Below the pieces are notes generated by a model. That model had not been told where the DNA came from, did not search any database, and saw nothing but the letters and a program-made list of their open reading frames with translations. From contig CAVXDX010000008.1 of the NCBI GenBank assembly GCA_963760615.1, positions 97,459 to 161,458 of the forward strand: a DNA stretch of 64,000 nt. Direction: 5' to 3'. The stretch is from an uncultured Candidatus Micrarchaeota archaeon. GTDB lineage: Archaea > Micrarchaeota > Micrarchaeia > Burarchaeales > Fermentimicrarchaeaceae. A program made the translations under genes and the position numbers. Positions 1 to 64,000 of the stretch are shown here, piece after piece. How positions within the stretch are numbered: position 1 is the first letter of the stretch; each line of letters begins with the position of its first letter.

Positions 1-97
1 TTATTTAAATAGAGCGCGGAAACTGCACAAGCTTTTTCAAGTTGTTACGTCATTAGATTGCATTAACAGAAGACGCGTGAAAAAAGCTGAAAACATA

Positions 98-1885
98 TTA
101 ATCTTGCGTGGATGCAACAAAGGTATCTCCGAGGATGCCCCGTATTTTTCCAAGCAGCTCAATTTCCTTGTCATTAAGGAACTCCCTGTACCTGCTGAGA
201 AGCATCTTGGCATGAGTCCTCGGGACATTCGTGTAAAGAACATCTCCCTCATTCACCTGCCTCCCGAAGGTTGGCTCATCCATTGAAATGGCAACCTGCA
301 TGCCCTCCTTGGCCTCAGCTATGCTCTCATTTTCGCTCTGGATTGCCTTTACCCTTCCCACAGAAACGCCTTTCTCATTTATCAGCTCGTATTCAGATTT
401 TATCCTTCCGGCTTGGATGTCCACCCCGAATATTGCGGGGTGGGATGTATGGAAGCAGCAGCCCGCCATCACCTTGAGCTTTGCAGGCAGGACAAGTGAT
501 GAGAATGCCTGGGTGCGCTCCTGCTCCTTCTCTGCTTCAGCCCATTTCTTGTAGTTGTCAAGCAATGCATAGATTATACCCTCGCGCATTATTGTAATCC
601 CGGCCCTCCTCGACTCCTCCTCAGCATCCTCAAGAACGTCAACATTGAATGAGAGTATCACCCCGTAATACCTGTTCTGGTTTCTTATTCCGGATGCGTC
701 AACCACATCCTTCTTCACAACCGCCCCTATGCCCGCCTTGCTCACGGGCACCTTCTCATCTTTGAGAAGCTTTATTATTGCTTCCAGGGAGCCCAGGGTA
801 TCTGCCTTCAGTATCACTCCCTCGTCACCTTTCTCAATGAGAACCTCCTTGATTTCCTTGTCTATTTCCGCAATGAGCTTCTTCTCATCCGCCTTTCCCG
901 CGACGAATATTGGCGAGCCAGCAATTGCATCCTCCAAGCCCGGTGCTGCTATTTTCACCCCTGCGGCTGCGTGTACCTCATCCACATTGAGGAATTTTTC
1001 TCGTGGATCCCTCATCTCGTCAAGCGGCTTTGGCCTTAGAAGTGCCCTCACCTTAGTAGTCTTCGCACCGTTTACAGTCCCAAAAACTATGGTGTCGCCC
1101 CTCTTTATCACTCCGTTGTAGAATATGGCGTCAACAGTCTTGCCGAGTCCTGTCTCATCCTTCACCTCAAGTATGCTTCCTCTCCCCTCACCTTTCACCT
1201 TAAGATGCAGCCTGTCCTTCAGGAACCTCTGGGACAAGCCCGCTATGAACATGAGCAGCTCATTCACTCCTTCGCCAGTCTTTGCGCTTAGGGGTATTAT
1301 TGCAATCTGCTTTGTGAAGTCGGATATTCTGTCAAACCTCTCCGACTGGAAGCCGAGCTCGCTCAACCTGCCCACGAAGTTGTACAGCCTCTTCTCAAGC
1401 TCCTGCTGCACCTCTTGGGATTGCATGTTGAATGACTCTAGAAATGTCAAATCGGGGTGGGAAGCCCATCCTTCAACAAGGTCTATCTTGTTCATTGCGA
1501 TTACGAAAGGAGTTTTGTAGTCCTTCAGAATCTCAATAGTCTCAAGAGTCTGCGGCTCGAACCCTTTTGTTATATCCAGCACAAGCACAGCCATGTCTGA
1601 GATGCTGCCTCCTCTTTCCCTCAGGTTTGTGAATGCCTCGTGGCCAGGCGTGTCTATGAAGAGCAGGCCGGGTATCTCCAGCTTGGTCTGCATGAGGCTC
1701 ATCATTGTGCTGCATGCTTTGGTTATAACCTCTATTGGAACCTCGCTTGCGCCTATGTGCTGCGTTATGCCTCCTTTCTCTCTCTTTGCAACAGATGTCT
1801 TCCTTATCCTATCTAGAAGGGAGGTCTTCCCGTGGTCTACATGACCCATCACTACGACGATAGGCTGCCTTATCATGTCAAACAC
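98..1885 (-). CDS. infB: translation initiation factor aIF5B (IF-2 homolog)
   Basis: 595 aa; N-terminal G domain GHVDHGKTSLLD, DTPGHEAF, NKID; domain order matches aIF5B. Confidence 0.9.
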   Translation of the reverse strand: MFDMIRQPIVVVMGHVDHGKTSLLDRIRKTSVAKREKGGITQHIGASEVPIEVITKACSTMMSLMQTKLEIPGLLFIDTPGHEAFTNLRERGGSISDMAVLVLDITKGFEPQTLETIEILKDYKTPFVIAMNKIDLVEGWASHPDLTFLESFNMQSQEVQQELEKRLYNFVGRLSELGFQSERFDRISDFTKQIAIIPLSAKTGEGVNELLMFIAGLSQRFLKDRLHLKVKGEGRGSILEVKDETGLGKTVDAIFYNGVIKRGDTIVFGTVNGAKTTKVRALLRPKPLDEMRDPREKFLNVDEVHAAAGVKIAAPGLEDAIAGSPIFVAGKADEKKLIAEIDKEIKEVLIEKGDEGVILKADTLGSLEAIIKLLKDEKVPVSKAGIGAVVKKDVVDASGIRNQNRYYGVILSFNVDVLEDAEEESRRAGITIMREGIIYALLDNYKKWAEAEKEQERTQAFSSLVLPAKLKVMAGCCFHTSHPAIFGVDIQAGRIKSEYELINEKGVSVGRVKAIQSENESIAEAKEGMQVAISMDEPTFGRQVNEGDVLYTNVPRTHAKMLLSRYREFLNDKEIELLGKIRGILGDTFVASTQD

Positions 1886-2018
1886 CAGAACAAGCCTCAG
1901 TCAGGTGAATTCCACATCTTATTATGCTGAGTAAGGTATATAACGCTTTTTCTTGCATTTGCAGTTGTGCGATATTTAAATAGGATAAAGACGTAATTAC
2001 TTGTAAAGGGGTTATGCA

Positions 2019-2618
2019 ATGGAGAGTATTGCTGGCGGGCGTGATGCATGGGGTATGAAGCCATTTGTGATATCTGATGGAAGGGCGCACTGCGAGGATG
2101 AGACGGGGCGTATTGAGCTGGAGCCCATAAAAGGCGATATTGTAGTCAGCAGAATGTCCAAGGTTGATAGGAGAATAGCCGTTGCGACGCACCTTACGTT
2201 AACGGAAGGTGAGAAAGCAGACAATGTAGTAATCAATGTTGAAGTAGATGGCAGGCAATTCGAAGTAAAACGCATAAAAGTTGAAGTTGACCCGAGAGAT
2301 ATTGTAAGATTCACCGGACCTTTTACCTGCAAGGTACCGGAAAATGAGCTTGGAGATGGGTTGAAAAAACTTGATGTTACATTGGAAGGGGCTCTTGATG
2401 ATAGTGGAAAAAGGCTGAAAACGATTTATTTTAAGGAGATTGTTGTGCTCTACGCTGGTAGATCCAATTTGCAAGTAATACTCAAAGAACCTGCGCTGAA
2501 AAAAATGGATATAGATGTAGGGGATTATGAGAAACAGCTTAGTAAATGCCTTGAGTCTCTCACAAATTTGGAGGAGATGAGGCGCAGTTCTGCGTTCAGA
2601 GAAAGGGCAAGAAGCTAG
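2019..2618 (+). CDS. hypothetical protein
   Basis: 199-aa intact ORF between infB and pyrF; no recognisable motif. Confidence 0.4.
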   Translation: MESIAGGRDAWGMKPFVISDGRAHCEDETGRIELEPIKGDIVVSRMSKVDRRIAVATHLTLTEGEKADNVVINVEVDGRQFEVKRIKVEVDPRDIVRFTGPFTCKVPENELGDGLKKLDVTLEGALDDSGKRLKTIYFKEIVVLYAGRSNLQVILKEPALKKMDIDVGDYEKQLSKCLESLTNLEEMRRSSAFRERARS

Positions 2619-2632
2619 TTGTTATAAGAAGC

Positions 2633-3349
2633 CTAACTGCCAGGTATGCTTCCCTTCATTACCTCCCTCAGCTTGTGGGACTCTTCCTTCGGATTTGCCG
2701 CGTCAAGGATGCTCCTTCCAACAATTGCGAAGTTTGCCCCCGCTTTGAATGCCTTCTCAGCATCACCCCCCTGGGCTCCTATACCCGGGGACAGAATCAG
2801 AATTTCGTTTCCTACCAATTTCCTTATAGTGGAGAGCAGCTCATATTGGTTGCCTGGGGCTATAACTCCCGCAACGTCAAGCTTCTTTGCCATTGCGGCA
2901 ATCTCCTCAACAACATCGTTCTTGAACATGTGGCCGGGGCTGCTCATTGCAGCAAGCAGGAAAACGCCTTTCTTCATTTTATTTGCTGTGCTAACAACTG
3001 CCTCCACAGCTTTTTCGCCCTGGAAGCCGTGGCATATTATGGCGTCATATCCCTTTGTGAAGTAGTATTCCGCCTTCATGGCATTGCTCTTGTCTATATC
3101 CGCAATTTTTGCGTCAAGTATCACCGGAACTCCATCTCCGACTCTTTTTAGGGTTAGGATTGCACTCTCGTGGGAGAAACCCCATATGTCAGCGTGCTCT
3201 GGTTGCACCTTCACTGCCGCTAAGTTCTTTGCCGATTCTGAAAGTACTCTCTGGGCCTTCTTCCAGTCAGCCGTGTCCAGCGCCAGTATAAGGGTTGAGT
3301 CCCTCGCCATTGCGTTCTGCAGAAATGCCTTCCGGTATTCATTTTGCAT
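2633..3349 (-). CDS. pyrF: orotidine 5'-phosphate decarboxylase
   Basis: 238 aa; ILALDT, DAKIADI, CHGFQG, FLLAAMSSPG, LSPGIGAQGGD, AIVGRSI align with archaeal OMP decarboxylase blocks; GGAGG Shine-Dalgarno upstream. Confidence 0.8.
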   Translation of the reverse strand: MQNEYRKAFLQNAMARDSTLILALDTADWKKAQRVLSESAKNLAAVKVQPEHADIWGFSHESAILTLKRVGDGVPVILDAKIADIDKSNAMKAEYYFTKGYDAIICHGFQGEKAVEAVVSTANKMKKGVFLLAAMSSPGHMFKNDVVEEIAAMAKKLDVAGVIAPGNQYELLSTIRKLVGNEILILSPGIGAQGGDAEKAFKAGANFAIVGRSILDAANPKEESHKLREVMKGSIPGS

Positions 3350-3418
3350 AAAAAACCTCCTTATAGGGTTTGGGGGGGTGAGTAATAAATAACTTTTGCA
3401 CGTTCGCGTGCCTTGCTC

Positions 3419-4027
3419 CTACACAGTGAAGTATTCACTGAATTTCTTCGTTGTCTTCAGCACCTTCGTCCTACCCTTCTTCTCTGCAGTGATGAACTGT
3501 GTTTCAACAAGCTCCTTTACATAGTCGTAGACGGATGAGCCGATCATCTTCGCAAGCTTTGACTGCGCCATTCCATCATTCTTTGCTATCACCGCAAGCG
3601 TCTTTATTGCACCTCTTGAAAGCTCCGCCTCCTTTGCCAAGCCGGACACTTTCCTCTCATACTCGGGCTTCAGCCTCATTATGTATCCTCCTTCCTCGAA
3701 AGATATCACAATGGCACTGCCTCTCTGCTCATACTCATTCTGCAGCTCCTTGAGCTTATCCTGCACAAGCTTCCAGGAGTTAAGACCGGAGATTTTGGAA
3801 AGTGTCCTCACAGTCATGGGAGAGGTGCTCATGAAAAGCGCAGCCTCGATAATGCTCTTTGCCTCAAGCATTTCCGGGGGAGCCTGCTCAGGGGGCTTCT
3901 GCTCCAGCTCCTCCTCTATAACTTCGTCAAGCTTCTCCCCTTCCTGCTTCTCCTTAGACTCTTCAACCTCCTCAGCTTCCTTCTCTATTTCCGAGATTTC
4001 CGTCTCTTCTGGTTTCTGCTCGTCCAT
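3419..4027 (-). CDS. scpB: segregation and condensation protein B (ScpB)
   Basis: 202 aa; acidic N-terminus then IEAALFMS...PMTVRTLSKI winged-helix ScpB signature. Confidence 0.75.
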   Translation of the reverse strand: MDEQKPEETEISEIEKEAEEVEESKEKQEGEKLDEVIEEELEQKPPEQAPPEMLEAKSIIEAALFMSTSPMTVRTLSKISGLNSWKLVQDKLKELQNEYEQRGSAIVISFEEGGYIMRLKPEYERKVSGLAKEAELSRGAIKTLAVIAKNDGMAQSKLAKMIGSSVYDYVKELVETQFITAEKKGRTKVLKTTKKFSEYFTV

Positions 4028-4085
4028 GCTTGAATTCTTATCCTCTAAGAATATTAACCTTTACTGTATTGGTTCCGATGCTGGT

Positions 4086-4125
4086 TTTAAATATTGAGAA
4101 TGAGCAATTTATGTGGTGATGTTTA
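4086..4125 (+). promoter_or_regulatory. second conserved promoter/5' block (TATA-N3-AAATGAGCAAATTT..GGTG.TG.TTATGG)
   Basis: GGTTTTAAATATTGAGAATGAGCAATTTATGTGGTGATGTTTACG here; GGTTTAAATACAGAAAATGAGCAAATTTAGATGGTGGTGTTTATGG at 5390-5435; weaker copy at 36346-36395. Confidence 0.55.
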
Positions 4126-4550
4126 CGCCAGTAAAGGAGAAAAAGCCAGAACAAGCGGACGAAGTGATGAAAGGAAAGACCGAAAAAGTTGGAGAAGTAA
4201 TGAAGGGAAAGCCCGAAAAGGTCGGAGAAGTGATGAAGAAGGAAAAGCCTCACTTTGCAGAAGCTATGAAGCGAATACGGGAGGAGGAGAAAGGAAAAGA
4301 AGCTGCACCAAAAACATTTTCTGAAGTCATGAAGAGAAGACTGGAAGAAGAGTCGGCCATATCTAAAAGGAGGCAGAAAAGAGAGAGTGAAGAAAGACTA
4401 ATAGCGCAGGAAAGGGAGAGGAAGCGCAGGGAAGTTCCGGAAGATGATAGGCATGACGGGGCTAGGAGAAGACAGGAACGTGAGAAGGAAGCAGACCGTA
4501 TAGAGCGAGAAAGAGCAATCAGGCGCGGGAAACGTGAAACTGAAGTTTGA
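4113..4550 (+). CDS. lysine/glutamate-rich repeat protein (EVMKGK-EKVG repeats)
   Basis: 145 aa, GTG start; about five EVMK(G/K)K-EKVG repeats then an R/E-rich tail; shares a promoter and 5' block with the gene at 5417. Confidence 0.5.
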   Translation: MVMFTPVKEKKPEQADEVMKGKTEKVGEVMKGKPEKVGEVMKKEKPHFAEAMKRIREEEKGKEAAPKTFSEVMKRRLEEESAISKRRQKRESEERLIAQERERKRREVPEDDRHDGARRRQEREKEADRIERERAIRRGKRETEV

Positions 4551-4632
4551 GCAGGAGACTAGAAGGAACCAAAGGGGTTTCTCTTGGGCAATCCTGAGTC
4601 ATCTAGGGCTTCTTTAGGCAAATCGGCATCAG

Positions 4633-5349
4633 CTAGGCTTCTGTTTTCTTCACATCCTCTTTTGTGGGCAGCTGTATGAATATCTCTCCAAAGAACTTCT
4701 CCTGAAAAACAGACAGCTTCCCGTCCTGGGCAAGATGCAGCACGGGCAGGAGGGTGTATATAATCTCCTTCCTGCTCCTCTCCTTCAGCAAGGATGAAAA
4801 TGTCACCAATCCTTTGGAGTCGGAGCATTTCTCCACCCTCTCGTAAATCTCCTTCATCCTCTGCGTTATGTCGTACTGGGGGATGTCTATCACCATCTTT
4901 TCCTTTATCACAGGCTTCTCCTGCTTCCTCCTCTGCTCCTCAAAGACTTCCTCCAAGGCTCCCATTAGCTCGTTCAACGTAACCTTCCTCTTCCTCGGTA
5001 TCCTTGTCCTCAGTGAAAGCATCGGTATCTCAACAGGCGCCTGCGCCTCGTCAATAAACGTCTGCTGCTCCACAACCTGCTCCTCCTCCTCAAATCGCAG
5101 GGCGTCGCTCTTGAAGCGCAGCAGTATCGAAGCGGCAAGGATGAGGTTTGCCGGCACCCGCAAGTCGAGCTTCTGGAGCTTCCTGACCCTCTCGAGGTAT
5201 TTGCTCGTTATATCCACAAGGTCAATATTCCAGGGGTCCAGCTTCTCGCTCACCACAAGGTCGAACAGCATCTCTCTCCAGGTGGGCTGCGCGACAAGCT
5301 TCTCCAAATCCACCTTTGCCTCTTTCTCCTCTGGTTTTTGCTCTTCCAT
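4633..5349 (-). CDS. scpA: segregation and condensation protein A (ScpA, kleisin)
   Basis: 238 aa; ...LDPWNIDLVDIT...LEL... ScpA N-terminal motif; N-terminus MEEQKPEE parallels ScpB. Confidence 0.75.
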   Translation of the reverse strand: MEEQKPEEKEAKVDLEKLVAQPTWREMLFDLVVSEKLDPWNIDLVDITSKYLERVRKLQKLDLRVPANLILAASILLRFKSDALRFEEEEQVVEQQTFIDEAQAPVEIPMLSLRTRIPRKRKVTLNELMGALEEVFEEQRRKQEKPVIKEKMVIDIPQYDITQRMKEIYERVEKCSDSKGLVTFSSLLKERSRKEIIYTLLPVLHLAQDGKLSVFQEKFFGEIFIQLPTKEDVKKTEA

Positions 5350-5416
5350 ACGAGGATTTTTTCACTCTGCACATTTATTAATGTAAGGTTTAAATACAGA
5401 AAATGAGCAAATTTAG

Positions 5417-5989
5417 ATGGTGGTGTTTATGGAAAAAGTTAAAGTTGATGGCAAAAGCACCATGAAGCTTGTAGAATTCGACACTATCAAGGTTGCAAGA
5501 GAAAAGGTGCCCAGCCAAGTGCTTGATGTTACGATGGAAAAGAAGGGTGAGATAGTCAGGAGAGGCAAGCTTTTTTTTGATATCCCTTCTCGAACTGACA
5601 AGCTGCGCCTTGACCTTGATATAGGATCTGGATGGGAATCTAACCTGACTATACTTTTCAATGCAAAACTCGAGAAGGGAGTGGATACGCCACAGAAATC
5701 ACCGCCTACCCTTTTAGAAGTTAAAATTGCAAGCCAGATGCCTACGCTGAGTATGGCTAGAAAACTTTTGGAGGAAGAACCAACGAATGCGCCTAAGGTC
5801 CCTGTTGTGAAGCTGGAATTGGTGAATATAGCCGGCGTTGGAACACACTCCAAATACTTTGACCTTGAAATTGGGAAAATAAAAACAAAGCTCGAGGACG
5901 CCATGAATAATACTCCGGAAGGGCGGGAACTGGTAATGACATTTGAATCTAGGCGTTCCGAGCTAAAACGAGCTGGAATACTGCACTAA
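5417..5989 (+). CDS. hypothetical protein
   Basis: 190-aa ORF; N-terminus MVVFMEKVKV and upstream 45 nt closely match the gene at 4113. Confidence 0.5.
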   Translation: MVVFMEKVKVDGKSTMKLVEFDTIKVAREKVPSQVLDVTMEKKGEIVRRGKLFFDIPSRTDKLRLDLDIGSGWESNLTILFNAKLEKGVDTPQKSPPTLLEVKIASQMPTLSMARKLLEEEPTNAPKVPVVKLELVNIAGVGTHSKYFDLEIGKIKTKLEDAMNNTPEGRELVMTFESRRSELKRAGILH

Positions 5990-6140
5990 ACATTTATTTT
6001 TAATTCTAGTTCTAACGTGCAGGGAGATTAGAAAGAACCGCAAGGTTCCTCTCCTGAGCCAATATTAACCTTTCCAGTTCCGGCACATCTCGCACAAGAA
6101 ACAGCACTTTCATCTCGGGCATAAGCAATACCGGTGAAAA

Positions 6141-6299
6141 CAGTGATTTCACCTCGGCAGTAAATCACTGGTAAATCGCCATAAAACTCGGTAAATCCCT
6201 CTTTCTCGCAAGCGTATAAATTACGTCGGGTAAATGCGGTAAATCCGCTCGCGTTGCGGAAAGGTCTGCCGTCGGAGTGATGGCAGTAGCGGATTTACT
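6141..6299. repeat. GTAAATC iteron-like repeat array in a 340-bp intergenic region
   Basis: GTAAATC(C/G) at about 6162, 6171, 6191, 6230, 6239 plus inverted AGCGGATTTAC at 6288; GGTGAAA-N7-TTTCACC inverted repeat at 6133-6153. Confidence 0.5.
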
Positions 6300-6329
6300 T
6301 TTCAGGAAGCTCCGGGTATTCCAGCAGGA

Positions 6330-7193
6330 CTACCTTCGGGATATTCCCAAGCTTGTCGATTGCTCTTTCTTCAGCATCTTCGAGTTGAAATGGTCGTAAA
6401 TCCTTATCACAGTGTCTGCTGCCGAAGCGACCACCTGTTCATACTCCTCCCTGCTTATCTCGCACTTTTCATCTACTCTGTGCGGAAGGTGGAACACGAA
6501 CCCTTCTAGGGCTACCTCGTAATGCTCATACAGCTCCTTGGCTATTGTCTTGTCGTCAGGATAGTCAAATCTTCGCAGAGATGCCCTAAGCTTGTCAATC
6601 CTTCTCAGAGGCTCGGCTCCAGGTGAACTCTGCCAAAGAGTTACATTAATGCCGGGTATTTTCAAATACTCCTCAAAGACTTCCTTTGAGTCTGCTTCGA
6701 CGTAAACAATTGGGTTGCTTTTCAGCTCGGTAGGCTTCGAGTTGCTGTAAACTAAATAAGGAGCATGTGTTGCTGGGCTGTAGTGTATGTCTACAATGAC
6801 GCTTGCACGCTCATCCCTTGCAGTTCCTAGCATTTCATTGTAAACTAGCAGATTATCGAAATTCTCCTTTTTGAAGAGCCTGTCCTGTTTCCTCATGCCG
6901 TAATCCTTTCCTGTTTTCATCCAGTGCAGGTCTATGACATCAGATGCATGCGTAAACGATTTCAGTTCGCAGACCTTTATGTCCCTCTCACCCTTGATTT
7001 TTTGAATTCGTTTCGCAACATCTTCCGTGAACTGCCTCTCAGGAGTGTGGGCGCCCCATGTCACGAGCATCGTTATGTATCTCCTTGCTTCCCCGACGTC
7101 CTGCGCGGCTTTCTCGAATTCTTTCTTATTCAGAATAGTCTTTATAGGTACGCTCCCCTCACCAGTCTCTGCGGTTTTGTGAATTCCATCCAT
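6330..7193 (-). CDS. hypothetical protein (cassette-promoter family member A)
   Basis: 287-aa ORF; start preceded by the conserved cassette CATGCCTGAATTATGCC...TATTTAAA. Confidence 0.5.
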   Translation of the reverse strand: MDGIHKTAETGEGSVPIKTILNKKEFEKAAQDVGEARRYITMLVTWGAHTPERQFTEDVAKRIQKIKGERDIKVCELKSFTHASDVIDLHWMKTGKDYGMRKQDRLFKKENFDNLLVYNEMLGTARDERASVIVDIHYSPATHAPYLVYSNSKPTELKSNPIVYVEADSKEVFEEYLKIPGINVTLWQSSPGAEPLRRIDKLRASLRRFDYPDDKTIAKELYEHYEVALEGFVFHLPHRVDEKCEISREEYEQVVASAADTVIRIYDHFNSKMLKKEQSTSLGISRR

Positions 7194-7268
7194 GCCTGAA
7201 TTATGCCTTTTCTTCTATTTAAACCCTAGAGAAGTCTATAAAGATTGTTATAAGGTAACTCCGGGAAC

Positions 7269-8279
7269 CTATCGCTCGACCAGCTCAACCCTCAAAAGTT
7301 TATTTTTTATGAACGAGTCCAAACGATCGGAAAGCTCACCTCCCAATCCGCTCGAGCTCATCCCAGACATTTTCAGCTCCTCTTGAAGCTTCCAATCTTC
7401 TAAATGCCCCCGCCCTCCATTTGCCCGGTCCAGCTCCACAATCAGCTTTTCTATCTCTCCCAGCCCTCCCTCCCTCTCGAATACTATTTCGTGCCATTTA
7501 GCTTCAAAAATTCTGGATGCTTCCTCAGGAGTTATAAAGCCCCTCTGGTCTATCCTATGCTCGATTTCAATAAACGCTTCCCCTATGATGGAAGGAAGCT
7601 TGCGTATTTCAGCATCAAATTCCGCCCTCTTCCCGCGTTCATACTTTATTCTTGTCATTTTCAGCGACTCCTTCTTCGGAGGTGATTCCAGCAAATGTAT
7701 GTCGGTCAGCTGCCCCAGGCTTATCCCCTGGTCCTCCAGATTCTTTACATTTGTGGAGATGGTATCCAGTCGGGTCTTGTTGACGAACTTTACTATATCC
7801 GCCATGGGGATCCGCGTCTCTTCCTTCAGCATGTTTATTATATCCCTTTCAACCTCATCAAGAAAACTGCTGAATTCCGCAGGCGCTTTTGTCAGGAGGC
7901 CCTGCCGGGCGTACTCCGCTGGGTTCCTCCCTCGCGTTTCCAGAGCCATTATGTTAGCCTCAAGGTTAATCGGGGTTGCCCCTAGGAGCGACAGCGAGGG
8001 AATGGAGCATATCTTGTGCCTATCAAAAATCTGCATATTCTTCTCAATCTTATCCATTGAAGCGTGCTTTAGAAGGTTGCTTATGCCCTCAACGGAAGCA
8101 CTCTCCACTCTGCTTTTTATTATCCGGATAGTCTCCCTGTCTCCCTTCGGGCGGCTGTCTGCTAAGGCCTTTGCATCACCCCAGCGCATGTAAAGGTCTC
8201 TCATCAGCCATTTTTCAAACTCCCCTCTGCTCATAAGCCTGGTATCCTTCCCTTCAGTTTTGACCTGCTCGGCGCACAT
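7269..8279 (-). CDS. hypothetical protein (cassette-promoter family member B)
   Basis: 336-aa ORF; cassette at 8280-8312; 14-bp palindrome at 8350-8363. Confidence 0.5.
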   Translation of the reverse strand: MCAEQVKTEGKDTRLMSRGEFEKWLMRDLYMRWGDAKALADSRPKGDRETIRIIKSRVESASVEGISNLLKHASMDKIEKNMQIFDRHKICSIPSLSLLGATPINLEANIMALETRGRNPAEYARQGLLTKAPAEFSSFLDEVERDIINMLKEETRIPMADIVKFVNKTRLDTISTNVKNLEDQGISLGQLTDIHLLESPPKKESLKMTRIKYERGKRAEFDAEIRKLPSIIGEAFIEIEHRIDQRGFITPEEASRIFEAKWHEIVFEREGGLGEIEKLIVELDRANGGRGHLEDWKLQEELKMSGMSSSGLGGELSDRLDSFIKNKLLRVELVER

Positions 8280-8349
8280 GGTTAGATTATGGCTTTTTCG
8301 ATATTTAAGCTTGTTCGATTAACACCGGCAAATCGTAACTTTCGGTTAT

Positions 8350-8363
8350 GTAACCATGGTTAC
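8350..8363. promoter_or_regulatory. perfect 14-bp palindrome GTAACCATGGTTAC upstream of ORF 7269..8279
   Basis: Exact palindrome; identical copy at 11628-11641. Confidence 0.6.
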
Positions 8364-8373
8364 ATCTAACCTC

Positions 8374-9426
8374 TCAACCCATCTTATCAGGAAGCTTCGG
8401 TGCCTTCCTTATCAGCTCGTCAATGTCGGTTATGCCTGTCTTAAACTTCTCCAGGCTTACCCCATACATCTTCACTTCCTTCTGGCCCACCACAACAAGA
8501 TTAGCCTCCTCTATTCCTAGAAACAAGCCCCTCGCTTTGCATCTCTTTTCAAAATCATCCAATCTCTCTTTACCAACTATTGCCTGCAATGTGTAATAAT
8601 CCCTGAAACCCTCGCTGTATCTCCTTGCCTTGCCTGCTTCGTCCCTCCATACGTCAAAATTCAAATATTTATCCTGAGGGTGATCATAGTCCCCCATCCC
8701 ATGTTTATGTTTATAAAATGCAGGGAGAGGAGTTGCTATTTTATCCATAAAACTTATAGCATAAAACGCCCTGACAAATGCATCCTTGCTGCTGAGCAAT
8801 TCAGTCTCGGCGAAAGTGGCTTTGCCTTCGCTGTACCTCTGCATAGCCCTCCGCAGCCTTTTTGCATCCTCACCCCCAGTACGGAATTTATGTAAATCCT
8901 CCCAAAAAAGAGCCAGCCTACGGGCACTTTCATCACGTATATGGTCCATCTCGTGCAATATTGCTCCAATCGACGAAATGGCGGATTCCTGCGCGTAATA
9001 CAGCACTCGGGTGCCGTCCTTCTCACGGCTTCCATGCCAATCTCCGTCATAAGATTTGAGTATTCTCAAACCTTGAGTTTCCATCCCATGATTTTTCTTT
9101 ACATACTCAAGTACCTGCATAAAGTGATCCCTTGACTGGATTGAGAGGGGCAAATTGTTCTCTTCAGCAAAGTGGTTATCAAGATACCGAACTAGCGGGC
9201 TGTTGCCTAACCGGAACATTCTGCCTGCCTTTATAGTCTCGCTGTATCTGTACGGATCCTTTATTTCCTTCAGCCTCTCTCTCGCCCAGTCTCCCATCCA
9301 CGCCTTTACTTCCTTTTGTTTCTCCAATGTGCCCAGCGCCTCATCAGCTATCTTCCAGCATTTTTCATAGAGTCCCTTGGCTTCTTCGCTTAAAACCAGC
9401 TCGCTTGACTTTGTAGCTGTTACCAT
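8374..9426 (-). CDS. HExxH zincin-like putative metallopeptidase (family member C)
   Basis: 350 aa; HEMDH followed 12 residues later by W, as in ORFs 10639..11589 and 45159..46139; cassette promoter. Confidence 0.5.
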   Translation of the reverse strand: MVTATKSSELVLSEEAKGLYEKCWKIADEALGTLEKQKEVKAWMGDWARERLKEIKDPYRYSETIKAGRMFRLGNSPLVRYLDNHFAEENNLPLSIQSRDHFMQVLEYVKKNHGMETQGLRILKSYDGDWHGSREKDGTRVLYYAQESAISSIGAILHEMDHIRDESARRLALFWEDLHKFRTGGEDAKRLRRAMQRYSEGKATFAETELLSSKDAFVRAFYAISFMDKIATPLPAFYKHKHGMGDYDHPQDKYLNFDVWRDEAGKARRYSEGFRDYYTLQAIVGKERLDDFEKRCKARGLFLGIEEANLVVVGQKEVKMYGVSLEKFKTGITDIDELIRKAPKLPDKMG

Positions 9427-9566
9427 GCCTAAATTATGCCTCTTTTGATATATTAAGATTACTTTGGAAGTTGGAATCTGAACTCAAAAGTAACTGCCCG
9501 CCCTTGGCATCCTGAACTGAAATGTTAATGCCCAGCTGTAGCTTTGAACTGAAATAGTCAAGAACC

Positions 9567-9701
9567 TTAATATACTCCTGAATAACAGACCACCTTTTTT
9601 ATCTTTCTAGTTCCAACCGTTCCGTCAGGAAGAATAAATGCCTTATATCTAGCCCTTCGCTTCTTTTCCCGCTTATAAATGCAACCTCTTGGAGCTTTCA
9701 T
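9567..9701 (-). CDS. small basic protein (44 aa)
   Basis: Not in the ORF track (under 60 aa); AGGTGGT Shine-Dalgarno 5 nt before ATG; MKAPRGCIYKREKKRRARYKAF...; co-directional downstream of the CxxCxxCC gene. Confidence 0.3.
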   Translation of the reverse strand: MKAPRGCIYKREKKRRARYKAFILPDGTVGTRKIKKVVCYSGVY

Positions 9702-9764
9702 TTATACCACCTCTATTTTTTAACTTCTTTTTTTGTTAATTCATCTTTTTGTTTCGTCATGATT

Positions 9765-10196
9765 TCACTCCCACAATTTTTTAATTACCTCATCAACAGT
9801 TATCGTTTCAAAAATTGGGCAGTCCTTTTTTTCAAAGTCTATTATCTTCTGTATCTTTTCCCTGTTCCATTTTTCTACTCCTCTGAATAAGTTATCTGGG
9901 CCGATAGCACAGAAATCAGGTCTTTCCTTATCCCAAACCGAGCAGTAATATTTTCCGTCTTTCATATATAGTTTAGCACACTCTTTTTTGAATGTTATCT
10001 GCTTCATGTCGAGTCCATCCCCAAATGTAAAAGGCGTGTCCTCTGTGATCTCTGTGATAATTGTATTATCGAGCATCCATCTAAACCTAAGTGCGGAGTC
10101 TAAAGTATCGTATAGAGTATATTCCTTGCAACACTTGGCACATCTTTGGCATATCTCCGAGTTTGCCAATTTGCTTTTGTTCCCGATTATTGTCAT
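9765..10196 (-). CDS. CxxCxxCC putative zinc/iron-chelating domain protein (YkgJ-like)
   Basis: 143 aa; CQRCAKCC motif plus additional Cys; start overlaps the TBP stop by 4 nt (ATGA). Confidence 0.55.
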   Translation of the reverse strand: MTIIGNKSKLANSEICQRCAKCCKEYTLYDTLDSALRFRWMLDNTIITEITEDTPFTFGDGLDMKQITFKKECAKLYMKDGKYYCSVWDKERPDFCAIGPDNLFRGVEKWNREKIQKIIDFEKKDCPIFETITVDEVIKKLWE

Positions 10197-10507
10197 CTGC
10201 TCACCTTCTTGGGGACTGGCAGAGGTTTTGTATGGGGAGCCAGTAGCTTTATCGCTCGCTCTAAGGCATACTTCACTTCTCTCTCATTCTTGCAGCCTGT
10301 GCATATTACCTTGCCGTTCTTGAAGAGCAGAAGAGATGCCTTTGGATCTTTGAACTTGAGTATTGCACCTGGGAACTGCTCTGGCTCATACTCCACATTC
10401 CTGATTTTGCTGGCAATAGTGTAAAGGTCAAGCTCCACTCCCAGATTGGCTGAAGCTACTATGTTCTCTATCTTGAACGATGGATCAATTGTAAGTTTCT
10501 TTGTCAA
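10193..10507 (-). CDS. single-repeat TATA-box-binding protein (one TBP domain only)
   Basis: 104 aa, TTG start; KIENIVASANLGVELDL...VEYEPEQFPGAI...DPKASLLLFKNGKVICTGCK is unmistakable TBP repeat sequence; no second repeat upstream or downstream. Confidence 0.7.
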   Translation of the reverse strand: MTKKLTIDPSFKIENIVASANLGVELDLYTIASKIRNVEYEPEQFPGAILKFKDPKASLLLFKNGKVICTGCKNEREVKYALERAIKLLAPHTKPLPVPKKVSR

Positions 10508-10638
10508 TGAAACACCTTCTCTGCCCCTTCCAGCCCATTTCTACTTAAAACCACCTGTTAGATGCCTCCCACCATACTCTCACTCATCAAATAGTTCTGT
10601 TCTGTAGTATATTAAGATTGCTTTGGCTTGAGAATAAG

Positions 10639-11589
10639 CTAAACCCTCCCTTCCTTCAGATCTCTCAGATACTCATCCGGATGATCTATGTGCCTCATGG
10701 TAAGAGGAGGATGTTTAATCGTGTATTTGATTGGGTTTTCCCCGGTTTTTTTCTCTATATACCCCAAGAACGCCATGCCCTTGGAATTTAGAGGTTGCTC
10801 CTCGTCCTCCTTAAGCAGTGTGGACTGTCTCATAGCCTTGTAGGAGTAACCAAATTTGCTTATAACCCGGTACCCGGCGTAGTATGCAATGCCCTCGTCG
10901 AAAGCTTGCCGGGCGTCAATCCCGTCTCTGACTATCTGCCATCTCGCCTCCATAGCTTCCTCATCCCCTGCTAGTTCAGAGTGGATTTTTACCTGCTCAC
11001 GTATGGAGTCTACAGACCAGTTCGCAACCTCAGGAATATTCTCCTTGATTGTTTGGTGCAGCTGCTCGTGGACAAAAGTGTTAAGGACAAGAAACCTCTC
11101 GATTCTCTTCCCTTCCTCGCTGTTTGGGCTGACTAGTTGCACTGCGCACTGCAGTCTAAACAGCTCTTCAATGTTGTCCCGCACAATATATGCGGTATTT
11201 TGCTCAGAGCTGAAAAAACCGGAAGTAGCTCTAAAAATGCTGGGCATATCGAAATCAACACCTTCCATTATCTCCCGTCTGAGCTCTTCGAGGAGAGTCT
11301 TATCGGACATGAACTTTTTGGATGTCGAGTAGAACTCTTCCTGCGTCATTTTCGTCGCTTCATCCCTGCTAATGAATTTTATGCTTATCTCGCCTTTTTT
11401 AAAACTCGTACTTACTTTCATCCCTGTTATGTCTTCGATACGTTTTGCAACTTGCATTATTTCGTATTTCGAAGGCACGTATAGCTCGGTTGGTGGAGAA
11501 GCAGATTCGCTATTAGTTTTATCTGCACCATGAAGTCTGATTATATGGTCCTTTATGTTCGTATCAGCTGATGGCTTAACAGTCCACAT
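10639..11589 (-). CDS. HExxH zincin-like putative metallopeptidase (family member D)
   Basis: 316 aa; HEQLH-x12-W and FDEGIAYYAGY (EGxAxY-like); cassette promoter at 11590-11622; palindrome at 11628-11641. Confidence 0.5.
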   Translation of the reverse strand: MWTVKPSADTNIKDHIIRLHGADKTNSESASPPTELYVPSKYEIMQVAKRIEDITGMKVSTSFKKGEISIKFISRDEATKMTQEEFYSTSKKFMSDKTLLEELRREIMEGVDFDMPSIFRATSGFFSSEQNTAYIVRDNIEELFRLQCAVQLVSPNSEEGKRIERFLVLNTFVHEQLHQTIKENIPEVANWSVDSIREQVKIHSELAGDEEAMEARWQIVRDGIDARQAFDEGIAYYAGYRVISKFGYSYKAMRQSTLLKEDEEQPLNSKGMAFLGYIEKKTGENPIKYTIKHPPLTMRHIDHPDEYLRDLKEGRV

Positions 11590-11622
11590 GCTGAGATTAT
11601 GCCTCTTTCAATATTTAAGCTT
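11590..11622 (-). promoter_or_regulatory. conserved promoter cassette (TATA + GGCATAATCTnRRC) directly preceding ATG
   Basis: Coding strand CTTAAATATTGAAAGAGGCATAATCTCAGC-ATG; near-identical at 7194-7232, 8280-8312, 9427-9462, 46140-46172; weaker at 13986-14020 and 30207-30243. Confidence 0.6.
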
Positions 11623-11627
11623 GCTTT

Positions 11628-11641
11628 GTAACCATGGTTAC
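11628..11641. promoter_or_regulatory. perfect 14-bp palindrome GTAACCATGGTTAC abutting the TATA box of ORF 10639..11589
   Basis: Exact palindrome 8 nt upstream of TATA (ATATTTAAG at 11611-11619). Confidence 0.6.
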
Positions 11642-11721
11642 ATTCTCCGCCAAATCTCATCTTCGCTTTGGTATTAGCCTGTTTCTCGGCAGATTTAAAT
11701 ATCAGAAATGGCGTAATTTAA

Positions 11722-12186
11722 GTGCTGAGATTTATGGTAACAACTGTGATGGATGAACCAAAAATGCGGGTAGAAATGCAAAGGAAATACTTTAAAGAAA
11801 AAGATTACAAAGTGGTAGAAGTTCCTAGAAGCAGGCTGGGTGAACTGTCCCACATATGGAGCCTGCTGCCAAGGATCGGGTATGACGAAGGCAAACCTCA
11901 GCCCAGTATGATTCCTGTCGGTTTTGTAAAAAAAGAAGACGAAAAATGGCATCTTTTGGGTGTAGTAAAGCATCAGGATGTATTGCATCATGTACCAGGA
12001 TCATCGGATTTGTTTGTAGAACCGCTAACAGGGAAATTAAGCATAACTCCAAAACCCCAAGACGATATAACACGAAATATGGTTGAGGTTCTTGTTGCAA
12101 GGCTTCCAGAGCCATTAAAAACCAAGCTGTATGAAGCAGCCCTAAAGCATGCGGATTTAGGCAGGGATATGTTCGTAAAGGATTAG
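11722..12186 (+). CDS. hypothetical protein
   Basis: 154-aa ORF. Confidence 0.4.
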   Translation: MLRFMVTTVMDEPKMRVEMQRKYFKEKDYKVVEVPRSRLGELSHIWSLLPRIGYDEGKPQPSMIPVGFVKKEDEKWHLLGVVKHQDVLHHVPGSSDLFVEPLTGKLSITPKPQDDITRNMVEVLVARLPEPLKTKLYEAALKHADLGRDMFVKD

Positions 12187-12198
12187 GACACCGCCAGA

Positions 12199-12756
12199 TT
12201 ACAGCTCTCCCTTCATCTTCTCAAGCAGAAAATCAAATCTAGTAAAGCCCGCTTCCTCGTTGATATGCCCCGCATTCTTCAGGATAATCAGTTCTGCTTT
12301 GAGGTTTTTTGCAAGATTTCTGCCCTGCTCAAGTGGTACATAGGGGTCGTTATCTGAGTTCATCACATAGAACTTTCCGCAGTTTCTCCTTATTTTATTC
12401 CAGTCGAACTGCTTTCCCACGAATGTTCCAATAAATTCATCAAACTCCGGGTTATCCAGAGGAGTTGTGAAACCTGCGACAAAAAAAGCCGCCTTAACAG
12501 GTTTATCCAGTCTTTCAATCACGCTAAGAAGGAATGCAACTCCCAGGCTGTGACCGACAACAATGGAGTTTTCCAGCTGAGGCTTATACTTTTCAAATGC
12601 ATCCAGCCAGTTCTGCAGCTTCGGGTCTTCGGGGTTGGGAAGCTGCGGGACAAGCACTCTGCAGCCCAGCTTCTTCAGCTCATTTTTAAGCCAAGGAAGC
12701 CAGTTCTCAGAGGGGCTTCCGCCAATGCCGTGTATAATGAAGACGTTAGTCATCAC
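12199..12756 (-). CDS. alpha/beta serine hydrolase (RBBP9/YdeN-like)
   Basis: 185 aa; IIHGIGGSP, GHSLG nucleophile elbow, late AGH catalytic His. Confidence 0.6.
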   Translation of the reverse strand: MMTNVFIIHGIGGSPSENWLPWLKNELKKLGCRVLVPQLPNPEDPKLQNWLDAFEKYKPQLENSIVVGHSLGVAFLLSVIERLDKPVKAAFFVAGFTTPLDNPEFDEFIGTFVGKQFDWNKIRRNCGKFYVMNSDNDPYVPLEQGRNLAKNLKAELIILKNAGHINEEAGFTRFDFLLEKMKGEL

Positions 12757-13769
12757 AAAACCTTGAAATCCACCACAACCTGCACAATTCCGGGAGCGAA
12801 AGGCCTCACTATCCTCTTCCCGATTATTTCCGCCTTTCTCCCGCTGAGCTTTGCTTCGCTTATGACAAGCCTCTCAGCATCCTCAAACGGGTTTTTCTCA
12901 GGGGCAAACTGGTATATGTGTATTACGCAGTTCTTCCTTGCCGCAAGGAAAGCTTCTGAAAGGAATTTCTCAGCCCCTTTTGGGAGAGGCATTAGAATCC
13001 TGTCCGCGGAATTCACAAATTTTTTCGGAATGATATCCTTAACATCTCCCAGTATGGGAGTTATCATCTCCTGCATCCTGTTCAGCCTTATGTTTTCTTG
13101 CATGTACTTGAATGCAACAGGATTCAGCTCTATTGCTTCAATTTTCACCCTCGGCTGCATTTTGGTAATCACTATGGGAAAGGGCCCCACTCCAGCAAAC
13201 ATTGCAAGGATTTTCTCTCCAGGCTTCACCTGTTCTGCAATTCTTTCCCTCTCGAAAGACAGCCTTGGGGTGAAGTAAACTTTCGCAACATCAAGCCGGA
13301 ACCTGCAGCCATTCTCCTTGTACTCCGCAACCGTCCTTTTCTCGCCTGCGAGGAACTTCAGCTTCCTTATCCTGTACACACCTTCCATGGGCCCGAGCTT
13401 CTTGTAGACTGATTTGACATTCCTGTGCACGCTGAGCAAAGAATCTGCAATGAGCTTCTCCTTTTTCTCAAGCTCCTTGGGAATTTCAACTATTGCAATA
13501 TCTCCGATAACATCGAAAGACTTCACTACCGAGTTGAGCTCTTCCGCTGTTAATTTACCTTTCAAGCTCTCCTCAAGCGAGAGGACTCGTGGGGCTCTTT
13601 TCTCAAGCTTCTTTTCAATGAGCTTGAAGCTCTTGAATCCGCCCTTCAGAGGGAAGTAAATTCCTGTTGGCTCAGCTTTGGGGGAATAACTGTTGTCAAG
13701 CAAGTTTAGCGAGATGAGCTCTTTTCTGACTCTCTCCGCGTCTTTTCTCTTAACGAGTATGCATTTCAT
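12753..13769 (-). CDS. trm5: tRNA (guanine37-N1)-methyltransferase Trm5 (Met-10+ family)
   Basis: 338 aa; DMFAGVGPF SAM-binding motif and overall Trm5/TYW2 architecture. Confidence 0.7.
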   Translation of the reverse strand: MKCILVKRKDAERVRKELISLNLLDNSYSPKAEPTGIYFPLKGGFKSFKLIEKKLEKRAPRVLSLEESLKGKLTAEELNSVVKSFDVIGDIAIVEIPKELEKKEKLIADSLLSVHRNVKSVYKKLGPMEGVYRIRKLKFLAGEKRTVAEYKENGCRFRLDVAKVYFTPRLSFERERIAEQVKPGEKILAMFAGVGPFPIVITKMQPRVKIEAIELNPVAFKYMQENIRLNRMQEMITPILGDVKDIIPKKFVNSADRILMPLPKGAEKFLSEAFLAARKNCVIHIYQFAPEKNPFEDAERLVISEAKLSGRKAEIIGKRIVRPFAPGIVQVVVDFKVL

Positions 13770-13826
13770 AAGGTATATTTAAGGAGTAAACTCTTTAATT
13801 CATTTCTTAGAATGGGGGGAATTGCT

Positions 13827-13985
13827 CTACTCAAGTTTTCCCCTAAGTTTCTTTGCGACTTTCTCAGCTGGTCCTGAGAGTGATATTTCCGACGCCTCTC
13901 TGTTTACACCAGGGGCATGTGTTACGAATTGTGGCTCCTCAACTATCTTCTGATGCCTTTTTAGTGTTCCTGACACGAGTATCAC
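13827..13985 (-). CDS. small hypothetical protein (52 aa, GTG start) carrying the cassette promoter
   Basis: GAATTATGCC...TACTATTTAAAAG cassette at 13986-14020 directly upstream; ORF under 60 aa so absent from the track. Confidence 0.3.
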   Translation of the reverse strand: MILVSGTLKRHQKIVEEPQFVTHAPGVNREASEISLSGPAEKVAKKLRGKLE

Positions 13986-14071
13986 CAGTTTGAATTATGC
14001 CGTTTATACTATTTAAAAGCACTGGATACCACACCGAAGAAAGCTTTAATATTCACAGGTAAAATTATGTT

Positions 14072-14938
14072 ATGGAGAATGAAGCGAAAGGCTCTCTGCT
14101 CATTGTATTGGCATGTCTCATGTACAGTTTCATAGGGGTTTTCTCGAGGTTTGCAGGCATAAACTTATTCGCTCTGGTTTTCTACAAGGAAGTGCTCGCT
14201 GCGCTCTTCTTTTTCTTCATATTTCTTTTTGCCCGCAAGGATGCGGGTAAGTTGAAGATGAATTGGGAGATGGCGAAATTTTTCATCCCCTACGCGCTTG
14301 TCGTTACCATAACTGAAGTGACGTTCATTGGAGCGTATCTGAACACAAGTATGATAAACGCTATATTCTTGGGTGGCCTGACTCCAGTATTTGTTGCTGT
14401 GCTATCCTTCTTCTTTCTGAAAGAGAAGTTGAACCTAACAACACTTCTCTCTTTGATTCTTGGGGTTACGGGAATAGGTTTCATTGCGGGAGCTGACCTG
14501 CTTGGCGTGCTTAATGGGAAAAACCTCCTTGGAGATGCTCTGGCAGTGATTTATGCCATAGCCTACGCCGTCTTTATCATATACGGGAGGGAAAGGGCGA
14601 AGAGGAAGGTGGATATCTACTATTCTGTTTTCTGGTCGTATGCAATTGCAGCTCTTTTCCTACTCCCAGTTGATTTGGTGTATGGCACACTGGCAATCCC
14701 ATTGGAATCAGTGGTATGGATTGTGCTGCTAGCTTTCCTATGTACGAATATAGCCTTCATCCTATTCTGCAAGGGCTTTGAGTATATTGATGCGCCGAAG
14801 GGCAGCATAGTTACGTTGGCAGAGCAGGTGTTTGTGACTATCAATGCATTCCTTTTCTTTGGGGAGAACCTGAGTCTTTTCGCGGTTATAGGCGCAGTTC
14901 TAATCTGCTCTTCAGTTGTTCTGGAAGAGATGAGATAA
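14072..14938 (+). CDS. EamA/DMT-family transporter
   Basis: 288 aa, about 10 TM helices in two halves. Confidence 0.6.
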   Translation: MENEAKGSLLIVLACLMYSFIGVFSRFAGINLFALVFYKEVLAALFFFFIFLFARKDAGKLKMNWEMAKFFIPYALVVTITEVTFIGAYLNTSMINAIFLGGLTPVFVAVLSFFFLKEKLNLTTLLSLILGVTGIGFIAGADLLGVLNGKNLLGDALAVIYAIAYAVFIIYGRERAKRKVDIYYSVFWSYAIAALFLLPVDLVYGTLAIPLESVVWIVLLAFLCTNIAFILFCKGFEYIDAPKGSIVTLAEQVFVTINAFLFFGENLSLFAVIGAVLICSSVVLEEMR

Positions 14939-14940
14939 GT

Positions 14941-17775
14941 TCATTCAAAGAATATTGAAGGTTTCATTGGCGTTGACTGCACTGCTTTCTTCGCATGCGC
15001 TTCCTGAGCCTTCTCCTCAGGCAGCACATATACATCGGCATTCAGCTCGCTTGAGAGGAACTTCTTCGCACTTTCAAGCGCATCCATCTCCTGCCTGAGA
15101 GTTAGAACCAGTGGGGAAAGGTGACCTACGTTCTTGGTTAGCTGCTGGAGAACCCTCTGCGTTTCCTGGGGGTTGGCCCTCATCCTGTCGTCGTTCATGG
15201 CTTGCTTCATCACAACATCGAACTTCTTCTCCTTGTATGCCATGGAGTAAAGCTTCCTCTTCCATTCCGATGCGCAGTATATGTATATGTTCCTCGGGGT
15301 GACCTTGGTTATCTTCAGAATAGTCTCAATGTCATCCCTTGTTCTGGAGATGAGCTCCTCTGAGAGGTCGGCAGTTTTGTCTATTTTTGTCTCATCACAC
15401 TTGGGCCATTCTGCAATGGAGACAAAGCTGGAGTCATCCACAAACTCCTTCTTGCCGAGCTTTTCCCACATCTCCTCAGAGAAGTGCGGCATGAACGGGG
15501 TGAGCAGCAGCAGGAGGTATTCCAGGTATTCGCGAAGAACATTGCGGTTCTTCCCACCTCTCCTCAGGTACAACTTCAGCTCGCTCACGGAGCTGTATAA
15601 TGCCTCCTGCGCAATGTCGCGCAGCTCCAGCTTCCTGTAGAGCTCTTCCGATGCTTTTACCTTCCCGTGCATCGCTGAGAGAAGCCATCGGTCAACTGCA
15701 TTGCCCTCCTGCGTGAATTCATTGCATCTTTCAACCAGAGTGGCAATGAAGCTCATCCTTGAAGCTATGCCCTCCGCCATGGTGGAGTTGAAGTCTGCAT
15801 CCTGCGAGAGGTCCGCACCGGAGACAACAGAGAAGCGCACAACGTCCGTGCCGTATTTCTTTATGGCCTCCCTGAGCGGGAGTATGTTGCCCATGCTCTT
15901 GCTCATCTTCTTGCCTTCCATGAGCACGAAGCCGTTTGTCGCTATCTGCCTGGGCCACAGCTCAGGAGGGAATATGGCAACGTGGTTGAAAAGGAAAAAT
16001 GTGAGGTGGTTGTGAATCAAGTCTCCTGCAGAGTGCCTTGAGTCGAGCGGATACCAGTAAAGGAACTCCTCCCTCATCCTGTTGAGGAGCTGCTCATCGA
16101 TTCCTGATGTAAAGGAGAGCTTCTTGGAATCGCCCTTTCCAAGGAGAACGCAATCGAAGAACTCCGGGGAGAGCTTCTCTGCATCCACATTCTTGAGGTA
16201 GTGCGAGATTGTGTAGAATGCCATGTATATAGTGGAGTCTGAGAGTGATTCGATTATCTGTTTCTTGTCGAACGGGAAGGGTGTGCCAAGCCCGCTAGCC
16301 CTCACGCATGCTTTTTCCTTGAGCCAGTCAATTGTGTACTCGTACTCAACAACTGTCTTTTCCGGTATTATGTTAACCTGTTTCAGGCATTCCTTCACCT
16401 GCTCTTTCCATTGTTCATCTCCGTAGTTGATGAACCACTGTCCCTCAACCCTCTTGACGACGCAGAGAGTGCCGCATCTGCAGTATACAGGGCCGTTTAT
16501 TATGTCGTATATGAGAAGTGCTTTTCCCTCTGCAAGCATATCCTGCTTTATCTTCTCCTTTGCAATGAGCGCCCTTTCTCCCCTGTACTTGCCGAGCATC
16601 ATCCTTCCTCCATGCGCCTCCGCCCTGTAGAGCTCCTCTGTTGCCTGCGCAGCCTTGGGATCCTTCTGGTTCGCAACCTCAAGCCTCTCTGAAATCTCCC
16701 TAGCTGGATATTTCCCATAACCACTAAGCTCTATAACCTGAATCATTCTATCCGAGTAGCTCTCAAAGGAAGTCTCCTTCAAATCCCTCAAAGCGAGGAA
16801 GTCGTAAGGTGCGTGGGCTGGCACGCTCATCACAACCCCGGAGCCGTTCCTGGGGTCAACGAAGTCGGCAGGCAGTATGGGTATCTCTTCCCCGGTCATT
16901 GGGTTTTTGCAGGTCCTGCCTATGAGCTCTACTGCCCTCATCTGCTCCTTCACCTCAAGCTTCATCTGGTGCTTCATTTTCTCAGCCGCGTCAGAAGAAA
17001 CAATATAACTCTCCCCATTGCTCTCAACTCTGACATAATTCACTGCAGGGTTCACCCATAGGTTTGTCACACCGTATATTGTTTCAGGCCTAAAAGTGGC
17101 AGTGAGCAGGTAGTAGTTCCCAAATTTGAATTTTATGAGCACATACTCGTCAATGTTGGGGTCCACATCGCCTTGTGTATCGTGGGAGCCCACTGCATTG
17201 TTATCCTTGGGGCACCAGGGGACAGGATGGCTGCCCTTCGTGAGATAGCCTTTCTCGTTCAGCTTCATGAACTGCCACTCTATGAACTTGTTGAACATCT
17301 TGTCATAGGTATAGAACTTCCTCCTCCAGTCTATGGAGAAGCCCATCTCCCTCATGCCAAGCTCGATTTCCCTGCTGAAGTAATCAACAAGCTTCTCGGG
17401 AGTATTCAACTGTGAGATGATATGCTCGGGAATGTTGTAGATGTTCTTGAAAATCTCGCATATCTCCTTGTCTCCTTCCGCAATTCTCTTAGCCATGGCA
17501 AGCACAGGCGTGCCAGTGACATGGAAGCCCATTGGGAAGAGCACGTTATACCCCTTCATCCTCATGAAGCGCGCGTAGACATCTGTTGTTGTATATGTTC
17601 TTGCATGCCCTATGTGCTGCGGTGAGTTGGGGTAGGGAAAGGCAGCCGTGAGGAAGAACTTCCTCACCTCACTTACATCTGGCTCGAAAATCTTGGCATC
17701 TGCCCATCTCTTCTGCCATTTCTGCTCAATCTCATGGAATTCCATGGGTACCACATAGTTATTTGCAGGGAGCAT
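14941..17775 (-). CDS. leuS: leucyl-tRNA synthetase (archaeal type)
   Basis: 944 aa; HIGH-region variant PYPNSPQHIGHARTY, KMSKS, CP1 editing domain. Confidence 0.85.
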   Translation of the reverse strand: MLPANNYVVPMEFHEIEQKWQKRWADAKIFEPDVSEVRKFFLTAAFPYPNSPQHIGHARTYTTTDVYARFMRMKGYNVLFPMGFHVTGTPVLAMAKRIAEGDKEICEIFKNIYNIPEHIISQLNTPEKLVDYFSREIELGMREMGFSIDWRRKFYTYDKMFNKFIEWQFMKLNEKGYLTKGSHPVPWCPKDNNAVGSHDTQGDVDPNIDEYVLIKFKFGNYYLLTATFRPETIYGVTNLWVNPAVNYVRVESNGESYIVSSDAAEKMKHQMKLEVKEQMRAVELIGRTCKNPMTGEEIPILPADFVDPRNGSGVVMSVPAHAPYDFLALRDLKETSFESYSDRMIQVIELSGYGKYPAREISERLEVANQKDPKAAQATEELYRAEAHGGRMMLGKYRGERALIAKEKIKQDMLAEGKALLIYDIINGPVYCRCGTLCVVKRVEGQWFINYGDEQWKEQVKECLKQVNIIPEKTVVEYEYTIDWLKEKACVRASGLGTPFPFDKKQIIESLSDSTIYMAFYTISHYLKNVDAEKLSPEFFDCVLLGKGDSKKLSFTSGIDEQLLNRMREEFLYWYPLDSRHSAGDLIHNHLTFFLFNHVAIFPPELWPRQIATNGFVLMEGKKMSKSMGNILPLREAIKKYGTDVVRFSVVSGADLSQDADFNSTMAEGIASRMSFIATLVERCNEFTQEGNAVDRWLLSAMHGKVKASEELYRKLELRDIAQEALYSSVSELKLYLRRGGKNRNVLREYLEYLLLLLTPFMPHFSEEMWEKLGKKEFVDDSSFVSIAEWPKCDETKIDKTADLSEELISRTRDDIETILKITKVTPRNIYIYCASEWKRKLYSMAYKEKKFDVVMKQAMNDDRMRANPQETQRVLQQLTKNVGHLSPLVLTLRQEMDALESAKKFLSSELNADVYVLPEEKAQEAHAKKAVQSTPMKPSIFFE

Positions 17776-17783
17776 TTAATAAT

Positions 17784-18686
17784 TTATAGAAAAGCGCTGC
17801 AGAAGCTCCAGAAGTTCTCCCCAAGAGTCTGGGCGTAGTAGCCTCCTTCAAGCACTGCAAATGTTCTTGCTCCGAGCTTCTCTGCCTGCTTTCTTATCAT
17901 GCTTCCTATTTTTTTGTATGTTGCGCTGTCCCGTATGTCTATTGCATTCCCGCAGGAGTAGTCCTTGTAGAAGGTGTCAAAGCCGACGCTCACTCCTATG
18001 AGCTGTGGCTTGAATTCCTCTGAGTATTTTGGGAAATTTCCTTCAAAAATTTTGAGGTATTCTGCATCGGTTGTTTCCGGCTGCAGGACTACATTTTTTA
18101 TGTGCTTGTTATTCTCACGCTCAAAGCCCGAACTCCACGGGAAGCATGTATTTGGGTCTTGGTGGAAGGAGAGGTAGAAAACCCTCTTGTCGTTGTAGAA
18201 TATATCCTGCGTTCCGTTGCCGTGGTGCTGGTCTATGTCAACAATCATTGCGCTCTCTGTTTTTGTTGCAATAACCGACGCAACAGCAAATGCAATATTA
18301 TTCAAATAGCAGAAGCCCCCGAATGCATTCCTGCTTGCGTGGTGCCCCGGAGGCCTGATGAGGGCAAAAGAGAAGCCCTTTTCAGAGTTTTCCGCAGCCT
18401 TGAGAGCCCCGCCCGCAGCAAGCTTGGCGATGTTGAATGTATTGCTTGAGAATGGGTTGTCGCCCCCTCCCTGCTGCATGTCTGAGAGGAATTTCAGCCT
18501 CTCAATATACTCTTCATCATGCACAATATAGAGGTCCCTTATCGGCAATTTCCTTGGGCTTATCAAAGGTTACTGGAAGGTTATTCTCCTTCAGGTATTT
18601 GACTATTGCAATGAGCCTCTGCGGGTTTTCGGGGTGGCCTGCCCCAGTTTCATGCTCCAGGAATCTATCGGAATAGACGATTTTCA
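17784..18686 (-). pseudogene. histone deacetylase-family protein (AcuC/HDAC-like) with one frameshift
   Basis: Main frame (17784..18566) has RPPGHHA and DIDQHHGNG; N-terminus MKIVYSDRFLEHETGAGHPENPQRL is in another frame (18686 down to ~18540), requiring a 1-nt indel near 18545. Confidence 0.6.
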
Positions 18687-18732
18687 TAAAACCACAATGC
18701 CAAAGCTGCGCTTCACATGCTAGGCTGGCCTT

Positions 18733-18876
18733 TTAATCTTCCTCTTCTTCCTCCTCTTCCTCTTCTTCCGCCTCTGCGTCTTCTTCCTCGTGCTCTTTCT
18801 CTTCCTCGTCCTTCCCGGTCTCTTCATCCTCTTTTGCTCTGAAGCCGCATTCCCAGATTATAAGTTGTTCATTCAT
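18733..18876 (-). CDS. small ORF with poly-Glu/Asp tail (47 aa)
   Basis: MNEQLIIWECGFRAKEDEE... then E/D-rich tail; codon repetition could also be non-coding. Confidence 0.2.
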   Translation of the reverse strand: MNEQLIIWECGFRAKEDEETGKDEEEKEHEEEDAEAEEEEEEEEEED

Positions 18877-18899
18877 ATTCACCACCAATCAAATACCAG

Positions 18900-18986
18900 C
18901 GCCAGGGGTGAGATTTGAACTCACACTCCCCGTAAGGGGAACCAGATCTCAAGTCTGGCGCATTGACCAGATTCTGCCACCCTGGC
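18900..18986 (-). tRNA. tRNA-Ser (anticodon TGA)
   Basis: Cloverleaf by eye: acceptor GCCAGGG/CCCTGGC, anticodon loop CTTGAGA, long variable arm, T-arm GTGAG-TTCAAAT-CTCAC. Confidence 0.8.
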
Positions 18987-19042
18987 ACGGAGTATATTCT
19001 CTCCGCTCACCTTTAAAAAGCATTTCAATTTGAAAAGAAGAA

Positions 19043-19348
19043 TCACTCAAGACTTATCTCAATGTGAACAGTGTCAGGCACCCTGACCCTCATAATCTGC
19101 CTCAGAATCCGCTCATCACCAACAACGTCAATCACCCTCTTCCTTATCCTCATCTCCCAGTGCTCATACGTGTCTGAGCCATCCCCGCATGGAGTCCTTC
19201 TCGTAGTGATTTTCAATCTCTTTGTGGGAAGAGGAATTGGGCCTCTCATCTCAACGCCCGCGGTCTTAGTGATGTCCCTTATCTGGTTGCAGACATCGTC
19301 AAGCTCCCTTGGGTCCTTGCCTATGAGTTTTATTCTCGCGCGGGTCAT
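19043..19348 (-). CDS. rps10: 30S ribosomal protein S10 (uS10)
   Basis: 101 aa; RIRL...ELD..IPLPT..K..TVLRSPH-like S10 sequence; canonical position downstream of EF-1alpha. Confidence 0.85.
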   Translation of the reverse strand: MTRARIKLIGKDPRELDDVCNQIRDITKTAGVEMRGPIPLPTKRLKITTRRTPCGDGSDTYEHWEMRIRKRVIDVVGDERILRQIMRVRVPDTVHIEISLE

Positions 19349-19408
19349 GTGTTGGCACCTTTGTTTGTTCTCATCAGGTCATGATGAGAGACAGAAGGAA
19401 AAAAGAAA

Positions 19409-20677
19409 TCAAGCAACTTTCGAAACCTCCAGAACAACTCCAGCGGCAACTGTCTGCCCCATGTCTCTTATGGCAAACCTCCCCAGCTGCGGGAACTCGT
19501 TGAACTTCTCCACAACAAGGGGCCTCAGTGGTTTCACCTTCACTACGGCAACATCTCCGGTCTTGATGAAGTCCGGGTTCTTCTGCATTGTCTGGCCCGT
19601 CTTGGGATCCTTCTTCTCCAGTATATCTGTTATCGTGCATGCCATCTGCGCAGTATGTATGTGGAAGACTGGCGTGTATCCCTTGGCTATTGCCGTTGGG
19701 TGCTCCAGCACCACTATGTTCGCAGTGAACTCCTGCACAACTGTTGGCGGGTTGCTCGCAGGTCCTGCCACCTCTCCTCTCTTCAAATCCTTCTTGTCAA
19801 CTCCCTTAACATTAAAGCCTACATTGTCTCCGGGCTTTGCCTCTGTGAGAGGCTGGTGGTGCATCTCTATGCTCTTCACCTCTCCCTTTGCACCAGACGG
19901 CATGAAGACAATGACGTCGCCCGGCCTCATCACGCCTGTCTCAACTCTTCCCACTGGCACCGTGCCGTGGCCGGTTATTGTGAATACATCCTGGACAGGA
20001 AGCCTCAGCGGCTTGTCAAGCGGCTTTGCGGGAACCGTGAATTTGTCGAATGCCTCAACAAGAGTTGGACCTTTGTACCAGTCCATCTTCCCCGTCTTCT
20101 TCACAACATTCTCCCCCTCGTATGCAGAGTAGGGAATGAACTGCACAGTTTCCATCTTGTAGCCTATATTCTTCAGCAGTGTGGTGATCTGGTTCTTCAA
20201 ATCCTCGAACTTTACCCTGTCGTAGCCCACGCTGTCCATCTTGTTGATTCCAACCACAATCTGCTGTATGCCTAGCACCTTTGCAAGGAACGCATGCTCC
20301 TTTGTCTGGGGCTGGATGCCCTCCTTGCATGAAACGACAAGCGTTGCGGCATCTGCCTGCGAAGCGCCTGTAATCATGTTCTTCACAAAGTCCCTGTGGC
20401 CTGGCGCATCAATTATTGTGAAATAGTACTTGGGAGTCTGGAACTCCTTGTGCGCAACGTCTATGGTGACTCCTCTCTCCCTCTCCTCCTTGAGCTGGTC
20501 CATGGCAAATGCAAATTCAAATGTAGGCTTTCCTACTTTCTCAGCCTCTTCCTTCAGCTTCTTCAAGTCCTGCTCGCTCAATGCGCCAGTGTCATACAGG
20601 ATTCTTCCGACTGACGTGGATTTACCGTGGTCAACATGCCCTATGAAGACCAAGTTTAGGTGTTCTTTTTCGGCCAT
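19409..20677 (-). CDS. tuf: elongation factor 1-alpha
   Basis: 422 aa; [21 protein letters not shown], three-domain EF-Tu fold. Confidence 0.9.
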
Positions 20678-20786
20678 GATATCCCTCCAAATATTTTACC
20701 GTCTGTAAATATGCATCTAATACTGTAGAAGCCATATACTTCTATACCTGATTATTTTTAACCCTTTCGGAGAAAACGGGGGAAAG

Positions 20787-21659
20787 TCACCTTTTTGAGA
20801 GCTCTGATGCAACAACCCCCCCAACAGCTCCAAGAATTGCGAAGAGTATCATTGTTGCGATGAGCTTTATGAGAATGAATACTGCTGAGAGCAGGGGGTC
20901 TGTGAATGCAAGCTGCATCACGAAGTTTGCTATGTCCACACTGAGTCCAAGTGAGAGAAGGAAGTTCGTACTTGGCATTAGGATGATGTCATGCAAAAGC
21001 ACTGAATAGATTATATTGAATGCAGTTGCGATGAGCGCTGCGAATACTCCGCTTATTGCCCCCACCCTAATAGCATCATTTCTGCCAATGTAGCCGGTAC
21101 CATACTCGTCAATCCTCAGCCTAAGCAGGTATGTGGAAAGGGCGCCTCCAATAGCGCTCCAGAACATCAGCAGGTTTATGAAAGGCAACCCCATCATGAA
21201 TCCGCCGAATATACCGCCAACAAGGGTTGAGCTGACCGTCTCTGAAGGCTTCACGGAGAGCTCTACTTTGGCAAGCGGTATGTGTTTCTCCTCCACCTCG
21301 ACAGTGGGGCGCATCTCCTCATACTTTCTCTGCGGAACCTCAACAACTGCAGGTTCCGGGGGCTCGTAAGCTGCTCGAAGCTGCGAGGAGCACAGCCTGC
21401 AGTAAAGCTTTCCCTCCTTTTCAATGGCGCATGATTCGCATATGGGTCTTCCGCATGACGAGCACAGCCCGACCGCCTCAGACCTGGGGTGGTTGCGGCA
21501 CTTTATCTCCGCAAATTTTGATTTTGAAAGGCAATCCTTGCAGTAGACTTTCCCATCCTTCTCAGCGGCGCACTTTGAGCATACCCCCTTGTTGCAGGAT
21601 GAGCATATGCCAACTGCTTCCGACTTCGGGTGTTTGAAACATCTCATGTTATCCCTCAT
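20787..21659 (-). CDS. membrane protein with tandem B-box-type zinc ribbons
   Basis: Two repeats C-x-HP-x-SEAVG-x-CSSC...C-x2-C...GK-x-YC-x2-C at the N-terminus; C-terminal half has four hydrophobic helices. Confidence 0.5.
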   Translation of the reverse strand: MRDNMRCFKHPKSEAVGICSSCNKGVCSKCAAEKDGKVYCKDCLSKSKFAEIKCRNHPRSEAVGLCSSCGRPICESCAIEKEGKLYCRLCSSQLRAAYEPPEPAVVEVPQRKYEEMRPTVEVEEKHIPLAKVELSVKPSETVSSTLVGGIFGGFMMGLPFINLLMFWSAIGGALSTYLLRLRIDEYGTGYIGRNDAIRVGAISGVFAALIATAFNIIYSVLLHDIILMPSTNFLLSLGLSVDIANFVMQLAFTDPLLSAVFILIKLIATMILFAILGAVGGVVASELSKR

Positions 21660-21738
21660 ACTCTTGAATACCCTTATTTAAATTTGTAGCGGTAGGTTAG
21701 TGTTTTAAATTTGCTATATCAGAAGTATTAGAGTGCGT

Positions 21739-21813
21739 GGGCCCGTAGCGCAGCCTGGATAGCGCGGCAGTTTCCTAAACTGTAGGTCGTGGGTCCAAAT
21801 CCCACCGGGCCCG
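21739..21813 (+). tRNA. tRNA-Arg (anticodon CCT)
   Basis: Acceptor GGGCCCG/CGGGCCC, D-stem GCGC, anticodon loop TTCCTAA, T-arm GTGGG-TCCAAAT-CCCAC. Confidence 0.8.
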
Positions 21814-21823
21814 TTGTGGAAGC

Positions 21824-22489
21824 ATGAAAATTGAGGAGAAGTTTGAAGGAGTATTTGTCATAGAAGGAAGGCTTGCTACCAGGAACCTTGTAAAGGACTT
21901 CAAAGTGCACGGGGAGAGGCTCGTTTCGCTGGAGGGCGTGCAATACAGGTACTGGGATCCATACAGGAGCAAGCTTGCGGCCGCAGTAATCAAGGGGATG
22001 AAAAAAATGCCTGTGGAGAGTGGTTCGAAAGTGCTCTACCTTGGTGCTGCTGCTGGGGTGACTCCGAGTTTCATATCTGATATTGTGGGAGAAAAGGGAG
22101 TTGTTTACTGCGTGGAGTTCGCCCCGAGGAGCATGCGGGACCTTTTGTATGTGTGCGAGAAAAGGAGCAATATGCTGCCTTTGCTTGCCGATGCTAGAAA
22201 AACAGAAGAGTATGAGAAGGAGGTTGGCAAAGTTGATATTATATACGAGGATGTGGCGCAGCCTGACCAGGAGGATATAATGATCAGGAATGCCCAGAAG
22301 TTCTTGAGGAAAGGCGGCTATGCGATGCTCGCCATAAAATCGCAGAGCGTTGACGTGACTAAGCAGCCTAAGGAGGTTTATGAGAAGCTGCTGGGCAAGC
22401 TGGAGGAGCACTTTGAGATACTGGAGTGCTACGAGCTTTACCCTTTTGACAAGGATCATCTGTTTGTTTTGATGAGATATACCCAATGA
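21824..22489 (+). CDS. flpA: fibrillarin-like rRNA/tRNA 2'-O-methyltransferase
   Basis: 221 aa; VLYLGAAAGVTPSFISDIVG, VYCVEFAPR, LADAR motifs. Confidence 0.8.
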   Translation: MKIEEKFEGVFVIEGRLATRNLVKDFKVHGERLVSLEGVQYRYWDPYRSKLAAAVIKGMKKMPVESGSKVLYLGAAAGVTPSFISDIVGEKGVVYCVEFAPRSMRDLLYVCEKRSNMLPLLADARKTEEYEKEVGKVDIIYEDVAQPDQEDIMIRNAQKFLRKGGYAMLAIKSQSVDVTKQPKEVYEKLLGKLEEHFEILECYELYPFDKDHLFVLMRYTQ

Positions 22490-22502
22490 TACTGATAACA
22501 TT

Positions 22503-23836
22503 GTGACATGCTCCACCCCTAAAGGGTGTGGGCTTCCTGCTTCACAGACGTTGCTACTGCAACATCTCTCTCCTTTTGCAAGGAATTGCAGGCGTTACTT
22601 CCCCCTTGCCCAGGGGTAGCTCTCATGAGTATATTGCGTGCAGCATTCAAGTCTCTGTCTATTAACAAACCACAATTGGGGCAGGCATATATCCTGTCTC
22701 CGAGACTCAAGTCGTCCCTGATGTTTCCGCACCTGCTGCACATCTTTGAGGTATTTTCAGGGTCTACAAACACCACTCTGCATCCAGCTCCCTCCGCCTT
22801 GTATGCAAGCATGTTTGCAAACATACTCCATCCTGCATCATTGATGAACTTGCCGTAATGCTGCTCTGACATTTCTTTTGAGGCAAGTCTTTCTGATGCT
22901 ATGAAGGAATAATCATTCACCAAATCAGTTGTTGCCTTATGTAAGAAGTCTCTTCTTGTGTTGGCCACCTTCTCATGCAGTTTTGCTACTCTTACCTTTG
23001 CCTTCTTTCTGTTGCCGCTTCCTTTCTTTTTCTTCGAGAACTTTCTTTGTATGAAGGCAAGCCTATCCTCATGCTTCATGAGGTGTCTTGGGTTTTTTAT
23101 CATTTTGCCATTTGAGAGAGTTGCAAATGTCTTCAATCCCAGGTCTATACCTACTGCCTCTCCCCCGTTTTCTCGTGGAATCTTTCCAAGTGTCTCAACA
23201 GTGAAAATAGCAAACCATTTTCCTGAAGACTCTCTTTTCAGAGTCAGGGTTTTGATTCTGCCTTTTATCTCTCTGTGCTTATTTACTGCAATCTCACCAA
23301 AAGGAGTCACTGTGAGTTTCTTATCCAGAGAGAAGCCAGACCCATACTGCGGATAGTACAAGCTCTTCATCCTGTCAATTGATTTGAAGCGAGGGAAACC
23401 ACATTCCACTCCTTTTCTTCTCAGCTTGAAAACTCTCGTTACTGAATTATAAACTCTATGTGCAATCTCCTGCTGGGTTTGGGAATAGAGACCACACTCT
23501 TTTACCATCAGCTGTAGCGTATTCTTAGTTGGGAAGTAGCCAAAGTCTTTGTAGGTTTGTTTGCAGTGCTCCAGAAGCTCATTCCACATGTTCTTTGCTA
23601 TCCAAATATGCTGAAACATCTCCTTCTCCTGCTTCTTTGAGGGATATATCCTGAATTTGTAGGCTCTCATAGACGTTATTTATGTCTATTTTTCCCTTTA
23701 TAAACCTCTGGGAGGGGTAACTTTCCAGTGAAAGTTATATATACTGGAAGAGCTAAATTTTCCCTTATGGTTCGCTTTCATCCCACCCTTAAAAGGTGTG
23801 GGATTTCCCGCTCACGTTGTTAAATAATAGAATGTA
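22503..23836 (-). mobile_element. IS200/IS605-family TnpB-only insertion sequence (IS1341-like, non-autonomous)
   Basis: tnpB ORF flanked by two similar ~40-nt hairpin segments in the same orientation (22511-22553 and 23772-23815); TTAC on the tnpB strand next to the left end (~23833); no tnpA. Confidence 0.6.
22519..23670 (-). CDS. tnpB: TnpB (IS605 OrfB) RNA-guided endonuclease
   Basis: 383 aa; MRAYKFRIYP N-terminus, RuvC-like blocks, C-terminal CSRCG...CPNCG zinc finger. Confidence 0.85.
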   Translation of the reverse strand: MRAYKFRIYPSKKQEKEMFQHIWIAKNMWNELLEHCKQTYKDFGYFPTKNTLQLMVKECGLYSQTQQEIAHRVYNSVTRVFKLRRKGVECGFPRFKSIDRMKSLYYPQYGSGFSLDKKLTVTPFGEIAVNKHREIKGRIKTLTLKRESSGKWFAIFTVETLGKIPRENGGEAVGIDLGLKTFATLSNGKMIKNPRHLMKHEDRLAFIQRKFSKKKKGSGNRKKAKVRVAKLHEKVANTRRDFLHKATTDLVNDYSFIASERLASKEMSEQHYGKFINDAGWSMFANMLAYKAEGAGCRVVFVDPENTSKMCSRCGNIRDDLSLGDRIYACPNCGLLIDRDLNAARNILMRATPGQGGSNACNSLQKERDVAVATSVKQEAHTL

Positions 23837-23855
23837 AAATATTTACGATGAGCTT

Positions 23856-24440
23856 ATGGCTGAGAAGGATACTCCTTTGAAAGAGGATGGAATAAAGCGC
23901 AAGATAAGGGATTTTGTGGCTAGAGTTACGATACTGGGGCTGCACACCTCGATAAGCGATATAGCAAACAGAATAGTTAAGAGCATCGGGGTTATGGATG
24001 AGAAATGGAGCAAGTACACCACAATCGAACTCCATAACGGTTTGAATAAGGACTTCTACAAAGCAGTTCCGAAGAAGGACAGAGTAGTATTCATACCGCA
24101 CTGCCTCAGGAACATAAAGGAGTGCAAGATGCCCATAGACGAGGATGGCTACCACTGCCTGAGATGCGGCAAGTGTGTGATAAATGACATTGTCAAGGAG
24201 TGCGATAAAAATAACATGAAGTATTTTATAGTCGGGGGAGGTTCCCAGGTCATCAACATAGTCAACAAGCACAAGCCAAAAGCATTTCTTGGCATAGCCT
24301 GCTTCAACGAGCTTCAGATGGCTGTGGAGAAGCTGGGGGGAGGCTCCAAATTCCCTGGGCAGGGTGTCATGCTGAAGAAGGACGGGTGCGTGAATACTGA
24401 AGTGGATATTACTGAAGTTAAAGAGAAAATAAACATGTAG
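23856..24440 (+). CDS. DUF116-family protein
   Basis: 194 aa; FIPHCLR...C...CLRCGKC Cys pattern typical of DUF116. Confidence 0.5.
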   Translation: MAEKDTPLKEDGIKRKIRDFVARVTILGLHTSISDIANRIVKSIGVMDEKWSKYTTIELHNGLNKDFYKAVPKKDRVVFIPHCLRNIKECKMPIDEDGYHCLRCGKCVINDIVKECDKNNMKYFIVGGGSQVINIVNKHKPKAFLGIACFNELQMAVEKLGGGSKFPGQGVMLKKDGCVNTEVDITEVKEKINM

Positions 24441-24498
24441 CTTCTTCTTGCTGACTTGCTTTCTCTGTGGGCATTACCCACCCCAAACCCGGGAAAGC

Positions 24499-25491
24499 TC
24501 AACGCTTGCATTCCTTCAGCTCTGGATGCGCGTAGCATATGGCTGCTTCCGCGTACTGGGGCTCTGCCTTGTACTGGCAGTCCACCGTCATGACAGGAGC
24601 GCCTGCAGGGGTTGTCTGGATTGTGCCGACCAGAGAATACGTCTCGGCAAGCACCCAGTCCCGGTTCATATCTATGTTGTAGCTTGACATGCACGTATCA
24701 AGCTCGGTGGTGTTCAGTAAAGTTGAATTCACGCATTTCCTAAGCTCATCCTCTGTGAGCGGAACCTCCTGATGCTTCTTGTACGCATCCTCAGTGCAGT
24801 TCTTCAGCTCCTCAAACCTGTCCTGCGCTCTTGCGCACAGCAGGTATCCCAAAGCCCTTGTCACATTCGAGCCGTACTTTGTTGCCAAGTCGTATGAATG
24901 GGTCGGTATTATCTTGTATTCAAAGCTCACATTGCTGCCATTGAACTTCTGCTTGAGCTCCGCAACCTGCTTCTCGGCAGCAAGGCAGGGGGGGCAGTAA
25001 AGGTCGAAGAACACAAAAACCCGTATGGTGTCCTCTGAACAGCTGAGCTTTCCATTGAGCCTCACGACTCCTTTCGCCACAACCTCATCGTTGCTCAGGG
25101 CAAGAGGCTTCGGTCCCTCAATCATGACGCTCTGCAGTGTGAGGTTTGAGTCGTATACACTGATTCTAACTTTCTGGGGTGCGCCAGTTATGTTCAGCAA
25201 TACAGTTTCTTCCCATACTTTGTCATCAGGTATGAACTTCGGGGTTGTGGGGGCGGCATAGGCGAGGTCAGTGTAGCTGTCCATCACTCTTCCAATGAAA
25301 TGGCTCACTTCAGAAATATTGCGCTTTGGAGATTCGAGAACAGTGCAGTTCTGGGCAGGGCATTCCTGCGTTGGAACGGCAGGCCTGCTGACAATTAAGT
25401 AAGACAGCAGGGCAATTGCGACTATGCAGAAAAGAAGCAACAGGTATGGGGTTTTGCTGACTGGTGCAGTTGTCTTTGCCATATTGACCAC
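24499..25491 (-). CDS. exported membrane-anchored thioredoxin-fold oxidoreductase (DsbA-like, CPPC)
   Basis: 330 aa; N-terminal signal anchor, FFDLYCPPC active site, about 9 NxS/T sequons. Confidence 0.6.
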   Translation of the reverse strand: MVNMAKTTAPVSKTPYLLLLFCIVAIALLSYLIVSRPAVPTQECPAQNCTVLESPKRNISEVSHFIGRVMDSYTDLAYAAPTTPKFIPDDKVWEETVLLNITGAPQKVRISVYDSNLTLQSVMIEGPKPLALSNDEVVAKGVVRLNGKLSCSEDTIRVFVFFDLYCPPCLAAEKQVAELKQKFNGSNVSFEYKIIPTHSYDLATKYGSNVTRALGYLLCARAQDRFEELKNCTEDAYKKHQEVPLTEDELRKCVNSTLLNTTELDTCMSSYNIDMNRDWVLAETYSLVGTIQTTPAGAPVMTVDCQYKAEPQYAEAAICYAHPELKECKR

Positions 25492-25492
25492 C

Positions 25493-26107
25493 TCAGTGAG
25501 TATATCTGCCTACAAAGAATTCATCCGAGCACGGACCCATATCTTGGTTCCCTCTCGGGGTGCATACATATTCCAGAGCTATATCATTGGGAAATTCGTC
25601 CCTGAGTGAATCCAGCACATTTCTCTGTTCCGATGATATGGGGCAGGAAGGGCTGTGGAACGCATAGATGAGAGTTTTAGTCCCTTTTCTGCACTCTGGG
25701 AGATTCAGCGCAACAAGAGCTGCTCTTGGAAATTTGCTGCAGAAAGTGCTGCTGTTGGTAGCAGTGCATAAAGCACTGCCTACGCTTTCCCTCTCTACAT
25801 CATCTCCTTTACTCAGCGCATAGGAGCCTATGCGCATGTACCTGCAGTTTATTACTATAACTGGAACGCTTGTTACGCCATATTGGTTTATGAGGGGGCT
25901 GAGAGTCCAGTTCTCGGGAGGCTGGTTGGGAGGTACACGTGGGTTTGCTTTGCCAGGACTCAGGAGTGACAGAATGTATATTGCAAGGAGAAGTGCTAGG
26001 ATGATTAGTATGAGCACAAGCGCACCTCTCATTGAAGGAACGGGCTTATCCCGCTCCATTGTTGCTGCAGGCTCTCTTGGAATAGCTGGCTTATCTCTTT
26101 TCATCAA
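25493..26107 (-). CDS. membrane-anchored thioredoxin-like protein (CxxS variant)
   Basis: 204 aa; N-terminal TM; AFHSPSCPIS resembles a thioredoxin-fold CxxS site; adjacent to the CPPC protein. Confidence 0.4.
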   Translation of the reverse strand: MMKRDKPAIPREPAATMERDKPVPSMRGALVLILIILALLLAIYILSLLSPGKANPRVPPNQPPENWTLSPLINQYGVTSVPVIVINCRYMRIGSYALSKGDDVERESVGSALCTATNSSTFCSKFPRAALVALNLPECRKGTKTLIYAFHSPSCPISSEQRNVLDSLRDEFPNDIALEYVCTPRGNQDMGPCSDEFFVGRYTH

Positions 26108-26133
26108 TTCTATTTTGATGTCAATTATTAAAA

Positions 26134-26976
26134 TTATTGCCCGATGAGGCCCTTTTTTCTTGCCTTGAGAAGAATCTTGTGTATCCCAGAGCCGTATTGC
26201 ATGGCCTTCTTGAGTCTCTCGGCAATTTCACGCGGGAGACCAAGCTCGATTGAGATAAGCTTGAGGATTATCTTTTTCTCACCGCTTATGCTGAGGTTGA
26301 GCTCGGGTTTAAGAGAGGTTGCAACCTTTATGAAATCAGAATCTAAGAATGGGTACCTGAGCTCGCACTGATTGAGAGCTGCGGTGCGCGAGCTGTTCTC
26401 CAAATCCTTCGAGTAAAGCGCCCTGAGCTCTCCGTGAAGCATTTTCCTCAGCTCTCCATTCTTGAGGAAGCATTGCAGATGCCTGTCGTATCCCGCGAAG
26501 AGTTCCTCGGCACCAGAACCAGTAAGGAGGATACTCACACCATCCTTATGCGCATGGCGGGAGCAGACGAAAACCGGAATTGCAAGCTCAACCTTCATGA
26601 AATCTTTCTCACCAAGCATGCTCTGAAGTTCTTTGTAATAATCTATAATCTCTTCTTCACCAATGATGATTTGCTTGACCTCCAGACCCAGCATTCCGGC
26701 AAACTTACCTACATATTTCATATCTTCCGAATCCTTTGTGCCTACCGAATAAAGGAACAGTTTTGATTTGAACCTCCTTGCGATATGTGCTATAAGGGCG
26801 CTGTCTATCCCTCCTGAGAACATTACTCCTATCTTCTCAACTCCTTGCACACTTCTCTCAACGGAACGTATGAAAGCCTCAGCCAGCTCTTTCTTCAGTG
26901 AGTCGGTAAGCTCGAGGTTGAAGCCTGGGCGGGGCAGTGAACTGCCATTGAACGGTATAAAATCTTCCGAGTTCAT
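26134..26976 (-). CDS. asparagine synthetase-domain protein (PP-loop ATPase, no glutaminase domain)
   Basis: MFSGGIDS PP-loop and LLTGSGAEELFAGY AsnB C-domain motif; start reassigned to an internal ATG (26974-26976) that overlaps the upstream stop. Confidence 0.6.
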   Translation of the reverse strand: MNSEDFIPFNGSSLPRPGFNLELTDSLKKELAEAFIRSVERSVQGVEKIGVMFSGGIDSALIAHIARRFKSKLFLYSVGTKDSEDMKYVGKFAGMLGLEVKQIIIGEEEIIDYYKELQSMLGEKDFMKVELAIPVFVCSRHAHKDGVSILLTGSGAEELFAGYDRHLQCFLKNGELRKMLHGELRALYSKDLENSSRTAALNQCELRYPFLDSDFIKVATSLKPELNLSISGEKKIILKLISIELGLPREIAERLKKAMQYGSGIHKILLKARKKGLIGQ

Positions 26977-27329
26977 TGTATCCTCTCCAGTTCTGCAAGC
27001 GCTGCCTTCCTCACCATGGGGCTGTTGAGCTGCTGGGATATGATCTCCTTCAACATAGTGCACATCCTCTCCCTTCTCTCCTCCCCGGAATGTTTTGAAT
27101 TTATGTAGGCGGTTAGGTACTCCAACCCGCGGAAGCCGACCTGCCGGCTGTTGGTGATTTTCACCAGTTCGAGTATTGAAGAATATTTGTCCTTATCAGA
27201 AACAGATTCGTTATCAAGGAACTTCAGCATGGCAAGATAGTCTCCTTTCCTGGCGAGCTTTATCCTTCTATCTGCATCCCTAAGCTCGGCTGTAAATTTA
27301 TCTTTTTTTAGACCTATTGAAGAGCTCAT
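26973..27329 (-). CDS. hypothetical protein
   Basis: ORF trimmed to the internal Met because the 5' extension overlaps tRNA-Lys. Confidence 0.35.
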   Translation of the reverse strand: MSSSIGLKKDKFTAELRDADRRIKLARKGDYLAMLKFLDNESVSDKDKYSSILELVKITNSRQVGFRGLEYLTAYINSKHSGEERRERMCTMLKEIISQQLNSPMVRKAALAELERIQ

Positions 27330-27345
27330 TGCAACCACGAAAGAG

Positions 27346-27435
27346 CGGGCCCGGCGGGATTTGAACCCGCGACTCCCTGGTTTCCTCATGCGAGTTTAAA
27401 AGCCAGGTACTCTGGCCAAGCTGAGTTACGGGCCC
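27346..27435 (-). tRNA. tRNA-Lys (anticodon TTT) with 15-nt canonical intron
   Basis: Acceptor GGGCCCG/CGGGCCC, anticodon stem CCTGG/CCAGG, loop CTTTTA|A interrupted after position 37 by AACTCGCATGAGGAA, T-arm GCGGG-TTCAAAT-CCCGC. Confidence 0.75.
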
Positions 27436-27472
27436 TCAGAGACTCTTAGAATTGTGAAGTTATTGATATATA

Positions 27473-29128
27473 TTATTTCCTGAGCCTACCCTCCTGCTTT
27501 GCTATGCTCTCATCGCTCACCTTTTCAAAAAGAAGCTTTGCTGCGGCTATCTTTTTTCCAGGTGCAAGAAGCTCCTTGTCGACATGCTCCCATGTGATTT
27601 TCTCCTTTATCTCAAGCTGCGAGAGCAGTTTCTCTGATGAGAAAGGCAGGTAAGGGGAAAGCAGCACAGCAAGAGCAGTAACTGCCCTTGAGCATACATA
27701 GAGACAGTTGCCCAATTTCTTTGTGTCCTTCTCCTTCCAGGGCTCCCTCTCACTCAGATATCTGTTGAATTCCGAAGCCAGAGAGTTTATCTCTTCAAGC
27801 CCTCCCTTGAAGTCGAATGAGTCAATTCTCTTCCCCACGGATATTTTCCTATCGCTTATAAGCTGCAGGAGCTTCTCTTCCTTCTCATCAAGCTTCACCG
27901 GCTCTGGTATGATGCTGCCTGACTTGTTTATGAGGACAAGCGTCCTGTGTATGAAGTTGCCTATGCATGCCACAAGCTCATTGTTCACCTTCTCCTGAAA
28001 GTCCTTCCAGTAGAAGTCAGCATCCTGCACGTTGTGGGGTGTTATCATTGTCACATAGTAGCGCAGGTAATCCGCTGGGAATGCTGAAAGGTAGTCCTCA
28101 AGTGAGACAAACCAGTTCTTGCTCTTTGAGAACTTTCTACCCTGCAAGTTGAGATATCCTCTCGTTGGAATTGCATCCGGAGGCTTGAAGCCCTCCCCGA
28201 CCTCCATGAGCATTGCAGGCCAGAAGAGGTAGTGATGGTATACAATATCTTTGCCTATAAAATGGACTATTCTACAATCCTTCTTCCAGTAGTCCTCCCA
28301 GCTCTTGCCGTTCTTGTTCGCCCATGCAACTGTTGAGCTAACATAGCCTATGGGTGCATCAAACCAGACGTAGAGAACTTTTCCCTTATCCCCCGGTATT
28401 GGAACGCCCCAGTCCATATCCCTGCTGATATCCCAATCCTTCAAACCTTCCTTTATCCAGTTCAGCAGGTAGTTAATAACCTCTGACTGCAGCTCCTTAT
28501 TTTCTTTTAACCACTTCTCAAGTTTCGGGGAAAGCTGGCCGAGCTTGAAGAAGTAGTGCCTGCTCTTCTTAGCTGTTGGAGTTGAGCCGCACGATGAACA
28601 TTTAGGTTTAAGGAGCTCACCCGCAGCGAGAGCCTTGCCGCATGCATCGCAGTAGTCGCTGTACTGACCCCCTGCACCGCAGTACGGGCAGGTGCCTATG
28701 ACAAACCTGTCCGGCAGGAATCGCTTGCATTTCTCGCAGTATGCCTGCTCAACCTCCTTTTCGTAAATGAGGTTCTTTTCCTTCAGCTTGAGGAAGAAAT
28801 GCTGCGCCATTTCTTTATTCTCCTGAGAAGAGGTTCTGTGGAATATATCCATGTTGAAGCCCAGCTTCTCAAACTCTTTCTTGTCCCTGTCGTGGTAGTA
28901 TTTTACGAATTCTTCCGGCTTCTTCTTCTCCTTCTCTGCAGCCGCAACGATGGGCGTACCATGCTCATCACTTGCACAGATGTATACTGCATCCCTTCCC
29001 GCAAGCCTCTGGTAGCGTGCGTATATGTCCGCAGGAAGATATGTGCTCCTTATGTGCCCTAGGTGCAGAGGCCCGTTTGCATAGGGCAGCGCTGCAGTTA
29101 TTGTTATCCTTATCCCAATCACCTTCAT
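27473..29128 (-). CDS. metG: methionyl-tRNA synthetase
   Basis: LPYANGPLHLGH HIGH motif, KFSKS, CPYCG/CDACG zinc knuckles; start moved to MKVIGIR (ATG 29126-29128). Confidence 0.85.
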   Translation of the reverse strand: MKVIGIRITITAALPYANGPLHLGHIRSTYLPADIYARYQRLAGRDAVYICASDEHGTPIVAAAEKEKKKPEEFVKYYHDRDKKEFEKLGFNMDIFHRTSSQENKEMAQHFFLKLKEKNLIYEKEVEQAYCEKCKRFLPDRFVIGTCPYCGAGGQYSDYCDACGKALAAGELLKPKCSSCGSTPTAKKSRHYFFKLGQLSPKLEKWLKENKELQSEVINYLLNWIKEGLKDWDISRDMDWGVPIPGDKGKVLYVWFDAPIGYVSSTVAWANKNGKSWEDYWKKDCRIVHFIGKDIVYHHYLFWPAMLMEVGEGFKPPDAIPTRGYLNLQGRKFSKSKNWFVSLEDYLSAFPADYLRYYVTMITPHNVQDADFYWKDFQEKVNNELVACIGNFIHRTLVLINKSGSIIPEPVKLDEKEEKLLQLISDRKISVGKRIDSFDFKGGLEEINSLASEFNRYLSEREPWKEKDTKKLGNCLYVCSRAVTALAVLLSPYLPFSSEKLLSQLEIKEKITWEHVDKELLAPGKKIAAAKLLFEKVSDESIAKQEGRLRK

Positions 29129-29174
29129 CGATATTACTGCCGAGCATCTTAATAATTGCTTGCTAAGAATCAGA

Positions 29175-30206
29175 CTAAGACTTGCATGAGCATAGCACCG
29201 CGTATGTCTTTCTAAGGTTTTCCAGATGCGTAGTCTGTTCTCTAACTTCCCATTGCTTCTCTGCAAGATCTTCTGATAAATTACTTCCCAACGCTGTGTT
29301 GATGCATGACCGCATCTGAATCCTTAGCTTCTCAGCCTCAGCAACCTTATTTTTAACCTCCGCATCTTTATCGGAAATTGCCTTCTCAATAAATTTCTTA
29401 ACCTTCTCAAGGTCAATTCCAGCTATGGCAAACGCAATGGCATCCGGGTTTGCAGGCGCGTGGTTGGACCAGATGAACAGCAGATTGTCAAAGTGACTTT
29501 CAGTGTGTTCCCTAGTGATTCCTGCTAAAAAGCGAGCCTCTTCCTTTAGGTTGTGATTATTGAGCTGGGAGAGCAGCAGGCTTGGACTTTTTGACTCGCT
29601 GAGAACTTTTTTGACTGCTTCCTGCGGTGTTGAACCCTCCTTTTCAAGAGTTTTGACCCTCAACGCCAGCTCGTATCTTTTTTTGGTGTCGCTGGCATAA
29701 GCTTCATCGCCAAATCTCGCCTTTGTGAAGGAATATTTTATGTTCTGGCTTTCGAGGAAATCAAGCAGCGAAACTAAGTTCTGGTATGCCCCCTGCTTTC
29801 TGAGCCTGTCCAGAGCATCCGGTTTGAGGAAGCTTGCCCTGCTAGAGGTATTTAGTCTGTTGAATGCTCCGTTTACCGAAAGTTTGTAGAAAAGACCGCT
29901 CACCAGATGAATTGCTGCAGACCCTCCGGACTCATCGCCAAAACCAGTTATTTCAGCGTAAACCCCTTCGCTGAGGGTTACGGCCTTCACTGCCCTGAAG
30001 CCAAAAACCCGTACATGAGTATCACCAACGCTGAACTTCGTATCAATCTCCCTCGTATTCATCCTACGGAAGTACTCGGAAAGCTTGCTCTGCAGGTCTT
30101 TTATTGCATGATGGTGGAATGCGTCCCTTGCAGGCACATCTTTCGGAGTAGTTTCTTTAACGTCCACTGGGCTCTTAGCAAATTCTGGAATGTGCTTTTG
30201 TGGCAT
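29175..30206 (-). CDS. hypothetical protein
   Basis: 343-aa ORF; 5' flank TTTTAATCTTAGATGCCATAATTATTAC-ATG resembles the cassette promoter. Confidence 0.4.
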   Translation of the reverse strand: MPQKHIPEFAKSPVDVKETTPKDVPARDAFHHHAIKDLQSKLSEYFRRMNTREIDTKFSVGDTHVRVFGFRAVKAVTLSEGVYAEITGFGDESGGSAAIHLVSGLFYKLSVNGAFNRLNTSSRASFLKPDALDRLRKQGAYQNLVSLLDFLESQNIKYSFTKARFGDEAYASDTKKRYELALRVKTLEKEGSTPQEAVKKVLSESKSPSLLLSQLNNHNLKEEARFLAGITREHTESHFDNLLFIWSNHAPANPDAIAFAIAGIDLEKVKKFIEKAISDKDAEVKNKVAEAEKLRIQMRSCINTALGSNLSEDLAEKQWEVREQTTHLENLRKTYAVLCSCKS

Positions 30207-30379
30207 GTAATAATTATGGCATCTAAGATTAAAATAGGTTTACTTGCGCTAAGCTAGTATGTTTTTCGGAAAGTTACCCCTCCCTCAGGTATTTAAATAG
30301 GGTAAAGCAAGAAGTCAGCAAAAGATATTTATGCACTACTGTATAAAATAGCAATACTCTTTTTAAGAGGATGAGGTGA

Positions 30380-33300
30380 ATGGCCGAGGATATATCCCTC
30401 ATAGTTGACGACTTCGAGAAGTTCTTCGATACTTTCTGTAAGGAGGAGATTGAGACGCTCCTAGAGAGGTATCCCGAGAAGAGAAGCCTGGAAGTCAGCT
30501 ACGGGGAGCTGAGCAGGTACAGCAGCAAGACTGCGGACAACCTGCTGAACAAGCCCGATGCGTACATAAAGGCTGCGGAAAATGCATTGAAGGCGATGGC
30601 AATGCCTTCCCAGTACGAGGTGCCCTTCGAGCCCCACGTGCGCTTCTTTAACTTGCCTGAGCAGAGCAGGCCCCTGATTCAGGACATTGGCGCGGACCAT
30701 GTAGGCAAGCTCATCTGCATTGACGGTCTGATAACCAAAAGGACGGAGATAAGGCCGAAAGTTAAAGTTATGGAATTGAAGTGCCCGTACTGCGAGCATG
30801 TGGAGAAAATTCCTGTTGAGAGGAACACAGTCATACCGGAAACCTGCTCAAACTGCAAGAGAAAAGGCCTGCAGCACGATGAGGAGGAGTCACGATTCGT
30901 AAACTTGCAGAGGGCTGAGGCGCAGGAGCCTCTTGAGAGGACAAGGGGAGGCGCACAGGCCAGCCACATTGAGGTGTGGATGGAGGATGATTTGGTCAAC
31001 ACAATCAGCCCAGGGCAGAGGGTTGAGGTAACTGCTGTTCTGAGGATAAGACCGTTCAACGAGTCAAGGGGGCAGAGCTCAAGAACAGTCTATTCAAAAT
31101 ACCTTGATGCCGTGCACCTCAAGAGGGTTGAGAAGGAGTTTGAGGAGGTGGACATCAGCAAGGAGGATGAGAAAATTATACTTGAACTCTCAAAAGATGC
31201 CAATTTGTACAAGAAGATTGTGGGCTCAATTGCGCCTTCCATATACGGGCATGATGAGGTTAAGGAGGCGCTGGGCCTGCAGCTCTTCGGGGGAACTCCG
31301 AACAAAATGCTCTCTGATGGGGGGCATATAAGAAGCGATATACATGTGCTCCTCATAGGTGACCCGGGAGTGAGTAAAACCCGCTTGCTGCAGTACATAA
31401 CGAACCTTGCTCCCAAGAGTATATATGTGAGCGGTAAGGCAGTGACATCCGCCGGTTTGACTGCAACTGCCGAGAAGGATGAGCTTGGCGATGGCGGATG
31501 GACCCTGAAGGCAGGGGCGCTTGTCCTTGCATCCGGTGGTCTTGCAGGCATAGATGAGTTTGACAAGATTAAGGATGAAGAAGTAGCAGCAATGCACGAG
31601 GTAATGGAAAGCCAAAGTTACCACCCACAAACCAAGTTGATGTTCGCTGATGGCAGGGAGAGACAGATCGGAGAATTTGTTGAAGAGTTAATGCTTTCAG
31701 ATTCTAGGGATGTAATTAAGGGTAAGGACTGCATGATTCTTAGACCTAAATACGAGTATAGAGTGCTCACAACTGATTTTAGTAGAATTTATAGCACTGG
31801 GATAAGTCAAGTAAGCAAGCATAAGGCACCGGATTATTTCATCAGAGTGAAGCTCCAGAGCGGGAGGGAACTTTTGGTAACTCCCGAGCACCCATTCTGG
31901 GTTATTGAGGACTGCGATGTGAAGACTGTTGATGCTGAGAAGCTGAGAGGGGGAGAGTTTATTCCAATGCCTAAATATCTCCCAGTTGAGCATGAAGAGG
32001 ATGGGTACAGCAAGGAGTTTTACAGATTTCTGGGTTATCATATAACCGAAGGAAGCTATGAGCTTAACAGAGGAGTGAAGAATGGGATAAACTTCACGAA
32101 CAAAAACCAAGAGCTTGTGGACGATTATGTTGATTTAACTAGTGGAATATTCGGCTCCAAATGTTACATCCAAGAGGATAAGAGGAGTGGCGTAACAAAT
32201 GCAAGAATAATATCTATGCCAGTTGTAAGGTATCTTTCTTCAATCGATTCAAATTTGCTTAGCAAGGGGGTTTCCAAGAACCTGCCAGACCGGTTCCTTG
32301 GCGCTAGTGATGAGAAAATAAGAGAGTTTCTGAAGGCAACATACGAGGGTGATGGATCATTTAGCAAGAATACGGTAAGCCTGGTTTGTGAGAACCATAA
32401 GTTTGTTGAACAGATTCAGACACTACTGCTTAGGTTTGGCATCAGGTCGCATACGTTCAAGGATGGAATTGTCTATAGGATAACAATCAATGGGGAGGAA
32501 AATCTCAGAACCTTCTATGAGAAAGTGGGCTTCATTTCTAATGAGAAAAATTCTAAGCTCTTGGGGTATTTGAGAAAGGAAAAATCGTATAGAACAGTCA
32601 CGGATGTTATACCGAATTCCGGGAAGAAGGTATACAAGTTGCTCAGGGAACTCAAAATACACAGCAGTTATATACTCTCTTCATCGTTGACGACTAATTT
32701 CTCGAATAAACACAATTTCACCAGAAGAAGTTTTGAGAAGATTGTTTGCAGGATGAACGAGAAAATTGCTGCCATAAGAGAGGCTATTCCAAGCGTGGAA
32801 AGGGCAACATCAATTAATGAGCTGGTAAGGATTAGAAAATCCCTTAACTTATCCCAAAGTGACATTTCTGGAAGGGATGAGAGATTACGGCATCTCGTCT
32901 CCTACTACGAAATCAAAAATACGCAAATTGAGAGGTGCAGGAAGCTTCTGATGGAATGCTGCATGAAGAAACTGGAGGCTGAAAGAGAAGTCGATAGGCT
33001 GGGAAGGCTTGCGCAAAGCGATATCAGATGGTGCAAGGTTGTCTCTGTTGATAAAGTTGAGAATGAGAATATTGAATGGGTTTACGATGTTGCAGTTGAG
33101 CCAACTAAAGCATTCGTATCAGAGTGCGCCGTGCTGCACAACAGCGTCTCAGTTGCGAAGGCGGGTATAGTCGCAAAGTTTAAGGCCAAGACATCCATAC
33201 TCGCAGCAGCAAACCCCAAGTTCGGAAGGTTCGACCCAATGGGGTATCCTGCGGACCAGTTTGATATTCCTCCTACAATACTCTCAAGGTTTGACTTGAT

Positions 33301-33982
33301 TTTCCCAATAAAGGATATTCTTGATGAGGAGAAGGACAGGAAACTTGCGAGCTTCATACTTGACCAGCACACAGCTGCGGGAAAGAGGGTTGAGAAGACC
33401 ATAACCGAGGAGGAGGAGATAAGGCCGCCCATAGAGGCGGATATGCTCAGAAAGTACATTGCCTACGCGAGGAGGAGAATTTCGCCTGTTCTGACTCCGG
33501 AAGCCAGCGACAAGATAAGGGAGTATTACGTTGAGCTGAGGAGGATTGGCGCTACGCAGGGCGCAGTCCCCATAACCCCGAGGTATATTGAAGGAATGGT
33601 GAGGCTTGCAGAGGCAAGTGCTAAGGTAAGGCTAAGCAAGAGGGTGGAGCTGGCAGATGCTGAGAGGGCGATAAAGCTCATGGACTTCATGCTCAAATCA
33701 ATAACAATGGACAAGGGGCTGGGCAGAATAGACATAGATATAATAACGACAGGCCAGCCAAAGTCAAAAGCAGACAGAATAAGGAATATAATTGACATAG
33801 TGAAGGAGCTTGAGAAAGAATATGACTTGGTTGAGATTGAGAAGGTAGTTGAGGAGGCAAAGAAGTACGGGCTCGATGAGACAACAACAAGAAGGATGAT
33901 TGACGAGATGCTTAGGAAAACAGGGGAGCTGTACGAGCCAAAGCACGGGCATGTGAAGGTTGTTAGGCCGAAGGTGGAGTGA
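30380..33982 (+). CDS. mcm: MCM replicative helicase containing a LAGLIDADG intein
   Basis: 1200 aa; N-terminal Zn finger CPYCEH...CSNCK, Walker A LLIGDPGVSKT, Walker B IDEFDKI, arginine finger SRFDL; ~509-aa insertion with intein blocks. Confidence 0.9.
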   Translation: MAEDISLIVDDFEKFFDTFCKEEIETLLERYPEKRSLEVSYGELSRYSSKTADNLLNKPDAYIKAAENALKAMAMPSQYEVPFEPHVRFFNLPEQSRPLIQDIGADHVGKLICIDGLITKRTEIRPKVKVMELKCPYCEHVEKIPVERNTVIPETCSNCKRKGLQHDEEESRFVNLQRAEAQEPLERTRGGAQASHIEVWMEDDLVNTISPGQRVEVTAVLRIRPFNESRGQSSRTVYSKYLDAVHLKRVEKEFEEVDISKEDEKIILELSKDANLYKKIVGSIAPSIYGHDEVKEALGLQLFGGTPNKMLSDGGHIRSDIHVLLIGDPGVSKTRLLQYITNLAPKSIYVSGKAVTSAGLTATAEKDELGDGGWTLKAGALVLASGGLAGIDEFDKIKDEEVAAMHEVMESQSYHPQTKLMFADGRERQIGEFVEELMLSDSRDVIKGKDCMILRPKYEYRVLTTDFSRIYSTGISQVSKHKAPDYFIRVKLQSGRELLVTPEHPFWVIEDCDVKTVDAEKLRGGEFIPMPKYLPVEHEEDGYSKEFYRFLGYHITEGSYELNRGVKNGINFTNKNQELVDDYVDLTSGIFGSKCYIQEDKRSGVTNARIISMPVVRYLSSIDSNLLSKGVSKNLPDRFLGASDEKIREFLKATYEGDGSFSKNTVSLVCENHKFVEQIQTLLLRFGIRSHTFKDGIVYRITINGEENLRTFYEKVGFISNEKNSKLLGYLRKEKSYRTVTDVIPNSGKKVYKLLRELKIHSSYILSSSLTTNFSNKHNFTRRSFEKIVCRMNEKIAAIREAIPSVERATSINELVRIRKSLNLSQSDISGRDERLRHLVSYYEIKNTQIERCRKLLMECCMKKLEAEREVDRLGRLAQSDIRWCKVVSVDKVENENIEWVYDVAVEPTKAFVSECAVLHNSVSVAKAGIVAKFKAKTSILAAANPKFGRFDPMGYPADQFDIPPTILSRFDLIFPIKDILDEEKDRKLASFILDQHTAAGKRVEKTITEEEEIRPPIEADMLRKYIAYARRRISPVLTPEASDKIREYYVELRRIGATQGAVPITPRYIEGMVRLAEASAKVRLSKRVELADAERAIKLMDFMLKSITMDKGLGRIDIDIITTGQPKSKADRIRNIIDIVKELEKEYDLVEIEKVVEEAKKYGLDETTTRRMIDEMLRKTGELYEPKHGHVKVVRPKVE
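31616..33142 (+). other. intein (509 aa) with LAGLIDADG homing-endonuclease domain, within MCM
   Basis: Block A SYHPQTKLMFADG...IGEFV; block B LVTPEHPFWV; LAGLIDADG-like FLGYHITEGS and FLKATYEGDGSF; C-terminal HN followed by Ser; exteins rejoin as HEVMESQ|SVSVAKAGI. Confidence 0.75.
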
Positions 33983-34830
33983 TGAATCACATAGCAAGGA
34001 TAGTTGCAATGTTCCTCCTTGCGCAATTCATCGGCCTGTTTGTCGGCATTCAGATGGTGGGGAACAAGGAGGTGTACGGTCCCTATAACGTCACGCCGAA
34101 CCAGCAGCCCGAGGATGCTGGGAACTCCATAATCTTTCTTCTCTATGTCATCGCCGTTGCTGTTGTGGTGGTGCTCGTAATAAGATACTTAAGGTGGGCC
34201 GCATTTCTCTTCAGGGCGCTTGAGCTTTTCACAATATTCATAACTTCAGCACTTGTCTTTGTTGTGTTCCTGTCCTATTTCAGCATGCCTCACGCTTTTG
34301 AGATAAGCATCGTGCTCTCAGCGCTGCTGGTTGTCCTCAAGTTCCTCTACCCGAAAATAAAGAATGTCACAGCAATAATCTCCAGCTCGGCTGTGGGAGC
34401 CCTATTCGGCTTCTCATTCACTATCGTCCCAACTCTGCTCTTCATAATTCTGATTTCTCTCTATGACTTCATATCCGTCTTCGTAACAAGGCACATGGTG
34501 TACATGGCGAAGGAGATGAGCAAGATGGATCTGTCCTTCTCCGTCTCCAGCAGGGAGAAGAGGTACGTGAAGGAAAGAGGCAAGAGGAAGGAGGAGGAGT
34601 TCGCTCTTGAGCTCGGAAGTGGGGATATAGCAATACCGCTCATGCTTGCAGTTTCGGCCTACAACAGCTTCACCCTTGTGGATTCATTGGCAGTTGTGCT
34701 CGGCTCAACCATAGGTTTGATTGTCGTGCTCTACTATGTAACTACGAGAAGGGTTTTCCTTCCTGCTCTGCCGCCCCTATGCTTCTCCGGTGTGCTGTTC
34801 CTCGCCATTTCGAGGCTGCTGCTACACTGA
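33979..34830 (+). CDS. presenilin / signal-peptide-peptidase homolog (GxGD intramembrane aspartyl protease)
   Basis: 283 aa polytopic; YD (LYDFISV), LGSGDIAIP (GxGD) and FLPALPP (PAL) motifs in canonical order. Confidence 0.65.
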   Translation: MMNHIARIVAMFLLAQFIGLFVGIQMVGNKEVYGPYNVTPNQQPEDAGNSIIFLLYVIAVAVVVVLVIRYLRWAAFLFRALELFTIFITSALVFVVFLSYFSMPHAFEISIVLSALLVVLKFLYPKIKNVTAIISSSAVGALFGFSFTIVPTLLFIILISLYDFISVFVTRHMVYMAKEMSKMDLSFSVSSREKRYVKERGKRKEEEFALELGSGDIAIPLMLAVSAYNSFTLVDSLAVVLGSTIGLIVVLYYVTTRRVFLPALPPLCFSGVLFLAISRLLLH

Positions 34831-34862
34831 GTTTAAATTATTATCTGCATATAGATGATACT

Positions 34863-35267
34863 ATGGAGTATGATGCGCTCCTTGAGAGAGCATATTCATC
34901 CCTGCCTGAAAAGGCGGGCAGCGCCGGCAGATTTGAGATGCCGGTAGCAGAGAGCTTCATCCAGGGGAACAAGACAATAATAAAGAACTTTGATGATATT
35001 TGCACCAAGTTGAGGAGAACTCCTGAGGAGGTAATGAAATACCTCTCAAGGGAGCTGGCAGTGCCCATGGGAAGAGAGGGGGCGGGACTTGTGCTGCAGG
35101 GAAAATTCTACGACAGGGCGCTTAACGAGAAGCTGAAAAAGTATGTAGGAACATATGTGATATGCAAGGAGTGCAAGCAAGCAGACACGAAAATAGTTGG
35201 GCTTGAGAGGGGGGCGAAGGTTATAATCTGCGAGGCGTGCGGAGCCAGGTCTCCGCTGAGGGTTTGA
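34863..35267 (+). CDS. translation initiation factor aIF2 beta
   Basis: 135 aa from MEYDALLERAY; C-terminal zinc ribbon CKECKQADT...CEACG. Confidence 0.8.
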   Translation: MEYDALLERAYSSLPEKAGSAGRFEMPVAESFIQGNKTIIKNFDDICTKLRRTPEEVMKYLSRELAVPMGREGAGLVLQGKFYDRALNEKLKKYVGTYVICKECKQADTKIVGLERGAKVIICEACGARSPLRV

Positions 35268-35268
35268 T

Positions 35269-35559
35269 ATGCCTGAAGAAGCTGAACCGTTTGCAAGGGT
35301 GAGACTGCCTAGGAAGGGAGAGGTGCTGGGAGTTGTCATAGGCATGATGGGTGCGAGCAGGATGCTTGTTGAATGCATAGACGGGAAGGAAAGGATGGTC
35401 AGGATACCTGGCAAGATAAAGAGAACAATTTGGGTGAAGTCTGGGGATGTGGTGCTTGTGAAGCCCTGGGAGGTTGAGGCTGACAAGAAGGCTGATTTGG
35501 TCTGGAGATACACCCGACTGCAGGCTGACTGGCTAAGAAGGGAAGGACATCTGAAGTGA
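35269..35559 (+). CDS. translation initiation factor aIF1A
   Basis: 96 aa; S1-like OB fold; RLPRKGEVLGVV...MLVEC..G...IPGK; 1-nt gap from the aIF2beta stop. Confidence 0.8.
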   Translation: MPEEAEPFARVRLPRKGEVLGVVIGMMGASRMLVECIDGKERMVRIPGKIKRTIWVKSGDVVLVKPWEVEADKKADLVWRYTRLQADWLRREGHLK

Positions 35560-35563
35560 GGGC

Positions 35564-36332
35564 ATGGCGAGGAGGCTCTCAACAAGGAAGAAACCTGACA
35601 GGGAGGACAAGCAGCTAAAGGAAAGGAAGAAGATTGAGTCTGACGTTTTTGACAGATACTCCATGCTCATTCTGGGGGGATTTTTGAATAGAAAAGTGCT
35701 TAAGAGTGTGGATTACCCAATAGCGAGCGGGAAGGAGGCTTTTGTCTTCCGCGCAACAGCAGGGGAGAAGTTCGACAGGGGTGAAGGTTACATTGCGGTG
35801 AAGATATACAAGGTTGAGACGAGTGATTTTACGAGGATGCAAGCATATATAACCGGAGACCCGCGCTTCCTTGGGGTGAAGAGGAACAAGAGCGACCTTG
35901 TCTATGCCTGGACGAGGAAGGAGTTCAGAAACTTGGAAATATGCGCGGATGCAGGGGTGCCTGCCCCTGAGCCTTACCTATTCAAGAACAATGTGCTGCT
36001 CATGCAGTTCCTTGGGGAGGAAGGGATTCCTGATTCTCCGCTTGTGGATGTGGGGAGCGACAACCCCGAGAAGGACTGCGGAGACTTTGCTGGGTGACAT
36101 AAAGAAGCTGTATGAGAAGGAGTTCGTTCATGCCGATGTGAGCGAGTTCAACGTGCTCATGCATGGGGAAGTGCCTTACCTAATAGACTGCGGGCAGGGA
36201 GTGCTGCTGGAGCACCCGAAGGCGGAGCAATTCTTGAGAAGGGATGTGGAGAACGTGCTGAGGTATTTCAGAAAGTACGGAGTGGAGAGGAATTTTGATG
36301 AAGTTATGAAGTGGGTGAAGGGCTCTGTATAA
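35564..36332 (+). pseudogene. RIO1-type serine kinase with a single +1 frameshift
   Basis: N-terminal half (35564..36097) carries the RIO N-lobe ISGKEAFVF, AVKIYK; catalytic VHADVSEFNVL and metal-binding IDCGQ are in the next frame (to 36332); shift at the CCCC run near 36064. Confidence 0.65.
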
Positions 36333-36389
36333 CTCGTTATACCTAATTATTTATAAACTCAAAATGAGTAAATATATCGGTGATAGCTT

Positions 36390-37097
36390 ATGGTCATAGT
36401 AAAAGTTCATGACGAGATCGCAAAACATCATGGGGGGGATACTGCTACATGGATCGACGAGATTAGGAGGCAGAAAGATAACGAGGGTATTAGGAAGAAA
36501 ATGCAGGAATTCGCAGAGAAGCACGGTTCAGATGTTAAAATGGTTGGTGGCCTAAGCGGTGCTTTGCTTGAGGGGTTCAAAAGGGTCAAGGACAACAATA
36601 CAAAAGCTACTTACGGCAGTGCAATGATTTATCTTGCTAAGAGCCTGAATGAGAGGGATGAGGAGCTTATGGGTAAGTTGGATGTTTTTAATAAGGCAGT
36701 TGAGGAAAAAGGCGGCACGGTTTGGGTTGTGAAGAGAGACACGAAGATTGGGGATATGATGAGCTTTTCCAGCGACTTGATGGGAATGGAGATTAAAAAG
36801 AATACCGATAATATGCTCTCAGTCAGGAATGGGGCGATTCCTGTGAAGGAAAACAGTGGAAAGGTCATTGCCGAGGAGACTGAGAAGTTTATGAAGTTGC
36901 TAATGAGCACGTATTACAGAAGCGGTTATGCGGTTGGGATTGAAAATATTATAACGGGCGTGACAAGCAACTTGGCTGTTTGGGGAGACGAAGTAAGAGA
37001 CGGAATTAATCGTGCAACTGCAGAAGCAGAGTCATTGGGGATAGATGTCAAAAAACTCGAACGCACGGCAACATTCAGCTCAGTAAAAGCAGAATGA
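36390..37097 (+). CDS. hypothetical protein
   Basis: 235-aa ORF; 5' flank AAAATGAGTAAAT...GGTGAT..TTATGG resembles those at 4113 and 5417. Confidence 0.45.
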   Translation: MVIVKVHDEIAKHHGGDTATWIDEIRRQKDNEGIRKKMQEFAEKHGSDVKMVGGLSGALLEGFKRVKDNNTKATYGSAMIYLAKSLNERDEELMGKLDVFNKAVEEKGGTVWVVKRDTKIGDMMSFSSDLMGMEIKKNTDNMLSVRNGAIPVKENSGKVIAEETEKFMKLLMSTYYRSGYAVGIENIITGVTSNLAVWGDEVRDGINRATAEAESLGIDVKKLERTATFSSVKAE

Positions 37098-37110
37098 GGA
37101 AAGTTGGAGA

Positions 37111-37746
37111 TTATTTATAGCCGAACTCTCCAATGAGAGGGACAAAGACAACAGGCATAAGGTTGGATGTCTCTTCTCCAAATCTTGTTTTAACAATAAG
37201 CTCCAAATCCTGAAATATTCTTGAGCCAACTGGTATGAGCAGTTTTCCCTCATCTTTAAGCTGGTCCACCAAGGGCTGCGGAATGGAGGGTGATGCAGCC
37301 GTGACAATTATCCTGTCGTATGGAGCTTCTTGGGGATAGCCTTTCGTGCCATCTCCCTCAACAAACTTAACATTTGCATAACCAGCCTTCTCAACATTTG
37401 CTTTTGCAAGCTCTATGAGTTCCGGAATCCTCTCAACGGTGTAGACTGCCCCCGAGCTGCCTGTAAGCTCCGCGAGGATTGCCGCTTGGTAACCGCTTCC
37501 CGAGCCTATCTCCAGTATCTTCATGCCCTCATGCACATCGAGGGATTTGCTCATGAACGCAACGATGCTCGGGGCAGAGATGGTCTGTCCGAATCCTATT
37601 GGCAGAGGAGTATCGGAGTAGGCGCTTCTCGCATGTTCGGAAGGGACGAACAACTCCCGCGGGACCTTCTCCATGGCTTTAACAACCCTCTCATCTGCAT
37701 AGCCCTGCCCGTAGAGAAGCTGAATCATATCCTCATTGCGGCCCAT
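37111..37746 (-). CDS. pcm: protein-L-isoaspartate O-methyltransferase
   Basis: 211 aa; VLEIGSGSGY SAM motif and overall PIMT sequence. Confidence 0.8.
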   Translation of the reverse strand: MGRNEDMIQLLYGQGYADERVVKAMEKVPRELFVPSEHARSAYSDTPLPIGFGQTISAPSIVAFMSKSLDVHEGMKILEIGSGSGYQAAILAELTGSSGAVYTVERIPELIELAKANVEKAGYANVKFVEGDGTKGYPQEAPYDRIIVTAASPSIPQPLVDQLKDEGKLLIPVGSRIFQDLELIVKTRFGEETSNLMPVVFVPLIGEFGYK

Positions 37747-37881
37747 ACTATGCTTGTGGAAAAGGGGGGATTAATAGCTTTCCCCAGAAGGCTGAAAAAC
37801 GCTCTTTGCAGCAAATTTACCGACGTAAAACAGAAGAGAAGTTTTTTATATTCTCTCATTCAAATACTATTAGTGAGAGCA

Positions 37882-38406
37882 ATGCAGGTAGTGAAAATTC
37901 CCGGCGAGCGAGTGCCAGTTATAATAGGCAAAAACGGTGAAGTGAAGAGGGAAATTCAGAGAAAAGGCAATGTGGAACTCAACGTGGATGAGGAGGGAGA
38001 GGTGGAGATAAGCAGTGAGAGCAGCATTGATGAGTGGAGGACTACGGAAGTTGTCAAGGCAATCGGGAGGGGCTTCAGCCCTGAAAAGGCTTTCAAGCTA
38101 TTCAGCGATGAGATATACCTGAAAATAATTGACTTGAAGCAGATATTCAGCAGCGACAAGGATATAACCAGACAAAAGGGAAGGGTGATAGGCCACGCTG
38201 GGAAGGCGAAGAGGGTGATTGAGGCGACCAGCGGCGCTGATTTGTGCATATACGGCAACACAATAAGCATGATTGGCGGGCTGGATGAGCTGGGTCTTGC
38301 CGAGATCGCGGTGAGCAAGCTGCTTGAGGGAGCAAGCCACGCAAAGGTTTACTCCATGCTCGAGAGGGGAAGGAGAAGAGTGAAGGAAGAGAGAATGTTG
38401 GGGTAG
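37882..38406 (+). CDS. KH-domain RNA-binding protein (Dim2/Pno1-like)
   Basis: 175 aa from MQVVKIPGERV; two KH GxxG loops (IGKNG, IGHAG); the longer track ORF (from 37330) is antisense to pcm in its 5' part. Confidence 0.6.
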   Translation: MQVVKIPGERVPVIIGKNGEVKREIQRKGNVELNVDEEGEVEISSESSIDEWRTTEVVKAIGRGFSPEKAFKLFSDEIYLKIIDLKQIFSSDKDITRQKGRVIGHAGKAKRVIEATSGADLCIYGNTISMIGGLDELGLAEIAVSKLLEGASHAKVYSMLERGRRRVKEERMLG

Positions 38407-38411
38407 AGATA

Positions 38412-39868
38412 ATGGAAGAGGAAAAAGAATTGGAAAACGAAGTGAACGGAAGCGAGATTTTCAAGGAGTTCAGGGAGTATTCTGTTGTTGAGTTCTTCAA
38501 GAAGAACAGGCAGATGCTGGGCTTCGCAGGAAAAGTTAGGTCGCTTACAACTATTGTCCATGAATATTGTACCAACTCGCTTGATGCGGCGGAAGAGGCC
38601 CACATACTCCCGGAGATAATGATTAAGGTTGAAGAGTTGCCTGACGGGCACGTGAAGGTTATAATCCAGGATAACGGGCCAGGCATACCGGAGAGCCACC
38701 TGGGAAAGGCAATGGGCATGATGCTGGCCGGGACGAAGTTTCACAGGTATATGCAGCAGAGGGGGCAGCAGGGCATAGGAGGTGCGGGCTGCACCTTGTT
38801 CTCGCAGATAACAACGGGAAAAGCAACAAAAATGAGGTCTGGGCTGGGCGACGGCAAGGTGTACGAATGCGAGATGAAGATTGACGTGAAGAACAACCAG
38901 CCAGTAATAACAAACCAAAGCGAATTCATGGGAAACTTCAGAGGGTTGAGAATTGAGGCGGAGTTCGCGGAAGTGAAGTATGACAAGAGCGAGCACGGCG
39001 TGTATGAATACCTAAAGAGGACTGCCATGGCAAACCCTCATGCACAAATCACATTAATAGAGCCAACAGGGGAGAAGCACGTGTTCCAGAGGGCTTCTGA
39101 AAAAATCCCCGAGAAGCCTGCGGAGATACAGCCGCATCCGCTTGGAGTCACAACCGGGGATTTAGTTGACATAGCGCACAGGACTGATTCGAGAAAGCTC
39201 TCATCTTTCTTCGAGCAACGCCTTCTCAAGAGTGAGCTCTGCGAAGGTTGAGGAACTGGCGAAGCTTGTTCCCGCTGTTAATTTTGATAAGGCGCCAAAA
39301 GATTTGAAGTGGCCCGAAGCAGAGGCAATAGTGAACTCAATAAAGACTTTGAAGTGGATAGCCCCGCCGACAGACGCGCTGAGGCAACTGGGGGGCCCAG
39401 ATTTGAGAAGGCTCTGAAAAATATACTTGCTCCCTGAGTTCATACCATGAGCGAGAGAAAGCCAAAGGTGTTCAGGGGTGGAATTCCATTCATGGTGGAG
39501 GCTGCAATAGCCTACGGTGGAAATTCGGGAAGAGCCAAACCTGATGGAACAGAGGGGAGGGGATATCATAAGGTACGCAAACAGGGTTCCGCTCATGTTC
39601 GATGGAGGCTCGTGCGCAATAACCGAGGCCGTGAAGAATATTGACTGGAAGAGGTATGACATAAAGGATTTTGACAACGCGCCAGTCAGTGTTTTCACAA
39701 ACTTCCTCAGTTCATGTTCCTTACACCGGAACTGGGAAGCAGGCAATAACCATGGAGGATGAGATAGTAGAGGAGATAAGGTATGCAATAATGGAGGTTG
39801 CAAGGGATTTGCAGGTTTACCTGAGAGGGAAGATAAGGGAGATGGACAGGAACGCAAGAAGAAGATAA
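38412..39868 (+). pseudogene. top6B: topoisomerase VI subunit B, disrupted by five or more frameshifts
   Basis: GHKL/Bergerat ATPase N-terminus intact (38412..39251); the H2TH and transducer regions continue in frames +1, 0, +1, +2 (ORFs 39232.., 39447.., 39517.., 39671..), plus compensating indels near 39425-39445. Confidence 0.7.
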
Positions 39869-39870
39869 TC

Positions 39871-41171
39871 ATGAGGTATGTAAAGGAGCTCTCGAAGGAT
39901 TTGGCTGACCTTGCTGGAGAGAGCGCTCCAGCGGATATCGAGAAGAAGCTTGTGAATCTTGTTGAAAATGAGATCTGAGAAGATTGAAGGAGATGCCGAG
40001 GAGGCAGGAAAGGTTGAGAGGGTAAAGGAGGATGAGGAAGATGAAAAAGAAGAGTGACGAATCGGAGGTTCTGAAGAAGCTCGAGGGGCTTGGGAAGGAC
40101 ATGCTTAAGGAGATAGACACGGGTGAGGCTCCAACTTTCGAGTGCCTGCTAAGGAGCAGAGGGAATATACTGTTTGATGAAAACTTGGGTTACATAAAGC
40201 TTGGCGACAAGAGGGAAACCAGAACCTTCCTCAATGTTTGGGCAGGCAAAGAAGTTCATGCAGACCGTTGCGGTTGCTTCGAAATGCAAGAATAGCCTAA
40301 GGAGAATTCCCACACAGCATAAGAGGTTTATTCTACCAGCTCAAATTCACGCTTGGTGATAGTGTTGATGAGGATTTGTTCTCAGAGCAGAGCGAGAGCA
40401 ACCCTCTTGTAGAGGATTTGGAAGTTGCTTTGGATGTGAAGAGAGAGGATTTGAACCTCAATACAGACAGGAAGGGGGTTGTCGCTGGAAATTTGGTGCT
40501 CAGGGACAAGTTCGGAGGCGCAACAGATGAGATAGACTGCTCCAAGCAGGGGAGAAGCTAGGTAGTAGTTCCCAGCGATGTAGATAATGGAATGGATTTC
40601 GTGAGCGTGGATGCGGATTCGTTCTTGTTGTCGAGAAGGATGCTCTCTGGCAGAGGTTGAATGAGGATAAGTTCTGGAAGAAGGAGAACTGCGTGCTCAT
40701 AACTCCGAAGGGGCAGTCCTCAAGGGGATGCAGGAGGCTCATAAGGAGGCTGGCGGACAAGAACTGCCTGTATACTGCTTCACGGACTGTGATGCCTGGG
40801 GGTGGTACATCTACTGGGCAATAAAGACAGGAAGCATGAATCTTGCTTATTTGGGAAGCGACATTGCAACTCCCGAGGCGAGGTTCATTGGAGTCACAAT
40901 GAAAGACATAATGGATTATGATTTTCTGGGCAAGCTCACTATAAAGACAAAAGATGTTGATTTGAAGAGGGCTGAGGAGATGCTCACCTACCCCTGGATA
41001 ACTGCTCACAAGGAATGGGTGGAGGAGTTGAAGACTGTGCTTGCCACAAAGAAGAAGATTGAGCAGGATGCGCTGCAGGGGCCAAGGCTGTCTTTCGTTG
41101 GTGAGTATGTGAGGGAAAGATTAACAATAAGAAGTTCCTGCCCTAGAGGTTTAAATATTCAGCATTCCTAA
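39871..41171 (+). pseudogene. top6A: topoisomerase VI subunit A (Spo11-like), disrupted by four or more frameshifts
   Basis: Segments in different frames: 39871.. (N-terminus), 40032..40295 (FDENLGYIKLGDK), 40301..40561 (RGLFYQ...EDLEV..REDL...KGVVAG), ~40565-40725 (FVLVVEKDALWQRL), 40728..41171 (Toprim, CFTDCDAWG). Confidence 0.7.
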
Positions 41172-41182
41172 TCTTAGCTCAA

Positions 41183-41268
41183 GCCCCGATAGCTCAGTCG
41201 GTAGAGCGACTGGCTGTTAGGCAATTGCGGATACCAGTAGGTCGTCGGTTCAAGTCCGACTCGGGGCG
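41183..41268 (+). tRNA. tRNA-Asn (anticodon GTT) with 13-nt intron
   Basis: Acceptor GCCCCGA/TCGGGGC, D-arm GCTC-AGTCGGTA-GAGC, anticodon stem ACTGG/CCAGT with loop CTGTTA|A interrupted by GGCAATTGCGGAT, T-arm GTCGG-TTCAAGT-CCGAC. Confidence 0.75.
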
Positions 41269-42292
41269 CTACGGATTTTACGACGGAGAATGGGGGGATC
41301 CGAATACAGAAAAACGACTTGAACCTCCGTCGTAGCGCGGGTGCGACTCCCACCGAGTCCATAAGTTTTTATGCCCTCCTTGCAAAAGATAATCTGCGGG
41401 TGGTAGAATGAGTTGGAGCAAACTAATATTTTTTATGATTATCTTGTCCGTAATTCTTATTCCGACAACTTCTGCTACTCCTGCTTTCTACTATGTTATC
41501 TGTAACGTAACCATTTCAAAAGGAGTCAATGTTAATCAGAGCAACATAACTGTCAACCAATGTTTTGGATATTCTCCTTACAGTTCAACTTGTGACATAT
41601 CAACATTGAAAGATAGAATTCATACTAATATGACTTATACCATTAACAATGAATTTACTAAAGGTTTTTCAGTCGATAACACATCATCCATCCAAGAAGG
41701 AAATTACATTATTAAGGGGGGGTTTTGGGGAGGATTTTCAAGCATACAAAAAATAACGGACAATAGAAGCTTGGATGCAATCGCCCAGGAAGACTGCAGT
41801 AACTATGCGATTAACTCTTTCATAAATTCTGGAGAGATCTACCTCTTCTCGCCATTAATTCTATGCGTAGCATTTGCATTCATAAAAAAACCATCAAAGA
41901 AAATTAAATTTTTGAGCATAGATTGGAGAAAGTTGAGTCTTTGCTTTTTGCTGATGTTCACGCTTTTTATGGGATTTGAGTTTTTTTCTCTTGTTCCGAC
42001 AATTATTCCTTTTCCTATCAATTATCTCATTATACCGTTTGGAATAATTGGTTTGATTTTAGCAATCCCCGCGTTCATTGTTATATCGTTGTTTAGCGGT
42101 CGATCGGTACCCTTGATCAGTGAACAGTACCCTTGCAGTATATGATATATTTTATAGCGTTTTTCGTATACCCGCTATTTCTCTCCTTGGGAATTTTTTA
42201 TCTTTATGACAATGTGAAAGCTGGGGGTTCGAATGCACGGAAACCATAAGAACCACCGACGTGGTTCTTATACAAGTCCGACTCGGGGCGCT
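41251..42292 (+). mobile_element. remnant integrated element at the tRNA-Asn 3' end, bounded by 20-bp direct repeats
   Basis: CAAGTCCGACTCGGGGCGCT at 41251-41270 (tRNA 3' end) repeated exactly at 42273-42292; the intervening ~1 kb is markedly AT-rich and has one ORF; no integrase present. Confidence 0.55.
41408..42145 (+). CDS. AT-rich secreted/membrane protein (cargo of the tRNA-Asn insertion)
   Basis: 245 aa; N-terminal signal peptide, many NxS/T sequons, C-terminal hydrophobic helices; codon usage far more AT-rich than flanking genes. Confidence 0.5.
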   Translation: MSWSKLIFFMIILSVILIPTTSATPAFYYVICNVTISKGVNVNQSNITVNQCFGYSPYSSTCDISTLKDRIHTNMTYTINNEFTKGFSVDNTSSIQEGNYIIKGGFWGGFSSIQKITDNRSLDAIAQEDCSNYAINSFINSGEIYLFSPLILCVAFAFIKKPSKKIKFLSIDWRKLSLCFLLMFTLFMGFEFFSLVPTIIPFPINYLIIPFGIIGLILAIPAFIVISLFSGRSVPLISEQYPCSI

Positions 42293-42336
42293 TTTCTTTT
42301 GTGAGATTTTTAAAGGTTTATATGCAAAACTAACTC

Positions 42337-42636
42337 ATGGAATGCGGATACTGCCATACGGTTTCAAACGACCTCCCTTACAAATGCAAGTTCTGCGGGG
42401 GAACCTTCTGCTCCGAGCACAGGCTTCCAGAGAACCACGAGTGCCTGGGGCTGGAGAAGTTCAAGGATGTGAAGCACGATGAGTTCAGGGGAGGCGTTGT
42501 AAAGGCAGCAAAGGAGTATGATGAAAAGGTGAAGGCATACGAAAGCAGGGGGTTGGACACGCGGAAGCTTGCCCTGTACATTGTCATGCTGATAATAATT
42601 GCATTTATTGTCTATTACCTCTTGAAGCACATTTGA
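42337..42636 (+). CDS. AN1-type zinc-finger protein with C-terminal TM helix
   Basis: 99 aa; C-x-C...C-x2-C...C-x2-H...H-x-C pattern (CGYCH, CKFCGGTFCSEHRLPENHEC); hydrophobic C-terminus. Confidence 0.55.
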   Translation: MECGYCHTVSNDLPYKCKFCGGTFCSEHRLPENHECLGLEKFKDVKHDEFRGGVVKAAKEYDEKVKAYESRGLDTRKLALYIVMLIIIAFIVYYLLKHI

Positions 42637-42681
42637 GCGGATACAAATATATAGTCAAAACGCCAAAAATAAGCTGATAGG

Positions 42682-43521
42682 ATGGCCAGGCAGAAAAAAG
42701 AGAAGGTTGACGGGAGTTTTAGCTACCAGGACATACTGGATAGGCTGGGTGAGAATGAAGATGTGAGCTTTGAGAGGATTGGCGATACCATAATAATGAG
42801 GAGAGAGGAGCCTGAGGAAAAGAGGGTTCAGGAGGAGTTCACCAATGTGACGGAATACGAGCCAGGCCCTATGGCGGAGGAGGTTAAGGCAGACCTGGAG
42901 GATGCCGAGAAGAAGCTGTTTCTCGTTAAGAGGGAGATAGAAAAGAAGAAGTTCAGGCGAATCTCGGGGAAGGATACCCAGGAGCTTGAGATTGCCTTCT
43001 CGAGGCTGGAGAGGAGGCTTGACTCCCTTGAGAGAGAGTTCAGGAGCCTGCGTGTGGAGCTCAGCTACCTGAGGGGAGTGACCATGGAGAAGCTGCAGCT
43101 TGCTACAAGCGAGGAGCCGGCTGAAAAAGCAGTGTATCCAAAGGTTGAGGAGGTTGCCGTCAGCGAGGGCGGCCAGGTGCAGATAGTCCAGGAGGAGATT
43201 CCTGGGGTGAAGTTTGAGGAGAAGAAAGATGAGGGAAAACTTAGCTTTCTGACAAGCACCCTCGCGAATATATACAACTCATTCTTCCTCGGCGCAAGCG
43301 AGGAGAGGGATGTGTACAAGGAGTTTCAGAAAAAGCTTTTCCTGCTCGTGAGGACCCAGCCAAGAAGCCTTGACGAAATTTCCTACGGAAGTGGAGAGAG
43401 CAAGGCGGACTGCCTCATATGGCTGACAAGGATGGTCGACGAGGGTCTGCTTCAGGAGATGAAGGAGCAAGGTCCTGCGGGAAAGCGCGTTTACAGGATA
43501 GTGTGGGAAAAAATCACCTAG
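42682..43521 (+). CDS. hypothetical coiled-coil protein
   Basis: 279-aa charged ORF. Confidence 0.4.
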   Translation: MARQKKEKVDGSFSYQDILDRLGENEDVSFERIGDTIIMRREEPEEKRVQEEFTNVTEYEPGPMAEEVKADLEDAEKKLFLVKREIEKKKFRRISGKDTQELEIAFSRLERRLDSLEREFRSLRVELSYLRGVTMEKLQLATSEEPAEKAVYPKVEEVAVSEGGQVQIVQEEIPGVKFEEKKDEGKLSFLTSTLANIYNSFFLGASEERDVYKEFQKKLFLLVRTQPRSLDEISYGSGESKADCLIWLTRMVDEGLLQEMKEQGPAGKRVYRIVWEKIT

Positions 43522-44723
43522 AGCCACTTCCCTATTCTCTCCCCGATTCTTATCAATTCATTGAACTTGGCGTTTCTCTCCCCTCCCACAACGTTTGTCT
43601 TCAGCATCCTGCAGTCGAATGCAACTGCCACGTGGGAGATGAAGCTGTCGCAGGTTTCACCTGAGCGGTGGGAGGCTATGCATACATATTCATGCTCTTT
43701 GGCGTAATTTACTGTCTCAGCAACCTGGGTCAATGTCCCTATCTGGTTTGGCTTTATTATGAGCGAGTTGCAGGCGCGCGTCTTCACTCCAGTCTCAAGC
43801 CTGCTCCTGTTCGTGACAAACAAATCATCACCGCAGATGAGACAGTTGCCTGCCTTGCTTGTGAGTTCTGCAAACCCTTCAAAATCTTCCTCATGCAGCG
43901 GGTCCTCAACATAGCCGAGCTTGAACTTTTTTATTAGCTCCAAAACTAATTCAATCTGCTCTCCCCTCTCGAGCTTCCTCCCATCTACTTCATAGGTGTA
44001 TTTCCCACCATCAAAAAGCGAGCTTGAAGCCATGTCCACTCCGATAACCACTTTCAAGCCAGTCTCAGAGCTTGCCTGCTGGCATGCTTCAGAGAGCATC
44101 TCCAGCGCCTCCTCAGTCTTCATCCTTGCGACCCAGCCGGATTCGTCATCCCTGCCGAGCGTGACGCCTCTCTTCTTCAGCTTCTCCTTTATCTTCCTGT
44201 GAACGGAAACATTCGCCTGCAAAGCAGGGTAAAGGTCCTTGGCATTGCTCGGGAATACCAGGAATTCCTGTATGTCGCAGGAATTCACCGCGTGTTTCCC
44301 CCCGCCTATTATCTTGCTAAGGGGAAGAGGGAACCACCTGCCTTCTCCAAGAATTTCAAAGAGCTGTTTTCCCTGGAAGTTTGCTGATGCCTTGGCGCAT
44401 GCCATGGAGATTGCAATTGCTGCATTGCCTCCAAGGTTTGAGAAATTGCCAGTCCCGTCCGCTTCCCTCAGGATTGCATCTATCTTCTTCTGCTCCTTCA
44501 CATCCACTCCAACAAGCTTTGGCATGATGTTTGATTTGGCGAATTTTATTGAGGCATCAACGCTGCCTGGGTATGCAACAGCCTCAAACTTGCCAACGGA
44601 TGCACCGCTTGGAGCAGAAGCCCTTCCGAAGAAGGAGTCGCCTCTTACCTCGCACTCAAATGAAAAATCTCCCCTGGAATCCAGAATTTTCCTGAAGACT
44701 ATTTGCTTTATTTCAGGTTTCAT
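43518..44723 (-). CDS. eno: enolase
   Basis: 401 aa; SHRSGETCDSFI signature, GGGKHA, metal-binding Asp/Glu blocks. Confidence 0.85.
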   Translation of the reverse strand: MKPEIKQIVFRKILDSRGDFSFECEVRGDSFFGRASAPSGASVGKFEAVAYPGSVDASIKFAKSNIMPKLVGVDVKEQKKIDAILREADGTGNFSNLGGNAAIAISMACAKASANFQGKQLFEILGEGRWFPLPLSKIIGGGKHAVNSCDIQEFLVFPSNAKDLYPALQANVSVHRKIKEKLKKRGVTLGRDDESGWVARMKTEEALEMLSEACQQASSETGLKVVIGVDMASSSLFDGGKYTYEVDGRKLERGEQIELVLELIKKFKLGYVEDPLHEEDFEGFAELTSKAGNCLICGDDLFVTNRSRLETGVKTRACNSLIIKPNQIGTLTQVAETVNYAKEHEYVCIASHRSGETCDSFISHVAVAFDCRMLKTNVVGGERNAKFNELIRIGERIGKWL

Positions 44724-44727
44724 CCTC

Positions 44728-45051
44728 TCACCCCTGCAACTTCATTATTGCTTCTGCAATATCACCATTGCACTCATTAAGAGCCTGCTCCGCCTTCTCC
44801 TTTGATGCGCCTGTCTTCTCCATCACGAGCTTCACATCCTCCTCTTTTGTGATAGGTTTCTCCTCAACCCTCCCAGCGATGGTGAATGTCCTCTGCCCCT
44901 GCATGGATATCTCGGTTATCTGCGGCTCTGTTATGATTATCTGGCTGCCCTCCTTCTCTATGATGACTTTGGAAGCCTTCACCTCCTGGCTCTTCATGCC
45001 CATCTGCTCCATCATCCTCTGCATCTGCTTTGGGTTTATTCCCTGTAGCAT
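44728..45051 (-). CDS. nac: nascent polypeptide-associated complex protein (archaeal NAC alpha)
   Basis: 107 aa; NAC domain plus C-terminal UBA-like (AEQALNECNGDIAEAI). Confidence 0.75.
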   Translation of the reverse strand: MLQGINPKQMQRMMEQMGMKSQEVKASKVIIEKEGSQIIITEPQITEISMQGQRTFTIAGRVEEKPITKEEDVKLVMEKTGASKEKAEQALNECNGDIAEAIMKLQG

Positions 45052-45158
45052 AACATCCCTCCCGAGGATATTTCAGAATTCGTCTTTATAAATCTCCCCA
45101 TGATGGTTCTTTATCCCCTCCCAGTTCTTTGTCAAGTAGATGACAACATGCTTTATGG

Positions 45159-46139
45159 CTAAAATTTGAGATCTAACTGCATCGTTATACCCGCTAGTCT
45201 CTGCATTATATCCTTATCAGGAAGCATGAGGTATTTTTTTAGGATTTCATCCCTCTGTTCTGGTGAGACCTTGTCATACAAAGAAGGCAGTTGCTTAATC
45301 AATTTTACCTGCTCCTCCTCTAGTGCTGGAACCTTAAAATCAGGGTTCAGTCTTCCATATTCCCAGAGCAGCAGCTTAAAGGCGTCAGCTCTGTACAGTG
45401 TATACTCCTGCTTCTCGTACTTAGTTTTTTTACTTATATGTTCTATATTCCGTATAGATTCCTCCCTGCCTGAGGCATTCGGATCGTATAAAAAGTCTCC
45501 GAATAATGGTAGGAGTTCCCAGTCCATAGCTTCGCCAATTCTATCCCTGAATCTATGAATCAGTTCATGGCGCAAGGAAGCACGGAAGGCACGCGAAACT
45601 TCCTGATAGTTCCCAGACTCAAAACTTAGGGCAAGGCTGACAAAGTCGCCGCCGCCTCCATAGTCAAGCGGAATGGATATTATCGGTAAGGCTTCTCTTT
45701 CACTCTCATATTCAAGCCCAAAGGCTGGAGGTTGACGCCGATCGCCAATGCTACGTATTCTTATTAGGAAAACCTCCTCGTTATAACCGGCAATTTTTGA
45801 CAGCTCATCTACTGCTACATTTAGCTGATAAACTACTGCTTTTAAAAGTTTAATATCAAGAGGCTTCGAATATTCCACCCTAAAATATCTTCCGTTTATT
45901 TCAAAATCAAGATTGCGGTTCAAAATCTCGTAGGTCAGTTCATCTTTTGTGGATTCAACTCTAGAAGTCGGAGGCACATCTTTGAACTTTTCCTTTGCTT
46001 CGTTTAGGGAAAGCTGCTTGACCTTGCCTGCGATTTCTTCCAAAAGGAGCCTGGCTATTGCCTGCTGAGGCGATTCCTTGGCTAACGGAAATTTAATATC
46101 TTGTTGCTCTTTCCTCTCCGCTACCTTCTCTCCATTCAT
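45159..46139 (-). CDS. HExxH zincin-like putative metallopeptidase (family member E)
   Basis: 326 aa; HELIH-x11-W; cassette promoter CATGCTTAGATTATGCC...TTATTTAAATA at 46140-46172. Confidence 0.5.
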   Translation of the reverse strand: MNGEKVAERKEQQDIKFPLAKESPQQAIARLLLEEIAGKVKQLSLNEAKEKFKDVPPTSRVESTKDELTYEILNRNLDFEINGRYFRVEYSKPLDIKLLKAVVYQLNVAVDELSKIAGYNEEVFLIRIRSIGDRRQPPAFGLEYESEREALPIISIPLDYGGGGDFVSLALSFESGNYQEVSRAFRASLRHELIHRFRDRIGEAMDWELLPLFGDFLYDPNASGREESIRNIEHISKKTKYEKQEYTLYRADAFKLLLWEYGRLNPDFKVPALEEEQVKLIKQLPSLYDKVSPEQRDEILKKYLMLPDKDIMQRLAGITMQLDLKF

Positions 46140-46187
46140 GCTTAGATTATGCCTTTTGCTTTATTTAAATAGTGAAGTTTACCGGTA

Positions 46188-46766
46188 TTAAGCAAACTTT
46201 TCAAAAATCTCTGACTTTCTTACCTCAATCCTCTTTACTGGGCACAGCTTCTTCAGCCTGTTGAAGAGAGTCGCAGAGAGTTTGCCGAATATTATCTCCT
46301 GGGCGAGCTGCTGGAAGTCCATCTCCTTTACACGGAGCAACACCTCATCCCTTGTGGAGTTCCTTAGAGCTGTCTTAACAGGAGAGCTAACCCTTCTTGC
46401 AGTGAATATGGATATCTTCAGCCTTAGCTTCACCCCATCCTTGCTCTCCACATCAACAACCTCATTCACCACATTCCTCCTCCTTCTTACAAGAGTTCTC
46501 AAATAACCTGCGGATATCTCGTGACCTATGAGCTTCGTGTAAGCAGTCTTCCCCTTCACCTCATTGATTCTGAAATGCAGGTTGACATACGACTGGCTGA
46601 TGTCCCCGGTCAATTCCGCCAGGCTCACCTTCACAATTCGGTTCATCAGATGGGCATCCTCTGTTGCAGGTATCTGCCCTACCTCCTTGCTCTCGAACAT
46701 CTGCGGGGCAAGCACGGTGTACCATGTCTTGCTCTTCCAAGTATCAACAATTTTCTCCTTTGCCAT
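46188..46766 (-). CDS. rps3ae: 30S ribosomal protein S3Ae (eS1)
   Basis: 192 aa; sequence and length match archaeal S3Ae. Confidence 0.8.
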   Translation of the reverse strand: MAKEKIVDTWKSKTWYTVLAPQMFESKEVGQIPATEDAHLMNRIVKVSLAELTGDISQSYVNLHFRINEVKGKTAYTKLIGHEISAGYLRTLVRRRRNVVNEVVDVESKDGVKLRLKISIFTARRVSSPVKTALRNSTRDEVLLRVKEMDFQQLAQEIIFGKLSATLFNRLKKLCPVKRIEVRKSEIFEKFA

Positions 46767-46770
46767 CCAC

Positions 46771-47226
46771 TTACCTCACAAGCAGAGCCGCCTGCTCTGG
46801 CTCGTATTTCCAGTTCTTTGGGAGCGTCCCAACCTTCCTGTAGTATTTCACAAGCCTCTTTATCTTCGATTCAACATGAATGAGCTTTGTCGTGTTCAAG
46901 CCATCTCCTTTGTGTGTCTTCAGGTGCTTCCTCATATTCACTGCCTTCTTTATGAGATTGAGTAAGTCGTCCGGGTAGGCTGGGGCAAGCCCCTGCTCTG
47001 CAAGGATTTTCATGATGGATTTGCCAGTGAGGGACTCTATGCTCGGCACTCCGTACTGGTCCCTCAGCCTCTGCCCGATGAGGGCAGCCTGCATGCCTTC
47101 CTTGTGCATCTTAAGGACAAGAGCCTCCGTATCTTGGGCGCTGAGCTCAACCCACTCCGGAACCGTCTTAACAGCGGGTTTCTTCGAGCCGGATTTCCCC
47201 TTTTTCCTTGAATGCATTCTCGCCAT
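46771..47226 (-). CDS. rps15: 30S ribosomal protein S15 (uS15 / S13e)
   Basis: Start set at MARMHSRKKGKSGS; C-terminal S15 fold. Confidence 0.75.
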   Translation of the reverse strand: MARMHSRKKGKSGSKKPAVKTVPEWVELSAQDTEALVLKMHKEGMQAALIGQRLRDQYGVPSIESLTGKSIMKILAEQGLAPAYPDDLLNLIKKAVNMRKHLKTHKGDGLNTTKLIHVESKIKRLVKYYRKVGTLPKNWKYEPEQAALLVR

Positions 47227-47231
47227 AAACC

Positions 47232-47774
47232 TCATCTCCCAATCCATTCCGCAAGTCTCTTCAGCGAATTCCTCCTGTGAGAGCACAGCGACTTTGTTTT
47301 CTTATCCTCTCCAAATGTTTTCTCAGAGCCTGCCGGGATGAATATCGGGTCATACCCGAATCCTCTTCCCCTCAACTCACGGGAGATATAACCGTCAACC
47401 CTCCCAGTTATTACCTTTTCCTCCCTTCCATTCCACACGGCAATTGCCGATAGGAAGTATGCACCCCTGTTTTGCTCCTCTCTGAGCAGCTTCAGTACGC
47501 CCTCATTTCCAATCTTCTTGAAAACCCAGGAGGAGAGCGTCCCTGGAAATCCATTGAGAGCGTCGATGAACAGGCCAGAATCCTCAATGAAGAAAGGCTT
47601 GTTCACCTTCCTGCGCAGGAGCCTCAGGCATGTGAGGGCAATCTCCTCGCAGCTCTCAGATCTAATCTCTTCGCATTCAACATCTTTGCGCCCTATAATT
47701 ACGTTATATTCTTTTAAAATCCTTTCGGCTTCCCTGAACTTGTGCTTGTTGCCTGTGATGAATGTAAGTTTCAT
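47232..47774 (-). CDS. non-canonical purine NTP pyrophosphatase (Ham1/ITPase)
   Basis: 180 aa; TGNKHK, FGYDPIF, SHR motifs. Confidence 0.8.
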   Translation of the reverse strand: MKLTFITGNKHKFREAERILKEYNVIIGRKDVECEEIRSESCEEIALTCLRLLRRKVNKPFFIEDSGLFIDALNGFPGTLSSWVFKKIGNEGVLKLLREEQNRGAYFLSAIAVWNGREEKVITGRVDGYISRELRGRGFGYDPIFIPAGSEKTFGEDKKTKSLCSHRRNSLKRLAEWIGR

Positions 47775-47779
47775 CGAGT

Positions 47780-50164
47780 CTACCTTTTTACCGATATAGA
47801 GAACTCTCCTTTTGATACTTCTATTTTTTTAACCCTTCCCGCAGCCTCAATTTCCTCCTTCACAGAATCAAGTTGTTCAGGCTTTTCCACTTTTATCTTT
47901 ACTGATGAAAGTTCAGCGTTCAGCGGCATTTTCTGGCTCATCTTGAACTTCCTTATTTCGCTGAGAATACTGTTGAGCAGCGCAGCACTCTGCTCGCTCT
48001 CCTCGTCAATTGCCTTCTTATTCACCTTGGGCCAGCCTTCAGAGTGTATGCTCTCCTCTTTGGAGAAGAGCTGCTGGTAGAGCTCATCCGCTGTGTATGG
48101 GGCAAAAGGCGCCAGAAGCTTTAGGGAAGTGAGCAGAACTGTCCTGAGGGTGTACTGGGCTGCCCTCCTGCCCTCAGCACCGTACTTGTCGCTCTGGTAG
48201 AGCCTGTGCTTCACCTCTTCCAGGTAGTAGTCACAGAACTCATGCCAGAAGAATTCTGTGAGCGCGGTTACTACGGAGTAGAAATCGTAATTTTCAAATG
48301 AGCTTGTGCAGCTTTCAACCAGCTTGTTGAGCCTGCTCAGTATCCACCTGTCGGTTGCCTTCAGCCTCATCTTTTCCTTCTCATCAAATTCCTTAAGTTG
48401 GGTTTCAATGAATTTCGAAGCGTTCCACAGCTTGTTGAGGAAGGAGTGCGCGTAGTTCACATCCTTCCAGTAGAATACATTGTCCTTCCCTGTGCTTCCT
48501 GAGAGGGCTGCCCACATCCTGAGGGAGTCCACAGAAGACTTGGCAATGACATCCTTTGCCTCGACATAGTTGCCGAGCGACTTGCTCATCTTCTTCCCAT
48601 CGGAGCCGCACACCATCCCATTGATGAGGACATCCTTGAAGCAGGGTTTCTCCGTTAGCATGAGGCAGCGGTATATTGTGTAGAAAGCCCATGTCCTTAT
48701 GATGTCAGTTCCCTGCGGCCTCAGGGAGGATGGGTAGAGCGCGGCAAACTTTTTCTCATCATCAGGCCAGCCTGCTATTACGAGCGGAGTTATACTGGAG
48801 TCGACCCAGCCGTCGCATATGCTGCTCTCCCCGATGAGCTTGCCCTCGCATTTCGGGCACATCTCTGTGGGTGGCTTGTCCTTTGTTGGGTCTACCGGAA
48901 GGTTGGAGTAGTCTGGAGCTATTACGCAGTCGCATTTCTCGCAGTACCAGAATGGGATGGGAATGCCGAAAACCCTCTGCCTTGAGAAGCACCAGTCCCA
49001 CTCCAAACCCCTGCTCCAGTCTATGAGAAGCTGGATTGCGTGGGAGGGCACCCACCTCATCTCAGAAGCAGCCTTTATGACCTCTTCCTCATGCCCTTTG
49101 AGCTTCATGAACCACTGCGCTGACTGCAGGAATTCCACAGGCCTCTTGCACCTGTCGTGTATCTTCACCATCTGCTTGAGCTTCTCCTTCTTGCTGATGA
49201 GCTTTAGTGAGCTGAGCTCTTCGAGCATCTTTTCTCTTGCCTGCTCTGCTTTCAAGCCAGTGAATTTTCCTGCATTGAGCAGCCTCCCCCTTGCATCCAT
49301 CGCCTCAATGACGGGAAGGTTGTGCCTGTAGGTCCACACCACATCCTGTTTGTCCCCGAAGGTGCATACCATGACTATTCCAGTGCCGAAGTTTGGGTCT
49401 ACCTCTGCATCAGGAAGTATTTTCACCTCCCTGTTGAATACGGGAACAATGGCAGTCTTGCCGTGCAGCTTCTTGTAGCGTTCGTCTTCCGGGTTGACGA
49501 GCACACCAACGCAGGCATTAAGCAATTCAGGCCTCGTTGTTGCAATGATGAGGAGCTTGCCCTCGCATGAAAATGATATGTAGTTCAGGGTTGTCTCCCT
49601 CTCAACCTCATCAGTTTCTGCCTTTGCTATTGCGCTCTCGCAGCAGGTGCACCAGAGCACAGGATGCTTGGAGCGGTAGACAAGTCCTTTCTCAAACATC
49701 TTCAGTATGGAGTACTGCACCTTCCTGTGGTACTCCCTGTCGATTGTATAATATTCCTTCCCCCAGTCTATGGAGAAGCCCATCTCATTCATCTGGGGCT
49801 TCATTGTCCCGATGACTTCCCTTGTCCATTCCAGGCATTTTTTCTTGAACTCCTCTCTGGGAAGCCTCCCGTATTTCTTCTCAACCTTCACCTCTGTGGG
49901 GAAGCCGTGGCAGTCCCAACCCTGGGGGAAGAGGACGTTGTAGCCGCACATCCTCTTGTACCTTGCGGCGAAATCCATGTAGCACCAATTCAATGTATTG
50001 CCTATGTGGAATTCGCCTGTGGGGAAAGGCGGCGGCGAGTCTATGACAAAGACTTTCCTCTTGCTCTTCTCGTCAAACTCGTGGAGCTTGAGTTCCTCCC
50101 ATCTCTTCCTGAGCCTTTCCTCGAACTTATTCGGTGAGTATTCGTCAAGCATGAAACCACTCAA
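47780..50164 (-). CDS. valS: class I aminoacyl-tRNA synthetase, most likely valyl-tRNA synthetase
   Basis: 794 aa; PPFPTGEFHIGN HIGH-region, KMSKS, CP1 editing insertion, Zn knuckle; size fits archaeal ValRS (LeuRS and MetRS are elsewhere in the window). Confidence 0.65.
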   Translation of the reverse strand: MSGFMLDEYSPNKFEERLRKRWEELKLHEFDEKSKRKVFVIDSPPPFPTGEFHIGNTLNWCYMDFAARYKRMCGYNVLFPQGWDCHGFPTEVKVEKKYGRLPREEFKKKCLEWTREVIGTMKPQMNEMGFSIDWGKEYYTIDREYHRKVQYSILKMFEKGLVYRSKHPVLWCTCCESAIAKAETDEVERETTLNYISFSCEGKLLIIATTRPELLNACVGVLVNPEDERYKKLHGKTAIVPVFNREVKILPDAEVDPNFGTGIVMVCTFGDKQDVVWTYRHNLPVIEAMDARGRLLNAGKFTGLKAEQAREKMLEELSSLKLISKKEKLKQMVKIHDRCKRPVEFLQSAQWFMKLKGHEEEVIKAASEMRWVPSHAIQLLIDWSRGLEWDWCFSRQRVFGIPIPFWYCEKCDCVIAPDYSNLPVDPTKDKPPTEMCPKCEGKLIGESSICDGWVDSSITPLVIAGWPDDEKKFAALYPSSLRPQGTDIIRTWAFYTIYRCLMLTEKPCFKDVLINGMVCGSDGKKMSKSLGNYVEAKDVIAKSSVDSLRMWAALSGSTGKDNVFYWKDVNYAHSFLNKLWNASKFIETQLKEFDEKEKMRLKATDRWILSRLNKLVESCTSSFENYDFYSVVTALTEFFWHEFCDYYLEEVKHRLYQSDKYGAEGRRAAQYTLRTVLLTSLKLLAPFAPYTADELYQQLFSKEESIHSEGWPKVNKKAIDEESEQSAALLNSILSEIRKFKMSQKMPLNAELSSVKIKVEKPEQLDSVKEEIEAAGRVKKIEVSKGEFSISVKR

Positions 50165-50946
50165 AAATCAACAAGGCTTTTGCCTTCCTCAATTTTCACA
50201 ATCATCCCGTCCTTTGCGGCAATTGTTTCCACTCCGCTCTCCTTCTCTATGAATTTTGCCTCGGCCTCTGGGCCTGCGCGCAGCATTCCCATGCCGAAAT
50301 GCTGTATTATCGCTTTCTTTGGCTTTGCTTCTTTTAAAACTCTTATGCTCAGCTCAGAATCCAGATGCCCCGGGTAGGGGGAGCCTGCTGGCTTAAGGTT
50401 GTTAAGTATGAGGCAGTCGCATCCTGAGAAAACCTTGCCAAGTTCGGGGAGGTAATCTGTGTCACTGGTATAGCCTATTGTCTTCCCAAGGGAAGAGAGC
50501 TTGAAGCCAATGCCTGAGTTGTCATCATGTTTCGTCGGGGTCGCCTCAAGTTCAACTCCCTTCACTGAGAATTTATCCCCGGCTCTTGCTATGAATTTCT
50601 TCTCAACAAGGTTTTGGTGGTATGCAGAAACAACCCTGTCAAACCTTTCGTTTCCCTGAAGGGCAGAGCTGCTGCCTATGAGCACCCCCCTCTTCCTCTT
50701 CCCCCCGTCGGTCATTGCCTCTATGATGAGGTTTGCGTCGTTTGAGTGGTCTATGTGGGCGTGGGATATGACAACTGCATCAAGCTTCTGCAAATCCTGC
50801 TTAAGCTCAATGCTCCTTATGAGCGCTCCGGGCCCTGGGTCGAAGTATATGTTGGCCTTTCCTTTAATTATAAAGCCTCCGGTTGCACGGAGCTGCTTCA
50901 TTATTACGAATCTCGCACCGCCAGTTCCGCAGAATATTATCTCCAA
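50161..50946 (-). CDS. metallo-beta-lactamase-fold hydrolase
   Basis: 261 aa; HAHIDH motif and downstream D/H ligands. Confidence 0.6.
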   Translation of the reverse strand: MEIIFCGTGGARFVIMKQLRATGGFIIKGKANIYFDPGPGALIRSIELKQDLQKLDAVVISHAHIDHSNDANLIIEAMTDGGKRKRGVLIGSSSALQGNERFDRVVSAYHQNLVEKKFIARAGDKFSVKGVELEATPTKHDDNSGIGFKLSSLGKTIGYTSDTDYLPELGKVFSGCDCLILNNLKPAGSPYPGHLDSELSIRVLKEAKPKKAIIQHFGMGMLRAGPEAEAKFIEKESGVETIAAKDGMIVKIEEGKSLVDF

Positions 50947-51038
50947 ATCATCGCCTTGATATGCTGAAAAAATCAGCTTATTTTTTGAGGGAGGAAGGTT
51001 TAATAAAGGTTATTTTACGAAATATAATTTGATGGGTT

Positions 51039-52532
51039 ATGGCAGATATAAGAACCGTTGAGGATATAAACAAGAGGATAAAAAGTGGCGATGTGGTGGT
51101 GGTCACGGCTCTGGAGATGAAGGACCTGATAGCTGAGAAAGGCCCTGAGAAGGCTGCCAAGGAGGTTGATGTTGTGACAACTGGCACATTTGGCATGACC
51201 ACAAGCTCAGGTGTATTCATCAACTTCGGCCACTCCGACCCACAGATAAAAATGGCGGGTGGAGAAGTTCTGCTCAATGATGTCCCTGCATACGCAGGGC
51301 TGGGCTCTGTCGATGTTTACATGGGCACCTCGCAGTCATCCAAGGTTCACAAGCAGGAGTACGGAGGAGGGCATGTCATAGAGGACCTTGTGAATGACAG
51401 ACCCGTGAACCTCAAGGCATACGGGAGCGCAACCTACTGCCATCCGATGAAGGAGATAGTCACAACGGTCACTCTGCATGATTTGAACCAAGCCATAATG
51501 GTGAACCCGAGGGCATTCTACCAGAGATACAGCGCCGCAACAAACTCCTCTGACAAGTTGATTTACACCTACCTGGGAGCGCTGCTACCAAGCTTCGGGA
51601 ATGTCACATATTCATCTGCAGGCTCAATAAGCCCGCTCTACAACGACCCTGCCTACGAAACCATAGGAGTTGGAACAAGGATATTCCTAGGGGGAGGCAA
51701 GGGGTATGTTATTGGGGAGGGGACTCAGCACAACCCTAGGATGATGTCTGGCTCGCTCATGGTCAAGGGTGACTTGAAGAAGATGAAGCCCAAGTACCTC
51801 CGGGGTGCTACAGTAACCAACTACGGTCCAACTCTCTTCATAGGAGGGGGGGTGCCAATTCCAATTCTGAATGTAGGAGTTGCAAAGAACTGCGGGATAA
51901 CTGACAGGGAGATAAAGGCGACGATATACGACTATCACATAGCAACAAGGGTGAAGCCAGTTGTCAAGAGGACAACATACGAGGAGCTCAAATCGGGCAG
52001 AGTTGCAATAGGAGACAGGGAGGTGAAGTGCTCTGGCCTGTCCAGCATAAACATGGCAATGGAGATTTGCGAGAAGCTCAAGGAGATGATTGAGAGGGGG
52101 GAGTTCTTCCTCACGGCACCTGTTGAGAAGATATCAATTGAAACGGTGATGAAGCCAATGAAGCAGCTTTACACAAGAGCACTGGATGTTATGTCGCCCG
52201 CCGTGACGTGCACCCCAGATGACAGCTTAAAGGATGCTGAGAAGCTCATGCTGGATAGGAAAACAGATTATTTGGTTGCCGTTGACAAGCAGAAGCACCT
52301 CCAGGGGGTTCTCACCTCGTGGGATGTGGCGAAATCCCTGGTGACTGGGGGGAGCAAGGTGAAGGATGTCATGAAGTCGAAGGGAATTATAACAAGCAGG
52401 AAGGACGAGCCAGTTGAGGTGAGCGCCAAAAAACTGGAGCAGTATAGAGCTAGGGGGCTGCCAGTTGTGGATGAGGATGGAAGGGTGCTGGGAGTTGTGA
52501 AGATAGAGGATATAAAATACAAGGTGAAATGA
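51039..52532 (+). CDS. COG1900 (DUF39) + tandem CBS protein (MA1821-like homocysteine biosynthesis enzyme)
   Basis: 497 aa; ~380-aa DUF39-like domain then two CBS domains; the next gene is a NIL-ferredoxin. Confidence 0.6.
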   Translation: MADIRTVEDINKRIKSGDVVVVTALEMKDLIAEKGPEKAAKEVDVVTTGTFGMTTSSGVFINFGHSDPQIKMAGGEVLLNDVPAYAGLGSVDVYMGTSQSSKVHKQEYGGGHVIEDLVNDRPVNLKAYGSATYCHPMKEIVTTVTLHDLNQAIMVNPRAFYQRYSAATNSSDKLIYTYLGALLPSFGNVTYSSAGSISPLYNDPAYETIGVGTRIFLGGGKGYVIGEGTQHNPRMMSGSLMVKGDLKKMKPKYLRGATVTNYGPTLFIGGGVPIPILNVGVAKNCGITDREIKATIYDYHIATRVKPVVKRTTYEELKSGRVAIGDREVKCSGLSSINMAMEICEKLKEMIERGEFFLTAPVEKISIETVMKPMKQLYTRALDVMSPAVTCTPDDSLKDAEKLMLDRKTDYLVAVDKQKHLQGVLTSWDVAKSLVTGGSKVKDVMKSKGIITSRKDEPVEVSAKKLEQYRARGLPVVDEDGRVLGVVKIEDIKYKVK

Positions 52533-52933
52533 TGGGCAAGAGGATTATTGCGCTGTTCCCAAACAGGGAATACAGGGAGTCAATACTGCAGGAGGCTGTC
52601 CTCAAGAGCGGAACCATTTTCAATACTATCAAGGTGGAGACGACCCCCACCCATGTAAAAGTTATGGGAGAGATAAAGGCGAATGAGGAGAAGGCGCAGG
52701 AGTTCATCAGGATACTAAAGAGGATGAGCGGAATTGTGAAGGAGCTTGGAGTGATTATGAGGTTCGACCCGGAAAAATGCGTTGCCTGCGGCCTGTGCGT
52801 CTCTCTCTGCCCCACCAAGGCGATAATAGCCAACAGGGATTTCTCCGTAAGATACGACTTTGATGAGTGCATACTGTGCATGAACTGCGTGAACAACTGC
52901 CCAGTGAATGCTGTGAGCTACCTGGGTGACTAG
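52529..52933 (+). CDS. NIL-domain / 2x[4Fe-4S] ferredoxin protein (MA1822-like)
   Basis: 134 aa; CVACGLCVSLCP and CILCMNCVNNCP clusters; start overlaps the upstream stop. Confidence 0.6.
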   Translation: MMGKRIIALFPNREYRESILQEAVLKSGTIFNTIKVETTPTHVKVMGEIKANEEKAQEFIRILKRMSGIVKELGVIMRFDPEKCVACGLCVSLCPTKAIIANRDFSVRYDFDECILCMNCVNNCPVNAVSYLGD

Positions 52934-53656
52934 TTGATTGAGAGGAAGCTGGTTTTCAAGGAGTCGAAAATATTTTTGAAAATAGAGAGGGAGAGATTCT
53001 TTGATGTCGCCCATGCATCTCTTCTTAGAAACAGGGTGGAGCTGGAGGAGTATATCGCGCTGCATCCATTCTTCAGAAGCACCCTGGAGCCGCTGGAAGT
53101 GGAGAGGGATGCACCAAGAGTTGTAAAGTTGATGGCAGACGCTGCTGAGAAAACACGGGTTGGACCCATGGCTGCCGTTGCCGGTGCGCTTGCAGATTTG
53201 ATGCTTGAGGATGTTGTGAGGGAGGGATGCAAATATGCAATCATCGAGAACGGCGGGGATATAGCAATGAAGGTTGACAGGGCTGCGAATGTGGCGGTGT
53301 ATGCAGGCGATTCCCCCTTCTCAGGCAAAATCGGTTTTGAGGTTATGCCAAAGGATACACCCCTGGGGGTGTGCACAAGCTCAGGGACAGTGGGGCATGC
53401 AATATCATTCGGCAATGCGGATGCGGCAGTTGCATTTGCCGATTCTGCAGCGCTTGCCGATGCAGCTGCAACTGCTCTTGGGAATGCTGTGAAGAGCGAG
53501 GCCTATGTGAAAAAGGCTGCAGAGCTTGCAAAGAGCCTCTCTATAAGAGGGGCTGTTGTGATAAAGGGGAAGAGCATTGCAGCTTGGGGGAGGATCCCTA
53601 GAATTATAAATGGCAAGGGTTTACCAGAATACTTTTATAAGGAGTTTTTTGAATAA
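52934..53656 (+). CDS. UPF0280 / ApbE-like protein (COG2122)
   Basis: 240 aa; Gly/Ala-rich ApbE-like core; abuts the NIL-ferredoxin gene. Confidence 0.45.
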   Translation: MIERKLVFKESKIFLKIERERFFDVAHASLLRNRVELEEYIALHPFFRSTLEPLEVERDAPRVVKLMADAAEKTRVGPMAAVAGALADLMLEDVVREGCKYAIIENGGDIAMKVDRAANVAVYAGDSPFSGKIGFEVMPKDTPLGVCTSSGTVGHAISFGNADAAVAFADSAALADAAATALGNAVKSEAYVKKAAELAKSLSIRGAVVIKGKSIAAWGRIPRIINGKGLPEYFYKEFFE

Positions 53657-53670
53657 TATACTGCACGCAT

Positions 53671-53742
53671 GGCCGCGGTAGTCTAATGGCATGACGGCGG
53701 GCTGTGGACCCGCAGGAGGGGGTCCGATTCTCCCCCGCGGCC
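53671..53742 (+). tRNA. tRNA-His (anticodon GTG, with G-1)
   Basis: Extra 5' G pairing with discriminator C; acceptor GCCGCGG/CCGCGGC; anticodon loop CTGTGGA. Confidence 0.7.
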
Positions 53743-53827
53743 CTTATCCTACTTATAAATAGGTAATCAGATATACGAAAGAAAACTTTATCTATTATAT
53801 ACGTAGTTAGTATACCAATATGGAGAG

Positions 53828-54193
53828 GTGTTGTTTGTGGAAAGAGGCATTACCAAGGAGGAAATGGCATACATAAAGAGTCTTGCATCGGTTTTTTCTC
53901 AGAAATGGACATTTAATATTGTTTTTGCTCTTGCCAATGGTAATGAGGATACGGGGTTCAATGAGCTTATGAAGAATCTCGGGGGGATAAGCGCCGCAGT
54001 TCTGTCTCATAGGCTAAAAATCCTTCAGAAGTGGGGGTATGTGGAGCGTGAGGTAAGGATTGGCCCTCCTACAAGAACAAGGTATAAACTTAGCGAGAAG
54101 GGAAGAGGCTTGATAAAGGTTGCTGATTTTGTCCTCCAACACAGAGGCAAAACAACATATTCAACAGAGACGTTGAGCGGCGCACGTTTGTAG
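53828..54193 (+). CDS. HxlR-family winged-helix transcriptional regulator
   Basis: 121 aa; W..I...L..G...FNEL......IS...LS.RLK.L...G.V.R pattern. Confidence 0.6.
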   Translation: MLFVERGITKEEMAYIKSLASVFSQKWTFNIVFALANGNEDTGFNELMKNLGGISAAVLSHRLKILQKWGYVEREVRIGPPTRTRYKLSEKGRGLIKVADFVLQHRGKTTYSTETLSGARL

Positions 54194-56089
54194 CTACTTC
54201 AGCCTTATTGCATCAAGATTCATGGGGGCGCGAGTTTCGAAATGCATCATCTTGTTTAATGATTTTGCCAAATCATCGCACTTGCTCTCATCGCCATGAA
54301 GAGTGAAAACCCTTTCAGGGCTTGGCCTGAGATTCCTCACGAAGTTCAGCAGCTGGTGCCTATCGCTGTGCCCAGAGAACCCGTCGACTGTTTCAACTCT
54401 CATGTTAACCTTGACAGTTTCCAGCATACCTTTCTCCCCAAGCACTGGTATCTCCTTCATTCCATTCTGTATCTTCCTCCCCAGGGAGAGGGCGCTCTGG
54501 TAGCCCACAAATATGAGAAGGTTGTTTGGGTTATCCGCCATCATCTTGAAGTACTCAACAGCAGGCCCTCCGCTCATCATGCCTGAAGGTGCAAGTATGA
54601 CGCAGGGGTCTCCCTCAACTATGTCTTTCCTGTTGTTTTTTACAGATTCGAATATTTTTGACTCGAAGGGACTCTTGTTTGAGAGCACCCTCCTCTGCAC
54701 ATTCTGCCTGAGGTATTCTGGGTAGGCGGTGTGAATTGCTGATGCCTCCAGAATCATGCCGTCTATGTATATGGGGCATTCGAAGGCTGAACTCATGTTC
54801 TGTGCGTACTCCTCCATGACTAGCATTATCTCCTGTGACCTTCCCACAGCAAAGACAGGTATGAGCACCTTGCCCTTGTTCTGCACTGTCTGGTGAATGA
54901 GCTCGTTCAACCTTCTCTCCGCATCCTGCCTCTGGGGCATGATGTCATCCCTCCCTCCGTATGTGCTTTCCATGAAGAGAGTTTCGACTCTGGGGAAGGT
55001 TGTTGTTGCCTGGTCAAAAAGCCTTGTGAAGCCATATTTTATGTCACCTGTGAAAATGAGGTTGTGCAGCCCATCCCCTATGTGCAAGTGTATCATTGAA
55101 CTGCCAAGTATATGCCCTGCATTGTGGAACGTGAGCTTAATCTCTGGAGTTATATCCGTAACCTCGTCATATTCTCTGGCTACGCACATGTTGAGCATCT
55201 TCCTTACGTCCTTCTCAGCATAGGGCGGGGTCAGGCCGTTCTTCTGCAGTACGTTGATGTAGTCGAACTGCAGCATCACCATGAGGTCTCTTGTTGGCGG
55301 GGTACAGTAGATTGGTCCGTCATAGCCATAGGCAACCAGGTATGGAAGGAAGCCGGAGTGGTCCAGATGAGCATGAGTAACTATGACCGCATCCAGCTCA
55401 TCCAAAGCCAGATTCATGGCATTGAGGTATGGGTAAGCCCTGCTCCCCTCACTTGTTTCCGGGTTGACGCCGCAGTCCAGCAGTATTTTGTCGTTTGAAG
55501 TCTGCAGCAGCAGGCATGTCCTGCCAACCTCCCTGAAGCCTCCCAGAGCAGTGACCTTGACCCAGTCGCTTTTCTGCGGCTGTGCGGAAATCTTCTTGCC
55601 AAGCCCTGCCAGGAATTTTTTCCTGAAGTCTGATTCCTTGAAAAATGATGACCTTATCCCCTTTATGGTGTCCGAAGGCATAGTAGGGGTTCTGAGTATC
55701 TTTGGCGCCCATCCTGTCTGGAGTATTATCGCCTTGAGTGTCGAGCCGCCCTTCCCTATAACCAAGCCTGGCTTCAGCGAGTCTATTATGACCTCGCAGA
55801 ACTCCGGGGAGAACTTGATGTCCGTCACGCCCGCTTCTTGAGGGATTATCTCCTGAATTTTCTTAAGGGCAACATCCGGAGGGGACAGGTGGGACGGGTC
55901 GCTCCTCACCAGAACCCTTTTCCTCAAGGCCCCAGCTATTTTCTTTATGAGGTTGGGGTCTGAGTAGAAAGCCTCTATGTTGTCTAGGTATATTGCTATG
56001 TCAGGGCCCTCATACTCGGTTTTTGTAATCGCGCAACCGCTAGGTAATATGGGCTCTAACTTCTTCTGTATATCGTTGTTATTGTTCAG
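54194..56089 (-). CDS. aCPSF1 (beta-CASP/metallo-beta-lactamase ribonuclease with N-terminal KH domains)
   Basis: KH GKGG loop, HAHLDH, beta-CASP motifs; the track ORF starts at TTG 55927 but KH-domain homology continues in-frame to ~56089 with no ATG/GTG/TTG. Confidence 0.75.
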   Translation of the reverse strand: MNNNNDIQKKLEPILPSGCAITKTEYEGPDIAIYLDNIEAFYSDPNLIKKIAGALRKRVLVRSDPSHLSPPDVALKKIQEIIPQEAGVTDIKFSPEFCEVIIDSLKPGLVIGKGGSTLKAIILQTGWAPKILRTPTMPSDTIKGIRSSFFKESDFRKKFLAGLGKKISAQPQKSDWVKVTALGGFREVGRTCLLLQTSNDKILLDCGVNPETSEGSRAYPYLNAMNLALDELDAVIVTHAHLDHSGFLPYLVAYGYDGPIYCTPPTRDLMVMLQFDYINVLQKNGLTPPYAEKDVRKMLNMCVAREYDEVTDITPEIKLTFHNAGHILGSSMIHLHIGDGLHNLIFTGDIKYGFTRLFDQATTTFPRVETLFMESTYGGRDDIMPQRQDAERRLNELIHQTVQNKGKVLIPVFAVGRSQEIMLVMEEYAQNMSSAFECPIYIDGMILEASAIHTAYPEYLRQNVQRRVLSNKSPFESKIFESVKNNRKDIVEGDPCVILAPSGMMSGGPAVEYFKMMADNPNNLLIFVGYQSALSLGRKIQNGMKEIPVLGEKGMLETVKVNMRVETVDGFSGHSDRHQLLNFVRNLRPSPERVFTLHGDESKCDDLAKSLNKMMHFETRAPMNLDAIRLK

Positions 56090-56148
56090 AAAACCGCCTT
56101 AATTCTGCCTATTCAAGACAGGATTATAAAATAATCAAAGTTAATCAC

Positions 56149-56784
56149 TCATGCCTTTGTTTCTAGAATCTTCTTTACTGCATCCTTATCAAATCTCTTA
56201 AAACCTTCGGGGGTTATGGTGACCAGATCTATTCCATCACCGGTTCCCACATCCCTCTTCATGGCAACTGAGAGTGCCTTGAGAGCAACCTTGAGGTTGT
56301 CCTTTATGCTCCCGCCCTCCTTGAAAGCATCCTCCAGCAGACCGTATGCAACCGGTGAGCCGCTGCCTGTGGAGACAGCCTTCTCCTCAGTAACACCGCC
56401 CACAGGGTCAAGGTTGAAAATGCGGGGCGTATCATCAACGCCTCCAACAAGAATCTGGACGAGGAACGGAGCGAACTTGTACTGGGAGAGTATGTTTGAC
56501 AGCAGAGTCGTTGCAGCGCCGACGCTCATTGGCTTTGCGTAGTTCATCCTGTAGAGCTGCGACTCAAATTTCATGTATCTAACAAGCGTCTGGGCATCGC
56601 CAACGCTCCCTGCGACCGTGACTCCCAGCATGTCATCTATCTGGAATATCTTATCCACATCTCTGTTTGCAATAAAGTAGCCCATCGTGGCTCTCTTGTC
56701 CGCAGCAAAGATTACTCCATCACTGCAGACTAACCCTATTGTTGTTGTACCTTTCAATGTTTTAGCTTCTTCCATACTATGCAC
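56149..56784 (-). CDS. psmB: proteasome beta subunit
   Basis: 211 aa; propeptide then GTTTIGLV active-site Thr. Confidence 0.85.
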   Translation of the reverse strand: MHSMEEAKTLKGTTTIGLVCSDGVIFAADKRATMGYFIANRDVDKIFQIDDMLGVTVAGSVGDAQTLVRYMKFESQLYRMNYAKPMSVGAATTLLSNILSQYKFAPFLVQILVGGVDDTPRIFNLDPVGGVTEEKAVSTGSGSPVAYGLLEDAFKEGGSIKDNLKVALKALSVAMKRDVGTGDGIDLVTITPEGFKRFDKDAVKKILETKA

Positions 56785-56828
56785 CTAGTGGTCGCAGAAA
56801 AAGCAATAGTATTACTGCATACATGTTT

Positions 56829-57515
56829 TTAAGCCTTCTGCTCCAGAGCATATTCCTCCACCACGCTGACCTTCTTCACATCTCCCATGAGGTTTAGCAG
56901 AGAGTTCACGAAGTTGGATTTGCTAATTACGAAATCCACATCCTTCTTTACTGAAGTTGAGAATACAACCTGCAGGACGTCCCCTTCCAGCTTGAAGCTG
57001 TCAGCCTTGAGGTTGAAGCTATCAAGAATTGCCTGTATTTTGGGGTTTGTTTCCGTGAGCTTCTCCTCAATTTTCACATCATATATGACTCTCTCGCCTG
57101 CAAGAGGGTGGTTCAGGTCCACCATCACCCTTCCGCCGCTCACGCTCTTGACAATTCCCTTCATCCCGTCCAAATCGAGCAGCATGCCAGGGAATGGGTT
57201 CAGCTCCCTCTTCTTGAACTCCGCGAGGGGGAGTATTCTTACAAGATTCGGGTCCCTGGTGCCGAATGCATCCTCGGGGGGGAGCTCAATCGACTTCTGC
57301 TCCCCAACGCCCATGCTCTTGAGAGATTCATCAAGGCCCTTAACAACATGGCCCTTGCCGAGCACGACCAGCACTGGGGCGTACCTCCTGCCCTCTTCAG
57401 GTATTCCAGCCTCCTTTGCTTTCTCTGCGCTTGTGGTGTCAAAAATCTTCCCTGTCGCTGCAGTTCTGCCTGTGTAGCTTATCTTTATGAAGTCGCCATC
57501 CTTGAGCTTGTCCAT
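56829..57515 (-). CDS. FKBP-type peptidyl-prolyl cis-trans isomerase (long archaeal type)
   Basis: 228 aa; FKBP core with IF insert, C-terminal extension. Confidence 0.7.
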   Translation of the reverse strand: MDKLKDGDFIKISYTGRTAATGKIFDTTSAEKAKEAGIPEEGRRYAPVLVVLGKGHVVKGLDESLKSMGVGEQKSIELPPEDAFGTRDPNLVRILPLAEFKKRELNPFPGMLLDLDGMKGIVKSVSGGRVMVDLNHPLAGERVIYDVKIEEKLTETNPKIQAILDSFNLKADSFKLEGDVLQVVFSTSVKKDVDFVISKSNFVNSLLNLMGDVKKVSVVEEYALEQKA

Positions 57516-57560
57516 ACAAAAACCTCCTGGATTTAATATTTTGCGTTTAAATCATTATTT

Positions 57561-58751
57561 ATGGAGAGAGACACTTTAATAAAAGTATTTGCGCTGGGCA
57601 TGGTGATTTTTTTTGTTGTGGAGCTGTTCTCAACGCGCTCTGCCGTAACCAGCACGCCCCAGCAGACAAACCAGACCAGCAATGAGACGCCGGTGTACGG
57701 AGCTGGAGCGGCAACTGCAACACTCATGGCGTATACAAACTACCTCAACCTTTTCAAGAGCGGTACGGATTTATCAAGAAACGCCTCAATCGGGGAGCTC
57801 AGCAGCATAGCGGGCGTTGGATTCGTTAATAACCAGAGCGGGGGAGTGACCCTGGTGCTGGATAACGGCGCGAATGTAAGCCTGGTTGCCCAGAAGGTGA
57901 AAGAGAGGTTTCCGGATGTTAATGTCACGGCACTTGCCCTGTTCTCAATTCCATCAGATGTCGTATTCACCACTCAGAATGGCAGCAAGAACGTCAGCAT
58001 ACCATTCCTGCTTCAGATTGAGACTGAGCCCAATCTGGATATTGGGGATAATGTCACTGTATCACTCTCCGGCATTCTGCAGGGGGACCAGCTTGCGAGC
58101 AACCCAATTGCAAAAATAATCCCAACCCAAATGGATGTATCCACTACTGCAGTTGTAAGCGGAATCAGCGACCAGTATGTCGCTTTAATCGTGCTTAGCT
58201 GGGAGATGAGAAACGTAAATGTCAGCATGATTGCTGGGGAGTTTCCAGCCACAATGAGGAATGTGAGTGTTAACTACACCCCCAACTCCTATGTTGCTGT
58301 CACTGGGCTGAATTCAGCGGGCAATGACACAATAGGAAAAATCAGCAAGCTGAGCTATGTCACGGAAGTCAACGGTGATATTGTGTATGTGAGAAATGAA
58401 ATGAACAGCTCGGAGAAGCTGGCTGCAGATTTGAAAGGCATACTTGGGGGCAATGCGACTCTGGACTACCCTGTCTCCATAATGTCTGTACAGTTCTCAT
58501 CGGAAAACTTCAGCATGGGGGACATACTTAAACCCACTGGTGGAGAGCTTTTGCTTTACAGGAAAATGTCCTTGGCACTTGGGGACAGTATAAAAGTTGG
58601 AGGGGTTGGTTATGAGGTACCTGCCAACACAACTTTTGATAGTTTCCTCAACAGTTCCTATTCTGTTGGCAAGAATATCAGCGTTGAGCTTGGAATCGGT
58701 ACAATGGGGAAAAGGATTGTCAGCATATCTCTGAAAAATCTCTTGAGTTAG
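57561..58751 (+). CDS. secreted/surface protein, heavily N-glycosylation-sequon-rich
   Basis: 396 aa; N-terminal signal anchor; more than 20 NxS/T sequons. Confidence 0.5.
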   Translation: MERDTLIKVFALGMVIFFVVELFSTRSAVTSTPQQTNQTSNETPVYGAGAATATLMAYTNYLNLFKSGTDLSRNASIGELSSIAGVGFVNNQSGGVTLVLDNGANVSLVAQKVKERFPDVNVTALALFSIPSDVVFTTQNGSKNVSIPFLLQIETEPNLDIGDNVTVSLSGILQGDQLASNPIAKIIPTQMDVSTTAVVSGISDQYVALIVLSWEMRNVNVSMIAGEFPATMRNVSVNYTPNSYVAVTGLNSAGNDTIGKISKLSYVTEVNGDIVYVRNEMNSSEKLAADLKGILGGNATLDYPVSIMSVQFSSENFSMGDILKPTGGELLLYRKMSLALGDSIKVGGVGYEVPANTTFDSFLNSSYSVGKNISVELGIGTMGKRIVSISLKNLLS

Positions 58752-58781
58752 ACTTAAATTGAGGAAAGGCGAAGTTAATCT

Positions 58782-59297
58782 GTGCGAACCGGTTTTGGCG
58801 AGCATCTAGCCGCTGGAGTGGCGATATTCCTCATACTTCTTTTTCTTCTGGGGATTCCGGCAGCAGCTGAGCTGCTTCTCGGCGGCACATTCTTCATACT
58901 TGGGGCGCTCATGCCTGATGTGGACAGCCCTCTCTCAAAGCCAAGGAAGTTTATGAGAAAGGTCGTCTTTACTCTTGCTATTTTTTTCCTCCTTCTCTTT
59001 TACCCGCAGCTTTCTGCAGCCTGCGGCAGGTTTGCAGGTGAATCACTCTGTGTATATTTCCCCCTCATCTCCATTCTCCTTGTTTTTGCAATAGTCTACC
59101 TGCTGGATTTCTTTATTCCAAGGCACAGGGGTTTTTTTCACAGTTTCTCAGCTGCAGTGCTCTACAGTACGGCAGTGTGCCTGCTGATGCTCTCCCTTGG
59201 AGCGGGAGGCTCTTTCAGAATTGGCGCATGGGCTTTTGGCGGGTACGTCTCCCATCTGGCTGTGGATTTCATTGGAGATGCCATTCCTTTTAAATAG
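58782..59297 (+). CDS. membrane-bound metal-dependent hydrolase (YdjM/DUF457-like)
   Basis: 171 aa, 4-5 TM helices, conserved His/Asp (HLAVD). Confidence 0.45.
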   Translation: MRTGFGEHLAAGVAIFLILLFLLGIPAAAELLLGGTFFILGALMPDVDSPLSKPRKFMRKVVFTLAIFFLLLFYPQLSAACGRFAGESLCVYFPLISILLVFAIVYLLDFFIPRHRGFFHSFSAAVLYSTAVCLLMLSLGAGGSFRIGAWAFGGYVSHLAVDFIGDAIPFK

Positions 59298-59377
59298 GGG
59301 ATGAGTAATAGTATTGGCAATGACGATACCGTCCCAGAGGGATACAATATGACCGACGGAGTAGCTTCGGAGCCACT

Positions 59378-59653
59378 CTAATCTAGTTTGAAGTAATACG
59401 CCTTATCCTTGAGGTTGTACCTGCACTTCAATTTTCCGGATTTGACAAGCGAATCAAAAAGCTTGAAGCACAGTACTGAGAACTTTGACTTTCCGCTTCC
59501 AATGATTGCAAGGAACTGCTCCCCAGTGTCTGTGAGCAGGTACCTCTTCCCGCTTACCTCCCTTATGATTCCAAGCGCCTCAAAAAAGCCCAGTCCATCC
59601 CTGAGCTCATCCTCAGTCAGCTTGTAAGCCTTGAGTGGGGCGTCATCCTCCAT
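59378..59653 (-). CDS. hypothetical protein
   Basis: 91-aa ORF. Confidence 0.35.
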   Translation of the reverse strand: MEDDAPLKAYKLTEDELRDGLGFFEALGIIREVSGKRYLLTDTGEQFLAIIGSGKSKFSVLCFKLFDSLVKSGKLKCRYNLKDKAYYFKLD

Positions 59654-59679
59654 AGTTTATTCATTAATTGTTTAAATTA

Positions 59680-59952
59680 TTACTTGTTTGCCCCGTAATC
59701 GAACTCTATGAAGAACCCGTAGAGCACTACGAAGATGCTCACGATCATAATCACTTGAAAGATGAGTATATCATTCTGGTATTTTGGTGAATTCATGCAT
59801 TGGTAGCATGGGTTGTTTTCGCTTAATGGTGGAGTTGAAGTTGTGCAACCGCAGACGAAGTCGTACGCCCTGCTTGCCAGTATGAAGCCGAAAAGGAAGA
59901 AGAGGAAGCCGGCAATTGCAATTTTGTACTTCATACGAAGTATATTCGTCAA
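59680..59952 (-). CDS. small membrane protein
   Basis: 90 aa, two hydrophobic helices flanking a Cys-rich loop. Confidence 0.3.
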   Translation of the reverse strand: MTNILRMKYKIAIAGFLFFLFGFILASRAYDFVCGCTTSTPPLSENNPCYQCMNSPKYQNDILIFQVIMIVSIFVVLYGFFIEFDYGANK

Positions 59953-59959
59953 GCCCGCT

Positions 59960-60871
59960 TTAATACTTTTCTGAATTGGCTTCCCTTGTGGAGTAATAAA
60001 CCCCTGCGAATATGAGCAAAGCGCCTAGGGCGGAGTATGGGGCAAGATTCTCACCGCGGAATATGTAGGAGAGAATGATTGAGGAAAGGGGCACAAGATA
60101 TATGAAGACGGCAGCCTGGGAGGCATCAATCCTCTCAAGCGAGTAGGACCATGCGAAATAGGCGAAAACCGTGCACGTAACTGCCAGGTAGAGGAACCCT
60201 GCCCAGCTGTAAAGCGAGAGCGAGAGGAACTTGGAGGGTGGGGAGGTTAGTAATGCGATGGGAAGCAGTAGGAGTGTGCCGAATATTGAAGCATACACCA
60301 CTAGGAAGGCCGCCGAGTGCTTACTAACCGCCTTCTTGCTCAACACTGTGTAGGCCGCCCAGCAGCATGTGCTTGCAAGGGAGAGCAAAGAGCCTGCAAT
60401 GTCATTCATTTTTGTCCCGAAATTCATATCGCCATTCGTTACAACCAGGAATGCGCCCAGAAAGGCAATGAATATTGCTGCTATTTTCCTGTTATCCACC
60501 CTTTCCTTCAGGAAGAAAGAGGAGAGCAACAGAGTAACCGCTGGGTTGAATGTTGTCATGAGGGATGCATTGATTGCTGTTGTGAGGTTAACTCCAGAAT
60601 ATTGGAGGATGTAAAGCAGCGCAACGCCAAAGATTCCAAGGGGAATCAGTGTTCCCAGGTCATCTCTTTCAAGCCGCTCCCCCTTCATATGCAGCCAGAA
60701 TGCCACTGGCAGGAAGATGAGAGAGACAAGCATGAACCTTCCTGTTGCTATGAGGATTGGGTCGACATCGGCTGTGAGAAATTTCACAACTACCCAGGAG
60801 CTCCCCCAGAAGAAGGCTGCCAAAACAAGCAAGAGGTAGAGGAATAACTTTCGCACAATGTGATTTTGCAT
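59960..60871 (-). CDS. EamA/DMT-family transporter
   Basis: 303 aa, 10 TM helices. Confidence 0.6.
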   Translation of the reverse strand: MQNHIVRKLFLYLLLVLAAFFWGSSWVVVKFLTADVDPILIATGRFMLVSLIFLPVAFWLHMKGERLERDDLGTLIPLGIFGVALLYILQYSGVNLTTAINASLMTTFNPAVTLLLSSFFLKERVDNRKIAAIFIAFLGAFLVVTNGDMNFGTKMNDIAGSLLSLASTCCWAAYTVLSKKAVSKHSAAFLVVYASIFGTLLLLPIALLTSPPSKFLSLSLYSWAGFLYLAVTCTVFAYFAWSYSLERIDASQAAVFIYLVPLSSIILSYIFRGENLAPYSALGALLIFAGVYYSTREANSEKY

Positions 60872-60887
60872 GCAGGTTTTAAAAGGC

Positions 60888-61169
60888 TCAGCCGTAGGTT
60901 ATGTAGAACGAGCTGAATTCGCCCTTGAATTCATCCCAGGAGTGCTCAACCCTGTCAACTTTGGAACCTTCAGAGCCTTTCTCGCACCAGGTGAGCAGGG
61001 CTTCAAGCGCCTCTTTCTCTCCTTCAGCAAGAATCTCAACAGAGCCGTCCCTCCTGTTCTTCACCCAGCCGGTCAAACCCAGGTTGGAAGCCTTCTCCTC
61101 CGTGCTTGACCTGAAGAATACTCCCTGGACAATTCCGTAAACCTGAATATGCAGGCGGGCTTTGGCCAT
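60888..61169 (-). CDS. acyP: acylphosphatase
   Basis: 93 aa; VQGVFFR and GWVKN motifs. Confidence 0.8.
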   Translation of the reverse strand: MAKARLHIQVYGIVQGVFFRSSTEEKASNLGLTGWVKNRRDGSVEILAEGEKEALEALLTWCEKGSEGSKVDRVEHSWDEFKGEFSSFYITYG

Positions 61170-61262
61170 GTTGTTATATTACACAAACTTATTTTTAATT
61201 CTGCCACCTCTTCTGTGATATGCTTTATATTTCTTTCTGGAGAATTCTATTCGGGGGATGTT

Positions 61263-62306
61263 ATGAAGGGTGAGATGAAAGCAGTTATGAAGAAGAAGCC
61301 AGGTCCTGGAGCGGAACTTGTAACTGTCCCGATACCTCAGATAGGGCCGAGGGATATACTTGCGAAGGTCAAGGCAACTTCAATCTGCGGAACGGATTCT
61401 CACATATACGAGTGGAATGCTTGGGCGCAGAGGAGGATAAAACCACCAAGGATAATGGGGCATGAGTTCGGAGGGGAGGTTGTTGAAATTGGCAAGGATG
61501 TCACCTTTGTTTCAGTTGGCGACCATGTGTCTGCGGAAACGCACATTGTGGACAACAAGTGCTTCCAGTGCAGGACTGGCAATGCGCACGTTTGCCAGAA
61601 CATGAAGATACTGGGGGTGGACACAAACGGCTGTTTCGCCGAGTATGTTGCAATTCCTGAGGAGAATGCCTGGGTGAATGACAAGAGCCTTCCCCCTGAG
61701 ATAGCCGCAATACAGGAGCCGTTTGGCAATGCAGTTCACACAGTCTTCTCTGAGGGTGTTGAAGGGAAGACAGTTGCAATTTTCGGTCTTGGTCCAATAG
61801 GGATTTGCGCGGTTGCCATATGCAGGGCAGCCGGGGCGGCCCATATATTTGCAGTTGGTAGAAAAAATGAGTACAGGCTGAACCTTGCAAAGAAGATGGG
61901 TGCTGACACAGTTATCAAATCAAACGAGCAGGATGCGGTGAAAATAATAAAGGAGGCGACAGGTGGTTATGGAGTTGATGTTTCGCTTGAGATGGCAGGC
62001 AGCCAAGAAGCAATAACACAGTCCCTGAAGGTGCTGAAATTCGCCGGCAGGCTCTCCGCACTGGGGTTGCCTGACGGGGACATAACACTGAATTGGGCCG
62101 ATGATGTCGTTTTCAAGGCTGTGAGAATATACGGTATAACTGGGAGGAGGATGTACGGAACATGGTACACCACTGCCGGTTTGCTGAAGTCCGGCAGGGT
62201 GAATGTGGAGCCGATAATAACCCACAAGTTCAAGCTTGAGGAGTATGACAAGGGGATGCAGCTGATGCGCGAAGGAAAGTGCGGAAAGGTTGTTCTATAT
62301 CCATAG
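61263..62306 (+). CDS. tdh: L-threonine 3-dehydrogenase (Zn-dependent MDR family)
   Basis: Start at MKGEMKAVMKK; GHEFGGEV catalytic zinc, C-x2-C-x2-C-x7-C structural zinc, GLGPIG Rossmann. Confidence 0.75.
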   Translation: MKGEMKAVMKKKPGPGAELVTVPIPQIGPRDILAKVKATSICGTDSHIYEWNAWAQRRIKPPRIMGHEFGGEVVEIGKDVTFVSVGDHVSAETHIVDNKCFQCRTGNAHVCQNMKILGVDTNGCFAEYVAIPEENAWVNDKSLPPEIAAIQEPFGNAVHTVFSEGVEGKTVAIFGLGPIGICAVAICRAAGAAHIFAVGRKNEYRLNLAKKMGADTVIKSNEQDAVKIIKEATGGYGVDVSLEMAGSQEAITQSLKVLKFAGRLSALGLPDGDITLNWADDVVFKAVRIYGITGRRMYGTWYTTAGLLKSGRVNVEPIITHKFKLEEYDKGMQLMREGKCGKVVLYP

Positions 62307-62317
62307 GAGGTGTATGT

Positions 62318-63493
62318 ATGGGCAGCAGGCTTGGTTTCATATCTGCAGAAATTGAGGACATGAAGGCGAAGGGGCTTTTCAAAGTTCCGCCAATTCTTGG
62401 CGGGCCTCAGGGAGCCAGGGCGATTGTGAATGGCAAGGAGGTCATCAACCTTTCTTCCAACAGCTACCTCCAGCTCACAACAAATAAGAAGATGAAGAAG
62501 GCTGCAATTGAGGCGCTGAGGAAATACGGAGTTGGCACTGGAGCTGTGAGGCAGATTATAGGCACAATGAGCATTCACGAGGAGCTTGAGAAGAAAGTTG
62601 CGCAGTTCAAAGGCGCTGAGGCAGTGCTGATGTTCTCTTCTGGAGTTGCTGCAAACAGCGGGACAATCCCCACGCTTGTTGGAGAGGGTGACCTGATAAT
62701 AAGCGATGAGCTTAACCACGGGAGCATAATTGACGGTTGCAGGCTGACAAAGGCCGAGAGGAAGATATATCCTCATTTGAACATGGAGGAGCTTGAGAAA
62801 ATCCTCAAGGAGAGCAAGCACAGGAGGAAGCTCATCATCACTGATGGAGTATTCAGCATGGACGGGGATATTGCTCCCATGGACAAAATAGTGGAGCTGG
62901 CTGAGAAATACGATGCGATAACATATGTTGACGATGCGCACGGGGAGGGAGTGCTTGGAAAGAACGGCAGAGGCATAGTTGACCACTTCAATCTGCATGG
63001 CAGGGTGGACATAGAGATGGGCACATTTTCAAAAGCATTCGGGTGCATGGGAGGTTATATCGCAGGAACCGATGACCTGAGGAGCTACCTCATACAGAGG
63101 GCAAGGTCATTCCTCTTCAGCACATCACATCCTCCTGCGACTGTGGCGGCAATAAGCGCTGCAATAGATGTGGCTCTTGAGAATCCCAAGCTTTTTGACA
63201 GGCTGTGGGGCAACGCCAAGTACTTCAGGAAGAAGCTGCAGAAGCTGGGCTTCAACACAGGGAACAGCCAAACGCCAATAATACCTGTGATGACAGGAGA
63301 CAGCGCGCTGGCGCAGCAGCTCTCCAACAAGCTCTTTGAAAAGGGAGTGTATGTGAACCCGATTGTATACCCAATGGTTGCAATGGACAAAGCAAGAGTC
63401 AGAAACATCATAACCGCAGGGCACAAGAGGAAGGATTTGAATGCTGCGCTTGCAGCATTTGAGGAAGTTGGGAAGGAACTCAAGCTGATATAA
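62318..63493 (+). CDS. kbl: 2-amino-3-ketobutyrate CoA ligase (glycine C-acetyltransferase)
   Basis: Start at MGSRLGF with GGAGG Shine-Dalgarno; PLP-dependent alpha-oxoamine synthase blocks, PLP lysine in GTFSKAFG. Confidence 0.75.
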   Translation: MGSRLGFISAEIEDMKAKGLFKVPPILGGPQGARAIVNGKEVINLSSNSYLQLTTNKKMKKAAIEALRKYGVGTGAVRQIIGTMSIHEELEKKVAQFKGAEAVLMFSSGVAANSGTIPTLVGEGDLIISDELNHGSIIDGCRLTKAERKIYPHLNMEELEKILKESKHRRKLIITDGVFSMDGDIAPMDKIVELAEKYDAITYVDDAHGEGVLGKNGRGIVDHFNLHGRVDIEMGTFSKAFGCMGGYIAGTDDLRSYLIQRARSFLFSTSHPPATVAAISAAIDVALENPKLFDRLWGNAKYFRKKLQKLGFNTGNSQTPIIPVMTGDSALAQQLSNKLFEKGVYVNPIVYPMVAMDKARVRNIITAGHKRKDLNAALAAFEEVGKELKLI

Positions 63494-63555
63494 GAGGCTC
63501 AAAAGGTATTTATAAGAAGCCCTAGCATATACTATCTCTGTTTGAAGGGTTAGCT

Positions 63556-64000
63556 ATGGGTGAAGATGAGGGGGAATACAGCGAGGAGAATGCCGAGAGC
63601 TACTATAAGACAGGCAACGAGTATTATGAGAAGGGCAACTTCGACCTCGCTGTTGAGTACTACAACAAGGCAATTGAAGCAGACCCTATGTTTGACAAGG
63701 CGTATTACAACAGAGGACTGGCCTACGCCTGCAAGGAGGAGTACGACAAGGCAATTGAGGATATAAACAAGATGATTGAGCTCAAGCCGAATTTTGCAGA
63801 GGCCTACTATATACTCGGCTTGGCATACGAGTACAAGAACATGCCTGACAAGGCTATTGAGAACTACAACAAAGCTTTAGAGCTCAACCCGGATTTCAAG
63901 GATGCCCAAAATAGATTGGAGCTTGCAAAGAGCAAGAAGGAAAAAGCAAAGGAGGTCACAACAACCGAGCCGGGCACCCTTGCAAAGGTGGAGTTCCTTG
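63556..64000 (+). CDS. TPR-repeat protein (5' partial, runs off window)
   Basis: Repeats A..YYN.G.AY......AIE.Y.KA.EL.P; no stop before the window end. Confidence 0.6.
   Translation, partial: MGEDEGEYSEENAESYYKTGNEYYEKGNFDLAVEYYNKAIEADPMFDKAYYNRGLAYACKEEYDKAIEDINKMIELKPNFAEAYYILGLAYEYKNMPDKAIENYNKALELNPDFKDAQNRLELAKSKKEKAKEVTTTEPGTLAKVEFL

What the first reader, a model, noticed from the sequence alone, without database searches (positions are those of the whole stretch)
8350..8363. Twin perfect 14-bp palindromes (GTAACCATGGTTAC) at two cassette promoters
Exact copies occur at 8350-8363 (promoter of ORF 7269..8279) and 11628-11641 (promoter of ORF 10639..11589). The second abuts the BRE/TATA region, 8 nt from TATA. 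Two perfect 14-mers in 64 kb, both at the same relative promoter location, look like binding sites for a dimeric transcription factor. Candidates in the window are the HxlR-type regulator and the half-TBP itself.
Basis: seen in the sequence. Interest (0 to 1): 0.55.

Follow-up and report, generated by a model that had tools for sequence, protein, structure and literature searches.

The report
Conserved Micrarchaeota promoter operator palindrome
The two identical palindromes are real and are copies of a binding-site-like motif (ATGTAAC-N4-GTTACAT) found in gene promoters across the tiny symbiotic archaea called Micrarchaeota, most likely the docking site of a small, still uncharacterised regulator protein that is not encoded in this window.

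Summary
GTAACCATGGTTAC occurs exactly twice in the window. The copies extend to an 18-nt perfect palindrome (8348-8365) and a 16-nt one (11627-11642). Both are intergenic and lie upstream of the BRE/TATA of minus-strand genes, but at different distances from TATA (41 nt and 8 nt).

The window comes from a Micrarchaeota (DPANN) genome. The same 16-mer recurs in more than 50 mid-GC metagenome contigs, and those I could place are Micrarchaeota. About three quarters of these sites lie outside long open frames, usually 8-25 nt upstream of TATA-like boxes.

Its most constant neighbour is a 76-89 aa Micrarchaeota-specific protein, which I call 'fam2'. Its start codon lies 0-18 nt after the palindrome. 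In 5 of 5 fam2 loci fetched by protein alone, the motif (ATGTAAC-N4-GTTACAT) sits upstream. This includes a perfect 18-mer in a contig from the same sequencing run as the window.

The layout resembles an autoregulated archaeal transcription factor: the site covers the start region of its own gene and lies upstream of BRE/TATA at its targets. fam2 has a Cas2-like ferredoxin fold. The same 16-mer also precedes bacterial ChrB_N regulator genes.

The dimeric-factor idea is supported. HxlR and the half-TBP are not supported as binders. No protein binding has been shown.

The parts
8348..8365 (.). Site 1: 18-nt perfect palindrome ATGTAACCATGGTTACAT. It lies 41 nt upstream of the TATA and 69 nt upstream of the ATG of ORF 7269..8279 (-), and 8 nt after the stop of ORF 8374..9426 (-).
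   Evidence: The sequence is identical to the site in front of the fam2 gene in L174.
11626..11643 (.). Site 2: TTGTAACCATGGTTACAT, a 16-nt perfect palindrome at 11627-11642 that matches 17 of 18 positions of site 1. It abuts the BRE: 8 nt from the TATA and 37 nt from the ATG of ORF 10639..11589 (-). It is also 51 nt upstream of the TATA of ORF 11722..12186 (+).
8335..8349 (.). Degenerate second dyad next to site 1: GTAAC-TTTCG-GTTAT, with a 5-nt spacer and one arm mismatch. It may be a weak auxiliary site or may mean nothing.
   Evidence: Read directly from the sequence. It does not fit the N4 spacing of the conserved motif.
8277..8315 (-). Core promoter and near-leaderless start of ORF 7269: AAGC-TTAAATAT-N8-GCCATAAT-N7-ATG.
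11587..11625 (-). Core promoter and near-leaderless start of ORF 10639: AAGC-TTAAATAT-N8-GGCATAAT-N7-ATG.
11694..11724 (+). Divergent core promoter of ORF 11722 (GTG start): TTTAAATA-N8-GGCGTAAT-N7-GTG.
7269..8279 (-). Presumed target gene 1: 336 aa helical-repeat protein, mTERF-like. Its only homologues are remote ones in related archaea.
10639..11589 (-). Presumed target gene 2: 316 aa protein with an HEQLH motif and no known family. It has only 3 homologues, at 48-52% identity.
11722..12186 (+). Possible third target, transcribed divergently from site 2: 154 aa protein of unknown function.

Best explanation
The two palindromes are operators, that is, protein-binding sites on double-stranded DNA. 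They belong to a sequence-specific, two-fold symmetric regulator that is conserved across Micrarchaeota and recognises ATGTAAC-N4-GTTACAT. In this window the sites lie just upstream of the BRE/TATA of ORF 10639 (shared with the divergent ORF 11722) and further upstream of ORF 7269. A bound dimer would therefore act on TBP/TFB recruitment at these promoters. By analogy this is more likely activation, although BRE occlusion at site 2 is possible. The leading candidate for the binding protein (my estimate about 0.45) is 'fam2'. It is a 76-89 aa Micrarchaeota-specific protein with a Cas2-like ferredoxin fold and an invariant basic helix (LKRRFYY). Its own gene always carries the same palindrome between its TATA box and its start codon, which is an autorepression layout. 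fam2 is not encoded in the window. What is shown: the sites exist, they are non-random and intergenic, and the motif is conserved and tightly associated with fam2. What is inferred: protein binding, the identity of the binder, and the direction of regulation.
For: (1) There are two exact copies and no degenerate ones, against 0.04-0.10 expected. They are the two longest palindromes in the window.
(2) The 17-nt block is 100% identical between the copies, while the adjoining 41 nt of core promoter is only about 80% identical (33 of 41, my count). The three adjacent proteins are unrelated to one another.
(3) The organism is a Micrarchaeote. Its TRM5 is 82% identical to that of MAG Sv368, and the tetranucleotide correlation with that MAG is r = 0.97.
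(4) A metagenome scan for the 16-mer returned at least 120 loci. In contigs of GC 0.40-0.52, 20 of 55 sites are the full 18-mer, against roughly 5 expected. In contigs of GC 0.40-0.56, only 16 of 59 non-redundant sites lie in an open frame of at least 150 codons. The sites sit typically 8-25 nt upstream of TATA-like boxes, often midway between divergent genes.
(5) fam2 is the commonest neighbour: 5 loci, with the ATG 3-18 nt from the site. All 43 homologues found lack a Pfam domain, and every one that carries a source name is labelled Micrarchaeota, Micrarchaeia or Gugararchaeum.
(6) Unbiased test: 5 of 5 fam2 loci fetched by protein carry the motif upstream. These are L170 ATGTAACTATAGTTACAT, L171 with 2 mismatches, L172, L174 with the perfect 18-mer 1 nt before the ATG, and L175 with the site abutting the ATG. 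No perfect-arm site occurs in 390 kb of other archaeal loci.
(7) L174 comes from the same run, ERR10755944, as the window's own Logan contigs. The window's closest relative MAG (locus tag H0N98) encodes fam2: P0065, which is 92.5% identical to P0027 (74 of 80 residues, my count).
(8) The fam2 AF2 model has pLDDT 92.7. It is a beta-alpha-beta-beta-alpha-beta fold. Foldseek hits are dominated by Cas2 dimers, with probabilities up to 0.99. K20, R21, R22, F23, Y24 and Y25 in helix 1 are invariant.
(9) The same 16-mer lies 6-9 nt before bacterial ChrB_N genes. These also have a Cas2-like N-terminal part, seen as a PaaX_M hit. ChrB is an experimentally shown autoregulator: it binds an inverted repeat at -37 to -4 of its own ATG, and its N-terminal Arg18 and Arg23 are needed for repression (PMC3817168).
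Confidence: 0.72

Rival explanations
1. The sites are operators, but the binder is a conventional winged-helix factor encoded elsewhere (the window's HxlR at 53864-54193, or an unseen one). fam2 would then be only the most conserved regulon member, for example a small ACT/PII/RAM-like ligand-binding protein.
Against: No HxlR homologue turned up in the 120 palindrome-bearing loci. Relatives with HxlR near the ORF 10639 orthologue have no palindrome. The strict placement of the site 0-18 nt before the fam2 ATG in all lineages is the usual mark of autoregulation. So is the parallel with bacterial ChrB_N genes.
Confidence: 0.25
2. This is a local circuit. The product of ORF 7269 (weak HTH_24 match, mTERF-like repeats) binds the palindrome in front of its own gene and in front of ORF 10639.
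For: Residues 140-186 give a sub-threshold HTH_24 hit (E 3.5e-4) and weak LrpA, ChrS and MsvR hits. The fold and profile resemble the DNA-binding mTERF proteins. Site 1 lies in its own upstream region.
Against: The motif is phylum-wide and occurs in contigs with no ORF 7269 homologue nearby. Homologues of ORF 7269 (L046, L047) lack the site. mTERF proteins bind asymmetric sites as monomers (general knowledge), which does not match a perfect dyad.
Confidence: 0.05
3. There is no function. The two copies are remnants of a duplicated promoter segment, or a chance coincidence.
For: The adjoining core promoters are 80-87% identical. Repeated 14-mers as such are common in the window.
Against: The same core promoter design occurs at other genes without the palindrome. 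The palindrome is perfectly conserved while its flanks are not. The identical motif recurs in promoters of distantly related Micrarchaeota.
Confidence: 0.03
4. The palindrome is a mobile or enzyme-target repeat: a REP/MITE-like element, a recombination site, or a cleavage site of a Cas2-like nuclease. Alternatively it is an RNA hairpin (terminator or leader).
For: The copies are near-perfect everywhere. fam2 resembles Cas2, and some Cas2 proteins are nucleases (general knowledge). Site 1 lies 8 nt after a stop codon.
Against: Nothing beyond the 18 nt is shared between loci. Copy density is low: 2 in 64 kb, and 0-1 in each 7-20 kb fam2 locus fetched by protein. The sites favour divergent promoters rather than 3' ends. 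Predicted hairpins are no more stable than shuffled sequence (z -0.2 to -0.8), there is no T-tract, and there is no Rfam hit. The viral contig hits are single and unrelated.
Confidence: 0.03

Closest known systems
Position-dependent archaeal regulators such as SurR and TrmBL1 (Thermococcales), and upstream activators such as Ptr2 and TFB-RF1
   Same: A palindromic site lies upstream of BRE/TATA at target promoters. At the putative regulator's own gene it lies over or just downstream of TATA and the start site, which is an autorepression layout. That site position decides between activation and repression is established knowledge for those factors.
   Different: Those factors are winged-helix or Lrp-type proteins with different motifs, for example GTT-N3-AAC and TATCAC-N5-GTGATA. 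Here the motif is ATGTAAC-N4-GTTACAT, the lineage is DPANN Micrarchaeota, and the candidate binder has no HTH. Nothing has been tested biochemically.
ChrB and the chr operator of Ochrobactrum tritici (PMC3817168), with bacterial ChrB_N (PF20229) genes
   Same: An autoregulated gene is preceded within about 40 nt of its ATG by an inverted repeat. The N-terminal Cas2-like part carries a basic helix needed for repression (Arg18 and Arg23 in ChrB; invariant R19 and R24 in the ChrB_N proteins seen here; invariant KRRFYY in fam2). The very same 16-mer, TGTAACCATGGTTACA, lies 6-9 nt before ChrB_N genes in bacterial contigs.
   Different: There is no detectable sequence homology between fam2 and ChrB_N. 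fam2 is only about 80 aa and lacks the rest of ChrB. The O. tritici operator has a different sequence. The window has no chromate genes near the sites.
Autoregulatory palindromic boxes of archaeal Lrp-like factors (for example Ss-LrpB)
   Same: Perfect or near-perfect dyads of 15-18 bp lie in the regulator's own control region and at a few other promoters. There may be a tandem auxiliary site next to site 1.
   Different: No Lrp-type gene is associated with these sites. The half-site and spacing differ.

Membership tests
Transcription-factor operator in an archaeal promoter | Dyad symmetry suited to a two-fold symmetric binder | tested here: met
   18-nt and 16-nt perfect palindromes.
Transcription-factor operator in an archaeal promoter | Placed in non-coding DNA at a defined position relative to BRE/TATA and the start site | tested here: met
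   Both window sites are intergenic, 8 and 41 nt upstream of TATA. In mid-GC contigs 43 of 59 sites lie outside long open frames, mostly 8-25 nt from TATA-like boxes.
Transcription-factor operator in an archaeal promoter | Conserved across species at orthologous promoters | tested here: met
   5 of 5 fam2 loci fetched by protein carry ATGTAAC-N4-GTTACAT upstream. This is not met for the orthologues of the two window genes.
Transcription-factor operator in an archaeal promoter | Demonstrated binding of a protein and an effect on transcription | not testable with these tools
   Needs EMSA or footprinting, and in vitro transcription or reporter assays.
ChrB / ChrB_N-type autoregulatory system | The regulator has a ChrB_N (PF20229) domain | tested here: not met
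   fam2 has no Pfam hit and hhalign probability to ChrB_N is 0.1%. There is no ChrB_N in the window.
ChrB / ChrB_N-type autoregulatory system | Inverted repeat immediately upstream of the regulator's own start codon | tested here: met
   For fam2 the gap is 0-18 nt. For bacterial ChrB_N genes with the same 16-mer it is 6-9 nt. This concerns loci outside the window.
ChrB / ChrB_N-type autoregulatory system | Cas2-like N-terminal fold with a basic DNA-contacting helix | tested here: inconclusive
   [not shown]
REP / MITE-like repeated extragenic palindromes | Many copies per genome, shared flanks or terminal repeats, bias towards 3' ends of genes | tested here: not met
   There are 2 copies in 64 kb, nothing is shared beyond 18 nt, and the bias is towards promoters.
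Intrinsic terminator or structured RNA | Stable hairpin followed by a T-run, or a match to an RNA family | tested here: not met
   z-scores are -0.2 to -0.8, the scan finds no terminator at the sites, and Rfam gives no hit.
   HxlR is 42 kb away. No homologue turned up near the palindrome in the 120 loci. The HxlR-containing relatives L036 and L037 lack the site.

The most novel reading that the evidence does not exclude
fam2 is a minimal (about 80 aa) DNA-binding transcription regulator with no helix-turn-helix. It would be built on a Cas2-like ferredoxin fold, bind the 18-bp dyad as a dimer through its invariant basic helix, and be an ancient relative or convergent counterpart of the N-terminal DNA-binding module of bacterial ChrB. 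That module, in several bacterial lineages, sits behind the very same 16-mer. This would define a new class of archaeal regulator and a conserved regulon in the genome-reduced DPANN phylum Micrarchaeota. The window's ORFan genes next to the half-TBP would be lineage-specific recruits to that regulon.
Probability: 0.35. Interest if true: 0.72.

Novelty: new member of a known kind. Interest (0 to 1): 0.55.

Why it matters
Almost nothing is known about gene regulation in DPANN archaea. Their genomes are small, most are uncultured, and few transcription factors are recognisable in them. An 18-bp operator conserved across Micrarchaeota, tied to one small conserved protein, gives a concrete and cheap experiment: test a recombinant 80-aa protein against a 30-bp duplex. 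It also gives a way to chart a regulon from sequence alone. If the binder is the Cas2-like protein, the list of DNA-binding folds used by archaeal regulators grows. It would also link that fold to the poorly understood DNA-binding part of the bacterial chromate sensor ChrB, which is used in biosensors. If the binder is an ordinary winged-helix factor, the finding is a normal though previously undescribed operator.

Tried and rejected
- Orthologue comparison for the two window genes. ORF 10639 has only three homologues (48-52% identity) and none has the palindrome. ORF 7269 looked like an ORFan in the word-indexed search. The exhaustive search found 14 remote homologues, and their promoters lack the site.
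- Synteny through TRM5. The closest relative's contig (L003) ends 822 nt after TRM5, so it does not cover the region.
- RNA hairpin, terminator and Rfam: all negative.
- Viral or mobile origin. There were 7 single, unrelated hits in IMG/VR and no PHROG hits for the island proteins.
- Degenerate copies or half-sites in the window. None above chance: GGTTAC occurs 18 times against 12.6 expected, and sites with up to 3 arm mismatches number 19 against 27 in shuffles.
- ATGGTWACA at the start codons of ORF 8374 and ORF 11734. It does not fit the conserved half-site ATGTAAC, so I treat it as probable coincidence.
- Paralogy of the island proteins: none.
- fam2 or ChrB_N in the window: none.
- Homology of fam2 to ChrB_N or any Pfam or PDB family by sequence: none.
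- Literature search for the motif. The only hits I opened were primers with an NcoI site, and no title suggests the motif. No paper on Micrarchaeota promoter motifs was found.
- The afdb50 fold library was unavailable.

Full report
**Observation**

GTAACCATGGTTAC occurs at 8350-8363 and 11628-11641 and nowhere else in the window, even with two mismatches (0.10 expected). Reading the flanks shows that the shared block is 17 nt, TGTAACCATGGTTACAT. Copy 1 is an 18-nt perfect palindrome (8348-8365). Copy 2 is a 16-nt perfect palindrome (11627-11642).

These are the two longest perfect palindromes in the 64 kb. With up to three mismatches to the 18-mer, no further copy appears. Both copies are present in independently assembled Logan contigs of run ERR10755944 (L001, L002).

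**Promoter context**

Both sites are intergenic and lie upstream of minus-strand ORFs. These ORFs' starts follow a stereotyped design: TTTAAATA-like box, 8 nt, (G)GCATAAT, 7 nt, ATG. The design is shared by several genes in the window: ORFs 6330, 8374 and 45159, and the plus-strand ORF 11722 with a GTG start. It also occurs in relatives (L036, L037, L047). It is therefore the lineage's ordinary near-leaderless promoter, not a special cassette.

- Site 2 ends 8 nt from the TATA of ORF 10639 and so abuts the BRE. It is 37 nt from that ATG.
- Site 2 is also 51 nt upstream of the TATA of the divergent ORF 11722.
- Site 1 lies 41 nt from the TATA of ORF 7269 and 69 nt from its ATG. It is 8 nt after the stop of ORF 8374.

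'Same relative location' is therefore only loosely correct.

The 41 nt of core promoter next to the palindrome are about 80% identical between the two loci, whereas the 17-nt block is identical. The encoded proteins show no similarity to one another. Whole-gene duplication does not explain the pair.

**Organism**

The TRM5 gene at 12753-13769 is 82% identical to that of a Candidatus Micrarchaeota MAG (isolate Sv368, L003). The tetranucleotide correlation with L003 is 0.97. The window is therefore from a DPANN Micrarchaeote.

**What the palindrome is not**

- RNA structure. Predicted hairpins are no more stable than shuffled controls (z -0.2 to -0.8), there is no T-run, and Rfam gives no hit.
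- Viral element. The 16-mer has only seven scattered, unrelated single hits in IMG/VR. The island proteins hit no phage families.
- Degenerate repeat family. There are no degenerate copies or half-site enrichment in the window.

**Comparative evidence at the two window genes**

- ORF 10639 has just three homologues (48-52% identity). None carries the palindrome upstream.
- ORF 7269 has only remote homologues, also without the site.

The link of the palindrome to these two genes is therefore specific to this lineage.

**The motif is widespread in Micrarchaeota**

- In contigs of GC 0.40-0.52, 20 of 55 sites are the full 18-mer ATGTAACCATGGTTACAT, about four times the rough expectation.
- In contigs of GC 0.40-0.56, only 16 of 59 non-redundant sites lie inside an open frame of at least 150 codons.
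- The sites sit in AT-rich DNA, typically 8-25 nt upstream of TATA-like boxes. They are often midway between divergent genes.

Several of these contigs carry homologues of window proteins, namely ScpA/ScpB and TBP. The genes next to the sites are mixed. Reading the translations, they look like purF, purL, purP, a divergent pair of hisS and a kinase-deaminase fusion (three loci), proteasome alpha, a Hef-like helicase, NAD(P)HX dehydratase, and ORFans.

**The constant neighbour, fam2**

The most frequent adjacent gene encodes a 76-89 aa protein. I call it fam2; its consensus is MLLYxYDLKIKGxKxYNTLKRRFYYxLKKS...KTKSVL...EVYKAR. Its ATG lies 3-18 nt from the palindrome in five loci.

A protein search found 43 homologues. 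None has a Pfam domain, and every one that carries a source name is labelled Micrarchaeota, Micrarchaeia or Candidatus Gugararchaeum.

To avoid the bias of picking loci by motif, I fetched five further fam2 loci by protein alone. All five carry the motif upstream:

| Locus | Source | Site | Gap to the fam2 ATG |
|---|---|---|---|
| L170 | Ca. Gugararchaeum | ATGTAACTATAGTTACAT | 13 nt |
| L171 | Micrarchaeota MAG | ATGTAACCATGGACACAT | 14 nt |
| L172 | Micrarchaeota MAG | ATGTAACTATAGTTACAT, plus a degenerate copy | 166 nt; degenerate copy at 14 nt |
| L174 | Logan run ERR10755944 | ATGTAACCATGGTTACAT (perfect 18-mer) | 1 nt |
| L175 | JGI metagenome | TTGTAACCATAGTTACAT | 0 nt |

Within these 73 kb the only perfect-arm sites are the ones in front of fam2. 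None occurs in 390 kb of other DPANN and archaeal loci, or in 52 kb of loci from the window's relatives. The consensus is ATGTAAC-N4-GTTACAT.

In fam2 promoters a TATA-like box immediately precedes the palindrome, so the site covers the presumed transcription start. At other genes the site lies upstream of BRE/TATA. For archaeal factors such as SurR and TrmBL1, this two-mode layout corresponds to autorepression plus activation or modulation of targets. That correspondence is established knowledge, applied here by analogy.

**Does the window's organism have fam2?**

It is not in the 64 kb (six-frame HMM search). L174 comes from the same sequencing run as the window's own Logan contigs and carries exactly the 18-mer of site 1. 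However, its tetranucleotide correlation with the window is 0.76, against 0.87-0.96 within the window. It may belong to a co-occurring relative.

Independently, the window's closest relative MAG (locus tag H0N98, the same MAG as L003) encodes fam2: NYZ76608.1 (P0065), which is 92.5% identical to the L174 protein (74 of 80 residues, counted). The lineage therefore has the gene.

**What fam2 looks like**

**A bacterial parallel**

Among the high-GC and some mid-GC hits, the same 16-mer lies 6-9 nt before genes for ChrB_N (PF20229) proteins. There are nine such loci, plus three with split ChrB_N and ChrB_C genes. The N-terminal part of these proteins also matches the 'Cas2-like' PaaX_M domain.

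ChrB of Ochrobactrum tritici is an experimentally shown autoregulator. It binds an inverted repeat at -37 to -4 of its own ATG, and the R18A and R23A mutants lose repression (PMC3817168). The ChrB_N proteins seen here have invariant R19 and R24 in the corresponding helix.

Sequence homology between fam2 and ChrB_N is not detectable. The parallel is therefore one of fold class, gene-operator layout and operator sequence, not demonstrated ancestry.

**Other candidates**

- HxlR (53864-54193) and the half-TBP (10193-10507) have no positional or comparative link to the motif.

**Verdict**

The palindromes are best explained as two operators of a Micrarchaeota-wide regulator that recognises ATGTAAC-N4-GTTACAT. 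They are placed to influence TBP/TFB recruitment at ORF 10639 (and perhaps ORF 11722) and at ORF 7269.

The binder is most likely the small Cas2-like fam2 protein (about 0.45). Otherwise it is an unidentified conventional factor. Nothing has been shown biochemically.

As a kind of object this is a new member of a known class, a transcription-factor operator. The unusual candidate regulator and the phylum-wide conservation in DPANN give it moderate interest.

Noticed in passing
window 10193-10507 (-): A 104-aa ORF (TTG start) consists of a single TBP repeat (Pfam TBP E 4e-30; NCBIfam TBP models match either repeat). Its stop overlaps the ATG of the next ORF (9765-10196, CxxCxxCC domain) in an ATGA, so it looks like a real stand-alone half-TBP rather than a truncation. 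The Logan contigs of the same sample break inside 10340-10587, which points to a repeat or strain variation there. Whether the genome also has a full-length TBP is unknown.
   Followed up: partly
window 7200-7223, 8277-8315, 9418-9460, 11587-11625, 11694-11724, 13979-14017, 46131-46173; also L036 9975-10003, L037 4697-4732, L047 820-852: A lineage-wide stereotyped promoter and start design: TTTAAATA, 8 nt, (G)GCATAAT, 7 nt, ATG. It implies near-leaderless mRNAs with a conserved initiator-region motif. It is conserved in relatives whose proteins are only about 48% identical.
   Followed up: partly
[not shown]
   Followed up: partly
window 9418-9426 (-) and 11734-11742 (+): ATGGTAACA, which resembles the centre plus one arm of the palindrome, forms the start (Met-Val-Thr) of ORF 8374 and an in-frame ATG of ORF 11722. 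ATGGTWACA occurs 6 times against 0.46 expected. It does not fit the conserved half-site ATGTAAC, so it is probably coincidence.
   Followed up: partly
window about 6000-12200: A stretch of lower GC (0.43-0.44 against about 0.48) is filled with ORFans or proteins with no known family (ORFs 6330, 7269, 8374, 10639, 11722). It lies between ScpA/ScpB and a serine hydrolase plus TRM5. ORF 8374 (HEMDH) and ORF 10639 (HEQLH) both have HExxH motifs but no detectable mutual similarity. This may be a variable genomic island.
   Followed up: partly
loci L054, L060, L072, L088, L097, L107, L108, L120, L130, L168: In bacterial metagenome contigs the identical 16-mer TGTAACCATGGTTACA lies a few nt upstream of ChrB_N-domain genes, some followed by separate ChrB_C genes. 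This is probably the operator of this ChrB-like subfamily. I found no description of it in the papers searched.
   Followed up: partly
window 13827-13985 (-): A 52-aa ORF with a GTG start sits at exactly the distance from a TATA/GGCATAAT promoter (13994-14017) that the lineage's design predicts. It is probably a real small gene between TRM5 and the EamA transporter gene.
   Followed up: no
L046 330-650: About 320 nt of GC-rich sequence that looks structured, with no ORF, lies upstream of the ORF 7269 homologue P0006. It may be an SRP or RNase P-type RNA. I did not check it against Rfam.
   Followed up: no
window 27345-27435 (-): ARAGORN reports a 91-nt tRNA-like gene with an undetermined two-base anticodon. 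It may be an intron-containing or atypical archaeal tRNA.
   Followed up: no
L039 2077 and L040 2330 (IMG/VR): Two related viral contigs carry the 16-mer inside a longer dyad, TTAATGTAACCATGGTTACATTTAA, in non-coding DNA. This may be an unrelated phage operator.
   Followed up: no

What the first reader, a model, noticed from the sequence alone, without database searches (positions are those of the whole stretch)
8374..11589. Diverged HExxH-x12-W zincin-like paralog family driven by the cassette promoter
ORFs 8374..9426 (HEMDH), 10639..11589 (HEQLH plus FDEGIAYYAGY, EGxAxY-like) and 45159..46139 (HELIH) share an HExxH motif followed 11-12 residues later by Trp. A downstream A/D-AF...Y/W block is also shared, and the rest is highly diverged. 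None has a signal peptide. They look like fast-evolving cytoplasmic gluzincin-like metallopeptidases, possibly an unnamed archaeal family; three copies in 40 kb all carry the cassette promoter.
Basis: partly seen in the sequence, partly recalled or inferred. Interest (0 to 1): 0.5.

Follow-up and report, generated by a model that had tools for sequence, protein, structure and literature searches.

The report
Three unrelated orphan zinc-peptidase-like genes
Three genes of an uncultivated archaeon each carry a conserved zinc-protease motif, and two of them are predicted to fold like thermolysin-type proteases, but they are three separate, very rare protein families and not copies of one gene, so this is a modest addition to a well-known enzyme class.

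Summary
The three ORFs exist as described: A 8374..9426, B 10639..11589 and C 45159..46139, all on the minus strand. They are the only long ORFs in the window with HExxH, and the motif is invariant or nearly so in each one's relatives.

The claimed family signature does not hold. The Trp 11-12 residues after HExxH and the "AF" block are not conserved in relatives of A or C. BLASTP, profile-profile comparison with shuffled controls and HMM cross-searches find no similarity between A, B and C beyond the zinc motif.

One relative, found in three assemblies, is a single 690-residue A-B fusion, so A and B probably work together. None of the three matches Pfam, NCBIfam, PHROGs or PADLOC.

The "cassette promoter" is real: a TATA box about 30 nt before the ATG, which suggests leaderless transcripts. 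It also precedes at least ten genes here and many in a related contig.

Verdict: three new, narrowly distributed members of the known gluzincin kind; the paralogy claim is not supported.

The parts
8374..9426 (-). ORF A, 350 aa, family A. HEMDH at residues 158-162 (nt 8941..8955) and RYSEGKATFAE with E200 (EGKATFAE = nt 8806..8829). Presumed gluzincin-like; no model was made.
   Evidence: ORF. 17 real relatives in 1.84 billion representative proteins, plus one false positive (P0029, an acyl-carrier-protein repeat protein). In the 15-sequence alignment H158, E159 and H162 are invariant and E200, G201 and A203 are at least 90% conserved. No Pfam, NCBIfam, PADLOC, PHROGs or PDB sequence match.
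10639..11589 (-). ORF B, 316 aa, family B. HEQLH at residues 174-178 (nt 11056..11070) and DEGIAYYAG with E232 (nt 10873..10899). Predicted gluzincin fold.
45159..46139 (-). ORF C, 326 aa, family C. HELIH at residues 191-195 (nt 45555..45569) and GDFLYDP (nt 45480..45500), which is a thermolysin-like [E/D]xxxD motif 20 residues after the second His. Predicted gluzincin fold.
9427..9458 (-). Promoter/initiator module of A: TCTTAATATATCAAAAGAGGCATAATTTAGGC followed directly by the ATG.
   Evidence: The TATA-like octamer starts 30 nt before the ATG, so a leaderless transcript is inferred, not shown.
11590..11621 (-). Promoter/initiator module of B: AGCTTAAATATTGAAAGAGGCATAATCTCAGC followed directly by the ATG. 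The 16-bp palindrome TGTAACCATGGTTACA lies just upstream at 11627..11642.
46140..46171 (-). Promoter/initiator module of C: TATTTAAATAAAGCAAAAGGCATAATCTAAGC followed directly by the ATG.

Best explanation
A, B and C are three separate, lineage-restricted families of soluble gluzincin-type zinc metallohydrolases (MEROPS clan MA, thermolysin-like catalytic domain).

Inferred mechanism, which is the standard gluzincin one and was not tested here: the two His of HExxH and a downstream acidic residue on a second helix hold one zinc ion. That residue would be E200 in A, E232 in B and D215 in C (Glu in most C relatives). The Glu of HExxH activates the zinc-bound water to cut a peptide bond of a cytoplasmic substrate.

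The three share only clan-level ancestry and did not arise by recent duplication. A and B most likely act together, as partners or as two halves of one enzyme, because another organism encodes them as one polypeptide. C is an independent stand-alone gene between ribosomal protein S3Ae and NAC.

Each is transcribed from its own copy of the organism's common TATA-plus-initiator module, probably as a leaderless mRNA. The substrates are unknown. My default is turnover of cytoplasmic peptides or proteins in a small-genome archaeon.
For: Real genes with a conserved motif: each has relatives at 25-57% identity with intact frames, and HExxH is invariant or nearly so.

Separate families.

A-B coupling: P0022 (690 aa) is a full-length A-family sequence followed by a full-length B-family sequence. 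The identical ORF occurs in three independent assemblies from JGI, ENA and Logan. A and B lie 1.2 kb apart on the same strand in the window.

Cytoplasmic: no hydrophobic segment.

Promoter.
Against: No structure could be predicted for A, so its assignment rests on two short motifs and the fusion.

The B model is weak: mean pLDDT 65, and the other four models score 35-55. Foldseek against the PDB found no match for it; the best E was 1.7 and 3cmn was not listed.

I had no access to model coordinates, so the geometry of the zinc site was not checked.

The candidate third ligand of C is Asp in the window protein and Gln in the Micrarchaeota relative.

No profile library places any of the three in clan MA by sequence.

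Activity, metal content and substrates are all inferred.
Confidence: 0.6

Rival explanations
1. One reading: A, B and C are fast-evolving paralogs of one lineage-specific family, defined by HExxH-x11/12-W and a downstream AF block, that expanded in this genome.
For: All three have a Trp at +12 or +13 from the motif; post hoc P is about 0.003 for a shared Trp. They have similar lengths of 316-350 aa, with the motif near the middle. They share the AGGCATAATyT promoter variant. A and B both have an EGxAxF/Y motif, which hhalign aligns at E 0.03-0.24.
Confidence: 0.07
2. Regulatory proteases of a variable gene island: A and B cleave neighbouring DNA-binding proteins, as ImmA/IrrE-type zinc peptidases cleave their cognate repressors, or otherwise belong to a toxin-antitoxin or conflict module.
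For: A is directly upstream of a 336-aa protein with a weak winged-helix match (HTH_24, E 3.5e-4; LrpA/ChrS-like). An AbrB/MazE-domain protein sits next to the B ortholog in L002 and next to an A-family gene in L013. A Fic gene lies downstream of A in L016 and of the A-B fusion in L007 and L008. The neighbourhood consists of orphan genes, each with its own promoter, and it is shuffled between related contigs.
Confidence: 0.15
3. One or more of the three, A above all, is not a zincin at all: HExxH is a chance or non-catalytic motif in a helical protein, and the models of B and C were drawn toward the zincin fold by the motif.
For: About half of all HExxH occurrences fall outside known domains (abstract of PMC3650047). 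A has no model. The B model is of low confidence and Foldseek found nothing. No sequence profile links any of them to clan MA.
Confidence: 0.12
4. They have the zincin fold but are not peptidases: either a different hydrolase chemistry or a non-catalytic scaffold, as with leukotriene A4 hydrolase's epoxide hydrolase activity or TAF2.
Against: Strict conservation of the catalytic Glu within HExxH in all families argues for catalysis.
Confidence: 0.06

Closest known systems
PDB 3cmn, 'putative hydrolase with a novel fold' from Chloroflexus aurantiacus (a structural-genomics entry, uncharacterised)
M1 aminopeptidase catalytic domain (ERAP1, LTA4H, aminopeptidase N, tricorn factor F3)
   Different: No Pfam Peptidase_M1 match. 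The spacing to the Glu is 37 or more (A) and 53 (B) residues, not 18. There is no GxMEN exopeptidase motif, and the M1 N-terminal and C-terminal domains are absent.
Thermolysin-type peptidases (M4; also M30 lugdulysin and M36)
   Different: 6-13% identity, no Pfam M4 match, no signal peptide or propeptide. The ligand is Asp here and Gln in one relative. The C-terminal helical part is different.
ImmA/IrrE (M78, COG2856) regulatory zinc peptidases paired with a repressor
   Same: A small cytoplasmic HExxH protein next to DNA-binding proteins.
   Different: No Pfam or PADLOC match and no prominent structural match. The neighbours are not conserved.

Membership tests
Gluzincins (MEROPS clan MA, subclan E; thermolysin-like fold) | HExxH on the active-site helix, conserved across the family | tested here: met
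   Invariant in A (15 sequences), B (5) and C (6). It lies inside long helices in the B and C models.
Gluzincins (MEROPS clan MA, subclan E; thermolysin-like fold) | Third zinc ligand is a Glu on a downstream helix | tested here: inconclusive
   B: E232 is invariant and lies in helix 210-260. A: E200 is at least 90% conserved, but there is no model. C: position 215 is Glu or Asp in the six aligned proteins and Gln in the Micrarchaeota relative of L006, and lies in helix 209-218.
Gluzincins (MEROPS clan MA, subclan E; thermolysin-like fold) | Catalytic-domain fold: beta-sheet subdomain, then active-site helix, then glutamate helix | tested here: met
Gluzincins (MEROPS clan MA, subclan E; thermolysin-like fold) | Binds zinc and hydrolyses peptide bonds | not testable with these tools
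   Needs purified protein.
   BLASTP E > 0.3. hhalign probability 1.6% or less, with scores within or at the edge of column-shuffled nulls. No HMM cross-hits. Shared residues around HExxH number 4, against 5.0 +- 2.2 expected.
   In families A and C the Trp is present only in the window copy. In B it occupies that column in 3 of 5. The AF block is not conserved in B or C.
Peptidase M1 | Pfam Peptidase_M1 match; GxMEN motif; HExxH-x18-E | tested here: not met
   No Pfam match at E <= 1. Spacing is 37 or more, 53 and 19 residues. No GxMEN motif was seen in the alignments.
Thermolysin family M4 | Pfam Peptidase_M4 match; HExxH-x19-ExxxD | tested here: inconclusive
ImmA/IrrE (Peptidase_M78) | Pfam or PADLOC profile match; conserved pairing with an Xre-type repressor | tested here: not met
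   No profile match. The neighbouring DNA-binding proteins are of different types (winged helix, AbrB/MazE) and are not conserved across loci.

The most novel reading that the evidence does not exclude
A and B are the two halves of a previously undescribed two-zincin enzyme, encoded as separate genes here and fused in a relative. It would be confined to a small clade of uncultivated archaea and embedded in a fast-shuffling island of orphan genes with AbrB/MazE, winged-helix and Fic neighbours. It would act as a regulatory or conflict-related protease pair, not as a housekeeping peptidase.
Probability: 0.15. Interest if true: 0.55.

Novelty: new member of a known kind. Interest (0 to 1): 0.3.

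Why it matters
If the predictions hold, these are three uncatalogued families of clan MA metallopeptidases with no entry in Pfam, NCBIfam, PHROGs or PADLOC. They are known from only about 5 to 18 sequence clusters among billions of proteins. That adds a little to the inventory of zinc peptidases in small-genome archaea, and for C also in candidate-phyla-radiation bacteria. It also gives one testable functional link, the A-B fusion. It does not change how zincins are understood. The methodological point is that a shared short motif plus one coincident Trp in a single genome does not establish paralogy; conservation in orthologs is the test.

Tried and rejected
- Pairwise BLASTP among A, B and C found nothing.
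- Pfam, NCBIfam, PADLOC and PHROGs scans of the proteins and of family alignments gave no credible match.
- PDB sequence and profile searches gave only compositional hits to designed repeat proteins and other noise.
- hhalign with shallow and then deeper profiles, and with a trimmed catalytic-core profile of A, was not significant. An empirical null from column-shuffled and reversed alignments confirmed this. An earlier version of that script timed out.
- HMM cross-searches over all fetched loci and the whole window found no cross-hits and no further paralogs.
- Viral-contig scans with A and B profiles found nothing.
- The metagenome scan with the B profile returned only the three loci already known.
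- The genome scan with the C profile returned two loci and not the window's own genome, so the organism could not be named.
- The afdb50 fold library was unavailable.
- Foldseek of the B model against the PDB gave nothing.
- Literature searches for '3CMN' and 'DUF2268' gave nothing usable.
- Rejected idea: that the promoter marks a special 'cassette' tied to the zincins. It also precedes ScpB, several orphan genes and many genes in L002.

Full report
**1. Observation**

The three ORFs exist as stated, all on the minus strand: A = 8374..9426 (350 aa), B = 10639..11589 (316 aa) and C = 45159..46139 (326 aa).
- HEMDH, HEQLH and HELIH are at nt 8941..8955, 11056..11070 and 45555..45569. DEGIAYYAG of B is at 10873..10899.
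- A Trp follows the second His after 12, 12 and 11 residues.
- None has a hydrophobic segment; the highest 19-residue Kyte-Doolittle mean is 1.1 or less.
- They are the only three of 65 ORFs of at least 150 aa in the window that contain HExxH.
- The window is archaeal. It encodes a TBP-repeat protein, ribosomal proteins S3Ae and S13/S15, and NAC. I could not name the organism, because the genome scan did not return the window's own genome.

**2. Are they real genes, and is the motif conserved?**

Yes to both.
- Each protein is found on a 212,721-bp contig held by NCBI, ENA and Logan, and each has a handful of relatives among 5.8 billion proteins.
  - A has one, at 56% identity.
  - B has three, at 48-52%.
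  - C has five, at 25-60%.
- An exhaustive HMMER search of 1.84 billion representatives raised family A to 17 real members, plus one false positive.
- HExxH is invariant in all three families.
- A second acidic motif is co-conserved in each:
  - RYxEGxA in A, with E200, G201 and A203 at least 90% conserved.
  - DEG[IV]AxY in B, with E232 invariant.
  - G[E/D]FLYDP in C, with FLYDP invariant.

**3. Is the proposed family signature real?**

No.
- The Trp is not conserved. In A and in C only the window copy has it. In B it occupies that column in three of five sequences.
- The 'AF' block is at non-equivalent positions, before the presumed ligand in B and after it in A. It varies within families B and C.
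- With the proteins anchored on HExxH, only 4 residues are shared within +-1 position. Shuffled flanks give 5.0 +- 2.2.
- The shared Trp taken alone is unusual (post hoc P about 0.003). Given its absence from orthologs, I treat it as coincidence.

**4. Are they homologous to one another?**

Not detectably.
- BLASTP gives E > 0.3 for all pairs.
- hhalign gives probabilities of 0.2-1.6%, with shallow profiles, deeper ones and a trimmed catalytic-core profile of A.
- Against 24 column-shuffled alignments per pair:

| Pair | Real score | Shuffled mean +- sd | Shuffles at or above real |
|---|---|---|---|
| A/B | 19.9 | 15.3 +- 2.4 | 1 of 24 |
| A/C | 15.4 | 14.1 +- 2.3 | 7 of 24 |
| B/C | 16.9 | 13.8 +- 1.7 | 1 of 24 (reversed control 16.6) |

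- The only recurring alignment is the 20-residue stretch around the EGxA motif of A and B.
- HMMs of each family find no member of the other two in the window or in any fetched locus.

**5. What are they?**

No profile library recognises them: Pfam, NCBIfam, PADLOC, PHROGs and PDB sequences all gave nothing credible.

Predicted structures do give an answer for B and C.
- *C model.* pLDDT 73, pTM 0.75, and all five models score 70-73.
- *B model.* pLDDT 65, pTM 0.65, and the other four models score 35-55.
- In both models HExxH sits in a long helix that follows a beta-strand region. The candidate third ligand sits in the next long helix.
- In C the acidic residue is exactly 20 residues after the second His, inside [E/D]FLYD. 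From general knowledge this mirrors thermolysin's E166-x-x-x-D170. It is Asp in the window protein and Gln in the Micrarchaeota relative, so E208, which is invariant, remains an alternative ligand.
Its assignment is inferred from motif conservation and from its link to B.

**6. The link between A and B**

P0022 (690 aa) consists of a complete A-family sequence followed by a complete B-family sequence, which is 36% identical to window B. The identical ORF is present in three independent assemblies. In the window, B and A are on the same strand, 1.2 kb apart, separated by a TBP-repeat gene and a CxxCxxCC gene. I take this gene-fusion evidence to mean that A and B function together. This is an inference.

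**7. Context and distribution**

- B is known from only five sequences.
- A and B relatives come from a few sediment-type metagenomes. They sit among orphan genes whose order is shuffled between contigs:
  - An AbrB/MazE-domain protein is next to B in L002 and next to A in L013.
  - A 617-aa protein with HENSH and a weak Peptidase_M49 match is near B in L002, and its homolog is next to A in L016.
  - Fic lies downstream of A in L016 and of the fusion in L007 and L008.
  - In the window, A is followed by a protein with a weak winged-helix match.
- This context allows, but does not establish, a regulatory or conflict-related role.
- C has no conserved context.
- C also occurs in a Micrarchaeota MAG, in a Gracilibacteria MAG, and on a 65-kb contig with bacterial genes (DnaB, YbeY, DUF881). 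It is therefore not specific to archaea.

**8. The promoter**

- A, B, C and two unrelated neighbours (6330..7193 and 7269..8279) share TTAAATA(T)-N5-AAnAG(G/C)CATAATyTnnnC directly before the ATG.
- The TATA-like element starts about 30 nt before the ATG, which is the distance expected from a TATA box to a transcription start in archaea. The mRNAs are therefore probably leaderless; this is inferred.
- Close variants (TTTAAATA..GAAAATGAGCAAATTTAG-ATG) precede other genes in the window, including ScpB at 3419..4027, 4113..4550, 5417..5989 and 11722..12186.
- They also precede at least eight genes in the related contig L002, among them the B ortholog.
- Many housekeeping genes in the window instead have GGAGG- or GGTGA-type leaders.
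- The module is real and striking, but it is a general promoter type of this lineage and not a mark of the zincin genes.

**9. Verdict**

- Gluzincin-like: yes for B and C by predicted fold, and probable for A.
- A paralog family with an HExxH-x12-W signature: no.
- These are three new, very narrowly distributed families within a well-known enzyme clan, with one useful functional clue, the A-B fusion.
- Mechanism, metal binding, activity and substrates are all inferred.

Noticed in passing
window 10193..10507 (-): A 104-aa ORF with a TTG start is a single TBP repeat (Pfam TBP 4.2e-30). In NCBIfam it matches either half of ~185-aa archaeal TBPs. There is no room for a second repeat, because B ends at 10639 and the CxxCxxCC ORF overlaps its stop. 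A stand-alone half-TBP is unusual and might act as a homodimer.
   Followed up: partly
window 8349..8364 and 11627..11642: The perfect 16-bp palindrome TGTAACCATGGTTACA occurs exactly twice (0.13 expected). One copy is upstream of ORF 7269..8279, the winged-helix-like protein. The other is immediately upstream of the TATA element of B. It is a candidate operator site.
   Followed up: partly
window 3400..12200, plus 46140..46171; L002 2400..19000: A ~32-nt promoter/initiator module (TTTAAATA, about 20 conserved nt, then the ATG) is repeated before at least ten genes, nine of them clustered in 3.4-12.2 kb on both strands. It is also repeated before at least eight genes of a related contig. Conservation between the TATA box and the ATG is far higher than usual for archaeal promoters, and for the B gene it seems to have stayed more similar between the two contigs than the protein has (48% identity). 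Many housekeeping genes instead have Shine-Dalgarno-like leaders.
   Followed up: partly
window 6330..7193 (-) and 7269..8279 (-): Two further orphan ORFs carry the same AGGCATAAT promoter variant. The 287-aa one has HTPE and DIH motifs that look, by eye only, like M14/AstE-type zinc hydrolase motifs; no profile match was found. The 336-aa one has a weak winged-helix match (HTH_24 3.5e-4; ChrS/LrpA-like).
   Followed up: partly
family A alignment; window 9385..9426 and 8377..8418: The most conserved stretches of family A are the extreme N-terminus (M-A-A-T-A-T-K-x-S-E-x-V-L-S-E-E) and the extreme C-terminus (ELIGK-APKLPEKMG). The C-terminus of B (HPPxTMRHIxHPDEYLKDLKEG) is likewise its most conserved part. 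These could be docking or regulatory tails. For the N-terminus, the constraint could instead come from leaderless translation initiation.
   Followed up: no
L002 11805..13658; L016 1..1578: A 617-aa orphan with HENSH and weak matches to Peptidase_M49 (6e-4) and DUF7897 lies in the same shuffled neighbourhood as the A and B relatives. It may be a fourth zincin-like family of this clade.
   Followed up: no
window 9567..9701 (-), approximate: A 44-codon ORF (MKAPRGCIYKREKKRRARYKAF...) lies between the CxxCxxCC gene and A. It is very basic and is called as a gene in the Logan assembly L001 (639..773).
   Followed up: no
L005 (Gracilibacteria MAG), L020 (65-kb bacterial contig), L006 (Micrarchaeota MAG): Family C is shared between DPANN-type archaea and candidate-phyla-radiation-type bacteria, two groups of ultra-small putative episymbionts. 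This hints at transfer between domains or at a shared lifestyle-linked function.
   Followed up: partly

What the first reader, a model, noticed from the sequence alone, without database searches (positions are those of the whole stretch)
10193..10507. Stand-alone single-repeat TATA-binding protein
The 104-aa ORF encodes one complete TBP repeat with classic residues (KIENIVAS...LDL...VEYEPEQFPGAI...DPKASLLLFKNGKVICTGCK). It has its own TTG start and stop. No second repeat exists: the 130-bp upstream gap is too short, and the downstream overlapping ORF is an unrelated CxxCxxCC protein. Canonical TBP is a two-repeat pseudo-dimer, so a one-repeat form would have to homodimerise to bind TATA, as proposed for the ancestral TBP. 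It is embedded in the cassette-promoter gene cluster and shares the AATCTTAATATA element with the neighbouring gene, with a ~95-nt leader.
Basis: partly seen in the sequence, partly recalled or inferred. Interest (0 to 1): 0.8.

Follow-up and report, generated by a model that had tools for sequence, protein, structure and literature searches.

The report
Extra-copy single-repeat TATA-binding protein gene
This gene encodes a real, conserved half-size TATA-binding protein, an extra copy of a family that replaces the normal two-repeat protein at its usual genome position in many Micrarchaeota, so these archaea may start transcription with a dimer of half-proteins, as long proposed for the ancestral factor.

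Summary
Confirmed. Window 10193-10507 (-) is a 104-aa ORF with one complete TBP repeat (Pfam PF00352, E 4e-30; PDB TBPs to 3e-43). It has its own TTG start, a conserved AGGTG Shine-Dalgarno and a stop codon. No second repeat exists in the 64-kb window.

It is neither an artefact nor a pseudogene. Complete 86-130-aa single-repeat TBPs (sTBP) occur in more than 100 protein clusters, named (where named) as Micrarchaeota, and in about 40 species-level genomes, all under purifying selection.

Among the fetched loci, 33 single-repeat and 43 two-repeat TBP genes occupy the same slot, divergent from the L21e-RpoF-DUF655 operon. sTBP is therefore the positional orthologue of the housekeeping TBP in many Micrarchaeota.

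The window gene lies outside that slot. It belongs to a small accessory clade (dN/dS 0.1-0.3) carried on a dispersed ~420-bp promoter-plus-gene module. One related MAG holds two accessory copies and a slot copy.

DNA-kinking Phe residues, minor-groove residues and the EYEPEQ stirrup are intact. Dimerisation into a TBP saddle, alone or with the housekeeping sTBP, is likely but inferred.

Single TBP-domain proteins were known only from Halobacterium and Thermococcales. I found no report of this family.

The parts
10193..10507 (-). Accessory single-repeat TBP (sTBP) coding sequence, 104 aa, TTG start, TGA stop
   Evidence: ORF. PF00352 E 4e-30. PDB TBPs E down to 3e-43. Homologues of 102-104 aa at about 92% identity over full length. 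dN/dS 0.12-0.30 within its clade.
10513..10517 (-). Shine-Dalgarno AGGTG, 5 nt upstream of the TTG start
   Evidence: The block GGTGTTTC and the start-codon context are invariant in all seven accessory-copy upstream regions aligned. The sequence was read directly.
10508..10607 (-). Inferred 5' leader (about 75-80 nt transcribed if the TSS lies about 25 nt after the TATA). It contains a 5-codon mini-uORF at 10558-10575 that aligns with the ATG of the neighbouring cassette genes.
   Evidence: Conserved at 94% nt identity in L009 and L001. Aligned with cassette promoters. The TSS position is inferred, not measured.
10608..10626 (-). BRE/TATA-like promoter element CCAAAGCAATCTTAATATA
   Evidence: Second copy at 9449-9467 before the 350-aa gene (family D2). 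The same element precedes accessory sTBP copies and neighbouring genes in L001, L006, L008 and L009.
9765..10196 (-). Downstream co-oriented gene, 143 aa, CxxCxxCC (PF03692) putative metal-binding protein. It overlaps the sTBP stop by ATGA, so the two are probably co-transcribed and translationally coupled.
   Evidence: The same sTBP-CxxCxxCC pair is present at 97% nt identity in L006 and L008.
11585..11623 (-). Promoter cassette of the upstream 316-aa gene. It is one of four copies of the shared cassette (others at 7189-7227, 8275-8313 and 9422-9460).
   Evidence: Direct-repeat family D1. Alignment.
11627..11643 (.). Perfect palindrome TGTAACCATGGTTACAT abutting the cassette (second copy at 8348-8365). 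Probable operator of the cluster.
   Evidence: D3/I1. The identical palindrome abuts the TATA of the second sTBP copies in L006 and L008.

Best explanation
The ORF is a functional accessory paralogue of a Micrarchaeota-wide family of single-repeat TATA-binding proteins (sTBP).

Each sTBP polypeptide is one TBP repeat (S1-H1-S2-S3-S4-S5-H2), that is, half of the TBP saddle. Proposed mechanism, inferred: two subunits pair through their S1 strands and H2 helices to rebuild the ten-stranded saddle. Each subunit contributes one Phe pair (F45, F62) that kinks one end of the TATA box. Each also carries an EYEPEQ stirrup able to dock TFB. Promoter polarity would come from TFB-BRE contacts, as already established for archaea.

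In many Micrarchaeota the sTBP gene occupies the conserved housekeeping TBP locus and is probably the general factor itself. The window gene is an extra copy outside that locus, with an identical DNA-binding face. Clade-specific changes fall mostly in the segment modelled as helix H2, plus the TGCKNE loop and the C-terminal tail. It most likely acts as an alternative subunit, as a homodimer or as a heterodimer with the housekeeping sTBP. It is expressed from a promoter cassette shared with a lineage-specific gene cluster and co-transcribed with a CxxCxxCC protein.

Shown: domain identity, completeness, absence of a second repeat, family conservation, selection, synteny and paralogy. Inferred: dimerisation, TATA/TFB binding, sole-TBP status of the slot copy and the regulatory role of the accessory copy.
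For: **Domain identity.** PF00352 E 4e-30. Identity to both repeats of M. jannaschii, Sulfolobus and P. woesei TBPs is about 41-55% (BLASTP 41-42% to P. woesei repeats; higher by eye in the alignments for the other two). The alignment to P. woesei repeat 2 places F45 and F62 on that repeat's two Phe positions. It also aligns N15, V17, T70 and the stirrup EYEPEQFPG. The AF2 monomer model matches TBP structures at TM 0.65 and rmsd 1.3 A.

**Not an artefact.** 19 complete 99-120-aa homologues appear among the top hits. About 100 of the top 120 clusters for a second sTBP clade are 86-130 aa, on contigs up to 452 kb. ORFs in about 40 GTDB species-representative genomes have their own start and stop.

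**Selection.** dN/dS is 0.01-0.03 among slot copies, 0.12-0.30 within the accessory clade and 0.05-0.09 between the two.

**Synteny.** 33 single-repeat and 43 two-repeat TBP genes lie divergent from L21e-RpoF-DUF655(-KsgA).

**Paralogy.** The window, L001, L006 (two copies), L008 (two copies) and L009 form a clade with 71% bootstrap, and all are out of slot. MAG JAPLWT01 carries two accessory copies (L008) plus a slot copy (L011).

**Fusion (Rosetta-stone) argument.** The closest two-repeat TBPs have both repeats 71-76% identical to the window protein, with near-identical S1 strands and identical stirrups. Their inter-repeat linker resembles the sTBP tail joined to the sTBP head.

**Translation and transcription signals.** An invariant AGGTG lies 5 nt before the start, and a BRE/TATA cassette lies upstream.
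Against: - There is no direct evidence for dimerisation or DNA binding.
- The AF2 monomer is only moderately confident (pLDDT 64), and strand S1 (residues 1-21) is not modelled.
- The tandem sTBP-sTBP model, run without an alignment, failed (pLDDT 47.5).
- I could not scan whole genomes, so a canonical two-repeat TBP elsewhere in sTBP-bearing genomes is not excluded.
- The accessory clade is under weaker constraint than the slot copies.
- The gene uses a TTG or GTG start and a long leader.
- It sits in a low-GC (0.43-0.44), rearranging cluster of unknown genes. This would also fit a regulatory, decoy or element-associated role.
Confidence: 0.65

Rival explanations
1. Pseudogene fragment or assembly or deletion artefact of a normal two-repeat TBP gene.
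For: Canonical TBPs have two repeats. The gene has a non-ATG start. NCBI annotates relatives as 'hypothetical' or 'partial', and all NCBIfam TBP models miss their cut-offs.
Against: The ORF is complete, with a conserved SD, start, stop and tail, in seven independent accessory loci and dozens of slot loci from different assemblers and samples. dN/dS is 0.01-0.3. No repeat remnant flanks it. Tandem repeats that are 68-80% identical at nt level would not collapse in assembly.
Confidence: 0.02
2. A regulator rather than a general factor. The accessory sTBP would act as a decoy or modulator, not nucleating initiation itself. It could sequester TFB through its stirrup, or form non-productive or specificity-altering heterodimers with the housekeeping sTBP.
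For: It is an extra copy with relaxed constraint. Its clade-specific substitutions lie mainly in helix H2 and the adjacent loop, not in the DNA-binding strands. It is driven by a cassette promoter that in relatives carries a palindromic operator. Copy number and context vary between close genomes.
Against: All DNA-contact and stirrup residues are retained under selection, which a pure decoy would not need. No partner or target is identified.
Confidence: 0.2
3. Cargo of a mobile or integrated element that brings its own TBP subunit to redirect host transcription.
For: The ~420-bp promoter+gene module is 94-97% identical in genomes whose flanks differ. The region has lower GC. The surrounding genes have no family assignment and share one promoter cassette. 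An integrase and toxin-antitoxin-like genes lie near relatives.
Against: There are no relatives in 2.9 M viral contigs and no PHROG hits for any cluster gene. The window is flanked by core chromosomal genes: aIF5B, PyrF, ScpA/B, Trm5, LeuRS and aEF1A. No terminal repeats or att-like sites were found around the module.
Confidence: 0.1
4. A TBP-fold protein recruited to a function unrelated to transcription initiation, as in the RNase HIII N-domain or the diverged Thermococcales single-domain proteins.
For: The TBP fold is used in other contexts, and single-domain proteins of unknown role exist (PMC3597702).
Against: Unlike those diverged proteins, this one is about 41-55% identical to bona fide TBP repeats, with every signature residue kept. 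Its closest paralogues sit in the housekeeping TBP slot.
Confidence: 0.03

Closest known systems
Canonical archaeal TBP (e.g. M. jannaschii 2Z8U, P. woesei 1AIS/1PCZ, S. acidocaldarius 1MP9)
   Same: It has the same Pfam domain and about 41-55% identity per repeat. It keeps the same Phe pair, minor-groove residues and acidic stirrup. Related family members occupy the same genomic slot as two-repeat TBPs of other Micrarchaeota.
   Different: It has one repeat per polypeptide instead of two. A functional saddle therefore needs an intermolecular dimer and would be perfectly two-fold symmetric as a homodimer. It fails all NCBIfam whole-protein TBP cut-offs.
Halobacterium TbpA-type monopartite TBPs (Brindefalk et al. 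2013, PMC3597702)
   Same: These are single TBP-domain proteins that remain very similar to the full-length TBPs of the same lineage. They coexist with other TBP genes as extra copies.
   Different: TbpA is a plasmid-borne extra copy in an organism whose main TBPs have two repeats. Here the single-repeat form also fills the housekeeping locus across many species. The family is large, ancient within the phylum and under strong purifying selection. Orthology to TbpA was not tested and is unlikely given the taxonomy.
Thermococcales monopartite TBP-domain proteins (e.g. P. furiosus NP_578195; PMC3597702 Table 3)
   Same: They are about 91-97-aa stand-alone proteins predicted to adopt one TBP fold.
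   Different: Those proteins are highly diverged from TBP, coexist with a normal TBP and have unknown function. The window protein is a near-canonical TBP repeat.
Multiple-TBP systems (Halobacterium tbpA-F)
   Same: Paralogous general factors within one genome have been proposed to give alternative promoter selection (PMC2121645).
   Different: Here the paralogues are half-proteins. Combinatorial diversity could therefore arise within the TBP dimer itself, not only from TBP-TFB pairing (inference).
Hypothetical ancestral homodimeric TBP
   Same: The architecture is as postulated for the pre-duplication ancestor: one repeat that would need to dimerise.
   Different: Repeat trees place sTBPs inside a Micrarchaeota/Diapherotrites clade with 88% bootstrap, together with the N and C repeats of that lineage. 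The state looks secondarily derived or re-set, not an unbroken relic.

Membership tests
TBP domain (Pfam PF00352) | Profile match above the gathering threshold covering the whole repeat | tested here: met
   103.8 bits against a cut-off of 22.9; residues 10-90 match profile positions 1-83 of 85.
TBP domain (Pfam PF00352) | Helix-grip fold S1-H1-S2-S3-S4-S5-H2 | tested here: inconclusive
   The AF2 model (pLDDT 64) has H1, four strands and H2, and superposes on TBP structures (TMq 0.65-0.67, rmsd 1.2-2 A). S1 (residues 1-21) is unmodelled with pLDDT below 50.
TBP domain (Pfam PF00352) | DNA-kinking Phe pair and minor-groove Asn/Val/Thr | tested here: met
   By alignment to 1AIS repeat 2, F45 and F62 fall on its two Phe positions. 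N15, V17 and T70 are conserved and invariant across 20 sTBPs. The roles of these residues come from published TBP-DNA structures (established knowledge).
Canonical general transcription factor TBP | Two tandem repeats in one polypeptide forming a pseudo-symmetric saddle | tested here: not met
   The protein has one repeat and 104 aa. There is no second repeat in the flanks or in the 64-kb window.
Canonical general transcription factor TBP | Passes the NCBIfam TBP equivalog or subfamily whole-protein cut-offs | tested here: not met
   Best score is 96.3 bits against cut-offs of 181-347 for all ten TBP models.
Canonical general transcription factor TBP | Acidic stirrup that contacts TFB/TFIIB | tested here: met
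   VEYEPEQFPG is identical to the motif in repeat 2 of P. woesei and M. jannaschii TBPs. The contact role comes from the 1AIS literature (established knowledge); binding itself was not tested.
Canonical general transcription factor TBP | Binds TATA DNA and recruits TFB and RNA polymerase | not testable with these tools
   This needs EMSA, in vitro transcription or multimer modelling with DNA.
Micrarchaeota housekeeping single-repeat TBP (slot sTBP; family delineated here) | Complete 86-130-aa ORF with one TBP repeat and its own start and stop | tested here: met
   104 aa; 69-92% identical to 19 such proteins.
Micrarchaeota housekeeping single-repeat TBP (slot sTBP; family delineated here) | Located divergent from the L21e-RpoF-DUF655 operon | tested here: not met
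   None of these genes is in the window. The gene lies between a 316-aa unknown gene and a CxxCxxCC gene. All seven genes of its clade are out of slot. It is therefore a paralogue, not the slot orthologue.
Thermococcales-type diverged monopartite TBP-domain proteins | Sequence clusters apart from TBPs (weak similarity to the genome's own TBP) | not tested
   No Thermococcales sequence was compared here. By contrast, the window protein hits TBPs at E 1e-43. Description of that family comes from PMC3597702.

The most novel reading that the evidence does not exclude
A large part of the phylum Micrarchaeota runs all transcription initiation with a homodimeric, perfectly symmetric single-repeat TBP as its only TBP. 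This would be a living version of the architecture postulated for the ancestral factor. Within the phylum the gene would have switched repeatedly between one-repeat and fused two-repeat forms. Some lineages, including the window's, would add accessory half-TBP paralogues, so that homo- and heterodimers provide alternative promoter recognition.
Probability: 0.4. Interest if true: 0.9.

Novelty: new variant of a known kind. Interest (0 to 1): 0.78.

Why it matters
TBP is the textbook example of an internally duplicated pseudo-dimer. Its presumed homodimeric ancestor has never been available for experiment.

A strongly conserved natural half-TBP family sitting in the housekeeping locus would allow several direct tests:
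- whether a symmetric dimer can bend TATA DNA;
- how polarity is set solely by TFB-BRE contacts;
- why fusion was favoured.

It also has a practical consequence. These proteins fall below the NCBIfam TBP thresholds used for NCBI annotation and are labelled 'hypothetical', so genome surveys that rely on such annotation may record Micrarchaeota as lacking TBP.

The accessory copy in this window adds the possibility of combinatorial control within the TBP dimer itself.

Tried and rejected
1. **Tandem sTBP-sTBP model as a homodimer proxy.** AF2 on a single sequence gave pLDDT 47.5 and is uninformative.
2. **154-aa ORF at 11722-12186 as a diverged TBP-like partner.** tblastn gave E 0.05 and pairwise BLASTP gave 2e-4. 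There was no Pfam hit, and hhalign probability was 0.2% against the sTBP profile. Rejected.
3. **Viral origin.** No relatives in IMG/VR and no PHROG hits.
4. **Paralogy of the 316-aa and 350-aa neighbours.** Both contain HExxH, but there is no significant similarity between them.
5. **50%-identity representative library as a measure of family size.** The list is dominated by two-repeat TBPs because their scores sum over two repeats, so it was of little use.
6. **Exact look-up of the window protein in the assembly index.** Not on record.
7. **Co-occurrence of two-repeat TBPs in sTBP genomes.** This could not be settled.
8. **Literature.** Seven searches found no description of Micrarchaeota single-repeat TBPs. 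The library holds only open-access papers and bioRxiv preprints.

Full report
**1.

- The minus-strand ORF 10193..10507 encodes 104 aa from a TTG start.
- Pfam TBP (PF00352) matches residues 10-90 to profile positions 1-83 of 85, at E 4.2e-30 and 103.8 bits against a gathering score of 22.9.
- phmmer against PDB sequences returns 35 TBP sequences. The best is M. jannaschii TBP 2Z8U at E 2.9e-43. The query aligns almost equally to the first and second repeats of the M. jannaschii, S. acidocaldarius and P. woesei TBPs.
- There is room for only one repeat. An in-frame stop lies just upstream of the TTG. The gap to the upstream 316-aa gene is 131 nt. The downstream gene overlaps by ATGA and is a PF03692 CxxCxxCC protein.
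- tblastn with five TBPs finds no other repeat in the 64-kb window.
- The window is an archaeal chromosome segment carrying aIF5B, PyrF, ScpA/B, Trm5, LeuRS, aEF1A and five predicted tRNA genes, one with an unassigned anticodon.
- Positions 9535-10517 are 97% identical in DNA to a 'Candidatus Micrarchaeota' MAG, JAPLWT01.

**2. It is not an artefact or a pseudogene**

- A search of 5.8 billion proteins returned 19 complete proteins of 99-120 aa with a single repeat among the best 120 hits. Several are 90-94% identical over the full length.
- A second search, seeded with a more distant single-repeat protein, gave about 100 single-repeat clusters (86-130 aa) among its best 120, on contigs up to 452 kb. 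NCBI mostly labels them 'hypothetical protein'.
- In one-genome-per-species contigs, about half of the 80 best loci carry a single-repeat ORF with its own start and stop. The other half carry a two-repeat TBP.
- Nei-Gojobori estimates show purifying selection. dN/dS is 0.01-0.03 among one group of single-repeat genes, 0.12-0.30 within the window gene's own clade and 0.05-0.09 between the two.
- An AGGTG Shine-Dalgarno motif 5 nt before the TTG or GTG start is invariant in all seven close relatives.

**3. Position in the genome**

In Micrarchaeota the TBP gene sits divergently upstream of a conserved L21e-RpoF(Rpb4)-DUF655(-KsgA) operon, whether it has one repeat or two. Among the loci fetched, 33 single-repeat and 43 two-repeat genes are in that slot.

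The single-repeat protein (sTBP) is therefore the positional orthologue of the housekeeping TBP in many species. That it is their only TBP is an inference. No assembly among the 80 loci shows both forms, and a 1.30-Mb contig shows only the sTBP.

**4. The window gene is an accessory copy**

- It is not in the slot. With L001, L006 (two copies), L008 (two copies) and L009 it forms a clade with 71% NJ bootstrap, and every member is out of slot.
- MAG JAPLWT01 carries two such copies on one contig (L008) and a slot copy on another (L011).
- The unit of promoter, leader and ORF (about 420 bp, window 10205-10625) is 94-97% identical between these genomes, while the flanks are unrelated.
- In the window, L006 and L008 the gene is followed by the overlapping CxxCxxCC gene.
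- Compared with slot copies, the predicted DNA-binding strands are essentially unchanged (only conservative F52L and V67I). Clade-specific changes lie in the segment modelled as helix H2 (Y80, L82, R84), the loop TGCKNE and the C-terminal tail.

**5. Promoter**

- The element CCAAAGCAATCTTAATATA (10608-26, minus strand) recurs before the 350-aa gene. A closely related 39-nt cassette runs into the ATG of four neighbouring genes.
- The same element precedes accessory sTBP copies and their neighbours in L001, L006, L008 and L009.
- For the sTBP the element lies about 100 nt from the TTG, so a leader of about 75 nt is inferred.
- A perfect palindrome, TGTAACCATGGTTACA, abuts two cassettes in the window and the promoters of the second sTBP copies in L006 and L008. 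This suggests a common operator.

**6. How it probably works**

Alignment to P. woesei TBP repeat 2 puts F45 and F62 on that repeat's two Phe positions. N15, V17, T70 and the stirrup EYEPEQFPG are also conserved. All of these are invariant in 20 sTBPs. Their roles in DNA kinking, minor-groove contact and TFB binding are established from published TBP-DNA and TBP-TFB-DNA structures.

The closest two-repeat TBPs have both repeats 71-76% identical to the window protein, with near-identical S1 strands and identical stirrups. Their linker resembles the sTBP tail joined to the sTBP head. This is a domain-fusion argument that two sTBP-like units assemble into the normal saddle.

A symmetric dimer is mechanistically acceptable in archaea, where polarity is set by TFB-BRE contacts (established knowledge).

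The AF2 monomer model (pLDDT 64) matches TBP structures at TM 0.65 and rmsd 1.3 A. It leaves S1 unplaced, which would be compatible with a need for a partner but is weak evidence. The tandem model failed.

I therefore propose a half-saddle that dimerises, either with itself or with the housekeeping sTBP, binds TATA and recruits TFB. The accessory copy would provide an alternative subunit. Confidence is 0.65.

**7. Evolutionary context (suggestive only)**

- In Micrarchaeota two-repeat TBPs the repeats are 55-79% identical to each other, against 43-56% in reference archaea. Their synonymous differences (pS 0.34-0.69) are mostly below saturation.
- Reference N repeats are closer to other N repeats, and C repeats to other C repeats. 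Micrarchaeota and Diapherotrites N, C and single repeats are equidistant from both.
- In NJ bootstraps all of these repeats form one clade (88%). N and C repeats are never each monophyletic (0%). One sTBP clade has 100% support. Some proteins' own N and C repeats pair with each other (74%, 51%, 28%).
- This fits either repeated fusion of single-repeat genes or gene conversion between repeats. The single-repeat state is therefore probably derived within this lineage, not an unbroken relic.

**8. Comparison with what is known**

Single TBP-domain proteins have been reported in Halobacterium (TbpA, close to full-length TBPs) and in Thermococcales (diverged, function unknown) (PMC3597702). Multiple TBP genes in Halobacterium are discussed as a source of alternative promoter selection (PMC2121645).

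Seven full-text searches found no description of single-repeat TBPs in Micrarchaeota or DPANN. A DPANN survey reports TBP in about 89% of genomes (PMC8407392).

sTBPs score 84-99 bits against NCBIfam TBP cut-offs of 181-347. That probably explains the 'hypothetical' labels.

**9. Verdict**

The finding is real, and the broader pattern behind it is more interesting than the single gene. It is a new variant of a known kind: TBP, and monopartite TBP-domain proteins. The claim specific to this window is that the gene is an accessory single-repeat TBP paralogue. Function as a dimeric TATA-binding factor is likely but untested.

Noticed in passing
window 7189-7227, 8275-8313, 9422-9460, 11585-11623 (minus strand): Four consecutive minus-strand genes (287 aa, 336 aa with a wHTH, 350 aa, 316 aa) have no family assignment. 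Each begins with the same ~39-nt promoter cassette running into the ATG (AAGC-AAkCTTAA(T)ATAT ... CATAATyTAGGC-ATG), which implies leaderless or near-leaderless transcripts of one regulon.
   Followed up: partly
window 8348-8365 and 11627-11643; L006 ~6940-6960; L008 ~4640-4660: A perfect 16-18-bp palindrome, (A)TGTAACCATGGTTACA(T), lies immediately upstream of the BRE/TATA of two cassette genes. It also abuts the promoters of the second sTBP copies in two related genomes. It is probably the operator of a shared regulator, and the adjacent 336-aa HTH_24 protein is a candidate.
   Followed up: partly
loci L013-L073 (two-repeat TBPs of Micrarchaeota): The two repeats of these TBPs are 55-79% identical to each other, with mostly unsaturated synonymous differences. 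They have lost the N-versus-C signature seen in reference archaea. This suggests recent re-duplication and fusion, or gene conversion.
   Followed up: partly
L048 (JAZDMN010000049.1), about 6025-6030: A two-repeat TBP gene has an in-frame stop codon within strand S1 of its second repeat (NIVA*AN). It could be a sequencing error, a fresh pseudogene or a gene caught in the act of splitting.
   Followed up: no
L002 9927-10000 (also L010-L012): The ~75-nt divergent intergenic region between the slot sTBP and the L21e operon holds two perfectly palindromic TATA-like boxes, TATTTAAATA and TTTATAAA.
   Followed up: no
proteins P0222, P0223, P0227, P0273: The 50%-identity representative library contains TBP-domain proteins with three or four repeat matches (272-702 aa). 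These are the opposite extreme of repeat number.
   Followed up: no
window 8374-9426 and 10639-11589 (minus strand): The 350-aa and 316-aa neighbours each contain an HExxH motif (HEMDH, HEQLH). They have no Pfam, NCBIfam or PHROG hit and no significant similarity to each other.
   Followed up: partly
window 8001-12000: GC content drops to 0.43-0.44 here, against 0.46-0.50 in most of the rest of the window. The dip coincides with the cassette-promoter cluster that contains the sTBP.
   Followed up: no
window 27345-27435 (minus strand) and 22519-23670 (minus strand): ARAGORN reports a 91-nt tRNA with an unassigned anticodon, possibly an intron-containing tRNA. There is also an IS605 OrfB/TnpB-type gene (PF01385 and PF07282).
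   Followed up: no
window 10558-10575 (minus strand): A five-codon mini-ORF (ATGGTGGGAGGCATCTAA) in the sTBP leader aligns with the start codons of the cassette genes. It looks like a remnant of the cassette's original ATG.
   Followed up: no
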